Below, piece after piece: positions 1 through 33,614 of a stretch of DNA of 33,614 nt (the stretch's first letter is position 1; every line of letters starts with the position of its first letter). The notes under the pieces were generated by a model. The model was not told the origin of the DNA, searched no databases, and saw only the letters and a list, made by a program, of their open reading frames with translations. Source of the stretch: a virus. The position numbers were made by a program, and so were the translations under genes. The DNA lies in IMG/VR virus record IMGVR_UViG_3300045988_133854, positions 1 through 33,614 of that record; one strand, given 5' to 3'.

Positions 1-141
1 AGGTTCTCCCATTACGGGAGAATCTTATCTTTTCTATATAATCAGAGTCCAGCGAATTCGTCGCGGATGTCAATCGCCTTCTTTGTAGCATAGTTTTGGA
101 TGTTATTCGGTTGTCGTTACGGCGGCGAAGTTCCGCCCCAC
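1..141. repeat. Terminal overlap, copy 1 (identical to 33474-33614)
   Basis: Read directly: 'aggttctcccattacgggag...aagttccgccccac' is present at both window ends. Confidence 0.95.
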
Positions 142-582
142 AATATTCCAGCCGTCGTGATCATACACGACACTGAACTCGTAAAACCTATTGGCCCTGA
201 TCTCCATAATCTTGCCGTTTGGCCACCTCAGGTTGTCTGCCCACTGTACGGTTGGCGCCGTGTCGCCTGTGGCGAACCTCAGGACAGCCTCAAGTGCGAT
301 GTCCTTCCCGGTGGGCGTGGAGGCCGGCGGATTGACCGTCAGGATCCCGAATGTGCCCGTTATGGCTGTGATGGCGTTGAGTTCGAGTGTCACCACGCTC
401 AACGTCGCGCTTTCCTGCACTGTCATTCTTTCGGCCTTGTCGTTTAAAGCGGCTGTCACCACTTTGTTCTGTACGGTGTTGATTGATTCCATCGAGAGTT
501 CGGTGTCTTCGGCGGCTGGATCCCCGGCCCTGTCGAGGAGCGCCTCCACCTGGGCGCCCGTGTATTTGCTGTTGTATTCCAT
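103..582 (-). CDS. Hypothetical virion/tail-distal protein (159 aa)
   Basis: ATG at 582. Tightly packed behind the BACON genes. No recognisable motif. Confidence 0.6.
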   Translation of the reverse strand: MEYNSKYTGAQVEALLDRAGDPAAEDTELSMESINTVQNKVVTAALNDKAERMTVQESATLSVVTLELNAITAITGTFGILTVNPPASTPTGKDIALEAVLRFATGDTAPTVQWADNLRWPNGKIMEIRANRFYEFSVVYDHDGWNIVGRNFAAVTTTE

Positions 583-588
583 GTCGAA

Positions 589-837
589 TTACATTTGATT
601 TGTCTTCAGCACGTTGAACGTGCCGCCGTCCGACAGGATGAAGTCCGTGTCTAAGCCAGCGAACGGCTCCCTCCTTCCGGCCTGAGTGACGGTCAGCGTG
701 GCGGACGGCCCTTCCGCGGCGGCCACCGTGACCTCCGCCGAGCGGTCGCAGCCCTCGTTCGTGTCGGCCTCGATAGAGACGACTCCGAGACCTTTCCCGG
801 ACACCGGGGATATTCTCAGCCAATCAGGTAATGCCAT
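589..837 (-). CDS. BACON-domain protein (82 aa)
   Basis: 'DWLRISPVSGKGLGVVSIEADTNEGCDRSAEVTVAAAEGPSATLTVTQAG' fits the BACON pattern WL.v.P.sG.g....v.v..N....R.a.vtv....l.V.Q.g. Confidence 0.75.
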   Translation of the reverse strand: MALPDWLRISPVSGKGLGVVSIEADTNEGCDRSAEVTVAAAEGPSATLTVTQAGRREPFAGLDTDFILSDGGTFNVLKTNQM

Positions 838-911
838 GACGTTCTGTTCTTAAAAAATTGCGGACGGGCGCGGGGTCAGCCGCGCCGGCCCAAGTGAAAG
901 GGACGGTCCCC

Positions 912-1523
912 TTAGGACACATTCCATGATGTGTTGGAGTTCACGTTGACGACCTGCGCCGGCGTGCCCTCCCAAGGCAGCGTGATGGTCTCCTTGTCCA
1001 GATTGAGGAACGCGTCGCCGCCGGTCTGGTTCAGCACGATCTGCGCGGCCACGGCCTCACCGTTGGACACCTTGACCGTCCTCGCCACCGCGTCCACGGT
1101 GGTGTTCTCCGGCACGGTCACCTCGACCTCGAAGTTGTACTGCGCAGCCGCGCCCGGGTCGCCCTCGATGTTCTCCCCGTTGGCCGCGGACTTTCCCGCC
1201 GCCGTGTAGGAGGCCGCTATCTCCGCGCCGCCCGCCTCGCCCACGAAGGCGAAGCTCAGCGCCTTGGAGTTCGACTTTCCGGCGACCTTGACCTTTCCTC
1301 CCTCTTTGGACACGCTCATCGACGCGCCGTTGTCGAGCTCCACGAACTCCGGCTTCGGCTCCTGGTTTACGGTGTAGGTCTTGCTCCCCGACACCCCGGC
1401 GCCCGTGACCGTCACCGTCCCGGTGCGCAGCACGCGCCCGGTGTGCTCGAGCCCCGTGTTGGTTATCGTCCCGTCACCCGATCCGCTCGTCGGATCCACT
1501 TTTAGCCATGATGGTTTTGCCAT
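912..1523 (-). CDS. BACON-like N-terminal module plus Ig-like beta-rich region (203 aa), probable virion decoration/adhesion protein
   Basis: 'PSWLKVDPTSGSGDG...RTGTVTVTG...YTVNQ' followed by a beta-rich region ending 'VNVNSNTSWNVS'. Confidence 0.75.
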   Translation of the reverse strand: MAKPSWLKVDPTSGSGDGTITNTGLEHTGRVLRTGTVTVTGAGVSGSKTYTVNQEPKPEFVELDNGASMSVSKEGGKVKVAGKSNSKALSFAFVGEAGGAEIAASYTAAGKSAANGENIEGDPGAAAQYNFEVEVTVPENTTVDAVARTVKVSNGEAVAAQIVLNQTGGDAFLNLDKETITLPWEGTPAQVVNVNSNTSWNVS

Positions 1524-1564
1524 AATCTGATATGTTTTTATTGGTTTGACATGAATTCTCTAAG

Positions 1565-1762
1565 TTATCCGACCCTCCACTCCACGTTCGACAGCACGTC
1601 CACGAAGTCTGTCCAGTCCGCCGCCCTCAGCAGCCAGATGACTCCCGGCGACACGTCGAGCCGCGCCCTCTCCGCCACAGGCCACACCTGGGTCTCGCCC
1701 AGCATGACCCTCGACACCGCCCTCTTCCCGAGACGGATGTCTGCGGCCTCGTCAAGTCTCAT
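1565..1762 (-). CDS. Small Ig/BACON-like fragment protein (65 aa)
   Basis: ATG at 1762 overlaps the upstream stop by 11 nt. 'LDVSPGVIWLL...VDVLSNVEWRV' resembles the SN..W.V ends of neighbouring modules. The ORF is short, so the call is uncertain. Confidence 0.45.
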   Translation of the reverse strand: MRLDEAADIRLGKRAVSRVMLGETQVWPVAERARLDVSPGVIWLLRAADWTDFVDVLSNVEWRVG

Positions 1763-2270
1763 CGCCGGCCCCTCCCGTTATCACGTACAGCGTACCGGGA
1801 TCCTTCTTTTCCAGAGCCGCATAGGCGGCCTCGTCAAGTATCACTATCGGAACTCCCCCGAGCGTGATGATCCTCGTCTTCAAATCCACAGTGACGGTTC
1901 TTCCGGCGGCTGACCCCGCGCAACCGACAGCCTCTTCTCCCGATTCCACGACCATTATAATGTCGCTCTCATACAGCCTCGAATTGCCGGAGGAATCCTT
2001 GAATATGATCTCCACGCCGTATGATCCAACGCCGAGTGCCCCAGCCGGGAAGAAGGCGGACACCCTCGAACCCGTGACGGTCGTGTCCCTTCCCGGCACC
2101 TTGCTGAACGTGCCGACAAGCCTCAAGGCCACATCGGTGGCACCGGACAGGTCCAGAGGCTTGTAAACGCCGCTGTCCCTGTCGTAGACCGAGACGAGCG
2201 CCTCGACCGTCAGGTCGTTGCCAGAGACGATCCGGATCTTTCTGTTGTCGTTACAATCGCATTTGCTCAT
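1752..2270 (-). CDS. Hypothetical tail-distal structural protein (172 aa)
   Basis: ATG at 2270. Beta-rich sequence located after the tail fibre gene. Preceded by the triple-repeat intergenic region. Confidence 0.65.
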   Translation of the reverse strand: MSKCDCNDNRKIRIVSGNDLTVEALVSVYDRDSGVYKPLDLSGATDVALRLVGTFSKVPGRDTTVTGSRVSAFFPAGALGVGSYGVEIIFKDSSGNSRLYESDIIMVVESGEEAVGCAGSAAGRTVTVDLKTRIITLGGVPIVILDEAAYAALEKKDPGTLYVITGGAGDET

Positions 2271-2302
2271 ATTTTAATTATTTGTATTATCTTTGTTCCG
2301 GA

Positions 2303-2390
2303 ATCGCGCCCACAGGGTGCTACCCTCCCGTATCGCGCCCAAAGGGTGCTACCGTCCGGCTATCGCGCCCATAGGGTGCTGCGCCGGATG
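2303..2390. repeat. Three tandem ~30-bp repeats, each with the dyad GCGCCC-aNa-GGGTGC
   Basis: 'ATCGCGCCCA[C/A/T]AGGGTGCT' starts at 2303, 2332 and 2362, in the 128-bp gap between the tail fibre gene and the next gene. Confidence 0.9.
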
Positions 2391-2398
2391 ATTTTTTT

Positions 2399-5182
2399 TT
2401 ATCCTGACACGCCGAACCACATGCTGGCCCGTTTCAGCCACAGGCCGGTCGACGGGTCTTTCTTATCCTGCAGCTCGACGGTCAGCGGCGCGACATCCGA
2501 GTATATGTAGCGCGGCACCGCGTTCCCGTCCTTGTCGATCAGCTCCATGGTCGTCGGCGACAGCGGCTTTGCCGGATCGACCAGCGCTGTGAACGACGGG
2601 TTGACATACCTCACCGCTATGCCGAACGTCTTCCTGGCGTCGTGGGCGGAGCTGAAGCCCCTCGATATGTTGCTCTCCGCCGCCCATTGCGCGTAATTCC
2701 TTGCCCACAGCTCCGCCTTCGTGTGGGCGTTGTCCGTCATGAACCTTTTAATGATGAATTCCCTGAGCTCAGAAAGACCCATGTTCACCCCTTCCGCGCC
2801 TTTGGACCCGGCCCTGGTGAAGGCGGCGTGATCCGTGGTTTTCTTGTCGCCGAGCGCGGCGAACCAGCCTTTCCTGGCGAGCCTCACCGGCTTGGTGCTC
2901 GTGCCGTCGTAAAAATAACGCCTCCGCTTGTTCATCCGCCGGTAAACCATCAGCACCGCCTCGTACTTGTCCGACGACAGGGCCGGATGCTCGACAGACA
3001 GGACGTTCCGCTCGATATCTTCCGGTGTGTATCCCCTGACAACCCTGAGGACGGGCCGGACGCGGAGCCTTGCCTGGTTGTCGATGACCTCCGAGGCCTT
3101 CGGAATCCAGAACTTGAAAGCGAACTTCTTAGCCGTGTCCGGTCCCGAGGCCGTGACCTCCGCCGTGGGGTCGCCCCCGGCGATGTAGAAGGCTTCCGCG
3201 GTCGGAGCGGCGAACCCCGCCGCCGCTCCTGGGTCGCCCTTAGGTCCTTGTGGCCCTTGCGGGCCGATCGCTCCCCTGACACCCTGCGGCCCCTGCGGCC
3301 CCGTAGCGCCTACCTCTCCCTGTGGCCCCGTGTCTCCCTTGTCCCCCTTCTCGCCTTTATCGCCCTTGGGGCCAGGCTCTCCCTGCGGCCCCTGTGATCC
3401 AGATGCCGCCCCCGATGTCGACGAGCCGGAAGGAATTCGTTTATCGCTTGTTGTCTTAATTTCCTTGTAAGCCAATGCCGCCGCCGGAAGGCTGATCATC
3501 GAGATGTCGATGTCACCGGTCATCAGGTTGAAGTTATACTCCTCGACAATGTAGTCAAGGTTGTCCGCGGACACATGGGTAGTCCTTACGAATTTCGGCA
3601 GCTGCCACGTTGGCTTTTTGAAGAACATAACTCCCGAAAGCCTCAACCTCGGCAGAGCTACCGATAGGGCGTTATCAATAGCCATAAAGGTGTTGAAGTC
3701 CTGCTCTGTCACTATCGCGTCGGAGATGAACTTCATCTCCCGAATGACATTCTGCCTTCCTGAAGCTATATCGTTTCCGAACTCGAGCGCAACGCCGTCC
3801 GCCTCCGTCCTGGCATCGTTGTCGAGGATGACACGTGTCGAGAGGCCGTCCGGGAAGTCAGCCACTTGCAGCCTGACATCAGCGAGCCAGGCATCCGCCG
3901 TCCAGACGCTTGATCCATCACCCTTCCGCATGCATCTCGCGCTGAAGCTCCCCTGCGACGGGGTGAAACCCGCCGCGCCTACTTTCTGCGGAATGACAAA
4001 ACTGAAGGAATACTCCGCAATCTCGGGAGTCAGCTCCGTATCGTTCGGGTAGTCAGAACCTGGATAGGATGCCGAGTATCCGCCGTTGGTGTCGAAATAT
4101 ATTGCACGTGAAACGGAGCCGTTTTGGCCGGTTATGATCAAGCCCCATTGCAGCAGTGTCTTTCCAACGAAGAACCCCGTGTTGCGAGCCTTGAAGGTCA
4201 GCGTATAACGTCTTCCGGCAGCGAGTGACGTGAACAACACGCCTGCCACGCTGTCTATGCTCTCAGGGGTGCCGGACAGCTGGCTTGGTGGCACTGTCGT
4301 CAGCCTGACCGCCGCGCCGTAGTCAGATTCCTCCCACTTCGGCGTGCCTCCTGTCGTTTGGACATTCGACGAGTTGAATGCCTTTGCAACATTGGCGGCA
4401 TGAATCTCCTCGCTCACCGTCAGCTCCTTCCTTGCCGGAACGATCTCCATCGCCAGGCTTCCGTTGGCGGCGAGATCTGACAGTCCGTCAAGTTTGCCGA
4501 ATGTCAGGAAGCCCACATTGGCGCCGCTTACATCGGTCTCGCGCATGACCACCCAACTCTCGGCTGCGAAGTCAAGATATAAAACAGCATGGAGGGACTC
4601 CAAGACCGAGTTAAGCACGTCATAGCATGTATTTCCGGCGAGGTGGTCGACGTTGACGGTCAGGCTGGGGATGTGCTTTCTGTCACCTTTCATTGAACTT
4701 ATGTATGCCATCTCCGGCTCCGGAGCGCTCGGCACCGATATCCCCGTCCTCTCGAGCAGGCTAATGATCAACAATTCTACCCGGATGTCTCCCGTTGCCT
4801 TAAAAGTCGAGTTCTTCAGCTCTGCGAGGTTGTCCGTCGCCGTAAGCGTCACGTCATACGGCGTGTCCACCCATGGCGAAGAGTAGAGTTCAGGCGTCAC
4901 GAATCCCCGCCACACCTCCGTGCCGGAAAATAGCAGCGAGACGCGGTAGAGTGTCGGGTCGGAGGTGTAGAGTTCGGCGAACTCATCATCCGAAAGGCAC
5001 TCCGCCGACCACGCGAGCGACGATCCGAGGATACATCCGGAGCGCTCGCGCCTCAGCGTAGCCGAGCCGCCAACGGCTCGACGGTAAACCTCTCCGGTAT
5101 AATCCTTCTTCGCCACGGAGATGGTGACCTCCGGGCCGTTGGCCGCGTCAAAGACAAACCTGTATAATTCGCCGTATGCCAT
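2399..5182 (-). CDS. Tail fibre / host-recognition protein with collagen-like triple-helix repeat (927 aa)
   Basis: The only large ORF directly downstream of the tape measure. Contains 20 uninterrupted G-X-Y triplets ('GSQGPQGEPGPKGDKGEKGDKGDTGPQGEVGATGPQGPQGVRGAIGPQGPQGPKGDPGAA'). Confidence 0.85.
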   Translation of the reverse strand: MAYGELYRFVFDAANGPEVTISVAKKDYTGEVYRRAVGGSATLRRERSGCILGSSLAWSAECLSDDEFAELYTSDPTLYRVSLLFSGTEVWRGFVTPELYSSPWVDTPYDVTLTATDNLAELKNSTFKATGDIRVELLIISLLERTGISVPSAPEPEMAYISSMKGDRKHIPSLTVNVDHLAGNTCYDVLNSVLESLHAVLYLDFAAESWVVMRETDVSGANVGFLTFGKLDGLSDLAANGSLAMEIVPARKELTVSEEIHAANVAKAFNSSNVQTTGGTPKWEESDYGAAVRLTTVPPSQLSGTPESIDSVAGVLFTSLAAGRRYTLTFKARNTGFFVGKTLLQWGLIITGQNGSVSRAIYFDTNGGYSASYPGSDYPNDTELTPEIAEYSFSFVIPQKVGAAGFTPSQGSFSARCMRKGDGSSVWTADAWLADVRLQVADFPDGLSTRVILDNDARTEADGVALEFGNDIASGRQNVIREMKFISDAIVTEQDFNTFMAIDNALSVALPRLRLSGVMFFKKPTWQLPKFVRTTHVSADNLDYIVEEYNFNLMTGDIDISMISLPAAALAYKEIKTTSDKRIPSGSSTSGAASGSQGPQGEPGPKGDKGEKGDKGDTGPQGEVGATGPQGPQGVRGAIGPQGPQGPKGDPGAAAGFAAPTAEAFYIAGGDPTAEVTASGPDTAKKFAFKFWIPKASEVIDNQARLRVRPVLRVVRGYTPEDIERNVLSVEHPALSSDKYEAVLMVYRRMNKRRRYFYDGTSTKPVRLARKGWFAALGDKKTTDHAAFTRAGSKGAEGVNMGLSELREFIIKRFMTDNAHTKAELWARNYAQWAAESNISRGFSSAHDARKTFGIAVRYVNPSFTALVDPAKPLSPTTMELIDKDGNAVPRYIYSDVAPLTVELQDKKDPSTGLWLKRASMWFGVSG
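3221..3400 (-). repeat. Collagen-like (G-X-Y)x20 coding repeat inside the tail fibre gene
   Basis: Mapped codon by codon from GGA at 3400 to the GAA triplet ending at 3221. Confidence 0.9.
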
Positions 5183-5185
5183 GAT

Positions 5186-7003
5186 CTAAGTTGTGTATCT
5201 CTTCCTGTTAGCCTCGTTGTTAAGTACTGCGACGAGCTTGGAGCCGTCCGCCTGGAGCGTGCCGGTGACGCGCAGCGTCATCTCCCTCTCCCAGCTCCGG
5301 TCGCCGGAGTTTCCATTGGAATATCCCGAACTTGCCACGGTGCTTGCCACATAAGACGTTCCGGTGGCGCTATTTATCGCCGCCTGTAGACCGGCTTTTG
5401 CCGCAGCGCCTACGGCAATGAGGGCGGCGCCGGCGGCTATCGCCGTGAAAGGGTTTGTCAGCATCGACTTGAACGCCTCAGAAGCCAGACCGGCGGACAC
5501 CATGATCTCGCCCATCTTGATCGCCGCCTCGGCGAGAGGCGAAAGAAGGGCGCTCATCATGCCGGCACCGCTGATCTCGTCAAGACCCGCCACACAGTTC
5601 GCCAGGTACTGGATGGAGTCCGATATGCCGCCAACGATGGCGTCGTTCAGTGCCTTGTTGGCGTCATCCGTGGCCTTGATCATCTCGTCAAGAAAAACGT
5701 AGTATCGCTGAAAGCTGTCCGAGAGCTTTGACGGGTCAATCTTGGAGAGAAGTCCGTCAACGGCGGACGTGTCGAACTGCGTGAGCTGCTGGAGTCCCTT
5801 CAGGGCGGACTCGTCCAGGTTGATCCCGCCAATCAGTCCCTTGCCGTTGTCGGCGCGACCAGTAAGGCTCGCGGACATCGACTTCAGCGGAGCGGCAATG
5901 TTGTCCATGGCCATCTTGTCGCGCATCTCCAGCGCCTTGTCCATCTCGGCGTTGAACTTGGCGATCTCCGTCATCCCGGCCTCGACGGCCTTGTTCACGC
6001 CGTCGCGCCACTTCTGGGCCGTCGCGGCCGCGCTGTTAGCGATCTCGTTTTGCAAGCTGGTCATCTCCCTGAGCCTCTGGTTAAGCTCCCTCGACGTGTC
6101 CTTGATGGCGGCATAGGCATTCCGCTGCCTGTCCATATCCTCGACGGAGCTGCTCGCAAGGTCGTTCTGCGCCTTGATGTTATCGGCGAGCTTTTGCTGC
6201 ATCGCGATCTGTTCGCCGCTGACCTTTTTCTGCAAAGCAATCGCGGCGGCCACGGCCTCCTGCCGCACCTGTGTAGTCTTGGACTTGTCCGAAGCGACAA
6301 GCATCAGCTCGGCCACCTTGGCAAGGTTGTCCTTCCACTGAATAGACTTGTCCTTCATGGCCTCCGTCGTGTCGAAGATCTCCTTTGCATAGACCACGGC
6401 CTTGTTGGCGACCTTGTTGGCCTCTGACGTGGCAGCAACCACCCGTCTTATATTCCGAACGGCATCCGTATCGCTACCATACAGCTTGCCGCTTAGATAA
6501 GCTCCGGCGGCAGTTTTGACAGTGGTCCAAAGTTTTGTCGCCGTGTCCTGCCGCTCCGCAGTCCATTTTCCGACGCCCGAGGCATCACTCACCGTCTGCG
6601 CGAAGGTGCTTTTCCACGCGTCCGACTGCAAGGTTTGCGATGTACCCTCAACCGTCTTGCGATAGCGTTCAGCCTCTTCGTTAAGGACCTTGAACGCGGC
6701 TATCAGTCCTGTAAGAGCGATTCCGGCGATGGCACCGGCGGCCACGCCCGCACCCAGCGCGATCTTCTGAAAGGCCGACTCCCCCTGCGCGGAAAAGCCT
6801 TTCAGAAGTCCAGCCACGTTTTTAAGTTTAGAGCCGACCTCGGTTATGGCCCCGATGGGTATGCCCAATGAGTCCTCCACCTCGGCGGACACCTGTCCGA
6901 CCGTCTTGGAGAACTCCTGCGTTGACTTCCTGGCCGCGGCCATCTCCTTCTTGAATCCGGAGGCGTCCGCGTCAACGCTTACCTTTAGTTTTTTACTTGC
7001 CAT
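5186..7003 (-). CDS. Tail tape measure protein (605 aa)
   Basis: Lies between the chaperone pair and the tail fibre. Long coiled-coil sequence rich in A/K/E/Q plus Gly/Ala-rich hydrophobic segments ('GAGVAAGAIAGIALTGLIAAF', 'AIAAGAALIAVGAAAKAG'). Confidence 0.85.
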   Translation of the reverse strand: MASKKLKVSVDADASGFKKEMAAARKSTQEFSKTVGQVSAEVEDSLGIPIGAITEVGSKLKNVAGLLKGFSAQGESAFQKIALGAGVAAGAIAGIALTGLIAAFKVLNEEAERYRKTVEGTSQTLQSDAWKSTFAQTVSDASGVGKWTAERQDTATKLWTTVKTAAGAYLSGKLYGSDTDAVRNIRRVVAATSEANKVANKAVVYAKEIFDTTEAMKDKSIQWKDNLAKVAELMLVASDKSKTTQVRQEAVAAAIALQKKVSGEQIAMQQKLADNIKAQNDLASSSVEDMDRQRNAYAAIKDTSRELNQRLREMTSLQNEIANSAAATAQKWRDGVNKAVEAGMTEIAKFNAEMDKALEMRDKMAMDNIAAPLKSMSASLTGRADNGKGLIGGINLDESALKGLQQLTQFDTSAVDGLLSKIDPSKLSDSFQRYYVFLDEMIKATDDANKALNDAIVGGISDSIQYLANCVAGLDEISGAGMMSALLSPLAEAAIKMGEIMVSAGLASEAFKSMLTNPFTAIAAGAALIAVGAAAKAGLQAAINSATGTSYVASTVASSGYSNGNSGDRSWEREMTLRVTGTLQADGSKLVAVLNNEANRKRYTT

Positions 7004-7004
7004 C

Positions 7005-7687
7005 TCACCAACCCCGTTTTTTTATCACATCTAATAGCCTGCCGATCGATCGCTCCTTCTGCTCCGGTGACATCTCCGGCGCTTTCGAATCCTTAACATC
7101 CCACGGCATCGGCCAGAACTGCGCAGGATCCTTTATCTGGTCTTTTCTCCGAAGCTGGACATTGAAGAGCCTCAACGCCACTCCCCTCGCCAGCTCCCCA
7201 AGATGCCGGGCGTTAGCCTCCTCCCTGCGGCCATAGGCGCGGACCGCCTCCCAGAACTCACCGACGGGCATGTCGTGGAACTCAGCGCGCGTCATCCCCA
7301 GAAGGCCGAAAGCCCAGCCCCGCACGTCGGCGATTGTGACGCTCGCGCGCGGGACCGTGTCATCTACACTTTTTTTTTGTCGTCCTCCTGCCCTGAGGCT
7401 CCCGGGGACAACTCCCTGAAGATGGTGGCGACCGCCTCGGGCACCTCGACAAGCGAGTCCGGCGAGGCGCCGACATCCTCAGGTGTAACTCTTTCGGAGC
7501 TTCCCTCCTTACGCAGCCCCTCGTTGACACAGGCCGCCACCAATGCCGTGCAGTCGGACGGGGACATCCTGTCGATGTTGATCAGGCCGTCCATGGTGTC
7601 CCTACCCACATAGCCCAGATAGGCCGCCACGGCGTTGAAGTTCGCCGCCGCAGGATAAAACCTGCCGTTAACCTTGACCTCAACCAT
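7005..7687 (-). CDS. Predicted GT-like fusion produced by a programmed -1 frameshift at A_AAA_AAA (7370-7378)
   Basis: Hand translation shows the -1 frame is open from the A9 run (..QKKSVDDTVPRASVTIADV..) straight into ORF 7005..7325. That ORF has only a GTG start and no independent ATG. Confidence 0.6.
7364..7687 (-). CDS. Tail assembly chaperone, G-like (107 aa)
   Basis: Lies between the major tail and tape measure genes. Acidic C-terminus ending in an A9 run ('...EDDKKKV*'). Confidence 0.7.
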   Translation of the reverse strand: MVEVKVNGRFYPAAANFNAVAAYLGYVGRDTMDGLINIDRMSPSDCTALVAACVNEGLRKEGSSERVTPEDVGASPDSLVEVPEAVATIFRELSPGASGQEDDKKKV

Positions 7688-7689
7688 GG

Positions 7690-8097
7690 CTACGATTCTG
7701 GGGTCATCGCTCCCGACACCTTGAAGTTCATCGTCCAGCTCGCGGTGTCCTCGGAATTGGAACTCTCGGTGTAGCCGGTGCAGACACAGTTGCCTGAATA
7801 GGACTTGCCGCCGGCACAGGAATAGACGAACGGAATGACAGCCGCCGAACCGGTCTTCAGAGCCATCTCGATCAAGTCGTCACGTGTCAGCTTTGTTGTC
7901 TCTCCAGTCGTGGCAACCTCAATCATTCCCTGGGCGGCGAAAGTGATCTCCTGCCCGATGACCATTGACTGCTTGTTTCCATGGTCATCCTTTGTGATGC
8001 TCTCCTTTGTGGTCGGGCTGATCGTCAAGTCGTCCTGTGTTCGCCCCGCAAGCGTCTTGTTGTTTAGCTTAAACGCTAAGTTGTAACCTTCTACCAT
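7690..8097 (-). CDS. Major tail protein (TP901-1/phi13-like), start placed at ATG 8097
   Basis: Position and size fit. ATG 8097 follows an AT-rich gap right after the upstream stop at 8115. The longer starts (8157, 8172) would overlap the upstream gene by 43-58 nt. Confidence 0.7.
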   Translation of the reverse strand: MVEGYNLAFKLNNKTLAGRTQDDLTISPTTKESITKDDHGNKQSMVIGQEITFAAQGMIEVATTGETTKLTRDDLIEMALKTGSAAVIPFVYSCAGGKSYSGNCVCTGYTESSNSEDTASWTMNFKVSGAMTPES

Positions 8098-8114
8098 AAT
8101 ATTTAAAAAAAAAT

Positions 8115-8474
8115 CTAATTGTATTGCGTTATCTGGAACCTGACCTCGCTGCGCCATATCCCCTCCACGCAAGTGTCGGAGCGGGACACCGTGAACGTCC
8201 TGAAGGTTCCGTCATTCATCGCTGCCAAAACAGCCTCCTCCACCTTGTCCGCCAGCGGCCTCGTGTCTGAAAAGGTCTTGCCATATACAGTGACCGGAAG
8301 GCTTGAGACAATCTTGTACACGCCATCCTTTGTGCGGAAATACTCCGGCGAATGCTCATAGACGGCATAAGGATAGGCATCTGTTTCCGCCTCATAAAGG
8401 GAGACGGGGACAATGTCCCTCACCGCCGCCACCAAAGCCTTTCCTATCCTGTCCTCAAATCCTGTCAAGATCAT
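8115..8474 (-). CDS. Tail completion/terminator-like protein (DUF3168-like by position, 119 aa)
   Basis: Sits between the gp10-like gene and the major tail gene. The sequence is only loosely reminiscent of the family. Confidence 0.55.
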   Translation of the reverse strand: MILTGFEDRIGKALVAAVRDIVPVSLYEAETDAYPYAVYEHSPEYFRTKDGVYKIVSSLPVTVYGKTFSDTRPLADKVEEAVLAAMNDGTFRTFTVSRSDTCVEGIWRSEVRFQITQYN

Positions 8475-8961
8475 ATCCCTGCTTTTTTAAAGAGTCCCTA
8501 AAACCATCCAAAAAGACATTCTCCCACCCCCCAGATGCGGCCTCGAAGAAGCGTTCAGGGAACTGCCCCATGTCGTTGCGTCTGAGCCTTCCGCTCGCCG
8601 ATTTCCTGCTTTTGACAGGATAATCAAACCTGTGGTTTGGATCGCGCCGCGCGAGTGTGCCATAGTTCGCCCAGTATGCCTTGAACCAGTCACTGACCTT
8701 CTTCCCATCCGGCTGGTGGCCCTGAGCCTCGTTGCCGTTATACAGACCCATAACCGCCCAAAAGTTGCCGTCCCTTGACATCTTGGCCTTCGACTTGATC
8801 AGCTTCTTCCAGCGCGAGGGTATCTGCCTTTTGAGCTTGGCCGCCACCTTGCGTCCAGCTGATGCCATAGCCTTCTTGCCGGCCTTCTGAAGCTCCTTCG
8901 GAGCGCCGTCAAACATACGGAGGACATCCTCGACGCCGTCTATCCTTATCGCCTTTGCCAT
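8455..8961 (-). CDS. HK97 gp10-family head-tail component
   Basis: ATG at 8961 lies directly after the upstream TGA (8963-8965). 'AIRIDGVEDVLRMFDGAPKELQKAGKKAMASAGRKVAAKLKRQIP' matches the gp10-like N-terminus. Confidence 0.7.
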   Translation of the reverse strand: MAKAIRIDGVEDVLRMFDGAPKELQKAGKKAMASAGRKVAAKLKRQIPSRWKKLIKSKAKMSRDGNFWAVMGLYNGNEAQGHQPDGKKVSDWFKAYWANYGTLARRDPNHRFDYPVKSRKSASGRLRRNDMGQFPERFFEAASGGWENVFLDGFRDSLKKQGYDLDRI

Positions 8962-8962
8962 A

Positions 8963-9286
8963 TCACTCGATTGATCTGACGGACAACTTGCAGACCGGCG
9001 AAAGCCGCGACACAGGGTCAATCCCCTCGATGGAGTAGGGCACTCCGCCCACGATGACGCGCCACCTTGTCGTCAGTTCGGGAACCTTCCACATCGTCAG
9101 TGTCAAAGCCTGACCCTGCTCCAGGTTGCCGTTGTCAATAACCTCGTCGATGTCGCGCTCCACCTTTGCGAACACATCGCGGACACATTGCCAGTTATAG
9201 ATCTTCTCACCGGTGTCACCGGCGGTGATCTCGCAGCGCTGCAGCCGCACCCTCGTGTCAAAATCGCCGATGCCCCAATTCTCCAT
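8963..9286 (-). CDS. Head-tail adaptor / head closure protein (SPP1 gp16 / HK97 gp9-like, 107 aa)
   Basis: 'TRVRLQR...GDTGEKIYNWQCVRDVFAKVE...RWRVIVGGVPYSIEGIDP' fits the head-closure pattern. Confidence 0.72.
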   Translation of the reverse strand: MENWGIGDFDTRVRLQRCEITAGDTGEKIYNWQCVRDVFAKVERDIDEVIDNGNLEQGQALTLTMWKVPELTTRWRVIVGGVPYSIEGIDPVSRLSPVCKLSVRSIE

Positions 9287-9289
9287 ACG

Positions 9290-9778
9290 TCACAGCTCAT
9301 AGTTGCGGTAAGGCCGCAGAAGCGCGGCGGATGCCTTGGGGAGCGTCTCCACGCTGTCCAGCGGATTGCTGAACAACGAGGAGGCTATCAGGAGGATGGC
9401 GTTCATCAGGTCATCCGGCACCTGCTCCATTCCCGAAGTCCAGACGATCTCCGCCTCATCGCCCGTCACGGACGGGTCGAAGCGGACGGCGGACGATGAC
9501 CGCAGCGCGGTCCAGCCCTCCGAAAGCAAAACCCCGTCCACCGCCACGGACTCCACCGCCAGAAGCGGGGAATCCAGGCGGATTTCGGGGGAAAAAGGGA
9601 ATATGTCGGAGAAGCGGGATTTGAACACGACACGCCCGATCTGATGCTCGGCGGAGCGCACGGCGGCGCAGAGCTTCTGCCGCAGCTCGTCGTCCAGGTC
9701 ACAGGAGGTGAGCCTCAGATGGCTTTTCAGCCTTCCGAGACCCTCCCAGAGCATGTCATCGTCAAAATCCCTTCTCAT
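9290..9778 (-). CDS. gp6-like head-tail connector protein (162 aa)
   Basis: 'LKSHLRLTSCDLDDELRQKLCAAVRSAEHQIGRVV' resembles the Phage_connect_1 N-terminus. The gene lies immediately after the capsid gene. Confidence 0.62.
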   Translation of the reverse strand: MRRDFDDDMLWEGLGRLKSHLRLTSCDLDDELRQKLCAAVRSAEHQIGRVVFKSRFSDIFPFSPEIRLDSPLLAVESVAVDGVLLSEGWTALRSSSAVRFDPSVTGDEAEIVWTSGMEQVPDDLMNAILLIASSLFSNPLDSVETLPKASAALLRPYRNYEL

Positions 9779-9783
9779 CTCTC

Positions 9784-11034
9784 TTAGTCGGTCGTAATGT
9801 CCACGATGGCCGCGAAGCTATTAGGCTCGACAACCTTGACATCGTTCCACGCGTTCAGCGTCGTGTAAACCTCGCCGGTGCGCGCGCCGGTGTATGGGTC
9901 GACAACAATGTCAATTCCACCCCATTGTCCGATGTAGAGATCCTGGAAGTTTCCGAAGATCAGAGCCGAACACTTGGTGGCCGCCGTGCCTTTGGTTAGA
10001 TTCGCCGGCACGAGATTCGTCCAGTCAAACGGATAGCCGTTAAGGATTTTCGGTGCCTCGTTGGACAGAAGGAAGCGCGCTGTTCCCGACGCCATCTCTG
10101 TGACCTTCAAAACGCCGTTAACCTTTGCGTTTGAAAGGTATGCCAGGCTTCCACGGTTGGCGTTCTTTGAGTTAACCTCAGTTTCCAGCTCGACTATGTG
10201 CTTCCAGTCGATGGCGCCGCCGTTCGCTCCCATCGCCACACTTCCGATTCCGGATGTGTTCAGAATGCCGGTAGGCTGATTGTCCTTCCCTGTGCCGGAG
10301 ATGGCGGCCTTCTCCAAAAGGTTGGCGTGCGCGGAGGTAATCTTATCCAGAAGATCCTTCTCGACATCAAAGGAGGTCTGGTGGAGCAGATCCTTGGTTA
10401 TAGCCACCGAAACTGCTGATCTGTGAGGTGTCATCGACATCTTGGTGTAAGATGTCTTCTTGACATCTGTCTTGGTTGCCTCGCCTTCCCACGACGCCTG
10501 AATGGCAGACGAACTGATCGCCGTGAATGTGCCAACAAGATCAGTCAGCACAGTAGCTCCCAAACGAGCCACCACCAGCTTGTCCTTCAGGATGTCAAGA
10601 TAGCGCCTCTCTCCCTCCTCTGTGAGGTTGCCTCCGTCGGCGGCGGTCGTGTAGTTCTGACCGCTTGCCGCACGGAGATAAGCGGACGGGATGACGTTCC
10701 CGCGCCGCTCCAAACCAAGGCGCTCATACTCCTGGGCGCCCATCTCGTCCACCTCTTTCTCGAGACCTGAAAGATTTTGGTTGATGATGCCATTGATGTA
10801 GCGCACCAACGAGAATGGCCTTCCGGCCATCCTCTGCCTTCTGTCAAGCTCCCTGTCGGCAGCCCGCTGCGCGGCGGCCTCTACAGCCTCCGCCTGTTCC
10901 AGCTCCAGCATCAGCGCCTTGACCTCCGCGACACCCTTCTTCAAGGCATCGGCGTTCTCAGGGCTGTTCTGGATGCCCTTGACCTCCGCGACCTTGGCCG
11001 CGAGATCCCTTCTGATTTCCGCTATTTTTCTCAT
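9784..11034 (-). CDS. Major capsid protein, HK97 family (416 aa)
   Basis: N-terminal coiled-coil delta-like domain followed by the capsid body. Lies directly after the prohead protease. Size is typical. Confidence 0.9.
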   Translation of the reverse strand: MRKIAEIRRDLAAKVAEVKGIQNSPENADALKKGVAEVKALMLELEQAEAVEAAAQRAADRELDRRQRMAGRPFSLVRYINGIINQNLSGLEKEVDEMGAQEYERLGLERRGNVIPSAYLRAASGQNYTTAADGGNLTEEGERRYLDILKDKLVVARLGATVLTDLVGTFTAISSSAIQASWEGEATKTDVKKTSYTKMSMTPHRSAVSVAITKDLLHQTSFDVEKDLLDKITSAHANLLEKAAISGTGKDNQPTGILNTSGIGSVAMGANGGAIDWKHIVELETEVNSKNANRGSLAYLSNAKVNGVLKVTEMASGTARFLLSNEAPKILNGYPFDWTNLVPANLTKGTAATKCSALIFGNFQDLYIGQWGGIDIVVDPYTGARTGEVYTTLNAWNDVKVVEPNSFAAIVDITTD

Positions 11035-11048
11035 GATTAAAAAATATA

Positions 11049-11696
11049 TTAAAGCAGAGCTGCCTCCGCCATAGTTAATTGCCTTTCGACCTCAACCGCC
11101 AACGCCATAGTCTCCATGTCATCCTTTGACACCTCCTCAACGTCATCCATCCGCCGCAGTTCGGCCATCTCCTCCTCCTGCGCCTCGATGGACTTCTTGA
11201 GAGCGTTCGGGTTCGCCGGAATATTGACCACGGAGACCTCGAGCAACTCCTGCCCGGCATAGTAGTATGTCGGGTTCTTACCGTCGACAGCCTCCTCTCC
11301 TTTGCCCCAGCTGCCCTTGCCTATCGGAAGGAATCCAACCGATACAGCCTTCAGACTGCCGAACAAAAGCTTGTTGTATATCTTGTCGGCCAGCTCGTTT
11401 ATCTCCTTTGGCTCAAAGTCCACATCGACAAAAAGCTTCCCGTCCTTCGTGTAGGCTTTTCCCTTGCCTATGACGTTGTCGGGGTTCTCGGTGTCATTCC
11501 AGCCGCCATACACCTTGTGCTGGTAGCCGATGATGCCGTTGCGGTTGAACCGGTCAAGCGACCAGCCGTCCTGGTTCAGCACGGTGCCGTGCGAGTCCCT
11601 CGTGGAGTCCGACGCCAGGAACGTGATCCTCCTTGTATCCTTGCCTTTTGCCTCTACAACGGCGTTACCAGCAGTCCTGAAAAGTATCTTGTCCAT
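11049..11696 (-). CDS. Prohead (capsid maturation) protease, HK97/S78 family
   Basis: 'FLASDSTRDSHGTVLNQDGWSLDRFNRNGIIGYQHK' motif region. ATG 11696 lies directly after the portal stop (TGAtATG). The track start at 11717 is a TTG. Confidence 0.88.
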   Translation of the reverse strand: MDKILFRTAGNAVVEAKGKDTRRITFLASDSTRDSHGTVLNQDGWSLDRFNRNGIIGYQHKVYGGWNDTENPDNVIGKGKAYTKDGKLFVDVDFEPKEINELADKIYNKLLFGSLKAVSVGFLPIGKGSWGKGEEAVDGKNPTYYYAGQELLEVSVVNIPANPNALKKSIEAQEEEMAELRRMDDVEEVSKDDMETMALAVEVERQLTMAEAALL

Positions 11697-11697
11697 A

Positions 11698-12903
11698 TCA
11701 CTCTGATTTTTTGTCAATCTCCTTGCCTACCACGCCTGAATTAAGCGGGTAGAGCATGTCGTCAAGCCCGTCCTTGTGCCGCAGTCCCTCAAGCTCCCGG
11801 ACCTCGTTCCTCGACATATAGCCGTCAAGGATGGCGTTATGGTAGTAGTTAGACCGCGCTGCGGTGTCACCCCTCAACAGGCCGCCAAGGCCGAACTCCA
11901 CATCATAACGTCCAACCTCGTCCGCGAAGAACATCTTTGTCCTCAACTCCACCTCCAGCCTCTTGATGATAGGCCGCAGGGTGTACTCCACGAACTGGAT
12001 AGTCTGATGCTCGATGTTGCTGAAGGTGGCGTGCGAGAGCTCCGCTATCATGTGCGGCGGGATGTTCAGGATCCGCGCCACGTCCTGGATGGAGAGGGTC
12101 TCGCTCTGTATCAGCTGGGCGGCCACCGGGTTGACCGACAACTGCTTGTATTTAATGCCATATTCCAGCAAAGGCGTGCCGAAATTGCCTTCCGAGGCAG
12201 CCTTGAAATGCTCGATAAACTTGTTGTAAGCGTCATCCCCAAGGTTGCCGTCTGTCTCCAAAACTGCGCGTATGTTGCCCTTGCGCGTGTAGAACTCGCT
12301 TCCGAACTTCTCCGTCGCAAGGTTCTTCCCGAGGGCGATGGCGTTGTATATGACGGGGTTGACACCTGTAAGCCCGTCAAGCGTCAGAAGCATGAAGTGC
12401 AGCATGTCATCGCCGCTGTAAGTCCCGTTCAGCCACGAGAAGGCGGGGTCGGGAATGAGTATGCGATACCACCTCTTCCCTCCGGACAGGGTGGCCGTGA
12501 CGTTGGACGGGTGTACCTGATGGATGGACACCGGGCTGCCGTCCGCTCCACGGCGGATGACGGCATAGGCGTTGCCCCAGCCCTCCAGCCAGGTGGTGAC
12601 GCAATTCCAGAAGTCGAAAGTGTTGGTGTAGTCGTTAGGTCTGACCGCGACGAGCCTGTAAGCCGGATGATCCTCAGCCGCCTCCAGCCCCTTGTCAGTC
12701 TTCCTCCGCACCGACCGCGGAAGGGATGCTATATTCTCGGAGATCAAGCGGATGCCGGCGTAGAACGCTGTTATCTTCATCGCCGTGGAGTTGCAGACAG
12801 GAAGGCCATAATCCACGGGCGGCGGAACTATGACACTTCCTGACGGTGCGACGGTCACCGACCGCCTCCTCGCACCTCCGAATATGCTGCTGAATATCGA
12901 CAT
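11698..12903 (-). CDS. Portal protein, HK97 family
   Basis: About 400 aa, located between TerL and the protease. The first ATG is at 12903; the track start at 12912 is a TTG. Confidence 0.9.
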   Translation of the reverse strand: MSIFSSIFGGARRRSVTVAPSGSVIVPPPVDYGLPVCNSTAMKITAFYAGIRLISENIASLPRSVRRKTDKGLEAAEDHPAYRLVAVRPNDYTNTFDFWNCVTTWLEGWGNAYAVIRRGADGSPVSIHQVHPSNVTATLSGGKRWYRILIPDPAFSWLNGTYSGDDMLHFMLLTLDGLTGVNPVIYNAIALGKNLATEKFGSEFYTRKGNIRAVLETDGNLGDDAYNKFIEHFKAASEGNFGTPLLEYGIKYKQLSVNPVAAQLIQSETLSIQDVARILNIPPHMIAELSHATFSNIEHQTIQFVEYTLRPIIKRLEVELRTKMFFADEVGRYDVEFGLGGLLRGDTAARSNYYHNAILDGYMSRNEVRELEGLRHKDGLDDMLYPLNSGVVGKEIDKKSE

Positions 12904-12963
12904 CGTCCGCAAGATAGCAGGCAGACGGTGTTAAAATGTGGAAAATTCTACCAAAGTCGAGTC

Positions 12964-13179
12964 TTATCGCCGAAATTCCCTCGAATGCCTGAACGTGTCA
13001 TAGGATGGGAACCGCGGCTCCCCGAACTCGGACATGAATAGACCGTTAAGGTAGTCGAACACCTCGCGCCTCGAGGTGGTCTGTCTCACCGCCCGGCGGC
13101 GGCGCAGCTCCGCCCAGAACTCCCTGGCGAACCCGTCCCTTGTGACCAGCCGCCACACCCTCTCGTCAATCTCTCTCAT
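12964..13179 (-). CDS. Hypothetical small protein between terminase and portal (71 aa)
   Basis: ATG at 13179 overlaps the TerL stop as ATGA, which suggests translational coupling. The longer track ORF would overlap TerL by 70 nt. Confidence 0.5.
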   Translation of the reverse strand: MREIDERVWRLVTRDGFAREFWAELRRRRAVRQTTSRREVFDYLNGLFMSEFGEPRFPSYDTFRHSREFRR

Positions 13180-14834
13180 ATAACCCGTAAATCGTGGTTT
13201 GTATATATAATCTTGCTTTCCTGCCCGGAGGTGTCGTTGAGCCATCCGCCGATGGCATCAACAGTCGCCACAACTCCGTCGATCTTGTTGCGCGAGCGCG
13301 CCTTGTCAAGCTTGATGTTTGCGTTCGGGTCGCGGTAGATCACGACGTTGCGGAACATCCACCGGATTACTGGATCGCCGAGAAAATCAAGCTCGTGCCG
13401 CAGGACGGCTGCCTCCAGCCACTTTGTCGGCACGGACATGTAGCGGATGTTCTGCTGGTACTCCATCAGGCGGTCGCAATACCGCCCGAACTTCGGCAGT
13501 ATGTTCCAGATCGCCCACGGGTCATACGCTATCTTTTTGACATCGTACAAGTCCATCCACGAGATCAGCGTCTGAATATACCAGTCCTCGTCCAGCGTCT
13601 TGCCGGGCGTGACCACGAGCCAGCCCCTCTCCCTCCACTGCCTGTAGTCGACGCGGTCGGACATCTCCGCCACCTTGGACTCCGGCACGCAGAAGAGGTA
13701 GCGCACGGCCTTGAAGGCCGGGAACCAGAACGCCGCCGCCGTGATGTCATTCTTCGAGGCGAGGTCAAGGCCGACATAGCACTCCTGCCCGAGCAGGACG
13801 GAGGGGTCAAGCCCCCTGCCGTTAGCCGCCACATCGTCATCGCTAATCCACACCTCCGGGGCATCCACCCACATGTTCAGGTTCTTCGTGCAGAAGGCGG
13901 CGAGTGTGGAGCCTCCCTTCTTTTTCGCCTCCTGGAACTCGCTCTCCATATACTCCGGGTAAAGCGAAACGCCGTAATTCGGGTTGACCTTGCGCCAGAC
14001 CTCCGGGTCGTCCCACCGGTCGCCCTCGTCCGGCTCAAAAAGCATTATGAAGTGGTTGTCCTTTTCCTGTATGCCGTTCATCACGTCGCGGAGGAACTCG
14101 AGGTCGCGGAAATACGGATAGCTCGTGTCCACACCGGCCGTGGAGATGGAGAACACAAGCGGCTGCCTCCTCGAACCTATACCCGTCTTGATCACATCAT
14201 AGATCTCGTTCGTCTTCCAGGCGTGCCGCTCGTCGCATATCGCGGCGTGAGGGTTGAGTCCATCCTTGTTCTTTGTGTCCTTTGTCAAAGGCTTGAATGC
14301 AGAGGCGCTCTGCGACCTGACGATGCTTCCACGGTAAATATCGGCGAGCGCTGTGAGGTCGCTGTTGCGCAGCAGCTCCTTGGCCGTGTCAAAGCAGATC
14401 TTCGCCTGTTCCTTGTCAACGGCGGCGGCGTACACCTCCGCGGCAGGCTCGCCGTCAAAAAGAAGCATGTAGAGAGCGATTATCGCCGCTAACGTCGTCT
14501 TGCCATTCTTTCTTGGCACATAGACATCGGCGTACTGGTAGCGGCGTCGCTTTGTCGCCTTGCGATACCAGCCGAACACATTTGCGGCGACGAACAGCTG
14601 CCAGTCCTCCAGCCTTATGACCTTCCCGGCAAACTCGCCCTTGAAATGCTTCAACGTTTGTGCGAAACGGACGAAACGCAGGAACTTGGAGGCGTCAAAG
14701 TACAGATCCGCCCTTTTCTTGTCATTCTCGTACCTTTCGCAAGCGAGCCGCACCATCCGACAGGATGGAACCGCGCCGGACACGATGTCCGCCGCATATC
14801 GATCCACCCTTGCGAGATATGCGCTACTGCTCAT
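13176..14834 (-). CDS. terL: Terminase large subunit (Terminase_1-like)
   Basis: Walker A 'VPRKNGKTT'. Length about 550 aa. Lies downstream of the P27-type small subunit. ATG is at 14834; the track start at 14843 is a GTG. Confidence 0.92.
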   Translation of the reverse strand: MSSSAYLARVDRYAADIVSGAVPSCRMVRLACERYENDKKRADLYFDASKFLRFVRFAQTLKHFKGEFAGKVIRLEDWQLFVAANVFGWYRKATKRRRYQYADVYVPRKNGKTTLAAIIALYMLLFDGEPAAEVYAAAVDKEQAKICFDTAKELLRNSDLTALADIYRGSIVRSQSASAFKPLTKDTKNKDGLNPHAAICDERHAWKTNEIYDVIKTGIGSRRQPLVFSISTAGVDTSYPYFRDLEFLRDVMNGIQEKDNHFIMLFEPDEGDRWDDPEVWRKVNPNYGVSLYPEYMESEFQEAKKKGGSTLAAFCTKNLNMWVDAPEVWISDDDVAANGRGLDPSVLLGQECYVGLDLASKNDITAAAFWFPAFKAVRYLFCVPESKVAEMSDRVDYRQWRERGWLVVTPGKTLDEDWYIQTLISWMDLYDVKKIAYDPWAIWNILPKFGRYCDRLMEYQQNIRYMSVPTKWLEAAVLRHELDFLGDPVIRWMFRNVVIYRDPNANIKLDKARSRNKIDGVVATVDAIGGWLNDTSGQESKIIYTNHDLRVI

Positions 14835-15357
14835 CCGGTTCACCTCCCTCCATTATCAGGTTGATGATCTTTGCGGACGGGTCTTCACCCTCAACCCTCG
14901 CCTTGATCCTCTGACGGTCAACAGGCGAGAGCCCGAAGTTCGAGCCTATCTTTGCCACGTGGCTGAAGAATCTGTCCATGTGACGGACGGACGGGTTCTC
15001 GACCGTGCCGCACACATTGCCGGCCTCGTCACGCTTGACCGTGTACATTCCGTTCTTCTCGACATCCGCCGCCGCGGTCATATACATGTCAAACTCCTTT
15101 GCGAACATCACCAGCTCTGGAAGGTATGCCTGCTCCAGGATACCCAAGGGTATGAGCTGGCGGCAGACGGAAAGATAGATCTTCCTTTGCCGCTCCGTCA
15201 GAAGCCTGTAAGACATCGTGCCGCACGCGGCCTGGATGCTGCCGACCTTCCGGCCTTCCAGTTTGCCGTCATTCTTGCGTCTGCAAGCCTGATAAGTCCC
15301 CTTTAACTTAGCGAGTTGCGCCGGCTGTTTTTTACGTCCGCTTCCAGTACCTCCCAT
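14824..15357 (-). CDS. terS: Terminase small subunit, P27 family (177 aa)
   Basis: 'GSGRKKQPAQLAKLKGTY' N-terminus and 'ENPSVRHMDRFFSHVAKIGSNFGLSPVDRQRIK' C-terminus are typical of P27-family TerS. Confidence 0.8.
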   Translation of the reverse strand: MGGTGSGRKKQPAQLAKLKGTYQACRRKNDGKLEGRKVGSIQAACGTMSYRLLTERQRKIYLSVCRQLIPLGILEQAYLPELVMFAKEFDMYMTAAADVEKNGMYTVKRDEAGNVCGTVENPSVRHMDRFFSHVAKIGSNFGLSPVDRQRIKARVEGEDPSAKIINLIMEGGEPDEQ

Positions 15358-15378
15358 AACTATTTAGTTTTTTGCATC

Positions 15379-15852
15379 TTACAATTTCCCATGGCGATTT
15401 TCTGCACTCGCGTCTCCGAAACTGGGGGCGTGGTCTCGGCGAGGATCGGCGGAGAGATTCGAAGCCCCCTCCCCCCTTCGTCCGAAAGCGCACGGCGCGC
15501 CGGATGCATCCGCGACCGCTCCTGTAAGGGCGTTTGCGTGAGTTCTACGCCATTCAGCTATAACAGCTTTGTCCCTGTTACCTTTAGCGATGTTGCAAGC
15601 AGAGCAGAGACTCTGGAGGTTGCTCTCGTCGAAGAAGTCACGGCACACCGGGAAAGGCGTGATGTGGTCAACGACCTCCGCCGCCTTCAGCCGTCCGTTC
15701 CTCGCGCACTCGGCGCAAAGAGGGTGCGACTGCCTGAACGCCCTGCTCAATCTCGTCCACCTGTATGTGTGATACAAGTCACTTGACCTCTCGCGTTGAT
15801 AGCCACCGCTATCAGCGTCTTTTTTTTTCTTCGAATCCCACGCAAGCGCCAT
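15379..15852 (-). CDS. HNH endonuclease (packaging-associated)
   Basis: 'CAECARNGRLKAAEVVDHITPF...NLQSLCSACNIAKGN' (Cys pairs plus H..N). Sits directly upstream of terS, as in HK97-like cos phages. Confidence 0.85.
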   Translation of the reverse strand: MALAWDSKKKKDADSGGYQRERSSDLYHTYRWTRLSRAFRQSHPLCAECARNGRLKAAEVVDHITPFPVCRDFFDESNLQSLCSACNIAKGNRDKAVIAEWRRTHANALTGAVADASGAPCAFGRRGEGASNLSADPRRDHAPSFGDASAENRHGKL

Positions 15853-15861
15853 ATCTAAGCA

Positions 15862-16290
15862 TCAATTAAACCTTCCGAACACCAGCATAGCAGCGTCACG
15901 TGAATGCTCGGTTGTCCTTCCGGTGTAGCCGGTCACGGAGGCGAAGCTGTCACGCGCCCATTTCGTCGCTCCCCTCAAAGGAGCCACCATCTGGAACGGG
16001 ATTTTCATCCTTTCCAGGAAATCCTCCCAGATCTTGGCATCACGCTTGACAGACCCGGCGCCAAGGCGGCGCGCCATCTCCTTGCGGACATCGTGTGTGT
16101 CGGGCACCCACCTGCGCAGCCTCGCGTCCTCAACGACAACGCGGATGTCCTGATATTCCGCCACAAGACCAAGCACTCGGAACAAGGCCTCGTCTATCGT
16201 CACCGTGTCCAGCGACAGCAGCTCTCTCTTCCCGGAGTCCCACACGGCTATCCCGGTGTTGACACCTGTATCAATTCCCACCCAGATCAT
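15862..16290 (-). CDS. RuvC-like Holliday junction resolvase (142 aa)
   Basis: 'WVGIDTGVNTGIAVWD', 'VVVEDARL' and 'TEHSRDAAML' supply the acidic catalytic positions in RuvC-like order. Confidence 0.72.
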   Translation of the reverse strand: MIWVGIDTGVNTGIAVWDSGKRELLSLDTVTIDEALFRVLGLVAEYQDIRVVVEDARLRRWVPDTHDVRKEMARRLGAGSVKRDAKIWEDFLERMKIPFQMVAPLRGATKWARDSFASVTGYTGRTTEHSRDAAMLVFGRFN

Positions 16291-16293
16291 GGC

Positions 16294-16680
16294 CTACCAG
16301 TTGTCCTCGTCTTTTACCTCTTCCTTCTTCGGACTAACCTTCCAAGGCTGAAGTGATCCAATAAACGGAAGGCTGCGGACCTGTGTCTCGCTCATCCTCT
16401 CGAAATATTCCCGAGAGACCTGCGGCTTGATATAATGGCTTGATCCGAAGCTCTGGTTCGCGCTCTCATAAGCAGTTGCCAATAGCTGGACATGCTCCAA
16501 CGGCTTCGTTGTCATCCCGCCGAGGCTGTGGTCGAATCTCTTGTAAGCGTCAACCACTGTCCCTCGATCGTTGTCGATGGGGATGACAACACAGCGGCGT
16601 GTCGCCGTGTCGCCCTGGATGTCCATAATCTTAGCCCCAGGAATTCTGTCCAGCTCAATTTTGATGTTAAAATTTCCCAT
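16294..16680 (-). CDS. Conserved phage protein of unknown function (128 aa) with acidic, aromatic-terminated C-tail
   Basis: Clean ATG ORF. The C-terminus 'KKEEVKDEDNW' resembles SSB-type tails. See findings. Confidence 0.6.
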   Translation of the reverse strand: MGNFNIKIELDRIPGAKIMDIQGDTATRRCVVIPIDNDRGTVVDAYKRFDHSLGGMTTKPLEHVQLLATAYESANQSFGSSHYIKPQVSREYFERMSETQVRSLPFIGSLQPWKVSPKKEEVKDEDNW

Positions 16681-16752
16681 ATTCTTCCTTTTGACAATAA
16701 TTTTAAATTAAAATCGGTCTCCGCCATTAGGGACGATTCGACCAAAAGAGAC

Positions 16753-17049
16753 TCATTCATCCTCCTTCCTCTCCTTGAACGCGTCGGACGGCTCGATGTA
16801 GAGTGCCTCCTCCACGTGTCGCAGCCGGATCCACAGGTTGCGCACCTGCTTCGACTTCTGCTGGAACTCCAGACGGTCAACCGAGAGGCGGTCGTCCGTG
16901 TCCCTGCACAGCCACTCGATACGCCGCCACAGCGCTCCGACCTCATCCCGGAGGGAGTCGTACCTCCTCTCCAGCCTCCGCGCCGACAACACCCACAGGA
17001 GCAGGGCGGCGGCCACGGCCATCAACAGCAAAACCTCAATCATTTCCAT
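16753..17049 (-). CDS. Membrane-anchored coiled-coil protein (98 aa)
   Basis: N-terminal TM 'VLLLMAVAAALLLWVL'. The ATG is embedded in the stop region of the upstream methyltransferase gene. Confidence 0.5.
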   Translation of the reverse strand: MEMIEVLLLMAVAAALLLWVLSARRLERRYDSLRDEVGALWRRIEWLCRDTDDRLSVDRLEFQQKSKQVRNLWIRLRHVEEALYIEPSDAFKERKEDE

Positions 17050-17939
17050 TTTGTTTTATTTTCTTTTTTATCGATCCGCCTGACCGCCTCGCGCTCCACG
17101 TCGCTCAGCTCCCAGACGATAACATTCTCCTCGGCCTTCTTCTCCGCAGCCTTCTTCTCCGCAGCCTTCTTCTCCGCAGCCTTCTTCTCCGCAGCCTTCT
17201 TCTCCGAAATCAGCCACCCTCTCCCAAATATCACCTTGCCGACGGCCTTCTGCGACGCGAGCGCGGACAGCGGCACCGGCGACACCTCGTCCCTCATCAC
17301 CTTAAACTCCTCCCCGTGCGTGGACAGGTAGCCAAGCATGCTGGTGGTCAGCACCTCCGGCGGGTACTCGTAAACCGGCAGCGGAGCGGACGCTTCGCCC
17401 CTGGCATTCTCCTGCGCCTCCTTCACCCTCAGCCTCAGATCCGGAGCGGACATCGCGAACACGTCCCCGAAGAGGTTGGAGATGAATCCGGTGTTGACCT
17501 TCGCGCCGTTGGCGTAAGTGACCGTACAGGCGCAGGGTATGTAAGTAAGAGAAGAAGAAGAAAAGAGCGTCAGCTGCGGCCCGAACAGGAAGAAGCGGAT
17601 CCCCCTGCCTTGATAGAATCTCAATATCCTGGCGAGGATGCTGAACGGCGGGTTGTCAACCACGACATCATCCTCCTTGTAGTCATAGGCCTCATAGTCG
17701 CCGCCCGGGCAGAATGGCCGAACGATGTTACAGCCTTCGATGTCCACCTTCTCCCTCAACCATCCGAGGACGGCCTCATACACCTCAACGGGCGTGTAGC
17801 AGTCATCCGTCGTCAGTTTGGGCTTGAACTTATCCGTGAACTCTCCGTAATCATCCTTGCCGACCTGCCCCTGAACATACTTGGCCTTCGGCCTGACCTC
17901 CTCGCCGAATAGATCCAGTTGCTTTATCTCATCAGCCAT
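17040..17939 (-). CDS. N6-adenine DNA methyltransferase-like protein with C-terminal (EKKAA)n repeat (299 aa)
   Basis: 'CYTPVEVYEAVLGWL', 'IVRPFCPGGD' (motif I-like) and 'VVVDNPPFS' (motif IV, (D/N)PP(Y/F)). ATG 17939 lies just after the upstream stop. The longer track N-terminus is Arg-rich and overlaps the upstream gene. Confidence 0.72.
   Translation of the reverse strand: MADEIKQLDLFGEEVRPKAKYVQGQVGKDDYGEFTDKFKPKLTTDDCYTPVEVYEAVLGWLREKVDIEGCNIVRPFCPGGDYEAYDYKEDDVVVDNPPFSILARILRFYQGRGIRFFLFGPQLTLFSSSSLTYIPCACTVTYANGAKVNTGFISNLFGDVFAMSAPDLRLRVKEAQENARGEASAPLPVYEYPPEVLTTSMLGYLSTHGEEFKVMRDEVSPVPLSALASQKAVGKVIFGRGWLISEKKAAEKKAAEKKAAEKKAAEKKAEENVIVWELSDVEREAVRRIDKKENKTKWK
17134..17205 (-). repeat. 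Perfect 15-bp tandem repeat, 4.8 copies (GCCTTCTTCTCCGCA), encoding (EKKAA)n
   Basis: Read directly. The copies begin at 17134, 17149, 17164, 17179 and 17194. Confidence 0.95.
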
Positions 17940-17943
17940 AAGC

Positions 17944-18264
17944 CTACCTCCTTTTTGCAAACAAACCCTTAGACCCCATCTTCCCGAACATCCACTCATC
18001 CCCGACCGGGTCCGACTGCGCACCGGTCTTCGCCGTCTTGGATGTCCTTCCTGACAACGGCGCCGGCCTCGCACACCCGCAGCCCCTCGACTGGCCGCTC
18101 CTCAAACTTTGGGCGTACACGACCCGCTCCTTCCCGCATTCGCACCTGCACACGCATGCCGTCCTTCTATGCCCGTCCGTTGACGTTTTGGTCGTCATCC
18201 CCAGCACCGTCCATCTCCCGAACCTCTGTCCGGTCATGTCTCCGAATTCTTTCGCACTGCCCAT
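17944..18264 (-). CDS. Zinc-ribbon-like small protein (106 aa)
   Basis: 'GQRFGRWTVLG...CVCRCECGKERVV...SRGCGC' Cys cluster. ATG 18264 follows the upstream TAA (18266-18268). Confidence 0.55.
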   Translation of the reverse strand: MGSAKEFGDMTGQRFGRWTVLGMTTKTSTDGHRRTACVCRCECGKERVVYAQSLRSGQSRGCGCARPAPLSGRTSKTAKTGAQSDPVGDEWMFGKMGSKGLFAKRR

Positions 18265-18265
18265 C

Positions 18266-18748
18266 TTACCGCATTTTGAAAAACCTGATGAGAGCCTCCG
18301 CGTCGAACCCCGGCACGGCCTTGAAGTTTGCCACCGCCCGGTGGATCCTCGCCCTCTTCTCCATGCCGTCCGGAGATCCGTCAACCCTCGAATAGTACAG
18401 TATCAACAGCCGTACGATGTCGTCGGCGTAGGACTGCAACGCCTCCGTGCGCTCCGCCATGCCCTCAGGCACGCGGCACATGGCGTAGTCGAACGTCTCG
18501 TCAAAGGCCGCCTCCAAACCCTTCAGAAGGCCGTTGATGTTCTTCTTCGCCTCGTTGAAGGCGTGTCTCTTACGCTGCACGAGGCAGTTCCTCGCACCTA
18601 TCGCGTCGAGGGCCCTCGCCATGCGCGCCCCCATCGTCTGAATGCCCCAGACCATCTCCAGCAGCACGCCCAGCGCGGCGTATCCCTCCGCGCTCAGGTC
18701 GGTGCCGGAATCGTTTATCAGTATGTTAGTCCTGTTAGTCATAATCAT
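18266..18748 (-). CDS. Hypothetical protein (160 aa)
   Basis: ATG ORF. Its start overlaps the upstream small ORF stop as ATGA. Confidence 0.6.
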   Translation of the reverse strand: MIMTNRTNILINDSGTDLSAEGYAALGVLLEMVWGIQTMGARMARALDAIGARNCLVQRKRHAFNEAKKNINGLLKGLEAAFDETFDYAMCRVPEGMAERTEALQSYADDIVRLLILYYSRVDGSPDGMEKRARIHRAVANFKAVPGFDAEALIRFFKMR

Positions 18749-18909
18749 GTCCTGTCACTTTTGACAGCCCGCATCCTCACCTCCCACCTCGTGTCCAGCG
18801 TGGCGAGCAGCTCGGCTCTTTTTTTTCTCGCGGCCTCCTCAGTGTCGAACCACCACTCGTCGTGGCGGTTGAAGTAGTCCGAGGATACCATGTAGCGTGT
18901 CGTTGTCAT
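18745..18909 (-). CDS. Small hypothetical protein (54 aa, not in the ORF track)
   Basis: Hand translation gives MTTTRYMVSSDYFNRHDEWWFDTEEAARKKRAELLATLDTRWEVRMRAVKSDRT*. Its TGA overlaps the next ATG (ATGA). It fills an otherwise empty gap. Confidence 0.4.
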   Translation of the reverse strand: MTTTRYMVSSDYFNRHDEWWFDTEEAARKKRAELLATLDTRWEVRMRAVKSDRT

Positions 18910-18964
18910 GTTTTCTTATTTGTTTTACGGGCGGTAGCGTTCCAGCGACCGCCCGGGATTAATC

Positions 18965-19513
18965 CTAAGCCACGCTTTGGGCGGTTGCTTCCAAAAGTAC
19001 GAGGGGAACAGCCAGGTACGGGCTACACAAACTACTGTTGCGGGCAAAACCGCTGTAGCCATTCGCAACCCAACCGCTGCTATCGCCATACCGGGAACAA
19101 GACCAAACGTAGCTGGAGTAAAAATCCTCCAGAAGATCCGCCCCGTCTATCTTCCTTGCCAGCTCGTCGATCGCGCTCTTCTGCTCCGTTATCTCCAGTG
19201 CCGCCAGGAGGGTCGGCAATCCAAATCTGCCGAACCTTTCGGAGGTGTATTTTGTGACAAACCTCGCCGCAGGGCTTCCCGCTTCGAGAAGCGCGGCGGT
19301 GACCGCCTGGTTGTCCCTCAACCTCAGCGCGCGCGTCACGGAAATTCCCGCGTCGTGCCACCTATCCCTGTCCTTTAGATCCAGCAACACCTCGTTGCTG
19401 TACTTCGGGTAAATGAGAGCCTTCTGGCCGTTCAGGAGGTCGATCTCTATCCCCTCGATACATTCAAGCCTGTTATGGCCCTCGCATCCGTCCTTGTAGA
19501 TAATCCTTGCCAT
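18965..19513 (-). CDS. Hypothetical protein, C-terminus weakly DUF1566-like (182 aa)
   Basis: ATG at 19513. 'FGLPTLLAALEI...YVWSCSRYGDSSGWVANGYSGFARNSS' resembles the W.LPT...YWSS pattern. Confidence 0.5.
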   Translation of the reverse strand: MARIIYKDGCEGHNRLECIEGIEIDLLNGQKALIYPKYSNEVLLDLKDRDRWHDAGISVTRALRLRDNQAVTAALLEAGSPAARFVTKYTSERFGRFGLPTLLAALEITEQKSAIDELARKIDGADLLEDFYSSYVWSCSRYGDSSGWVANGYSGFARNSSLCSPYLAVPLVLLEATAQSVA

Positions 19514-19550
19514 AATTAAATAATCTTTCTGTAATTCATGAATCCGCGCC

Positions 19551-20218
<668 letters not shown>

Positions 20219-20231
<13 letters not shown>

Positions 20232-20524
20232 TCCTTCTTCGCCTCGATGTTAGCTATTGCCTTGTCAGAGCAAGGTATGATCTGGACAGCGTTGGCGACT
20301 ACCAGCTCAGGCACGGCCACCGTGATCTTGCTGCTGTCGTTGCAACCTTCCTGCGAAAGCTGCTCCACGGCTGCCGCACCGTCCCAGTACCACACCTTGC
20401 GGGCGTTGGCAAGACGGACGTTCAGCCCGTTTGCATCACTGCTCACCTCTTTGACCTCGCCGAAGAAGACCCCGGCGCCATAGCATCTCACGATGCACTT
20501 CCTTCCGATGTAATTTTCCATCAT
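20219..20524 (-). CDS. Conserved phage protein of unknown function (101 aa)
   Basis: 'IGRKCIVRCYGAGVFFGEVKE...LANARKVWYWDGAAAVEQLSQEG' recalls a family seen in many siphophages. The function is unknown. Confidence 0.62.
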
Positions 20525-20563
20525 TTTTGAATCATTAAAAGTTAAACAATAAGTAATAAACTC

Positions 20564-20669
20564 TGGCCCGGGGCGCGGAGTCGAACCGCCTTTGAGCCTG
20601 CTTTACGGGTGTTGTGTCGTTTGTTGTGTCCACGTACTCCCGCCGTCCCGTGACGGCCTTCTCCCCGGG
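20564..20669 (-). ncRNA. tRNA-shaped element 2 (106 nt) ending in CCA; non-canonical
   Basis: Perfect 7-bp acceptor CCCGGGG/CCCCGGG. 6-bp hairpin GCCGTC-ACGG-GACGGC. Imperfect hairpin with a 20-nt CA-rich loop (two GACACAAC copies). T-arm GCGG-TTCGACT-CCGC, then CCA (20564-20566). There is no 7-nt anticodon loop. Confidence 0.3.
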
Positions 20670-20702
20670 CTTCTCGCGGCTCGCGCCGGTACCCGTCCTC
20701 CG

Positions 20703-20784
20703 CTCCCCGGCGGGGAATCGAACCCCGCTGCCGCCCAAACGCCGCTCCGGCGCGCCGGAAGCTCCTCATTCCGGCCTTCGGGAA
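20703..20784 (-). ncRNA. tRNA-shaped element 1 (82 nt), degenerate
   Basis: Perfect T-arm CGGGG-TTCGATT-CCCCG (20711-20727). Acceptor TTCCCGA/CCGGGGA pairs at 6 of 7 positions. D-like arm GCCG...CGGC. The anticodon arm is replaced by CGCCG-GAG-CGGCG. Confidence 0.3.
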
Positions 20785-21001
20785 GTCCCTCGGGCGAACG
20801 CTCACCGCCGGCCCTCGGGTTGCACACATAATCAATAACACTAATGACTAATTCGCCGCGATAAGACCCGCGCGGCGGCGGGTTTGCCTCATACCTGCTT
20901 CGTTTCTCTCTTTCCTTGCCCGTTTCCCAGCCCTCTCGCAGACTTTCGTCCGCAAAACAAGGCTTTCCTCACCTCAACCCGAAAAACGCCGCCAAATCGC
21001 C

Positions 21002-21235
21002 TTATTTCCCCTCGCTCTCCTCAACCGGACGAATCCACCAGTCGTTCAGGGTCCTCCCGACCTCTATCCGCCCCGAATCCCTCAACTCCGCCAGCCTGGA
21101 GAGAAGCTCGCTGTCCGGCATCCCCCGACCATATGCCCATCGCCTCAGGTCAAGAAGCAGGACGTGGCGGGGCAGGGCGTTCCGGCACCTCAACGCGGAC
21201 ACCCTCCGCACGATCTCGTCAAGAACCCCCTCCAT
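21002..21235 (-). CDS. Small winged-helix-like protein (77 aa)
   Basis: ATG at 21235; the track start at 21244 is a TTG. 'SELLSRLAELRDSGRIEVGRT' is wHTH-like. Confidence 0.5.
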   Translation of the reverse strand: MEGVLDEIVRRVSALRCRNALPRHVLLLDLRRWAYGRGMPDSELLSRLAELRDSGRIEVGRTLNDWWIRPVEESEGK

Positions 21236-21986
21236 CGGCTCCAACCCTCATGTCGTCGCCAACCAGCTCGACGTAGTTGCACATCGTGTGCAGCCTCGAC
21301 CACACCCTGTCGCCGTAAGCCTTGCGGATGGTGGCGAAGCTGAAGTTGCTCGTTATGATCGTGAGCCGCCCGGGCGTGTCTCCCCTCAGCTCCAGGAACT
21401 CCCTCATCACCTCCTTGCGGTTGCCCATGTACAGCGTCTCGCGAGGCTCCGATCCGAGATCCTGGATCCCGATAATCCGCATAGACTGGAAGTATGCCAA
21501 AGAGCCGTCCCTTGCGTAGGCGTCGCATATCATCGCGGCGGAAGGGTCGGAGAGACTCCACATCGACAGGGAGTCTCCACCGAAGGTGAACTTCGCGCCG
21601 AAGGCGGTCAGCATCATCTTCAGGATCCGCACCGCCGTGGTCTTGCCGCTCCCCGGGTTGCCGGCTATGTAAAGACCGCGGCACGGGTCGCCGTCTACCC
21701 ACGCGCCCGTGTCCGGGTCCTGGCACCGGAACGGGAGGTTCGCCGCCCACGCCGAGAGCGCCGAGTAGGCATCCGACCTGCCCGCCGTCACGCGGAAGCC
21801 GGGAACCATCTGCCGCGCTATCCCCTCGAACAGCCACCACGCGGCCTCGGGCGTGTAGCCCGACGCGCTCCTCCTTATCCTCGGATAGCTCTCCGACACC
21901 TTCAGGTCGGAGACTATCTTGTCGATGTAATCCTTTGTCAGCATAGATTTATCTTTTTGAATATCCTGAACTTTTCCTTTGAACAT
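21219..21986 (-). CDS. DnaC/IstB-like AAA+ helicase-loader ATPase (255 aa)
   Basis: Walker A 'GNPGSGKTT' and Walker B-like 'RIIGIQDLG'. Lies downstream of the replication initiator. ATG 21986 follows the upstream TAG at 21991. Confidence 0.8.
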   Translation of the reverse strand: MFKGKVQDIQKDKSMLTKDYIDKIVSDLKVSESYPRIRRSASGYTPEAAWWLFEGIARQMVPGFRVTAGRSDAYSALSAWAANLPFRCQDPDTGAWVDGDPCRGLYIAGNPGSGKTTAVRILKMMLTAFGAKFTFGGDSLSMWSLSDPSAAMICDAYARDGSLAYFQSMRIIGIQDLGSEPRETLYMGNRKEVMREFLELRGDTPGRLTIITSNFSFATIRKAYGDRVWSRLHTMCNYVELVGDDMRVGADGGGS

Positions 21987-21990
21987 GCCG

Positions 21991-22587
21991 CTAAAAATCG
22001 CCACGGTTCTTCCAGTCGGACGTGGCGTCCATGAACTTGCTCTCTCCGCCGGCGGCGGTCTTCGATGCGGCCCTCTGAGAGTCTATGTCCGTCCAGAGCT
22101 TGGCCTTGGCGTACAGGTTGAAATATGGGTCGCCCTCGGCCCTTATCGCCTCGCTCCCCGGGCGGTGGGCGCACCAGTGGTCGAGGAATCTTGCCCTCTG
22201 CTCCGGAGACATGCGCAGACCCTCGGACTCCAGGCGCGCGGCGGCCCTGTCAAGAGCCTCGGACATCTTCCTCCTCTTTACCTCCGCTATCCTGTCCGGG
22301 TCGAAGCCGCACCTGTCACGCTGCACGGACGAGACGTAGAAAAGGCCGCTCTCGTCCCCGGAGGGTACCGGGGGGCTGGGGGGCTGGGGGGTGGTCTGAG
22401 GTGGATTCTCAGAACCGCATTCGTGCGTGCGCACACGTGCGTCACACGCGCTTGTGATGTTATTATTATCTTTATTATCTGGGATAGGGGGGTGCAGGGG
22501 GGAAAGGGATGCAATTTTTGCACGGGTTTTTGCCGTTGATTGCACGGGTGCAATTTTTGCACCCCTCCAAATCGAGGGAATACTCAT
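21991..22587 (-). CDS. Replication initiator, C-terminal portion (separate frame; 198 aa as drawn)
   Basis: The C-terminal half 'RARFLDHWCAHRPGSEAIRAEGDPYFNLYAKAKLW' resembles the C-terminal domains of phage replisome organisers. The N-terminal third is translated through repeats and a Pro-rich linker. Confidence 0.5.
   Translation of the reverse strand: MSIPSIWRGAKIAPVQSTAKTRAKIASLSPLHPPIPDNKDNNNITSACDARVRTHECGSENPPQTTPQPPSPPVPSGDESGLFYVSSVQRDRCGFDPDRIAEVKRRKMSEALDRAAARLESEGLRMSPEQRARFLDHWCAHRPGSEAIRAEGDPYFNLYAKAKLWTDIDSQRAASKTAAGGESKFMDATSDWKNRGDF
22363..22562. other. Putative origin of replication embedded in the initiator gene (G-tracts, AT-rich stretch, phased TGCA(A/C) iterons)
   Basis: G-tracts at 22363-65, 22370-75, 22378-83 and 22386-91. 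AT-rich stretch at 22455-22480. TGCAATTTTTGCAC at 22510-23 and 22549-62. TTGCACGGGT at 22518-27 and 22540-49. Confidence 0.45.
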
Positions 22588-22831
22588 TTATCTTCCCGAG
22601 TGTCTCGACGCGCCTGACAATTCCCATCTTCTCCAATCGCCTGAGCATATAAACGGTCGCACGTCTCTTCAGTTTGCACATCCTCCCGAAGTAGTCAATC
22701 GACGCGTGGCACGTATGTTGGCCATCCTGTGTGAAGCCGTATATCACGGCCACCGCTATCACCTCGGAGGGGTTAAGCCCCAGGTCGAACATCCAGTCCT
22801 GCAGGAGGACAAAAGGTCTGATCTCCGCCAT
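22475..22831 (-). CDS. Replication initiator, N-terminal winged-HTH portion (HTH_36-like, 118 aa)
   Basis: 'LNPSEVIAVAVIYGFTQDGQHTCHASIDYFGRMCKLKRRATVYMLRRLEKMGIV'. ATG 22831 lies just after the upstream TAG. The last ~25 codons read through the TGCAATTTTTGCAC repeats ('CKNC' twice). Confidence 0.68.
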   Translation of the reverse strand: MAEIRPFVLLQDWMFDLGLNPSEVIAVAVIYGFTQDGQHTCHASIDYFGRMCKLKRRATVYMLRRLEKMGIVRRVETLGKINEYSLDLEGCKNCTRAINGKNPCKNCIPFPPAPPYPR

Positions 22832-22833
22832 GG

Positions 22834-23061
22834 CTACCTCCTCCACCTCAACGGCGAATCATAGCCCATCTCCCGCATCCTCTCGCGCGCAGCCGGGAGA
22901 GCGAGGAAGCAGACAGTGAGGACAGCGAGCGACACCGCCTTGATGGCCACGGCAAGCCAGAGCGGACAGGCGTCGGTTACATCCGACATGAGGGCGACGG
23001 CAGCGGCGGCTGCCACAAGGACGGCGGCGGATCTCGCCGCGATGATGAATCCCTTTTTCAT
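22834..23061 (-). CDS. Small membrane protein (75 aa, two hydrophobic helices)
   Basis: 'AVLVAAAAAVALM' and 'AVSLAVLTVCFLAL'. ATG at 23061. Confidence 0.5.
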   Translation of the reverse strand: MKKGFIIAARSAAVLVAAAAAVALMSDVTDACPLWLAVAIKAVSLAVLTVCFLALPAARERMREMGYDSPLRWRR

Positions 23062-23088
23062 TTTTTTATCTTTTTTTTAAGGTTTATC

Positions 23089-23109
23089 AAAAACCGCCCG
23101 GACGGGCAG
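23089..23109 (-). terminator. Intrinsic terminator-like hairpin between the early regulators and the replication genes
   Basis: Minus strand: CUGCCC-GUCC-GGGCGG (6 bp including one G.U), followed immediately by UUUUU. Confidence 0.4.
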
Positions 23110-23225
23110 GAGGCGGCGTAGAAATAACAGTCGTGAAAAAACTCTTAATGTCATTCGAAACACTTACCCCGTAAGGCGCCAACCCCGGGGGCATCCCGTC
23201 CAGCAGCATCACTGCTGTATTCTCC

Positions 23226-23426
23226 CTAATGAGCGGCCCAGGCACGCTCTATCTCCGTGCCCTTGTAGTAGACACGCCCGGACTTGATGCCCATCCCGAG
23301 AGCCGGCCTTATCTGCCCGGACTCCCTCCATCGGGCTATCGTCCTCCTGTTCACGCCCAGGAGCCTGGCGGCCTCGCTCTCGCAATAGCGTGAGGTCGGC
23401 GACACTTTTGGTCTCTCGTTCGTCAT
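23226..23426 (-). CDS. Excisionase/MerR-type HTH protein (HTH_17-like, 66 aa)
   Basis: 'SEAARLLGVNRRTIARWRESGQIRP...GRVYYKGTEIERAW'. Its start overlaps the upstream stop as ATGA. Confidence 0.68.
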   Translation of the reverse strand: MTNERPKVSPTSRYCESEAARLLGVNRRTIARWRESGQIRPALGMGIKSGRVYYKGTEIERAWAAH

Positions 23427-23668
23427 GGGAAAAGTAGATCAGGATGGCACTTACGCCCTATGACAGCCGATGTCAGGCGGGCGATCTCCTTGCGGCGCAG
23501 ATAGTCGGGGCGCCGCTGCCCGCTGTACCAGTACCACACGGCTGAGCGAGTGACCTTCAGGCGATCCTTCAGGTCGCTGCGGAGATGATCCCGCTGCGCG
23601 GTGGTCATGGACTCCCAGATTTCCGGGAAAGTCCTTGAATCTTCGATTATTTTTTCCTTACTTTGCAT
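23423..23668 (-). CDS. Cro/YdaS-like HTH regulator (81 aa), first gene of the lytic-direction operon
   Basis: 'VTRSAVWYWYSGQRRPDYLRRKEIARLTSAVIGRKCHPDLLFP'. Divergent from the CI-like gene. Confidence 0.58.
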   Translation of the reverse strand: MQSKEKIIEDSRTFPEIWESMTTAQRDHLRSDLKDRLKVTRSAVWYWYSGQRRPDYLRRKEIARLTSAVIGRKCHPDLLFP

Positions 23669-23788
23669 TTGGCTTTTTTTGTCAACAGTGTTTTTTTTGC
23701 GTCACTTTACCGTTGACGATGCAAAATTAGATAATTTTTAGATAATATCAAAGGTTTTTAGATAATTTTTAGATAAAAAATAGAGTTT
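23669..23788. promoter_or_regulatory. Divergent lysis/lysogeny switch region with four TTAGATAA(T) repeats and a TAATTTTG -7 box
   Basis: TTAGATAA(T) at 23727-35, 23738-46, 23758-66 and 23769-77 (spacing 11/20/11). Minus-strand TAATTTTG at 23722-23729. Inverted GTCAAC/GTTGAC at 23681-86 and 23712-17. Confidence 0.6.
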
Positions 23789-24199
23789 ATGATAAAAGAA
23801 CGCGTGCAGCAATATTGTAAGTACAAAAATATGGGCATCTCACGCTTTGAGAAACTTGCTGGCCTATCAAATGGCTATTTTAATCAAGTCACAAAAAGGC
23901 CATCTGATAATAGTTTGCTAAAAATAAGCAAAGCACACCCCGACCTAAATCTCGCATGGCTGCTAACAGGGACTGGACCAATGTTAGAACCTGCCGACAA
24001 CTCGATCCGCGGCAACGTCACGCGTATCGGCAACATCAGCGGCGTGACCAACTCTCCGACAAGCGTCAACAACAACGGCGGAGGAGGAGAATCCGCAGAG
24101 CTCATGAGGGTGATAGCGCAGCAGACTGAACAGATAAAGGCGCAACACGAGCAGATACAAAATCTTACAGAAATCATAAAGAACCTGACGGCGAGGTAG
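23789..24199 (+). CDS. CI-like repressor (Phage_CI_repr-type HTH plus C-terminal coiled coil, 136 aa)
   Basis: 'GISRFEKLAGLSNGYFNQV...ISKAHPDLNLAWLLTGTGPM' hallmark and C-terminal heptad region 'QTEQIKAQHEQIQNLTEIIKNL'. Confidence 0.8.
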   Translation: MIKERVQQYCKYKNMGISRFEKLAGLSNGYFNQVTKRPSDNSLLKISKAHPDLNLAWLLTGTGPMLEPADNSIRGNVTRIGNISGVTNSPTSVNNNGGGGESAELMRVIAQQTEQIKAQHEQIQNLTEIIKNLTAR

Positions 24200-24233
24200 C
24201 CGCCGGGAAACATCAACACTAAAACATAACATC

Positions 24234-24659
24234 ATGCCAAGAAGCGAAGAAGAAGAGGGTGACGGCTTTAACGCAACAATCACCGAGATGCTGAACACTT
24301 TTATAGCCCAGTGGGGTGACACTACAAGGAGGCTGCAGGAGAGCAGCGAGGACAGGCTCGACAGGGTCAACAAGATGGCCGAGGCGCTGTGCGACGCCGT
24401 GGAGCGCACTTCCCAGACGGCCAGCGCTCACGGCGACATCTGCCGGCTCACACTGGTCGCCGCCGAGGAGAGGATAGCCTCCCTGAGGGCGGACAGGGAC
24501 AGGTGCCGGAGGCTCCTCGAGGACAGTCAGCGGGAGGTGATCCGCCTGACCGACCTGACGGAGGCGATGCAGCGCCTTTTCGAGGAGGTCGTCCGCGAGC
24601 TCGCCCGGCAGGGAGGGAACACGACGACAATAGGCAACTTGTCAGGGACAACAATCTAA
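24234..24659 (+). CDS. Coiled-coil protein co-oriented with the repressor (141 aa)
   Basis: ATG ORF 35 nt after the repressor stop. Charged helical sequence. Its C-terminal 'GNTTTIGNLSGTTI' echoes the repressor linker. Confidence 0.6.
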   Translation: MPRSEEEEGDGFNATITEMLNTFIAQWGDTTRRLQESSEDRLDRVNKMAEALCDAVERTSQTASAHGDICRLTLVAAEERIASLRADRDRCRRLLEDSQREVIRLTDLTEAMQRLFEEVVRELARQGGNTTTIGNLSGTTI

Positions 24660-24672
24660 AAAACGTAAAGAT

Positions 24673-24933
24673 ATGGGAGATCTTTTAGCAATTCTCTTTG
24701 CTATTATTACAGCCGTAGCATTTGCGGCTGGTCTTTATTATTTAATCTTCGGAAAACTCATCAGTGGGCTGATGGGTTTCAGCAGCGTTGCCCGAGAATG
24801 GAAGAGCGAGGACAAGCAGAAGGTGAACCTGATGAGGTCGCTCGGCTTTGTCGCCGGAGGGCTTGTGAACCTGCTCATCTTCCTTACAATAGCGCTGGTC
24901 ATCGGCGTCATCGTCGCAATAATCCCGAAATAA
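24673..24933 (+). CDS. Small integral membrane protein (86 aa, 3 TM segments), lysogeny-block gene
   Basis: 'LLAILFAIITAVAFAAGLYYLIF', 'LISGLMGF' and 'FVAGGLVNLLIFLTIALVIGVIVAII'. Confidence 0.6.
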   Translation: MGDLLAILFAIITAVAFAAGLYYLIFGKLISGLMGFSSVAREWKSEDKQKVNLMRSLGFVAGGLVNLLIFLTIALVIGVIVAIIPK

Positions 24934-24952
24934 CATGATATGACCGGTCGAT

Positions 24953-24984
24953 AATTCGGGACTGAAATTCGGGACTAAACAAAA
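24953..24984 (+). repeat. Left arm-type repeat pair AATTCGGGACT(x2)+AAACAAAA
   Basis: AATTCGGGACT at 24953-63 and 24966-76. The same pair plus tail recurs at 25205-25234. Confidence 0.85.
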
Positions 24985-25029
24985 TTGAATGCGCAAATAA
25001 TTAAAAACCAATAATTTATAAGTCCGATT

Positions 25030-25078
25030 TTCGGCTTCCCAAGCCGAAGGTCACGAGTTCGAGCCTCGCATTCCGCTC
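25030..25078 (+). tRNA. Partial tRNA-Gly(CCC)-like segment (anticodon arm to 3' acceptor strand); probable attP core
   Basis: Anticodon stem TCGGC/GCCGA with loop TTCCCAA. T-arm ACGAG-TTCGAGC-CTCGC with one mismatch. 3' acceptor ATTCCGC. No matching 5' acceptor (GCGGAAT) or D-arm lies upstream. Confidence 0.6.
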
Positions 25079-25085
25079 AATAACC

Positions 25086-25129
25086 AAGGGCGATGATAAT
25101 CAATTATTTAGGTTAAATCATCAGCCCTT
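25086..25129 (+). terminator. Stem-loop downstream of the tRNA fragment (12-bp stem with one bulge) followed by a T-rich tract
   Basis: AAGGGCGATGAT ... ATCATCAGCCCTT, then 'atttctttg'. Confidence 0.45.
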
Positions 25130-25204
25130 ATTTCTTTGCTAAAACTAAAATTTTACCCCAAAAATCGGGCGCAAAGTGTGACATTTTGTGACAAAATAAG
25201 GCCA

Positions 25205-25234
25205 AATTCGGGACTAATTCGGGACTAAACAAAA
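25205..25234 (+). repeat. Right arm-type repeat pair AATTCGGGACT(x2)+AAACAAAA
   Basis: AATTCGGGACT at 25205-15 and 25216-26, ending 8 nt before the integrase ATG. Confidence 0.85.
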
Positions 25235-25241
25235 CAACGCT

Positions 25242-26450
25242 ATGGCAAAAGTATCGTATTATCTCAAAAACGTCAAGGCGGGCGACGAAGCGCCGCTCTA
25301 CCTGAAAATATCACACGACTACAAAAGCGCCCTCCTCCTCGTGGGCAAGATCAGGCCGGAGGACTGGGACGCGGAGCACCAGACCTACACGGGCCGCAAC
25401 TTCGGGCTCAGGACACACATCAAGAGCCTCGCCACGCAGGCGGTGGACATCATCACGGATCTGCGCTACTCCGGGGAACTCGCCACGATGACCGCCGGGG
25501 ACATCGTCGGGCGGATCAGGCAGGAGGCTTTCGGGGAAAAACCCAAGAAGAAGGGCGGGGATTTCCTCAACGCCCTCAAGGACTACCGCGACAATTGCTT
25601 CAAGCCGGGCACGCGTGAGGTATATGACCGCACGGTCAAGGCGCTCACAGCCTTTGACGCATCAATTGACGAAAGGTCATTCAACGACATCAACCGCGCC
25701 TATCTGGAGCGGTTTGAACGTCATTGCAGGGATACAATGACAATCAACTCCATCGCCATTCTGCTGCGCAACATCCGCACGGTCTTCAACAAGGCCATAG
25801 ATGATGGCAAAACCGACTTCTACCCTTTCCGCGCCTTTAAGATCAAACAGGAGGAGACAAGGAAGAGGGCACTCACCGCCGAACAGCTTGCGTGGCTCAT
25901 TAATATGGAGCCGTGCTTCGGATATGAGGAAGCAAGGGACATATTCCTGCTTTTGTTCTATCTTATCGGAATCAACATCGCCGACCTTGTCGCGGCAAAA
26001 AAGACCTCTGTAAAAAACGGTTACCTCAACTACAGGCGCGCCAAGACGGGGCGGCTGTATTCCGTGAAAATCGAGCCGGAAGCGGCTGCGATAATAAAGA
26101 AATATGCGGGCGCAACGCATCTTGTCAACGGCCTTGAACGCTATGCCACCGAAAACTCCTACCTGTCAAAAATCAACAAGCGGCTGAAATATTTAGGATG
26201 TCCGCGGGGTAAGCGCGGCAAGATCTTAGGCGAAGGACGTTTCGCGGATTTGTCAACCTACTGGTCACGCCATACCTGGGCGACCATCGCCTACGAGATA
26301 GGCATTCCGGTTGACATAATCGGCCAGGCTCTGGGACATTCAGACAAGTCGCACAGCGTCACATTCATCTACATCAAGGAAGACCAAAGCAAGGTGGACG
26401 AGGCGAACAGGCGGGTGATCGATTACATAAAGAAAATGGCGGGCCAATAG
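25242..26450 (+). CDS. int: Tyrosine-type site-specific integrase (Bacteroidota phage-integrase architecture, 402 aa)
   Basis: N-terminal arm-binding-like region, SAM-like core-binding region, and C-terminal 'WSRHTWATIAYEIGIPVDIIGQALGHSD...TFIYIK' (R, H and the Tyr nucleophile). Lies adjacent to the tRNA fragment. Confidence 0.92.
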   Translation: MAKVSYYLKNVKAGDEAPLYLKISHDYKSALLLVGKIRPEDWDAEHQTYTGRNFGLRTHIKSLATQAVDIITDLRYSGELATMTAGDIVGRIRQEAFGEKPKKKGGDFLNALKDYRDNCFKPGTREVYDRTVKALTAFDASIDERSFNDINRAYLERFERHCRDTMTINSIAILLRNIRTVFNKAIDDGKTDFYPFRAFKIKQEETRKRALTAEQLAWLINMEPCFGYEEARDIFLLLFYLIGINIADLVAAKKTSVKNGYLNYRRAKTGRLYSVKIEPEAAAIIKKYAGATHLVNGLERYATENSYLSKINKRLKYLGCPRGKRGKILGEGRFADLSTYWSRHTWATIAYEIGIPVDIIGQALGHSDKSHSVTFIYIKEDQSKVDEANRRVIDYIKKMAGQ

Positions 26451-26480
26451 CCCGCCATTCCATCCGGATTATCCGGATCG

Positions 26481-26798
26481 CTATTCAAATTTCGCCGCTT
26501 CAATCTCATCGGCGTGCGCTTGCAGTCGTTTGGCAATGTCCCTGAAAGCCTCAGCCAACTGGTGATATTCGTCCTCCTTGAAGGACATTGATTTGTTCAG
26601 CACCCAGCAGCCGTTAAGGCGTTGCGAGAACCAGCTTTGTGACCTGCCGAAATATTGCTTCGCCAGCTGCGACTTGTTAAGAATATCTTCCAATTCACTG
26701 AAAGCAGTGGCTGTCGCATCGGGCTTGTATTCGATGCACTTTTTACGGCGTTCCTCGTATTCAGCGGGATTTAAAATTTTCCTTTTGCCCAAATACAT
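26481..26798 (-). CDS. DUF5053-like protein (105 aa)
   Basis: 'LAKQYFGRSQSWFSQRLNGCWVLNKSMSFKEDEYHQLAEAFRDIAKRL' matches my recollection of the Bacteroidota DUF5053 pattern. Confidence 0.65.
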   Translation of the reverse strand: MYLGKRKILNPAEYEERRKKCIEYKPDATATAFSELEDILNKSQLAKQYFGRSQSWFSQRLNGCWVLNKSMSFKEDEYHQLAEAFRDIAKRLQAHADEIEAAKFE

Positions 26799-26839
26799 AA
26801 TTTGTTGTAAATTTACCCCCGAGAAATCGGGGGCTTTGG

Positions 26840-26965
26840 TTAAACTTCGTCCTTGAGAGCATTAAGGAGGCCCTCAATTCTCCTTATGATCGATTGATTG
26901 GCCGGAGTTTCGATCAGTTCAAGCAGTCTGAAAATCTGACCAATCAATCTCTTTTTATAACTCAT
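26840..26965 (-). CDS. Possible 41-aa ORF (MSYKKRLIGQIFRLLELIETPANQSIIRRIEGLLNALKDEV)
   Basis: Hand translated. AT-rich context. Too short to be confident. Confidence 0.3.
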   Translation of the reverse strand: MSYKKRLIGQIFRLLELIETPANQSIIRRIEGLLNALKDEV

Positions 26966-27051
26966 TTCATTTTCACACCTCCTTTATTTTGTTGATACAA
27001 AGATACATAATAATTTTATTATATGCAAGTATTTTATGATTATTTATTAAT

Positions 27052-27088
27052 AAAAAAAACTACACGTGAACCACACGTGTAGTTTTTA
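27052..27088. terminator. Bidirectional rho-independent terminator
   Basis: A-run, then 10-bp perfect stem ACTACACGTG / CACGTGTAGT (27059-68 / 27074-83) with a 5-nt loop, then a T-run. Lies immediately after the RHH gene stop at 27091. Confidence 0.7.
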
Positions 27089-27090
27089 AC

Positions 27091-27258
27091 TCACATCTTC
27101 GCTACCATTTCGTCCACGCACCGCCCAATCGAAAAGCCCGTCCTTCTGAGCTCGTCGATGCGTCTTCTGGTCTCCGGCTTAATCTTGATCGTGTACGGGA
27201 CTTTCGGGGCGTCGCCCGAAGGCTTGCGCCCCGCCCCTGCCCTTTTACCTCCTCTCAT
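27091..27258 (-). CDS. Ribbon-helix-helix (CopG/Arc-like) DNA-binding protein (55 aa, not in the ORF track)
   Basis: Hand translation gives MRGGKRAGAGRKPSGDAPKVPYTIKIKPETRRRIDELRRTGFSIGRCVDEMVAKM*. It has a beta-strand then two helices. Its ATG overlaps the upstream TGA (ATGA). Confidence 0.55.
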   Translation of the reverse strand: MRGGKRAGAGRKPSGDAPKVPYTIKIKPETRRRIDELRRTGFSIGRCVDEMVAKM

Positions 27259-27485
27259 AGCAACTCACTGTGATTTTCAAAAAGCCAATCTGCCATTAAC
27301 CTCATCACGCGCGCCAACTGCGCCGGGCTTTCAGGCCCGAGCGTCAGGCCGTCAGGCCATGCCGCGCTCTGCGTGTCGTTGAAGCGGCTACCTGTCCATG
27401 TCACCGACACGCCAGTTACACTGTCGATGCAATGCCAGGCGTTGTCTACGCCTGGCACCCGCGATAATAAATATCTCTCACTCAT
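27255..27485 (-). CDS. Small acidic hypothetical protein (76 aa)
   Basis: ATG ORF, middle gene of a three-gene operon. Nine D/E against five K/R. Confidence 0.55.
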   Translation of the reverse strand: MSERYLLSRVPGVDNAWHCIDSVTGVSVTWTGSRFNDTQSAAWPDGLTLGPESPAQLARVMRLMADWLFENHSELL

Positions 27486-27491
27486 AAGGCT

Positions 27492-27692
27492 TTACTCCCA
27501 CCATGCGAAGATGTCGCCGTCGTTAGTTCTATAAGCTTGAACCTCGCCGCTCCAGCACAGGGCTTCGCCGCCGAAGCTGTCATAGTCTATTTCTAGATTG
27601 CTACGGGTGTCCGCTGTTGATAAATAACCAGTCTTGCCGCTTTCTTTAAGTGCCCTCTGGGCATCATCTTGTGTTCTGTAAAGTGTCCTCAT
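27492..27692 (-). CDS. Small acidic hypothetical protein (66 aa)
   Basis: ATG ORF, first gene of the operon. Roughly twice as many D/E as K/R. Confidence 0.55.
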   Translation of the reverse strand: MRTLYRTQDDAQRALKESGKTGYLSTADTRSNLEIDYDSFGGEALCWSGEVQAYRTNDGDIFAWWE

Positions 27693-27717
27693 AACTCTTA
27701 GTGTTTTTTTGTTTATG

Positions 27718-27725
27718 CAAATATA
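27718..27725 (-). promoter_or_regulatory. Bacteroidota-type -7 promoter box TATATTTG (TAnnTTTG)
   Basis: Reverse complement of 'caaatata', 26 nt upstream of the ATG at 27692, in an AT-rich gap. Confidence 0.4.
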
Positions 27726-27879
27726 GTAATAATTTTTGAATTTAGTACACTTTTTTCAAAAAAAAGACAAGAAAAATGCCGACGACATCAGGACGAGGTC
27801 GCCAGCACTCAAAAGCATTGTTTACCAGATCAGCAGTCCGGACAGCCGCCGAACTTCGGTATAGGCCTGTATCCCGGCA

Positions 27880-28206
27880 TCACTGGTGCCGGTCTTGGCT
27901 CCTTTCTGTTCCCCTTTGGGGGCTCCTTTCCGCTATCCTTTTCCATAGCCTGTCATAGATTTCAGCGAGCTTGTAGAAGGCAAGTCCGAGCCAGTCGCAG
28001 AGGTAGGCAAGCGGCAGGGCGGCAAGCGCCGACTGCAAGGCGGGGACACCGCTCAGGATCATAACCACAAGCACCGTCCAGAATACCGAGCACCGCTGGC
28101 ACGCCGCTACCTCCGAGACCACCTCCACAACTTTCCCCACAAGCCCGAGGTGATGGGCAAGGGCGGTGATGACCGCCACCGCCAAAGCCGTGATCATCCA
28201 CCCCAT
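27880..28206 (-). CDS. Integral membrane protein (108 aa, about 3 TM)
   Basis: 'MITALAVAVITALAHHL', 'VFWTVLVVMILSGV' and 'ALAALPLAYLCDWLGLAF', then a basic tail. Confidence 0.6.
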   Translation of the reverse strand: MGWMITALAVAVITALAHHLGLVGKVVEVVSEVAACQRCSVFWTVLVVMILSGVPALQSALAALPLAYLCDWLGLAFYKLAEIYDRLWKRIAERSPQRGTERSQDRHQ

Positions 28207-28210
28207 ATCG

Positions 28211-28639
28211 TCAGGCCACCGTGAGCGTCAGAGGGGTCTCCGACACGAACGTCCTACCGCACGACTGGCATCCGGTCACGGACACGGCGTTGACCGTGTT
28301 CCCGGCCGCCACCGTGACCGATGTCGGAGCCGTGGCGGACGCGAAAGGGATCGTGAACGTCTGCGACACCGTCTCCGTCCTGGAGCAGCATCCGTCCGTG
28401 CCGCAAGGGTTGTAGCAGATGCACCCCTGCACCCTCACCACGGCCACGTACTGGCCCGTACCTACCTGCGAGAACCCCACGAGCGAGAACGCCGGGGCGA
28501 ACACCGGGGTATTCGAGGCGCACACCGGACGGCAGAGCCGCTTCGTGATGTTCGCCATCACATAGTACGGAGAGGCGGCCGACCCGGCCGCGAGCGTGGC
28601 TGTTATCCTCGCCACGTTGCTGTTTTTGCAATTAGACAT
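28211..28639 (-). CDS. Cys-rich beta-rich protein of unknown function (142 aa, 10 Cys)
   Basis: 'CRPVC', 'GCICYNPCGTDGCC' and 'GCQSC'. No family recognised. Confidence 0.6.
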   Translation of the reverse strand: MSNCKNSNVARITATLAAGSAASPYYVMANITKRLCRPVCASNTPVFAPAFSLVGFSQVGTGQYVAVVRVQGCICYNPCGTDGCCSRTETVSQTFTIPFASATAPTSVTVAAGNTVNAVSVTGCQSCGRTFVSETPLTLTVA

Positions 28640-28657
28640 GACTCTCGTTGTTTTGTG

Positions 28658-28882
28658 TTACGCTTCCTGTTCCTGTCCGTCACCACCTTCTTCCGCCGTT
28701 CCGTCCCCGCAAGCGGAAGCGCATTGCTCCGGGAACTCGACAGGCGCTAGGTTGAGCGCGTCAAGTCTGGCAAGAACGACACCGAGGTTCTCCGAGAGGA
28801 CAACCACATTGTCGTTGACTGCCTTGATCGCGTACATCATCTGCTCGAAGATGTTCTTCGGCTGTTGCTGCTGCTCGTTCAT
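28658..28882 (-). CDS. Hypothetical protein (74 aa) with acidic tail
   Basis: The ATG overlaps the upstream stop (ATGA). Ends 'CASACGDGTAEEGGDGQEQEA'. Confidence 0.5.
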   Translation of the reverse strand: MNEQQQQPKNIFEQMMYAIKAVNDNVVVLSENLGVVLARLDALNLAPVEFPEQCASACGDGTAEEGGDGQEQEA

Positions 28883-29070
28883 CGCTTCAGAAAATCAGTG
28901 ACAAGGAAGCCCCCGCCGAACCGCCTCAGCGCGTCCGAGAGTTTTGAGGCCGTGACCAGGACACCCTTGCGGTACTGCCCGTCCACGAATCCGTGGAGAT
29001 CCTTTTCAAGGGATCTCGCCTCGTCTTCGCTCTCCGCGTAGACGTAGAACTGAACCTTCACCGGCTTCAT
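28879..29070 (-). CDS. Hypothetical protein (63 aa)
   Basis: ATG 29070 shares one nt with the upstream TGA (TGATG). Confidence 0.5.
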   Translation of the reverse strand: MKPVKVQFYVYAESEDEARSLEKDLHGFVDGQYRKGVLVTASKLSDALRRFGGGFLVTDFLKR

Positions 29071-29414
29071 CACGCGTCAGGTATCGGAGGTGCCGCGGGG
29101 ATTGAGGACGCGGTCTGGGCCGCGCCTCCTCCCTTCAGCGACCTTATGATCTGATACCCCTTCATTATGTCCTCGCCGTGGTTCTGGATCCACCCGAATA
29201 CCTCGTCGGCTCCGTTCCTGATCCTCTCGAAGGCGGAGGGTTCCACCGGATCGAAGTCCGGCAGCTCCATCCCGTCGGAGATGAACCCGTAGAGTTCCTG
29301 GGCCTCCCTTATGTCATTGCCGCACGCGGCGAGACACGAGAGTTTGAGCGACATCTTTGATGTGGTCCTGAGCTTCGTCATATCGACAGTTCTCTTTCTG
29401 AAAAGGTCCGGCAT
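29070..29414 (-). CDS. Hypothetical protein (114 aa)
   Basis: ATG ORF, second gene of the tightly packed operon. No family recognised. Confidence 0.55.
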   Translation of the reverse strand: MPDLFRKRTVDMTKLRTTSKMSLKLSCLAACGNDIREAQELYGFISDGMELPDFDPVEPSAFERIRNGADEVFGWIQNHGEDIMKGYQIIRSLKGGGAAQTASSIPAAPPIPDA

Positions 29415-29437
29415 AAGGCTTCTCCCGTCAGGTCAGA

Positions 29438-29917
29438 CTATCCGTTGCAGGTGTCGCAGCCGCAAGGCTGAGGCGCGCTGTACCGGGCCACCTTCAGGAA
29501 ACTGTCGGTGCCGATCGCGCTGTTCAGCCCGTTGCTGTTGAGAGCCGCCGCAAGTGCCACGGCATCAGCCACCGCGCTTGACGTTGACTGCGCCTGAGGG
29601 GCTGCCTGAACGTCCACATACTGCCTGACGGTCGGGGCGTTGGTGTTCTGCCAGCTTTCGCGAGAGGCCCTCTCGGCGAGAAGCACGCTGGTCAGGTTGG
29701 CCACGGCCGCGGCGTTCGCGTTGACGCTAGCCTGCGCGCCCTCGGATCTGGCCTTGCTGGCCTGATTGACACCCCAGATTCCGGCGATGGCGAGGAGAAG
29801 CGCTCCGCCGCCGAGGCCGGCCGCGAGGCCGATGCCGGTGGCCGCCATTCCGCGTCCCTGGTGCTTGCATCCCTCTTCCCTTCGGTCGAGGAGATAAGGT
29901 AAAAGATTGTCGTCCAT
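29438..29917 (-). CDS. Single-pass Gly-zipper membrane protein with C-terminal CGCDTC motif (159 aa)
   Basis: ATG at 29917; the track start at 29923 is a TTG. TM 'GIGLAAGLGGGALLLAIAGIWGV'. Ala/Asn/Ser-rich ectodomain. Ends 'PQPCGCDTCNG'. Confidence 0.6.
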   Translation of the reverse strand: MDDNLLPYLLDRREEGCKHQGRGMAATGIGLAAGLGGGALLLAIAGIWGVNQASKARSEGAQASVNANAAAVANLTSVLLAERASRESWQNTNAPTVRQYVDVQAAPQAQSTSSAVADAVALAAALNSNGLNSAIGTDSFLKVARYSAPQPCGCDTCNG

Positions 29918-30047
29918 GATCAAAATGGATTATAGATTTTCCCGCCTCTTGAAGCCTTCGGCGGCATTGGCGCGGTCTTCTGACCGCTTCCGCAAACCTA
30001 CCCTTTTTGCCTCCGTTAATTAAGAAAGCAGTTCCTTTCCCGTTCCC

Positions 30048-30359
30048 TTAATTTTCCCCGTTCGTTCCGTTTCCGTTCCGCCTCGCCTCTACGCGCCTCA
30101 GGCACATCTCCAGCCCCGGCGAGTTGTCCGCCCTCGACCGGAACGAGCCTATCATCTTGCGGACCGCGCGCCCGCTGACGTGCAGCCTCTCGGCTATCAT
30201 CCCCGGATAATAGCCGCTCCTCCTGAGCGTCACCACGAGCAGGTGCCTCGCGTCCACGATCTCCTCACTCTTGGACTTCGACATTATGTCGCGCTCCGAA
30301 ATCCCCGTGACCTCGCACACGTCACGCAGGACGCTGGCGAATATCTCTGACTTTATCAT
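30048..30359 (-). CDS. DnaA-domain-IV-like HTH protein (103 aa), candidate regulator
   Basis: 'SKSKSEEIVDARHLLVVTLRRSGYYPGMIAERLHVSGRAVRKMI' resembles the DnaA C-terminal DNA-binding helix pattern. Confidence 0.55.
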   Translation of the reverse strand: MIKSEIFASVLRDVCEVTGISERDIMSKSKSEEIVDARHLLVVTLRRSGYYPGMIAERLHVSGRAVRKMIGSFRSRADNSPGLEMCLRRVEARRNGNGTNGEN

Positions 30360-30472
30360 ATCTTAAAAGGTTTTAATTTTAACGGTACGTGCAAATACGG
30401 GCGGATGGGCATCCGACCCGATGAAATGGCCGCACAGGCAAAAGAAAATCGGCGGTGCCAATATTTCAAAGA

Positions 30473-30495
30473 GCGTGCGGAGAAAGCACGCACGC
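30473..30495 (-). terminator. Weak terminator-like hairpin after the 170-aa gene
   Basis: Minus strand: GCGTGCG-9 nt-CGCACGC, followed by CUCUUUG. The U-tract is poor. Confidence 0.3.
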
Positions 30496-31007
30496 TAAAG
30501 CCGGAGATAGAGCCCTCCGGTCACGCCAAGTCCGACGTTGACTTTGCCGGAAGGCGCGACGAGCACGGACGGCCCGACAGCCACTCCGAAGCCCCACCTT
30601 TTCGGCTCGATGGAATATCCCTTCGTTACGATCTTGGTCTGCGGATATACTTTGACATACTCCAGCTCCGTCCGGAACCCGCTTACGCCGATGTCGTAGT
30701 TGTCGCCACGGTAGCGGCTGAACACTATCGGCACCTCGACCTCCACCGTGTCGTGGACCACGACAGTGTCCGGAGGCTGTGCCACCGCGAGCCGCACCGT
30801 GTCAACCCTCACCGTCCTGACCTCCGTAACGACAGGCCTGTAATCTACGGCAGTGTCCCTGACGGTCACAGTGTCCACACGCTCCAGAAGAGGGCGCGTG
30901 ACGCTCCGCCTTCCGCCGAGGAAGCCGAGTCCCAGGGCGAGCAGCAGCGCGGCCACGAACAACAAGGTTGTTTTCGGTTGTTTTCGGTTGTTTTCGGTTG
31001 TTGTCAT
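30495..31007 (-). CDS. Signal-anchored beta-rich envelope protein (170 aa); spanin-like or outer-membrane-directed candidate
   Basis: N-terminal TM 'TLLFVAALLLALGLGFLGG'. C-terminal Gly-rich beta strands ending 'GLGVTGGLYLRL'. Lies near the lysis cassette. Confidence 0.6.
   Translation of the reverse strand: MTTTENNRKQPKTTLLFVAALLLALGLGFLGGRRSVTRPLLERVDTVTVRDTAVDYRPVVTEVRTVRVDTVRLAVAQPPDTVVVHDTVEVEVPIVFSRYRGDNYDIGVSGFRTELEYVKVYPQTKIVTKGYSIEPKRWGFGVAVGPSVLVAPSGKVNVGLGVTGGLYLRL
30966..31005 (-). repeat. 10-bp tandem repeat (GGTTGTTTTC x3 plus one variant copy) abutting the start codon
   Basis: Copies at 30966, 30976, 30986 and 30996 (GGTTGTTGTC). The ATG occupies 31005-31007. Confidence 0.95.
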
Positions 31008-31238
31008 TAATTTCTATCAAAGAGTCCCCAGCGCCTCCCGGCGGGGAGGACAGAAACAAAATAAAACCAAGAGTAACACCGCCCCGATTATGGCCGGGGC
31101 GCGGCCATGATCCGTCAGTCAAGGATCTCCCAGTCCTCCAGAAGGATATCCGATTGTGACGCAAGCCATCCTGTCAGCACAGCCTTCCTTCCCGCCGAGT
31201 CATGGGTGAACATGCAGATGGTGCCAAGCGCGGGAATC

Positions 31239-31658
31239 TCACCGCCTCACGCCTCCGAGCCTGTCAGCCCACCGCTCCGTCCAGAAGTGGGTGTAAGGCT
31301 TATACTTTTTCTTCCCGCAAAGGTCGTAGTGGACGGCGGCGTGGCAGAGTGACTGCAAGCCTATCAGCGGAATGTACAAAGGCCCGAGCATCCTCGACTG
31401 CCTGACGTGGCCGAACTCGTGATCCACAGTGTCGTGGCTCGCGAACCAGTTCAGCACGACGAACTCGCCGAGAGCCAAGGCCTTTCCGCTCCCGATCGAG
31501 GATGTCCGCAGATACCTGACCCCGCGGATGAGCTGACGGCTTGATTTCCCCATCGCCTTCCTATCGTAATACATCCACACCGCCTGCCCGGCGATGTTCT
31601 GCGGCAGCTGCCACGCCCACAGAAGAACGTAGGCCGCTTTCTTTAGTAAATCTCTCAT
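31239..31658 (-). CDS. HExxH-motif protein, putative Zn-metallopeptidase (139 aa)
   Basis: 'HDTVDHEFGHVRQSRMLGPLY' with a hydrophobic N-terminus 'AAYVLLWAWQLPQNIAG'. Confidence 0.55.
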   Translation of the reverse strand: MRDLLKKAAYVLLWAWQLPQNIAGQAVWMYYDRKAMGKSSRQLIRGVRYLRTSSIGSGKALALGEFVVLNWFASHDTVDHEFGHVRQSRMLGPLYIPLIGLQSLCHAAVHYDLCGKKKYKPYTHFWTERWADRLGGVRR

Positions 31659-31711
31659 AATCCGTCAATATTTTAGCGTCAAACGCAAATTAATTGTCAA
31701 AAACCGACAAG

Positions 31712-32146
31712 TCAGAGCCTTTGTCCCTTGTACCGCCTGTTGTAGAGCAGTTGCCGCCGCTGCGGCCCTCCCCTGCGATGGCTGATGTGTACGAAATCAG
31801 GATAGAGGATCATCTGGTCTACCTCCCTCCAGATATCCGGCGTGTCCCTGACAACCTTCGCCAGCAGGTATGGGGCAGCCGCGGCTATGTCCGCCGCCTC
31901 CCCCTTGACGTGCTGCGAGGTGGCCACCCCTCCCACCGCCCTGTTGAGATCCGGGCATCGGTAGCCGCTGTTGATCCGCAGCGGATGCCCAACCCTGTCA
32001 CGGAGCGGCTGGAGAACCGTATCCACAAGCTCCTTCACCGCGTCGCGCACCGCCGCTGTCGTTATCACGTTGCAGATGCCCCCGCGCTCCGCCGTCTGCG
32101 AGGCCTCGAACTCGCGGTAACTGAAATCCTTACTGATTGTCCCCAT
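31712..32146 (-). CDS. Endolysin, peptidase M15 (D-Ala-D-Ala / L-Ala-D-Glu peptidase fold, 144 aa)
   Basis: 'INSGYRCPDLNRAVGGVATSQHVKGEAADI' and 'FVHISH' zinc ligand pattern. Overlaps the holin gene by 17 nt. Confidence 0.88.
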   Translation of the reverse strand: MGTISKDFSYREFEASQTAERGGICNVITTAAVRDAVKELVDTVLQPLRDRVGHPLRINSGYRCPDLNRAVGGVATSQHVKGEAADIAAAAPYLLAKVVRDTPDIWREVDQMILYPDFVHISHRRGGPQRRQLLYNRRYKGQRL

Positions 32147-32669
32147 CGTCTTTTGCCTCCTTTTTGTTTTCCCATTCTCCTTTCTCGATGCTGACCGCCC
32201 CTTCGATGTTCGCCCCTGTCTTTGCCTGGACGACGGCCTCGATGACCTTCGCCGCGTCCACCTTCACCTTCGCCTTGTGGCCGAACTTCCAGAAGTACCA
32301 GTTCTGAGCGATGGAGATCAGCTCCACGCCGATGACCACGAGCATCAGCCCCGTCTCGATGATGGTGTAGCCCGTCGCCACGGCGAGGCTGGAGGCCAGC
32401 ACCGCCCAGCAGAAGTACTCCACCGCCTTTCCTATCGTGCGCCTTATTGCCCGGCTTATCCTGATCCGGTCGCCCTTGCGCCGGGCGGCCCTGATGCCGA
32501 ACACGAGGTCGATCAGGATGACCACGGCGGCGATGACGAGGTATGGTAGCATCCTCTCGAATGATTGCTGGAAAAACAACAACAAAGTGGCCGATATGCC
32601 CGTGCCGACCACGACACTCCCCGCGGAAGCCTCGTCCGAGAGGATGTGGGCGTTGAAACCGTCCGTCAT
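32130..32669 (-). CDS. Holin (phage_holin_4-like, 179 aa)
   Basis: Three to four TM helices. 'VILIDLVFGIRAARRKGDRIRISRAIRRTIGKAVEY' resembles the LL-H-type holin core. Lies immediately upstream of the endolysin. Confidence 0.72.
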   Translation of the reverse strand: MTDGFNAHILSDEASAGSVVVGTGISATLLLFFQQSFERMLPYLVIAAVVILIDLVFGIRAARRKGDRIRISRAIRRTIGKAVEYFCWAVLASSLAVATGYTIIETGLMLVVIGVELISIAQNWYFWKFGHKAKVKVDAAKVIEAVVQAKTGANIEGAVSIEKGEWENKKEAKDDGDNQ

Positions 32670-33256
32670 GCTCCACCCTCCTTCTCCGCCGATTCGACAT
32701 ACAGCCCCACGAGCGCGGCCAGGTCGTGCGAGAGCGCCTGCCCGCTGTCCCTCGTGCAGCGGTATAGAACACCGCCCTGCGTGTAGTACTTTCCTTTGAA
32801 TATCTCCATCGGCGGCGTGTACGATATCGGGTCGCTCTTGGTCCCCGACGGCTCGACCTCGATGACCTCGTAGAGCGCGGCTGTTGCCATCGATGGCTCC
32901 TGTCCCTTCAGCACGGCGGCCACGTCCTGCCTTACGCGCCAGAGATTGCCGCTATGCGACACCACCTGTCCCTTGGCCAGCGACCCGCCGATGTATGTGT
33001 CCCATGAATATGCCAGCAGAGGTCTTTTCAGCGCCTCCTCGTCGGTGATGTCTGTGCGCTTGTTGTAGCGCTCAAGCAGCAGCTCCCTTAGCTCATCGTC
33101 GATGGTCGGCTGTGGTTCCTCTGGCTCCGGCGGCGTGTAAGGCTGCCAGCCGTCCGCAAGCAGCATGTCATGTGTCGGGTTGACTATTTTATACCCGTTC
33201 CGGGAGATAATGATCCGCGATCCGTCGCGGATGATGCCGTCTTTTGTGTAGATCAT
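32666..33256 (-). CDS. Hypothetical tail-distal protein (196 aa)
   Basis: ATGA overlaps on both sides. Pro/Glu linker 'PPEPEEPQP'. The two halves each carry a G..V...G.LWR / G.YY..GGVLYR-type motif. Confidence 0.6.
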   Translation of the reverse strand: MIYTKDGIIRDGSRIIISRNGYKIVNPTHDMLLADGWQPYTPPEPEEPQPTIDDELRELLLERYNKRTDITDEEALKRPLLAYSWDTYIGGSLAKGQVVSHSGNLWRVRQDVAAVLKGQEPSMATAALYEVIEVEPSGTKSDPISYTPPMEIFKGKYYTQGGVLYRCTRDSGQALSHDLAALVGLYVESAEKEGGA

Positions 33257-33564
33257 ACTTGTTCTATTGTGAAGTCATTGTCAATGTCAAAGCCCTCAAA
33301 ACGGGCTGTATGGTAATGTACCTTAGAATTTGTCAGGAATTGGCTCTGCTCTATGCCTGCATATAATGGTTTAATCATAATATTTATAGGCGTGGTTCCT
33401 CTATCGCTAAAGAGTGTAACCTTGACGTTTGTATTATTTTCAATTCCATTAATTGCTGTTATATGAATTATAAAGGTTCTCCCATTACGGGAGAATCTTA
33501 TCTTTTCTATATAATCAGAGTCCAGCGAATTCGTCGCGGATGTCAATCGCCTTCTTTGTAGCAT
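33253..33564 (-). CDS. Hypothetical beta-rich protein (103 aa) encoded in an AT-rich island
   Basis: The ATG at 33564 corresponds to position 91 of the repeated end. Composition differs strongly from the flanking genes. Confidence 0.55.
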   Translation of the reverse strand: MLQRRRLTSATNSLDSDYIEKIRFSRNGRTFIIHITAINGIENNTNVKVTLFSDRGTTPINIMIKPLYAGIEQSQFLTNSKVHYHTARFEGFDIDNDFTIEQV

Positions 33565-33614
33565 AGTTTTGGATGTTATTCGGTTGTCGTTACGGCGGCG
33601 AAGTTCCGCCCCAC
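33474..33614. repeat. Terminal overlap, copy 2 (identical to 1-141)
   Basis: Same 141 nt as the window start. Confidence 0.95.

Follow-up and report, generated by a model that had tools for sequence, protein, structure and literature searches.

Tandem tRNA-shaped RNA modules that lack an anticodon arm in a clade of temperate gut Bacteroidales phages

What is carried by the GC-rich, apparently gene-free stretch that separates the replication genes from a small DUF6948 gene in this phage? The window analyzed here is the whole of IMG/VR record IMGVR_UViG_3300045988_133854 (33,614 nucleotides). The stretch in question, the island, spans 20525-21001 on the minus strand and lacks a credible gene; its core (20563-20812) has a G+C content of 71%, compared with 57% across the whole window. 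A sequence-only reading had called it the longest gene-free stretch in the genome, which is only approximately true (a gap of 359 nt adjoins the integrase at about 26799-27157), and had proposed that its minus strand encodes two tandem, tRNA-shaped RNA elements. All sequences quoted in that reading sit where it placed them, as checked in the sequence. The parts of the island and its flanking genes are as follows.

21219-22004: DnaC-like loader of the replication block (matches phrog_50)
21002-21244, minus: upstream 80-aa gene, the last gene of the replication block (ORF list)
20953-20986, minus: possible Bacteroidetes-type promoter (TTTT/TTTG, a 21 nt spacer, then TTGTTTTG), directly after the stop codon of the 80-aa gene
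20938-20953, minus: leader hairpin GCGGAC-GAAA-GUCUGC with a GNRA loop (read from sequence)
20884-20937, minus: purine-rich spacer (sequence and AT/GC skew)
20854-20883, minus: two overlapping, mutually exclusive hairpins, ACCCGC/GCGGGU (20883-20866) and CGCCGCG/CGCGGCG (20877-20854)
20823-20853, minus: AT-rich block AAUUAGUCAUUAGUGUUAUUGAUUAUGUG, upstream of the modules, kept in most leader-carrying loci
20787-20819, minus: H0, an irregular GC-rich hairpin ahead of element 1, seen by eye only and the weakest part of the anatomy
20703-20785, minus: element 1, an 83-nt tRNA-shaped module (alignment A2)
20785-20779 with 20709-20703, minus: element 1 acceptor, 7 bp
20775-20754, minus: element 1 D arm, 7-bp stem, loop with GG (8 nt here, 7-9 nt in relatives)
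20753-20739, minus: element 1 hairpin in the anticodon position, 5 bp with a 5-nt loop
20738-20729, minus: conserved UUGGGCGGCA of element 1
20728-20710, minus: element 1 T arm, 6 bp, loop UUCGAUU
20677-20688, minus: inter-module hairpin c, CGGC-GCGA-GCCG with a GNRA loop; its stem variants pair
20566-20670, minus: element 2, a 105-nt tRNA-shaped module that forms the core shared by every instance (alignment A5)
20670-20663 with 20573-20566, minus: element 2 acceptor, 8 bp, GCCCGGGG/CCCCGGGC
20657-20642, minus: element 2 hairpin in the D position, 6 bp with an ACGG tetraloop
20641-20590, minus: element 2 segment in the anticodon position, unstructured and variable, with GGGAGUACGU, a CA-rich stretch with two copies of GACACAAC, and AAAG
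20589-20575, minus: element 2 T arm, 4 bp plus a conserved G.G, loop UUCGACU
20525-20565, minus: AU-rich 41-nt spacer between element 2 and the DUF6948 start codon, near-identical in most loci
20219-20524, minus: DUF6948 gene, 101 aa, directly downstream (Pfam PF22253, E=1.4e-23)

The upstream 80-aa gene matched no Pfam, PHROG or NCBIfam family, and nothing RNA-relevant was identified in the neighboring ORFs using Pfam, PHROGs, NCBIfam and PDB sequences. Neither the island nor 20 kb of the window had a BLAST match among GenBank phages. Thermodynamic stability alone shows no signal (MFE z-score of -0.04), and is uninformative here because the sequence is GC-rich. Homologous islands were identified in IMG/VR and in human-gut metagenome contigs, in 57 instances that represent 34 distinct versions. 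All 57 belong to one clade of temperate gut Bacteroidales phages. Eleven of the 12 matches from the genome-collection scan are chance matches in GC-rich genomes, and about 38 of 65 from the metagenome scan belong to an unrelated soil sequence family; an exact IMG/VR scan for the element 2 T-arm and acceptor returned no match because this acceptor covaries. Each phage carries one to three modules. There are two in this phage; element 3, a mascRNA-like third module type, occurs in relatives and is absent from this window.

The two tRNA-shaped four-way folds are borne out by the homologues, where compensatory changes support the proposed helices and indicate structure beyond chance. Paired cells make up 98-99% of each module alignment, with 5-13 pairs changed on both sides; in slid controls the paired share is 36-65%. 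The element 1 alignment (A2, 12 distinct sequences) has 98.6% of cells paired and both-side changes at 13 pairs (37-58% and 0-1 pairs in its slid controls). The values for element 2 (A5, 19 distinct sequences including the divergent L114) are 98% and 10 pairs (controls 37-54% and 0-2 pairs), and those for element 3 are 99.2% and 5 pairs. The helices are kept by compensatory changes across loci of 72-95% identity and in the far more divergent L114, which has the same architecture though nearly every stem sequence differs and its element 2 acceptor is wholly different (GCGGCGGG/CCCGCCGC). Two loci, L037 and L101, show a further compensatory change in the element 1 acceptor (CUCCACG/CGUGGAG). The minus strand is the sense strand, as had been supposed, because the conserved U.G pairs become C.A mismatches on the opposite strand.

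Because compensatory changes keep the helices, we conclude from these comparisons that the array is a selected, previously undescribed RNA family of tRNA-shaped modules and that the modules are not decayed phage tRNA genes, one of the identities offered earlier. Another of those identities, a new structured RNA or tRNA mimic, agrees with the data. In Rfam 15 and in the literature compared, the supplement of the phage structured-RNA catalogue PMC10690425 lying outside that comparison, we found no description of a DNA phage family in which tRNA-shaped modules without an anticodon stand in tandem.

The alignments also refine the anatomy. In element 1 the T-arm CGGGG-TTCGATT-CCCCG is present at 20727-20711 and the overall fold stands; the boundaries first drawn do not, as the acceptor begins at 20785 and the T-stem has 6 bp. 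The palindrome CCGGCGCGCCGG was correctly located (20758-20747); it arises as a by-product of two adjoining helices and lacks conservation. In element 2 the T-arm GCGG-TTCGACT-CCGC (20589-20575) and both copies of GACACAAC (20630-20623 and 20618-20611) are present, and the acceptor pairs as proposed with a length of 8 bp instead of 7. Two further proposals for this element fail, because conservation is lacking for the terminal CCA (UCA in relatives, with CA(A/G) after the stem) as well as for the imperfect stem beneath the CA-rich loop. RNAalifold gave no consensus fold for the central segment of element 2, and this anticodon-position segment of about 50 nt occurs in at least six sequence types. 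Covariation in A5 covers the 8-bp acceptor and the 6-bp D-stem with its ACGG loop, and the 4-bp T-stem with its G.G is conserved, also in L114.

The acceptor/T stack has 13 positions in every module type (7+6 in element 1, 8+4 plus the G.G in element 2, and 8+5 in element 3), and none has the canonical 12-bp stack of a 7-bp acceptor and a 5-bp T-stem. Stacks of 13 positions and acceptors of 8 bp are not canonical, and some tRNA enzymes might work poorly on them. The T-loop UUCGA(U/C/G)U shows little or no variation, and a D-region GG occurs in every module, an elbow-capable combination of a UUCRANY T-loop and a D-loop GG. The D region of element 3 has no stem. Inserts in the anticodon position are hypervariable across loci, and conserved blocks occur within them (GGGAAUACGU and a CA-rich tract). 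The anticodon-position loop of element 1 has either 5 nt or 15-19 nt among versions. AUUUUG and GAUGA motifs are present in the element 2 inserts of most relatives and absent from that of the window. A search of the window for an antisense target of the element 2 insert gave no complementary match of at least 10 nt, which is below the shuffled expectation. The array has a mosaic make-up, with break-points at module ends (L005 and the L006 group). Element 1 may be dispensable, because a 16-nt deletion in L011 destroys its T-arm.

Flanking parts are also shared among the homologues. The possible promoter scores 8/10 in a pattern scan in which 178 sites of the window score equally, and is hence weak; this promoter-like block is kept in most homologous loci (by eye). 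Nothing was found in a scan for sigma-70 promoters and intrinsic terminators. Variants of the leader hairpin in relatives still pair (e.g., CGGAU-UAAA-AUUCG in L014, by eye). The 7-bp hairpin pointed out in the sequence-only reading is CGCCGCG/CGCGGCG, around 20877-20854; it shows one compensatory change by eye (C-G to U-A in L007), and neither of the overlapping hairpins at 20854-20883 scored as terminator-like. The AT-rich block is missing from L037 and L101, where the leader is absent and element 1 directly follows another gene, about 12 nt past its stop codon. H0 has GNRA-capped variants in relatives (e.g., CGCC-GCGA-GGCG). Hairpin c has at least seven stem variants, all paired and with the GNRA loop kept, including GCGCG-GUGA-CGCGC, GCGGC-GUGA-GCCGC, GCGGU-GCGA-AUCGC and GCGCA-GCGA-UGCGC.

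The gene that follows the array encodes a protein that may bear on its function. The AlphaFold2 model of DUF6948, from a 34-sequence alignment, has a pLDDT of 94.2; in it, a strongly bent beta-barrel of five strands comes after an N-terminal helix. Sm/LSm proteins account for 49 of its 50 best Foldseek matches in the PDB (E=3e-3 to 1.6e-2), and archaeal and Sm-core matches have target-normalised TM values of 0.64-0.76 with a probability of 1.00. We predict with high confidence that DUF6948 has an Sm/LSm-like fold. A DUF6948 profile search of PDB sequences found no Sm protein, and canonical Sm1/Sm2 motifs were not detected. Small phage proteins with a predicted LSm-like fold and a suspected RNA role include T4 GoF, MotB.1 and Frd.2 (PMC12152347). 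DUF6948 resembles these and Hfq/Sm in that it also models as Sm-like, and differs from phage LSm-like proteins and Hfq/Sm in having no sequence similarity to them. The model makes DUF6948 the lead candidate for a protein partner of the modules. Among DUF6948 loci in other phages only 4 of 71 adjoin tRNA-like sequence, and the DUF6948 loci L112 and L115 have no such RNA; the link between DUF6948 and the RNA may therefore be only positional. A general link between DUF6948 and tRNA-like RNA across phages was considered and not found.

How might the modules work? The reading that we prefer, tentatively and with somewhat less than even confidence, is that a non-coding RNA is cut by host tRNA enzymes into stable, non-decoding small RNAs whose insert works in trans, with DUF6948 as the first candidate partner. 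The minus-strand RNA would consist of tRNA-shaped modules with GNRA-capped hairpins between them, and the region would be transcribed together with the replication genes or just after them. Each module keeps the parts for folding the 'top half' of a tRNA (a coaxial acceptor/T stack, UUCGANU in the T-loop, and GG in the D-loop, able to form the elbow), with the anticodon arm swapped for a short hairpin or for a long, variable and largely single-stranded insert. Judging by shape alone, host tRNA-maturation enzymes could take each module for a pre-tRNA, with RNase P cutting the 5' side and RNase Z or exonucleases the 3' side. As CCA is not encoded, it would be added post-transcriptionally, after cleavage. 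The expected products are stable non-decoding RNAs of about 83 and about 105 nt, and cleavage would also set the 5' end of the downstream mRNA. In L037 and L101 release of element 1 would need processing, because the module is leaderless and starts so close to the stop codon of the preceding gene. The mosaic break-points at module ends and the likeness of element 3 to mascRNA also speak for co-transcription and processing. Against the preferred reading count the weak promoter evidence, the absence of a terminator in the scan, the non-canonical stacks and acceptors, the failure to find an antisense target for the element 2 insert in the window, the absence of the AUUUUG and GAUGA motifs from that insert, the possibly positional link to DUF6948 and the L011 deletion. 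The tRNA shape would serve as a scaffold for processing and stability, and the activity would reside in the variable insert in the anticodon position, with a protein or an RNA as its partner in trans. This reading predicts discrete RNAs of these two sizes, cleavage by RNase P and RNase Z, and post-transcriptional addition of CCA.

Non-decoding tRNA mimics are known in eukaryotes and the viruses that infect them (mascRNA, herpesvirus TMERs and plant-virus tRNA-like structures) and in bacteria (YrlA and tmRNA). mascRNA, a tRNA-like RNA, is cut out by RNase P and RNase Z and then given CCA, the mechanism put forward here for the modules. The phage modules resemble mascRNA / MEN-beta (RF01684) as small, non-decoding tRNA-shaped RNAs inside a longer transcript. 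Both have an acceptor stem and a T-arm whose T-loop is canonical, their D region is reduced, and a short hairpin takes the place of the anticodon arm. The likeness is in shape only: the best sub-threshold score is 26.6 bits (E=0.004) for element 3 of L197, and element 1 of the window reaches 16.2 bits, whereas the RF01684 gathering score is 42.5. Unlike mascRNA, a vertebrate nuclear RNA, the phage RNAs occur in tandem arrays, their acceptor/T stacks span 13 positions, and both element 1 and element 2 possess a complete D arm and a large insert. In the TMERs of the gammaherpesvirus MHV68, the tRNA-like part recruits host tRNA-processing enzymes, by which small RNAs are released. These are likewise virus-encoded, non-aminoacylated tRNA-like units in series with stem-loops; however, TMERs are Pol III units of eukaryotes in which the hairpins serve as pre-miRNAs, and they have no sequence relation to the phage RNA, whose own processing is a proposal. 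In the engineered tRNA scaffold (the approach of Ponchon and Dardel, used in PMC3753655) a cargo RNA replaces the anticodon arm, and the chimera is processed and stabilized like a tRNA (PMC3753655). Elements 1 and 2, each a constant tRNA body with a variable insert in the anticodon position, are similarly built; the scaffold is a laboratory design, and the phages may rely on that principle.

The array looks like a natural version of the tRNA scaffold, with a cargo site that varies, and could serve RNA expression in Bacteroides. This short, well-defined family occurs in human-gut Bacteroidales phages and adjoins DUF6948, an uncharacterized and widespread phage protein family modeled as an Sm-like fold. 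With Bacteroidota generally considered to be without Hfq, an Sm-like phage protein that has a candidate RNA partner would offer a concrete route into the RNA biology of these bacteria.

An alternative that we regard as unlikely, if with some plausibility, is cis-acting 'punctuation': RNase P/Z cuts would split the replication-gene transcript from the DUF6948/late transcript and leave the DUF6948 mRNA with a short, unstructured AU-rich leader, and the excised RNAs would be functionless. This would fit the location of the array at a boundary of gene blocks, the constant position of element 2 as the last module, 41 nt before the DUF6948 start codon, the conserved AU-rich spacer between them, and the absence of the leader or promoter-like block from some loci. 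However, one tRNA-like site would be enough for this purpose, yet up to three module types and the GNRA hairpins are kept, and conserved insert blocks (GGGAAUACGU, the CA-rich tract) are needless in mere cleavage sites. In L005, moreover, homology ends right past the acceptor 3' strand and an extra gene is inserted there, separating element 2 from DUF6948.

Phages are known to counter tRNA-directed defenses using their own tRNAs, and the modules could be decoys, as the sequence-only reading also suggested, or sponges that titrate host factors recognizing the acceptor/elbow half of tRNA during infection. Possible targets are tRNA-targeting defense nucleases, acceptor-end-modifying toxins, and the enzymes that modify tRNA or add CCA. 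What selection keeps is exactly the acceptor/T/D 'top half', with the anticodon loop discarded, and several modules per transcript would raise the dose. We nonetheless consider a decoy role quite unlikely, given that the modules have no anticodon loop, the site cut by most of the known anti-phage tRNA nucleases, that the family is limited to one narrow phage clade, and that ORF family searches identified no defense or anti-defense gene nearby.

A more elaborate proposal, doubtful and on the whole improbable, extends the preferred trans-acting reading to a phage RNP formed by the modules and DUF6948. The tRNA body would provide processing and stability, and the single-stranded A/CA-rich insert (also AUUUUG-containing in most relatives) would sit in an Sm-like ring, in the manner of Hfq/sRNA or Ro/Y-RNA complexes. 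If true, phages of Hfq-less Bacteroidales would gain their own riboregulation or a means to capture host RNA-handling factors. The modules themselves do not fit the YrlA/Y-RNA kind that had been suggested. Like YrlA they are bacterial/phage non-coding, non-decoding RNAs with a tRNA-like domain (T-arm, D-arm and acceptor-like stem), but YrlA has a capped acceptor-like stem and its ends form, in the anticodon position, the stem that Ro binds, whereas the phage modules end in an acceptor stem. They have no Rfam match to this kind up to E 10, and, as had been noted for the Ro gene, no TROVE/Ro, Rsr or RtcB domain was identified in the 50 window ORFs scanned.

It is very improbable that the modules are functional non-canonical adaptors, perhaps charged (by HisRS via an 8-bp acceptor with G-1:C73, or by SerRS in the way of tRNA-Sec-like allo-tRNAs) and employed either on the ribosome or away from it, or a miniature tmRNA. 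Both elements of the window lack an anticodon loop of 7 nt and hence cannot decode, as the sequence-only reading held; a conserved anticodon stem with a 7-nt loop (U33, purine 37) was not found among orthologues, and the 'anticodons' called by ARAGORN at relaxed thresholds differ between orthologous modules. The loops UUGAUGA and CAGAUGA of some element 2 variants were considered as anticodon-like and rejected: they have no U33, their stem is 4-5 weak A-U pairs, and they are absent from the window type and L114. At default settings ARAGORN called no tRNA or tmRNA in the window or in the homologous islands L001-L017. In the window no Rfam family reached its gathering score and lax thresholds gave only noise at E>2, with tRNA-Sec the top match to element 1 (16 bits, E=3.2), and no Rfam family was called in the homologous loci. 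The best tRNA-Sec scores are 16 bits in the window and 26.4 bits in L197, against a gathering score of 47.

Certain traits do point toward irregular tRNAs. In tRNA-Sec-like allo-tRNAs and the polycistrons of irregular tRNAs, the acceptor/T branch is of the 8/4, 9/3 or 8/5 type and a tetraloop caps a D-stem of 6 bp (Mukai et al. 2017, PMC5389517). Element 2 shows the 8/4 type, with its 8-bp acceptor, 4-bp T-stem plus unpaired G, and 6-bp D-stem/tetraloop. Irregular G-1 tRNAs that are charged by HisRS and not used in translation have been reported (PMC5389517), and the first pair is G:C in all element 3 versions and in 15 of the 19 element 2 versions. In the remaining 4 of 19, however, it is A:U, and CCA is not encoded. 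An anticodon stem-loop is present, along with a long variable arm, in allo-tRNAs, tRNA-Sec-like species and irregular-tRNA polycistrons, several of which decode in E. coli (PMC5389517); the phage modules have neither a consensus anticodon arm nor a long V-arm. Like tmRNA, they combine an acceptor and T-arm with a stemless D region (as in element 3) and a replaced anticodon arm, but they differ in lacking G3.U70, pseudoknots, a conserved tag ORF and an ARAGORN or Rfam tmRNA call. Position 3:70 is C-G or G-C in element 2, G-C in element 3, and U.G, C-G or U-A in element 1, so that the G3.U70 orientation is never seen. Calls of 'permuted tmRNA' appeared only at the 80% threshold and were inconsistent. 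A tmRNA-like tag ORF was sought by eye and rejected, with frames that vary among variants and no degradation-tag ending.

A protein-coding stretch (a separate ORF or an N-terminal extension of DUF6948) or a DNA-level element (an origin or attachment site) is extremely improbable, although five of the six frames hold ORFs of at least 60 aa across 20535-20841 (ORF list), some gene callers extend DUF6948 to 136-175 aa, and replication genes precede the island. An in-frame TAA at 20605-20603 stops any N-terminal extension in the window, other gene callers leave 679 nt uncalled at the same place, and module indels and insert lengths are not multiples of three, in agreement with the earlier view of the stretch as non-coding. 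Variation is compensatory pair by pair and strand-specific (U.G pairs), and the integrase lies 4.7 kb from the island. Lastly, we give practically no credence to decaying, functionless tRNA pseudogenes: temperate phages often have tRNA genes in such places, a real tRNA-Arg adjoins the gene in the distant DUF6948 loci L018 and L019, and element 1 of L011 carries the 16-nt deletion, but many compensatory double changes keep the helices in all three module types while loops diverge, and L114 retains the architecture with almost all of its stem sequences changed.

The window is a near-complete genome of a temperate siphophage with a Bacteroidales host, as its gene content supports. Encoded are a Bacteroidetes-type integrase (25242-26450; domains Phage_int_SAM_5 and Arm-DNA-bind_5), a BACON-domain protein, TerS, TerL, portal, protease, capsid, RusA, HNH, a DnaC-like helicase loader, an M15 endolysin and a holin. 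The second longest apparently gene-free gap (26799-27157) adjoins the integrase and a DUF5053 gene, and is plausibly the attP region. The island (20525-21001) lies between an 80-aa gene (21002-21244), which ends the replication block, and the 101-aa DUF6948 gene (20219-20524), all on the minus strand. The G+C content of its core is 71%, versus 57% for the window. The features quoted in the sequence-only reading are present where it placed them. ARAGORN identified no tRNA or tmRNA in the window, and Rfam 15 gave no match at gathering score and only noise (E>2) at a lax threshold. From 5' to 3' the island comprises:

20986-20953, minus strand: weak Bacteroidetes-type promoter-like block
20953-20938, minus strand: GNRA hairpin
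between the 20938 hairpin and 20883, minus strand: purine-rich spacer
20883-20854, minus strand: two mutually exclusive hairpins
20853-20823, minus strand: conserved AT-rich block
20819-20787, minus strand: GC-rich irregular hairpin
20785-20703, minus strand: element 1, with 7-bp acceptor, 7-bp D-stem and 6-bp T-stem with UUCGAUU
20688-20677, minus strand: GNRA hairpin c, with at least 7 compensatory stem variants
20670-20566, minus strand: element 2, with 8-bp acceptor and 6-bp D-position stem with ACGG tetraloop
element 2 to the DUF6948 start codon, minus strand: conserved 41-nt AU-rich spacer

Relatives were gathered by DUF6948 protein search and DNA patterns. The island was found 57 times, as 34 distinct versions, in contigs from IMG/VR, in metagenome assemblies of the human gut and in one Bacteroidales MAG; a far more divergent locus, L114, was reached via a DUF6948 protein of 70% identity. 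Covariation is clear in all three module types, including element 3, which occurs in relatives. The folding energy of the 271-nt core was uninformative, being no better than that of dinucleotide shuffles (z=-0.04).

Pairing in the three module types, with slid controls as percent paired / pairs changed on both sides
Element 1 (alignment A2, 12 sequences): 98.6% of cells paired; 13 pairs changed on both sides; controls 37-58% / 0-1
Element 2 (alignment A5, 19 sequences including L114): 98.0% paired; 10 pairs changed on both sides; controls 37-54% / 0-2
Element 3, not in the window (alignment A4, 7 sequences): 99.2% paired; 5 pairs changed on both sides; controls 44-65% / 0-1

The double changes include 6 of the 7 D-stem pairs and 3 T-stem pairs in element 1, and 6 of the 8 acceptor pairs, 3 D-stem pairs and 1 T-stem pair in element 2. 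The sense strand is the minus strand, as conserved U.G pairs show. The modules form a strand-specific conserved RNA family that keeps the top half of a tRNA in all its features, has no decoding half and carries a variable "cargo" position.

In element 1 the D-loop contains GG and is 8 nt long in the window (7-9 nt in relatives). In the window the anticodon-arm position is taken by a hairpin with a 5-bp stem and a loop of 5 nt, and a conserved 10-mer separates this hairpin from the T-stem. Among relatives the insert at this position is either a short 5-bp hairpin or a covarying 8-bp stem with a 15-19-nt loop, which is CA-rich or U-rich depending on the phage. In a relative 94% identical to the window (L011/L022; IMGVR_UViG_3300045988_091212), the 5' half of the element 1 T-stem is lost to a 16-nt deletion, UUUGGGCGGCAGCGGG; either element 1 is dispensable or the assembly is in error.

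Element 2 has a 4-bp T-stem with a flanking G.G mismatch that is kept even in L114, and the stem is followed by CA, not a conserved CCA. No consensus structure was found for its insert of ~52 nt. At least six insert sequence types share GGGAAUACGU and an A/CA-rich tract; GAUGAUUUUGA is present in most, the window type being without it. The insert start (20641-20632) is conserved and holds short palindromes: every close relative has ACGU, many have UACGUA, and L114 has GAAUAUUC at the corresponding position; speculatively, such palindromes could support loop-loop dimerisation.

Element 3 is a 57-nt unit resembling mascRNA in shape; it lacks a D-stem and has an 8-bp acceptor plus a hairpin and a T-stem of 5 bp each. 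It lies between elements 1 and 2 in L002, L007, L014, L016, L037, L048, L091 and L197, along with two more conserved hairpins that the window lacks, CCUCG-CAAG-CGAGG and AAGGUA-GCCCAGGAGU-UACCUU. The number of modules per phage ranges from one (the L006 group, which has just element 2) through two to three. The context upstream of the array also varies: at some loci element 1 begins ~12 nt past another gene's stop codon and the leader is absent. In L005 a gene is inserted directly after the element 2 acceptor. Thus, we conclude that the RNA is a mosaic of independently exchangeable modules in which element 2 is the constant core.

The exclusive hairpins upstream, ACCCGC/GCGGGU and CGCCGCG/CGCGGCG, overlap so that only one can form. 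Their layout resembles a terminator/antiterminator, although in the window neither is followed by a U-tract; in L002, UUUUAU follows the first. Three tandem copies of CCGARGG (CUCCGACGG, CCCGAGGG, CCCGAAGG) run from upstream of element 1 into its start (20787-20785 region, and in relatives).

ARAGORN found no tRNA in the island at any of the homologous loci. At 90% and 80% thresholds calls appear, including occasional "permuted tmRNA" calls, but the anticodon assigned differs between orthologous modules (Arg-CCG, Pyl-CUA, Thr-AGU, Gly-UCC and Arg-GCG for element 1) and the calls rest on alternative stems without covariation. We therefore reject disguised tRNAs. An anticodon-like GAUGA loop in some element 2 versions was also set aside: it lacks U33, has a weak A-U stem, and is absent in the window type and L114.

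The best Rfam matches, all sub-threshold, are tRNA-Sec and mascRNA. The acceptor/T stack spans 13 positions in all three module types, as in bacterial tRNA-Sec, versus 12 bp in an ordinary tRNA. In shape and in the mechanism proposed, mascRNA and the TMER tRNA-like units of herpesviruses come nearest; in geometry, the tRNA-Sec-like allo-tRNAs and the "irregular tRNA polycistrons" described by Mukai et al. (PMC5389517) do so, and in design, the engineered tRNA scaffold. Compared with tRNA, tmRNA, YrlA, mascRNA and allo-tRNA, the modules fail at least one defining feature of each. They belong among tRNA mimics, and the family is so far confined to a single clade of Bacteroidales phages from the human gut. 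One catalogue, which covers over 10,000 RNA candidates from phages, refers to tRNA-like ones in general terms (PMC10690425).

The favoured reading, to which we give a little less than even weight, is that host enzymes (RNase P, RNase Z or exonucleases, together with the CCA-adding enzyme) would treat the transcript as a string of pre-tRNAs. They would release stable small RNAs of ~83 and ~105 nt and leave the downstream mRNA with a processed 5' end, and the variable inserts would be the effector parts. That the modules are instead purely cis-acting punctuation seems unlikely, and that they are decoys for factors binding the acceptor/elbow half of tRNA somewhat more so; chargeable non-canonical adaptors are improbable. 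A coding sequence or DNA-level element is very improbable and the decayed tRNA genes offered in the sequence-only reading are scarcely credible, as covariation in all three module types contradicts pseudogenes and, with the strand-fixing U.G pairs, leaves none of these able to explain the data.

The downstream gene encodes a conserved family (alignment A3), DUF6948, listed in Pfam as "unknown function". An AlphaFold2 model from a 34-sequence alignment has pLDDT 94.2, and 49 of its 50 top Foldseek matches in the PDB are Sm/LSm proteins (probability 1.00), comprising archaeal SmAP, AF-Sm1, and spliceosomal Sm and Lsm chains. The archaeal and Sm-core matches have target-normalised TM values of 0.64-0.76; similarity to Sm proteins was undetectable in sequence. 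The predicted Sm-like fold is a real lead to an RNA-binding partner. DUF6948 is widespread in phages (at least 577 IMG/VR loci), and outside the clade the gene lies beside tRNA-like sequence in only 4 of 71 loci (none in L112 or L115). Its adjacency to the RNA may be positional. Public gene calls (P0001, P0002, P0004 and others) often lengthen the protein N-terminally to 136-175 aa, through the GC-rich RNA (window 20525-20841). In the window such an extension is blocked by an in-frame TAA (20605-20603), and other callers leave 679 nt uncalled at the same place in L197-L200; the extensions are probably annotation artefacts.

At a few distant DUF6948 loci, real or odd tRNA genes lie near the gene (L018 and L019, 3369-3443; L184, 370-612; L185, 45-127): tRNA-Arg(CCU); tRNA-Ile(UAU) together with a tRNA that could not be assigned; and a tRNA called with a 4-base anticodon. 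A conserved soil-metagenome sequence family (~38 loci within L047-L111) likewise matches the 20-nt T-arm pattern; it looks unrelated, and its architecture is not that of element 2. In two loci, L064 and L085, the T-arm lies in a sequence that might itself be an irregular tRNA-like RNA of another kind.

What the first reader, a model, noticed from the sequence alone, without database searches (positions are those of the whole stretch)
27880..29917. Six-gene, tightly coupled operon of membrane and Cys-cluster proteins with no recognisable family: candidate uncharacterised system
Downstream of a DnaA-domain-IV-like HTH gene (30048..30359) lie six co-directional genes with minimal or overlapping junctions (TGATG at 29070, ATGA at 28879-82, gaps of 4-23 nt):
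- a 159-aa single-pass Gly-zipper membrane protein ending 'PQPCGCDTCNG'
- three soluble proteins of 114, 63 and 74 aa, the last ending 'CASACGDG' plus an acidic tail
- a 142-aa beta-rich protein with 10 cysteines ('CRPVC', 'GCICYNPCGTDGCC', 'GCQSC')
- a 108-aa 3-TM protein

I recognise none of them. The block has backbone-like GC content, so it is not a recent import. It lies between the lysis cassette and the integrase-proximal cargo, where temperate phages keep morons, exclusion and conversion functions. It is not needed to complete the virion, packaging, replication or lysis gene sets, all of which are accounted for elsewhere. Recurrent Cys clusters together with two membrane proteins suggest an envelope-located, metal-binding or disulfide-bonded complex.
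Basis: inference. Interest (0 to 1): 0.65.

Follow-up and report, generated by a model that had tools for sequence, protein, structure and literature searches.

The report
Conserved seven-gene phage membrane operon

Summary
Six co-directional, coupled genes lie at 27880-29917 on the minus strand. A seventh gene of 38 aa (27830-27946) starts inside the conserved Leu-Trp codons of the sixth.

The operon has its own Bacteroidetes-type promoter element and a two-hairpin leader. A DnaA-domain-IV-like HTH gene always lies directly upstream.

No protein matches Pfam, PHROGs, NCBIfam, PADLOC or PDB sequences. The confident AlphaFold model of the 142-aa beta protein has no Foldseek match.

The block recurs, colinear, in 82 of 105 diverged loci from Bacteroidales phages and prophages. 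There are three cassette variants, and the flanking genes are swapped freely. It always sits at the end of the late region, beside the lysis genes.

Conserved Cys pairs occur in five subunits. When the 3-TM protein is absent, the seventh protein lacks its CxxC.

Best reading: a membrane-anchored, probably metal-bridged complex that serves the phage's own late cycle, most likely lysis or egress control (about 0.3). The main rival is superinfection exclusion or defence (about 0.25). No function was shown.

The parts
30048..30359 (-). HTH gene (103 aa), DnaA-domain-IV / LuxR-type. It is the constant upstream partner of the operon.
   Evidence: Pfam Bac_DnaA_C has E 3.9e-6, but 27.2 bits is below the 31.5 cut-off. 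The family profile hits DnaA domain IV (2z4r, E 7e-5) and ComA-C (E 2e-5) in the PDB. Homologues lie directly upstream of g1 in all three cassette variants.
29993..30000 (-). TAGGTTTG, a Bacteroidetes -7-type promoter element (TAnnTTTG) 76 nt upstream of the g1 ATG.
   Evidence: It is one of only 9 such motifs on the minus strand. The intergenic ones precede the early operon and the cargo genes, and none precedes the structural genes. A TTTG element occupies the same position in most related loci.
29972..29987 (-). Leader hairpin 1 (GCGGTC-agaa-GACCGC), starting a few nt after the promoter element.
   Evidence: A stable hairpin sits at this position in most of 26 non-redundant loci, with unrelated stem sequences. 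Twelve of 26 have z below -1.5, and several more were mis-anchored by the script. It could act as RNA or as a DNA inverted repeat. This was not resolved.
29942..29964 (-). Leader hairpin 2 (CCGCC-GAAGGCTTCAAGA-GGCGG), preceded by CCAAT. The purine-rich loop GAAG...AAGA is conserved.
   Evidence: In 13 diverged leaders, 89% of cells are paired, against 34-52% when the partners are slid. Three of 5 pairs change on both sides, and 0 of 500 shuffles reach the covariation score. There is no Rfam match.
29438..29917 (-). g1 (159 aa), the bitopic membrane anchor. It has a Gly-zipper TM (residues 24-50), a long helix, an Ala/Asn-rich region and a C-terminal ...RYSAPQPCGCDTCNG.
   Evidence: ORF and hydropathy. 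The family has at least 1265 clusters, all unnamed. C152 and C154 are invariant and C157 is at least 90% conserved. AlphaFold2 gives only a helix at 37-93, with pLDDT 54.
29070..29414 (-). g2 (114 aa), soluble. Conserved motifs are TSKxSLKxSCLxAC, LPDFD, FGW and a C-terminal PPIP.
   Evidence: Alignment of 30 diverged homologues. No Pfam, PHROG or NCBIfam match, and no convincing PDB match: the only hits at E <= 0.01 were a designed helical bundle and viral nucleoproteins. Its stop overlaps the g3 start as TGATG.
28879..29070 (-). g3 (63 aa), a small soluble protein.
   Evidence: Colinear homologues in 82 loci, median identity 49%. ATGA overlap with g4.
28658..28882 (-). g4 (74 aa), with a helical N-terminal part and an acidic tail. 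It is the least conserved member.
   Evidence: Found by tblastn in 57 loci, median identity 34%. In variant 3 and in L123 the protein at this position carries an N-terminal CxxxCxxC...C cluster instead.
28211..28639 (-). g5 (142 aa), an all-beta Cys-rich protein. It is the most conserved member and the marker of the module.
   Evidence: At least 505 unnamed clusters. Median identity is 60% across loci. C40, C84 and C124 are invariant, and C36, C79, C85 and C127 are at least 90% conserved. AlphaFold2 gives pLDDT 82.7, pTM 0.75 and eight long strands. Foldseek finds no match in the PDB or BFVD (best E 0.03, TM at most 0.33). A whole-library HMM search finds only 73 representatives, all small proteins of the same type plus two weak repeat-protein hits.
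27880..28206 (-). g6 (108 aa), a 3-TM protein with invariant His19, Cys36-x-x-Cys39, Trp43, Tyr68 and Trp88, and a basic C-terminal tail. Its architecture resembles a class I holin.
   Evidence: Alignment of 28 homologues and hydropathy. About 180 unnamed clusters. No PDB or Pfam match.
27830..27946 (-). g7 (38 aa, MEKDSGKEPPKGNRKEPRPAPVMPGYRPIPKFGGCPDC), the seventh gene. Its ATG lies inside the conserved Leu-Trp codons of g6, and it overlaps g6 by 67 nt.
   Evidence: Coordinates. The C-terminal motif Y[KRQ]P[LVI]P[KR]F-x(1-3)-C-x-x-C is present in 51 of 53 distinct g6 loci. Thirty-eight of 40 distinct versions start at the embedded ATG. It was called as a 51-aa gene in an independent assembly, L134.

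Best explanation
WHAT IT IS (shown). The finding is an autonomous seven-gene operon, g1 to g7, with a dedicated HTH gene upstream. In most relatives a DUF7841 gene lies downstream. It belongs to the conserved backbone of a large group of temperate tailed phages of gut Bacteroidales.

WHAT IT ENCODES (sequence-based). There are two integral membrane proteins: g1, bitopic, and g6, with three TM segments. There are five small proteins without signal peptides: g2, g3, g4, g7 and g5, a beta-protein that matches no solved or predicted structure in the libraries searched.

HOW THE PARTS FIT (inferred).
- The subunits assemble into one complex at the cytoplasmic membrane.
- Conserved Cys pairs contributed by different subunits hold it together: g1 CxCxxC, g2 CxxxC, g5 CxxxC...CC...CxxC, g6 H...CxxC and g7 CxxC.
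- In a strictly anaerobic host, and on proteins without export signals, these most likely bind a metal such as zinc.
- g6 and g7 form one such shared site.
- The constant C-terminal [D/E]-T-C tail of the anchor protein docks onto the constant partner g5.

WHAT IT DOES (inferred, low confidence). The complex serves the phage's own late cycle at the membrane. Most likely it sets or modulates the lysis or egress step. g6 would act as a class-I-type holin or holin partner, and the other subunits would control when it triggers.

The confidence of 0.3 applies to this functional claim. That the operon is a real, conserved unit I hold at about 0.9.
For: Unit and conservation:
- The genes are colinear in 82 of 105 diverged loci, and g5 keeps 53-70% identity.
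- Within 8 kb on either side, almost nothing else is shared with the window except a 24-36% identical integrase.
- There are three cassette variants. Their first genes show no significant profile similarity to one another, but keep the same architecture and the same [D/E]-T-C C-terminus.
- A 25%-identical g5 still sits in the same cassette.

Coupling:
- Overlapping stops and starts.
- The g7 start is embedded in g6 codons in 38 of 40 versions.

Own promoter and leader.

Cys pattern:
- Conservation is shown.
- The four loci without g6 (two different cassette variants) keep g7, but without its CxxC.

Link to lysis:
- The module is adjacent to an endolysin in 55 loci, on either side. In 44 the endolysin is upstream, mostly 2.2-3.9 kb away, and in 11 it is downstream.
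- It behaves as a separate module that stays next to the lysis module when their order is swapped.
- g6 has the textbook class I holin layout: about 90-108 aa, three TM segments, and a basic cytoplasmic tail.
- In L063 and L123, g6 is the only small multi-TM ORF near the endolysin.
- The variant-3 anchor protein gives weak hits to three Rz-like spanin PHROGs (E 0.004-0.08).

Core rather than cargo: variable genes sit in slots beside the block, not within it. These are a Tad2-like gene, a 1937-aa protein, and the 139-aa HExxH protein encoded at window 31239-31658.
Against: - No experiment or profile hit links any subunit to lysis.
- The window already has a holin-like gene directly upstream of its endolysin and a DUF6808 spanin candidate, so lysis looks complete without the block.
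- Adjacency to lysis genes may only reflect that both modules sit at the end of the late region. In 60 loci my limited endolysin set found none.
- The host-type promoter resembles those of the cargo and early genes, not of late genes. This fits prophage expression.
- A natural variant, L004 with six similar contigs, has lost the promoter, g1 and the HTH C-terminus. At least g1 is therefore dispensable for persistence of the prophage.
- The topology of g1 is ambiguous: 4 K/R residues before the TM and 2 after it.
- Metal binding was not tested.
- The g1 model is poor.
- No known lysis system has seven such subunits.
Confidence: 0.3

Rival explanations
1. Prophage-expressed envelope function. 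The complex sits in the inner membrane of the lysogen. It either blocks DNA entry of superinfecting phages (superinfection exclusion) or acts as a membrane-based abortive-infection or defence system. The HTH protein regulates its promoter.
For: - It has its own host-type promoter like those of the cargo genes, a structured leader, and an inverted repeat at the transcription start that could be an operator.
- In the window and in many relatives it lies within 2-3 kb of the integrase end of the prophage.
- It has two membrane proteins.
- g1 is dispensable in a circulating variant.
- Every carrier that could be judged looks temperate, with an integrase or an Ant anti-repressor.
Against: - No PADLOC hit.
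- Its GC matches the backbone.
- It is conserved in layout and sequence well beyond the integrase, while its neighbours vary. This is the opposite of the patchy, fast-turnover pattern of known prophage defence and exclusion genes. That comparison rests on established knowledge, not on a test here.
- Known exclusion systems are one or two proteins.
- In most relatives the operon runs straight on into DUF7841 and lysis genes.
Confidence: 0.25
2. Virion-associated or morphogenetic proteins encoded at the end of the structural operon. They could be ejection or pilot proteins that form a channel in the next host, or an assembly platform for tail parts.
For: - The block follows tail genes in the same orientation.
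- g5 is conserved like a structural protein, and has a segment resembling an Fn3 F-G hairpin.
- g1 is disordered on its own, like ejection proteins.
Against: - No PHROG, Pfam or BFVD structural hit.
- g6 has three strongly hydrophobic TM segments and would insert into the producer's membrane.
- It has its own promoter and HTH gene.
- The window has a full HK97-type head and tail gene set elsewhere.
Confidence: 0.1
3. Host takeover at the membrane. The complex binds and modulates a conserved host membrane machine, such as cell division, cell-wall synthesis, transport or redox/metal homeostasis. Zinc-thiolate or Fe-S sites would act as a redox or oxygen sensor.
For: - g5 is unusually conserved, more so than its partners, as expected for a protein that fits a conserved host target.
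- CxC plus CxxC motifs, and CxxxCxxC in variant g4 proteins, recall zinc redox switches and Fe-S sites. This resemblance is from memory and was not tested.
Against: No homology to any known effector, no host partner identified, and nothing specific in the context.
Confidence: 0.12
4. Not a system: a run of unrelated small phage genes that merely travel together.
For: - Small unknown genes are common in phages.
- Insertions are tolerated between members: HicAB in L113, and a 309-aa gene in L033 and L096.
Against: - Fixed order across three variants.
- Translational coupling and an embedded start codon.
- A shared Cys theme.
- Correlated loss of g6 and the g7 CxxC.
Confidence: 0.03

Closest known systems
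Class I holins (lambda S105 type) and multi-gene lysis cassettes with regulators (lambda S107/S105, T4 T/RI/RIII, P1 lydA-E, Mu genes 19-25). From my own knowledge.
   Same: g6 is 90-108 aa, with three TM segments (topology inferred as N-out/C-in) and a basic cytoplasmic tail. The module stays beside the endolysin. It encodes small accessory proteins that could tune triggering.
   Different: - No sequence or profile similarity to any holin family.
- g6 has an invariant H...CxxC.
- The window has a separate holin-like gene next to its endolysin.
- Seven subunits, including a conserved beta-protein with no structural match, have no counterpart.
Rz-type i-spanins
   Same: g1 and its positional equivalents have an N-terminal TM, a long helix, a linker, a second helix and C-terminal cysteines, in about 150-180 aa. 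The variant-3 protein gives weak PHROG hits to Rz-like spanins.
   Different: - No partner lipoprotein (o-spanin) gene lies within or after g1.
- The window protein gives no hit.
- A DUF6808 protein with a lipobox and a C-terminal TM in relatives already looks like a unimolecular spanin.
Prophage morons and superinfection-exclusion membrane proteins (lambda lom/bor, HK97 gp15, T4 Imm, P22 SieA). From my own knowledge.
   Same: Its own promoter, a position at the end of the late region near the integrase, and membrane proteins.
   Different: Backbone GC, seven coupled genes, and deep conservation with a fixed layout rather than patchy distribution. No homology.
Zinc-thiolate switch proteins (Hsp33 CxC...CxxC, the RsrA ZAS motif). 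From my own knowledge.
   Same: Terminal CxC/CxxC motifs on proteins in a reducing compartment.
   Different: Here the motifs are spread over five different small subunits. There is no homology, and metal binding was not tested.

Membership tests
Class I holin | Small protein (under about 150 aa) with three TM segments, N-out/C-in, and a charged basic C-terminal tail. | tested here: met
   g6 is 108 aa with three hydrophobic stretches and the tail KRIAERSPQRGTERSQDRHQ. The same layout holds in 28 homologues. The topology is inferred from charge distribution only.
Class I holin | Sequence membership in a described holin family. | tested here: not met
   No Pfam, PHROG or NCBIfam hit for g6 at E <= 0.05. 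The profile has no PDB relative.
Class I holin | The gene lies directly beside the endolysin gene. | tested here: inconclusive
   In the window another holin-like gene (32130-32669) holds that position, and g6 is 3.5 kb away. In L063 and L123, g6 is the only small multi-TM ORF near the endolysin.
Class I holin | Lethal, timed hole formation that releases the endolysin. | not testable with these tools
   Needs expression and lysis curves.
Two-component spanin (Rz/Rz1) | i-spanin: N-terminal TM followed by a periplasmic coiled-coil domain. | tested here: inconclusive
   The TM is at residues 24-50, and the AlphaFold helix at 37-93 has low confidence. The orientation is ambiguous. Only the variant-3 protein gives weak Rz-like hits.
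Two-component spanin (Rz/Rz1) | A partner o-spanin: a small outer-membrane lipoprotein gene with a lipobox, embedded in or following the i-spanin gene. | tested here: not met
   The only alternative-frame ORF on the coding strand inside g1 (47 aa) has no signal peptide. The 'LAAC' in g2 lacks a hydrophobic h-region and lies in a conserved polar motif.
Known anti-phage defence systems | A profile match of at least one component to a described system. | tested here: not met
   PADLOC gives no hits for g1-g6 or the HTH protein. g7 was identified later and was not scanned.
Moron (autonomous cargo unit in a prophage) | Own promoter and terminator. | tested here: inconclusive
   The promoter element is present and conserved. 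The scan found no terminator after g7. There is only a T-rich tract, and in most relatives DUF7841 follows directly.
Moron (autonomous cargo unit in a prophage) | Atypical composition and patchy distribution among related phages. | tested here: not met
   GC is 0.61-0.62, like the backbone. The layout is kept in 82 of 105 diverged loci.
Virion structural proteins | A profile or fold match to head, tail or ejection protein families. | tested here: not met
   PHROGs and Pfam give no hits. Foldseek of g5 against BFVD and the PDB gives no match. Proteomics is not available.
DnaA domain IV / LuxR-type HTH (upstream gene only) | A profile match to the four-helix DNA-binding domain. | tested here: inconclusive
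   Bac_DnaA_C has E 3.9e-6 but scores below the gathering cut-off. The family profile hits DnaA structures at E 7e-5 to 1.4e-3 and ComA-C at 2e-5.

The most novel reading that the evidence does not exclude
The operon encodes a previously undescribed kind of phage membrane machine. Seven small subunits, built on a beta-protein with no known structural relative, are stitched together by inter-subunit metal-thiolate sites. Its role, for example redox- or metal-gated control of lysis or of DNA entry in strictly anaerobic hosts, has no counterpart among known lysis, exclusion or defence systems.
Probability: 0.3. Interest if true: 0.8.

Novelty: new variant of a known kind. Interest (0 to 1): 0.6.

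Why it matters
Bacteroidales are among the most abundant bacteria of the human gut, and their temperate phages are almost unstudied. This module is one of the most conserved features of a large group of them. The g1 family has at least 1265 protein clusters and the g5 family at least 505, and the module is absent from 50,697 GenBank phage records.

None of its seven proteins has even a 'domain of unknown function' entry. The genes on both sides of the module, DUF6808 upstream and (in relatives) DUF7841 downstream, do.

Working out its role would fill a gap in how these phages leave or protect their hosts. It would also give an experimentally tractable case of a multi-subunit complex apparently held together by shared Cys sites, and add a beta protein with no structural match to structural catalogues. 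If it controls lysis timing or phage exclusion, it bears on prophage induction and phage therapy in the gut.

Tried and rejected
1. Family assignment. Pfam, PHROGs, NCBIfam and PADLOC were run on g1-g6 and their neighbours, and Pfam and PHROGs on the variant proteins. Nothing reached significance.

2. Profile searches against PDB sequences for g1, g2, g5 and g6 gave no convincing relative. The g2 profile's only hits at E <= 0.01 were a designed helical bundle and viral nucleoproteins.

3. Structure.
- The g5 model is good, but Foldseek against the PDB and BFVD gave only noise. The top hits are secretin barrels with TM below 0.2. I rejected 'secretin-like', 'OmpX/Lom-like barrel' and 'jelly-roll capsid protein'.
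- The g1 model is too poor to search, so the third Foldseek job was not used.

4. Known phages. blastn of the block and tblastn of g5 and g1 against 50,697 GenBank phage records gave no match. TerL is at most about 35% identical to cultured phages.

5. Literature. 'DUF6808', 'DUF7841' and an Alistipes prophage query gave nothing useful. The BV01/Salyersviridae paper does not mention such a block.

6. Hidden o-spanin in or after g1: none found.

7. Embedded small virus. Microvirus-like and inovirus-like readings were considered because of the small membrane proteins. I rejected them because there is no capsid, Zot or replication gene.

8. RiPP or bacteriocin cluster: rejected, because there is no modifying enzyme, transporter or leader-core pattern.

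9. Rfam search for the leader: no hit.

10. Search for relatives that have the HTH gene but lack the block. The alignment was too diverse for the pattern scan. Alignment A2 failed the same way.

11. Homology between the three kinds of first gene by hhalign: not significant. I treat them as positional equivalents.
Full report
**1. The observation**

The window is a temperate HK97-type tailed phage. It encodes TerS and TerL, a portal, a protease, a major capsid protein, a collagen-like fibre, a holin-like protein, an M15 endolysin and an integrase. Flanking genes in identical prophage copies are SusC/SusD, BACON and FecR-ECF genes, which places it in Bacteroidota.

The block has backbone GC of 0.61-0.62. 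The 23-28 kb region next to the integrase has 0.48-0.54.

**2. A seventh gene**

A seventh gene, g7 (27830-27946, 38 aa), was missed. Its ATG lies inside the codons for the conserved Leu-Trp of g6 (cTATGGaa), and it overlaps g6 by 67 nt in another frame.

- Its C-terminal motif Y-[KRQ]-P-[LVI]-P-[KR]-F-x(1-3)-C-x-x-C is present in 51 of 53 distinct g6-containing loci.
- Thirty-eight of 40 distinct versions start at the embedded ATG.
- An independent gene caller called it in L134.

**3. The operon's own signals**

A TAGGTTTG element (TAnnTTTG, the Bacteroidetes -7 box by established knowledge) lies 76 nt upstream of g1. Only nine such motifs occur on this strand. The intergenic ones precede the early operon and the two cargo units, and none precedes the structural genes.

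- A TTTG element, then a hairpin of variable sequence, sits at the same place in most relatives.
- Many leaders have a second hairpin, CGCC-GAAGGnnnnAAGA-GGCG, after a CCAAT. In 13 diverged leaders 89% of its cells are paired, against 34-52% for slid controls, and three of five pairs change on both sides.
- Rfam has nothing like it.

**4. No known family**

Pfam, PHROGs, NCBIfam and PADLOC give nothing for g1-g6. Profiles of g1, g2, g5 and g6 find no convincing PDB relative. The only hits at E <= 0.01, for g2, are a designed helical bundle and viral nucleoproteins.

- g5 folds with confidence (pLDDT 82.7, pTM 0.75) into eight long beta strands. It matches nothing in the PDB or BFVD; the best hits have E 0.03 and TM at most 0.33.
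- A library-wide HMM search finds only 73 representatives. All are 120-160-aa proteins of the same type, apart from weak hits to two repeat proteins.
- g1 alone is predicted as a long helix (37-93) with the rest disordered, at pLDDT 54.
- Neither the block nor g5 or g1 is found in 50,697 GenBank phage records.
- The upstream gene is a DnaA-domain-IV / LuxR-type HTH.

**5. It travels as a unit**

I collected 130 or more loci from IMG/VR, GTDB genomes and metagenomes.

- Of 105 loci with a diverged g5, 82 have at least four of the genes colinear, 77 have g1, g2, g3, g5 and g6, and 54 have all six by tblastn.
- Median identities are g5 60%, g1 55%, g3 49%, g2 38%, g4 34% and g6 33%.
- Within 8 kb on either side, almost nothing else is shared with the window except an integrase at 24-36% identity.
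- Carriers are Alistipes, Tidjanibacter, Cryptobacteroides, Bacteroidaceae and Muribaculaceae MAGs and human or animal gut viral contigs of 30-80 kb.

**6. Three cassette variants**

- Variant 1 is the window type, with g1-g2-g3-g4.
- Variant 2 has a Gly-rich coiled-coil protein ending ...VCDTCC, plus one 150-aa protein in place of g2-g4.
- Variant 3 has a strongly hydrophobic TM/coiled-coil protein ending ...[D/E]TCG, different g2- and g3-like proteins, and a g4 with CxxxCxxC...CC.

The first proteins show no significant profile similarity to one another, yet all end in [D/E]-T-C. The constant parts are the HTH gene, that C-terminal tail, g5, g7 and DUF7841. A g5 only 25% identical to the window's still sits in the same cassette.

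**7. The cysteine theme**

Conserved Cys or His residues are:

- g1: C152 and C154 invariant, C157 at least 90% conserved.
- g2: the first Cys of SCLxAC at least 90% conserved, the second present in most.
- g5: C40, C84 and C124 invariant; C36, C79, C85 and C127 at least 90% conserved.
- g6: H19, C36 and C39 invariant.
- g7: CxxC.

The four loci that lack g6 come from two variants. They keep g7, but it ends before the CxxC. This points to a site shared between g6 and g7.

Only g1 and g6 have membrane segments, and none of the proteins has a signal peptide. With anaerobic hosts, metal binding is more likely than disulfides. This is inference.

**8. Context**

The module always lies at the end of the late region, next to the lysis module.

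- It follows the lysis module in the window, L014, L116 and L073.
- It precedes the lysis module in L055, L077, L033, L123 and L134.
- It converges on the lysis module in L063.
- The DUF6808 gene stays with the endolysin. In relatives it has a lipobox and a C-terminal TM, the layout of a unimolecular spanin. This is inference.
- Variable genes occupy slots beside the block.
- L004 and six similar contigs have lost the promoter, g1 and the HTH C-terminus.

**9. Interpretation**

The block is a real, ancient, backbone module that encodes a membrane-anchored complex.

- The class-I-holin-like form of g6, the Rz-like form of the anchor protein (weak hits), the persistent adjacency to endolysins, and the lack of any other holin candidate in L063 and L123 make a lysis or egress role the best single guess, at about 0.3.
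- The host-type promoter, the position near the integrase and the dispensability of g1 keep superinfection exclusion or defence close behind, at about 0.25.
- Structural and host-takeover readings are not excluded.
- Nothing here demonstrates function.

**10. Novelty and score**

Under either leading reading the function is of a known kind. The proteins, the seven-subunit layout, the embedded gene and the shared Cys sites have no precedent that I could find, so I rate it a new variant of a known kind. There is a 0.3 chance that it is something categorically new. Interest is 0.6.

Noticed in passing
window 29942-30000 (minus strand); related loci, e.g. L014:6600-6690 and L025:6620-6688: The 5' leader of the operon is conserved. 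It has a -7-type promoter box, then a hairpin of variable sequence at the transcription start, then CCAAT, then a second hairpin with a conserved purine-rich loop (GAAGGnnnnAAGA). There is no Rfam family for it. It could be an mRNA-stabilising or regulatory RNA, or hairpin 1 could be an operator.
   Followed up: partly
window 30495-31007 (minus strand); L116:5761-6234, L123:10758-11270, L008:7547-8131: The DUF6808 protein travels with the endolysin. In relatives it has a lipoprotein signal (LVAC, LTAC or LSSC), and in L116 and L123 it also has a C-terminal TM segment. That is the layout of a unimolecular spanin. The window copy has an N-terminal TM but no lipobox Cys.
   Followed up: partly
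window 31239-31658 (minus strand): A 139-aa, very basic protein with an HEFGH (HExxH) motif lies between the endolysin and DUF6808. It matches no family. A related HExxH protein occupies the same slot in L073 and L113.
   Followed up: no
L004:8977-9570 compared with window 29070-30359: A natural deletion variant, otherwise 96-100% identical, has an HTH gene truncated to 76 aa. The promoter, leader and g1 are gone, and a 1937-aa gene is inserted upstream of DUF6808. Six further contigs share this neighbourhood.
   Followed up: partly
L005:7227-7517; L006 and L007:3920-5329: The slot between endolysin and DUF6808 holds a Tad2-like (anti-Thoeris family) gene in one close relative. Two relatives carry a 469-aa gene with a faint reverse-transcriptase hit after the collagen-like fibre, possibly a diversity-generating retroelement. 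No hit for it was seen among the window proteins I scanned.
   Followed up: no
window 26481-27725 (minus strand): The low-GC cargo between the operon and the integrase consists of small genes with their own TAnnTTTG boxes (26998-27005 and 27718-27725). It differs between otherwise identical prophage copies, for example by including DUF5053.
   Followed up: partly
L113:6249-6841; L033:6624-7553; L063:5997-6842: Mobile genes are inserted into or beside the module without breaking it. A pair I read as HicA/HicB from their sequences lies between the HTH gene and the first gene. A 309-aa gene lies between g3 and g4. A GIY-YIG homing endonuclease lies just upstream.
   Followed up: no
L008:10999-11220; L091:8532-8729; L062:9324-9512: A 62-73-aa protein with a C-terminal hydrophobic motif (...GI[IL]QN[IV].GN.I.DG.IYLLR..) lies next to DUF7841. 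In loci without g6 it is the only small membrane protein there.
   Followed up: no
L099, L102, L105, L112 (GTDB genome contigs): Contigs carrying the module are binned into MAGs labelled Mycobacteriaceae, Azospirillum, Dialister and Acutalibacteraceae. These are almost certainly mis-binned phage contigs, not evidence of a wider host range.
   Followed up: no
window 24659-25242: Comparison with integrated copies (L006, L007) places the attachment site in the 580-nt gap upstream of the integrase gene. The window is therefore a circularly permuted or excised form of the prophage.
   Followed up: partly
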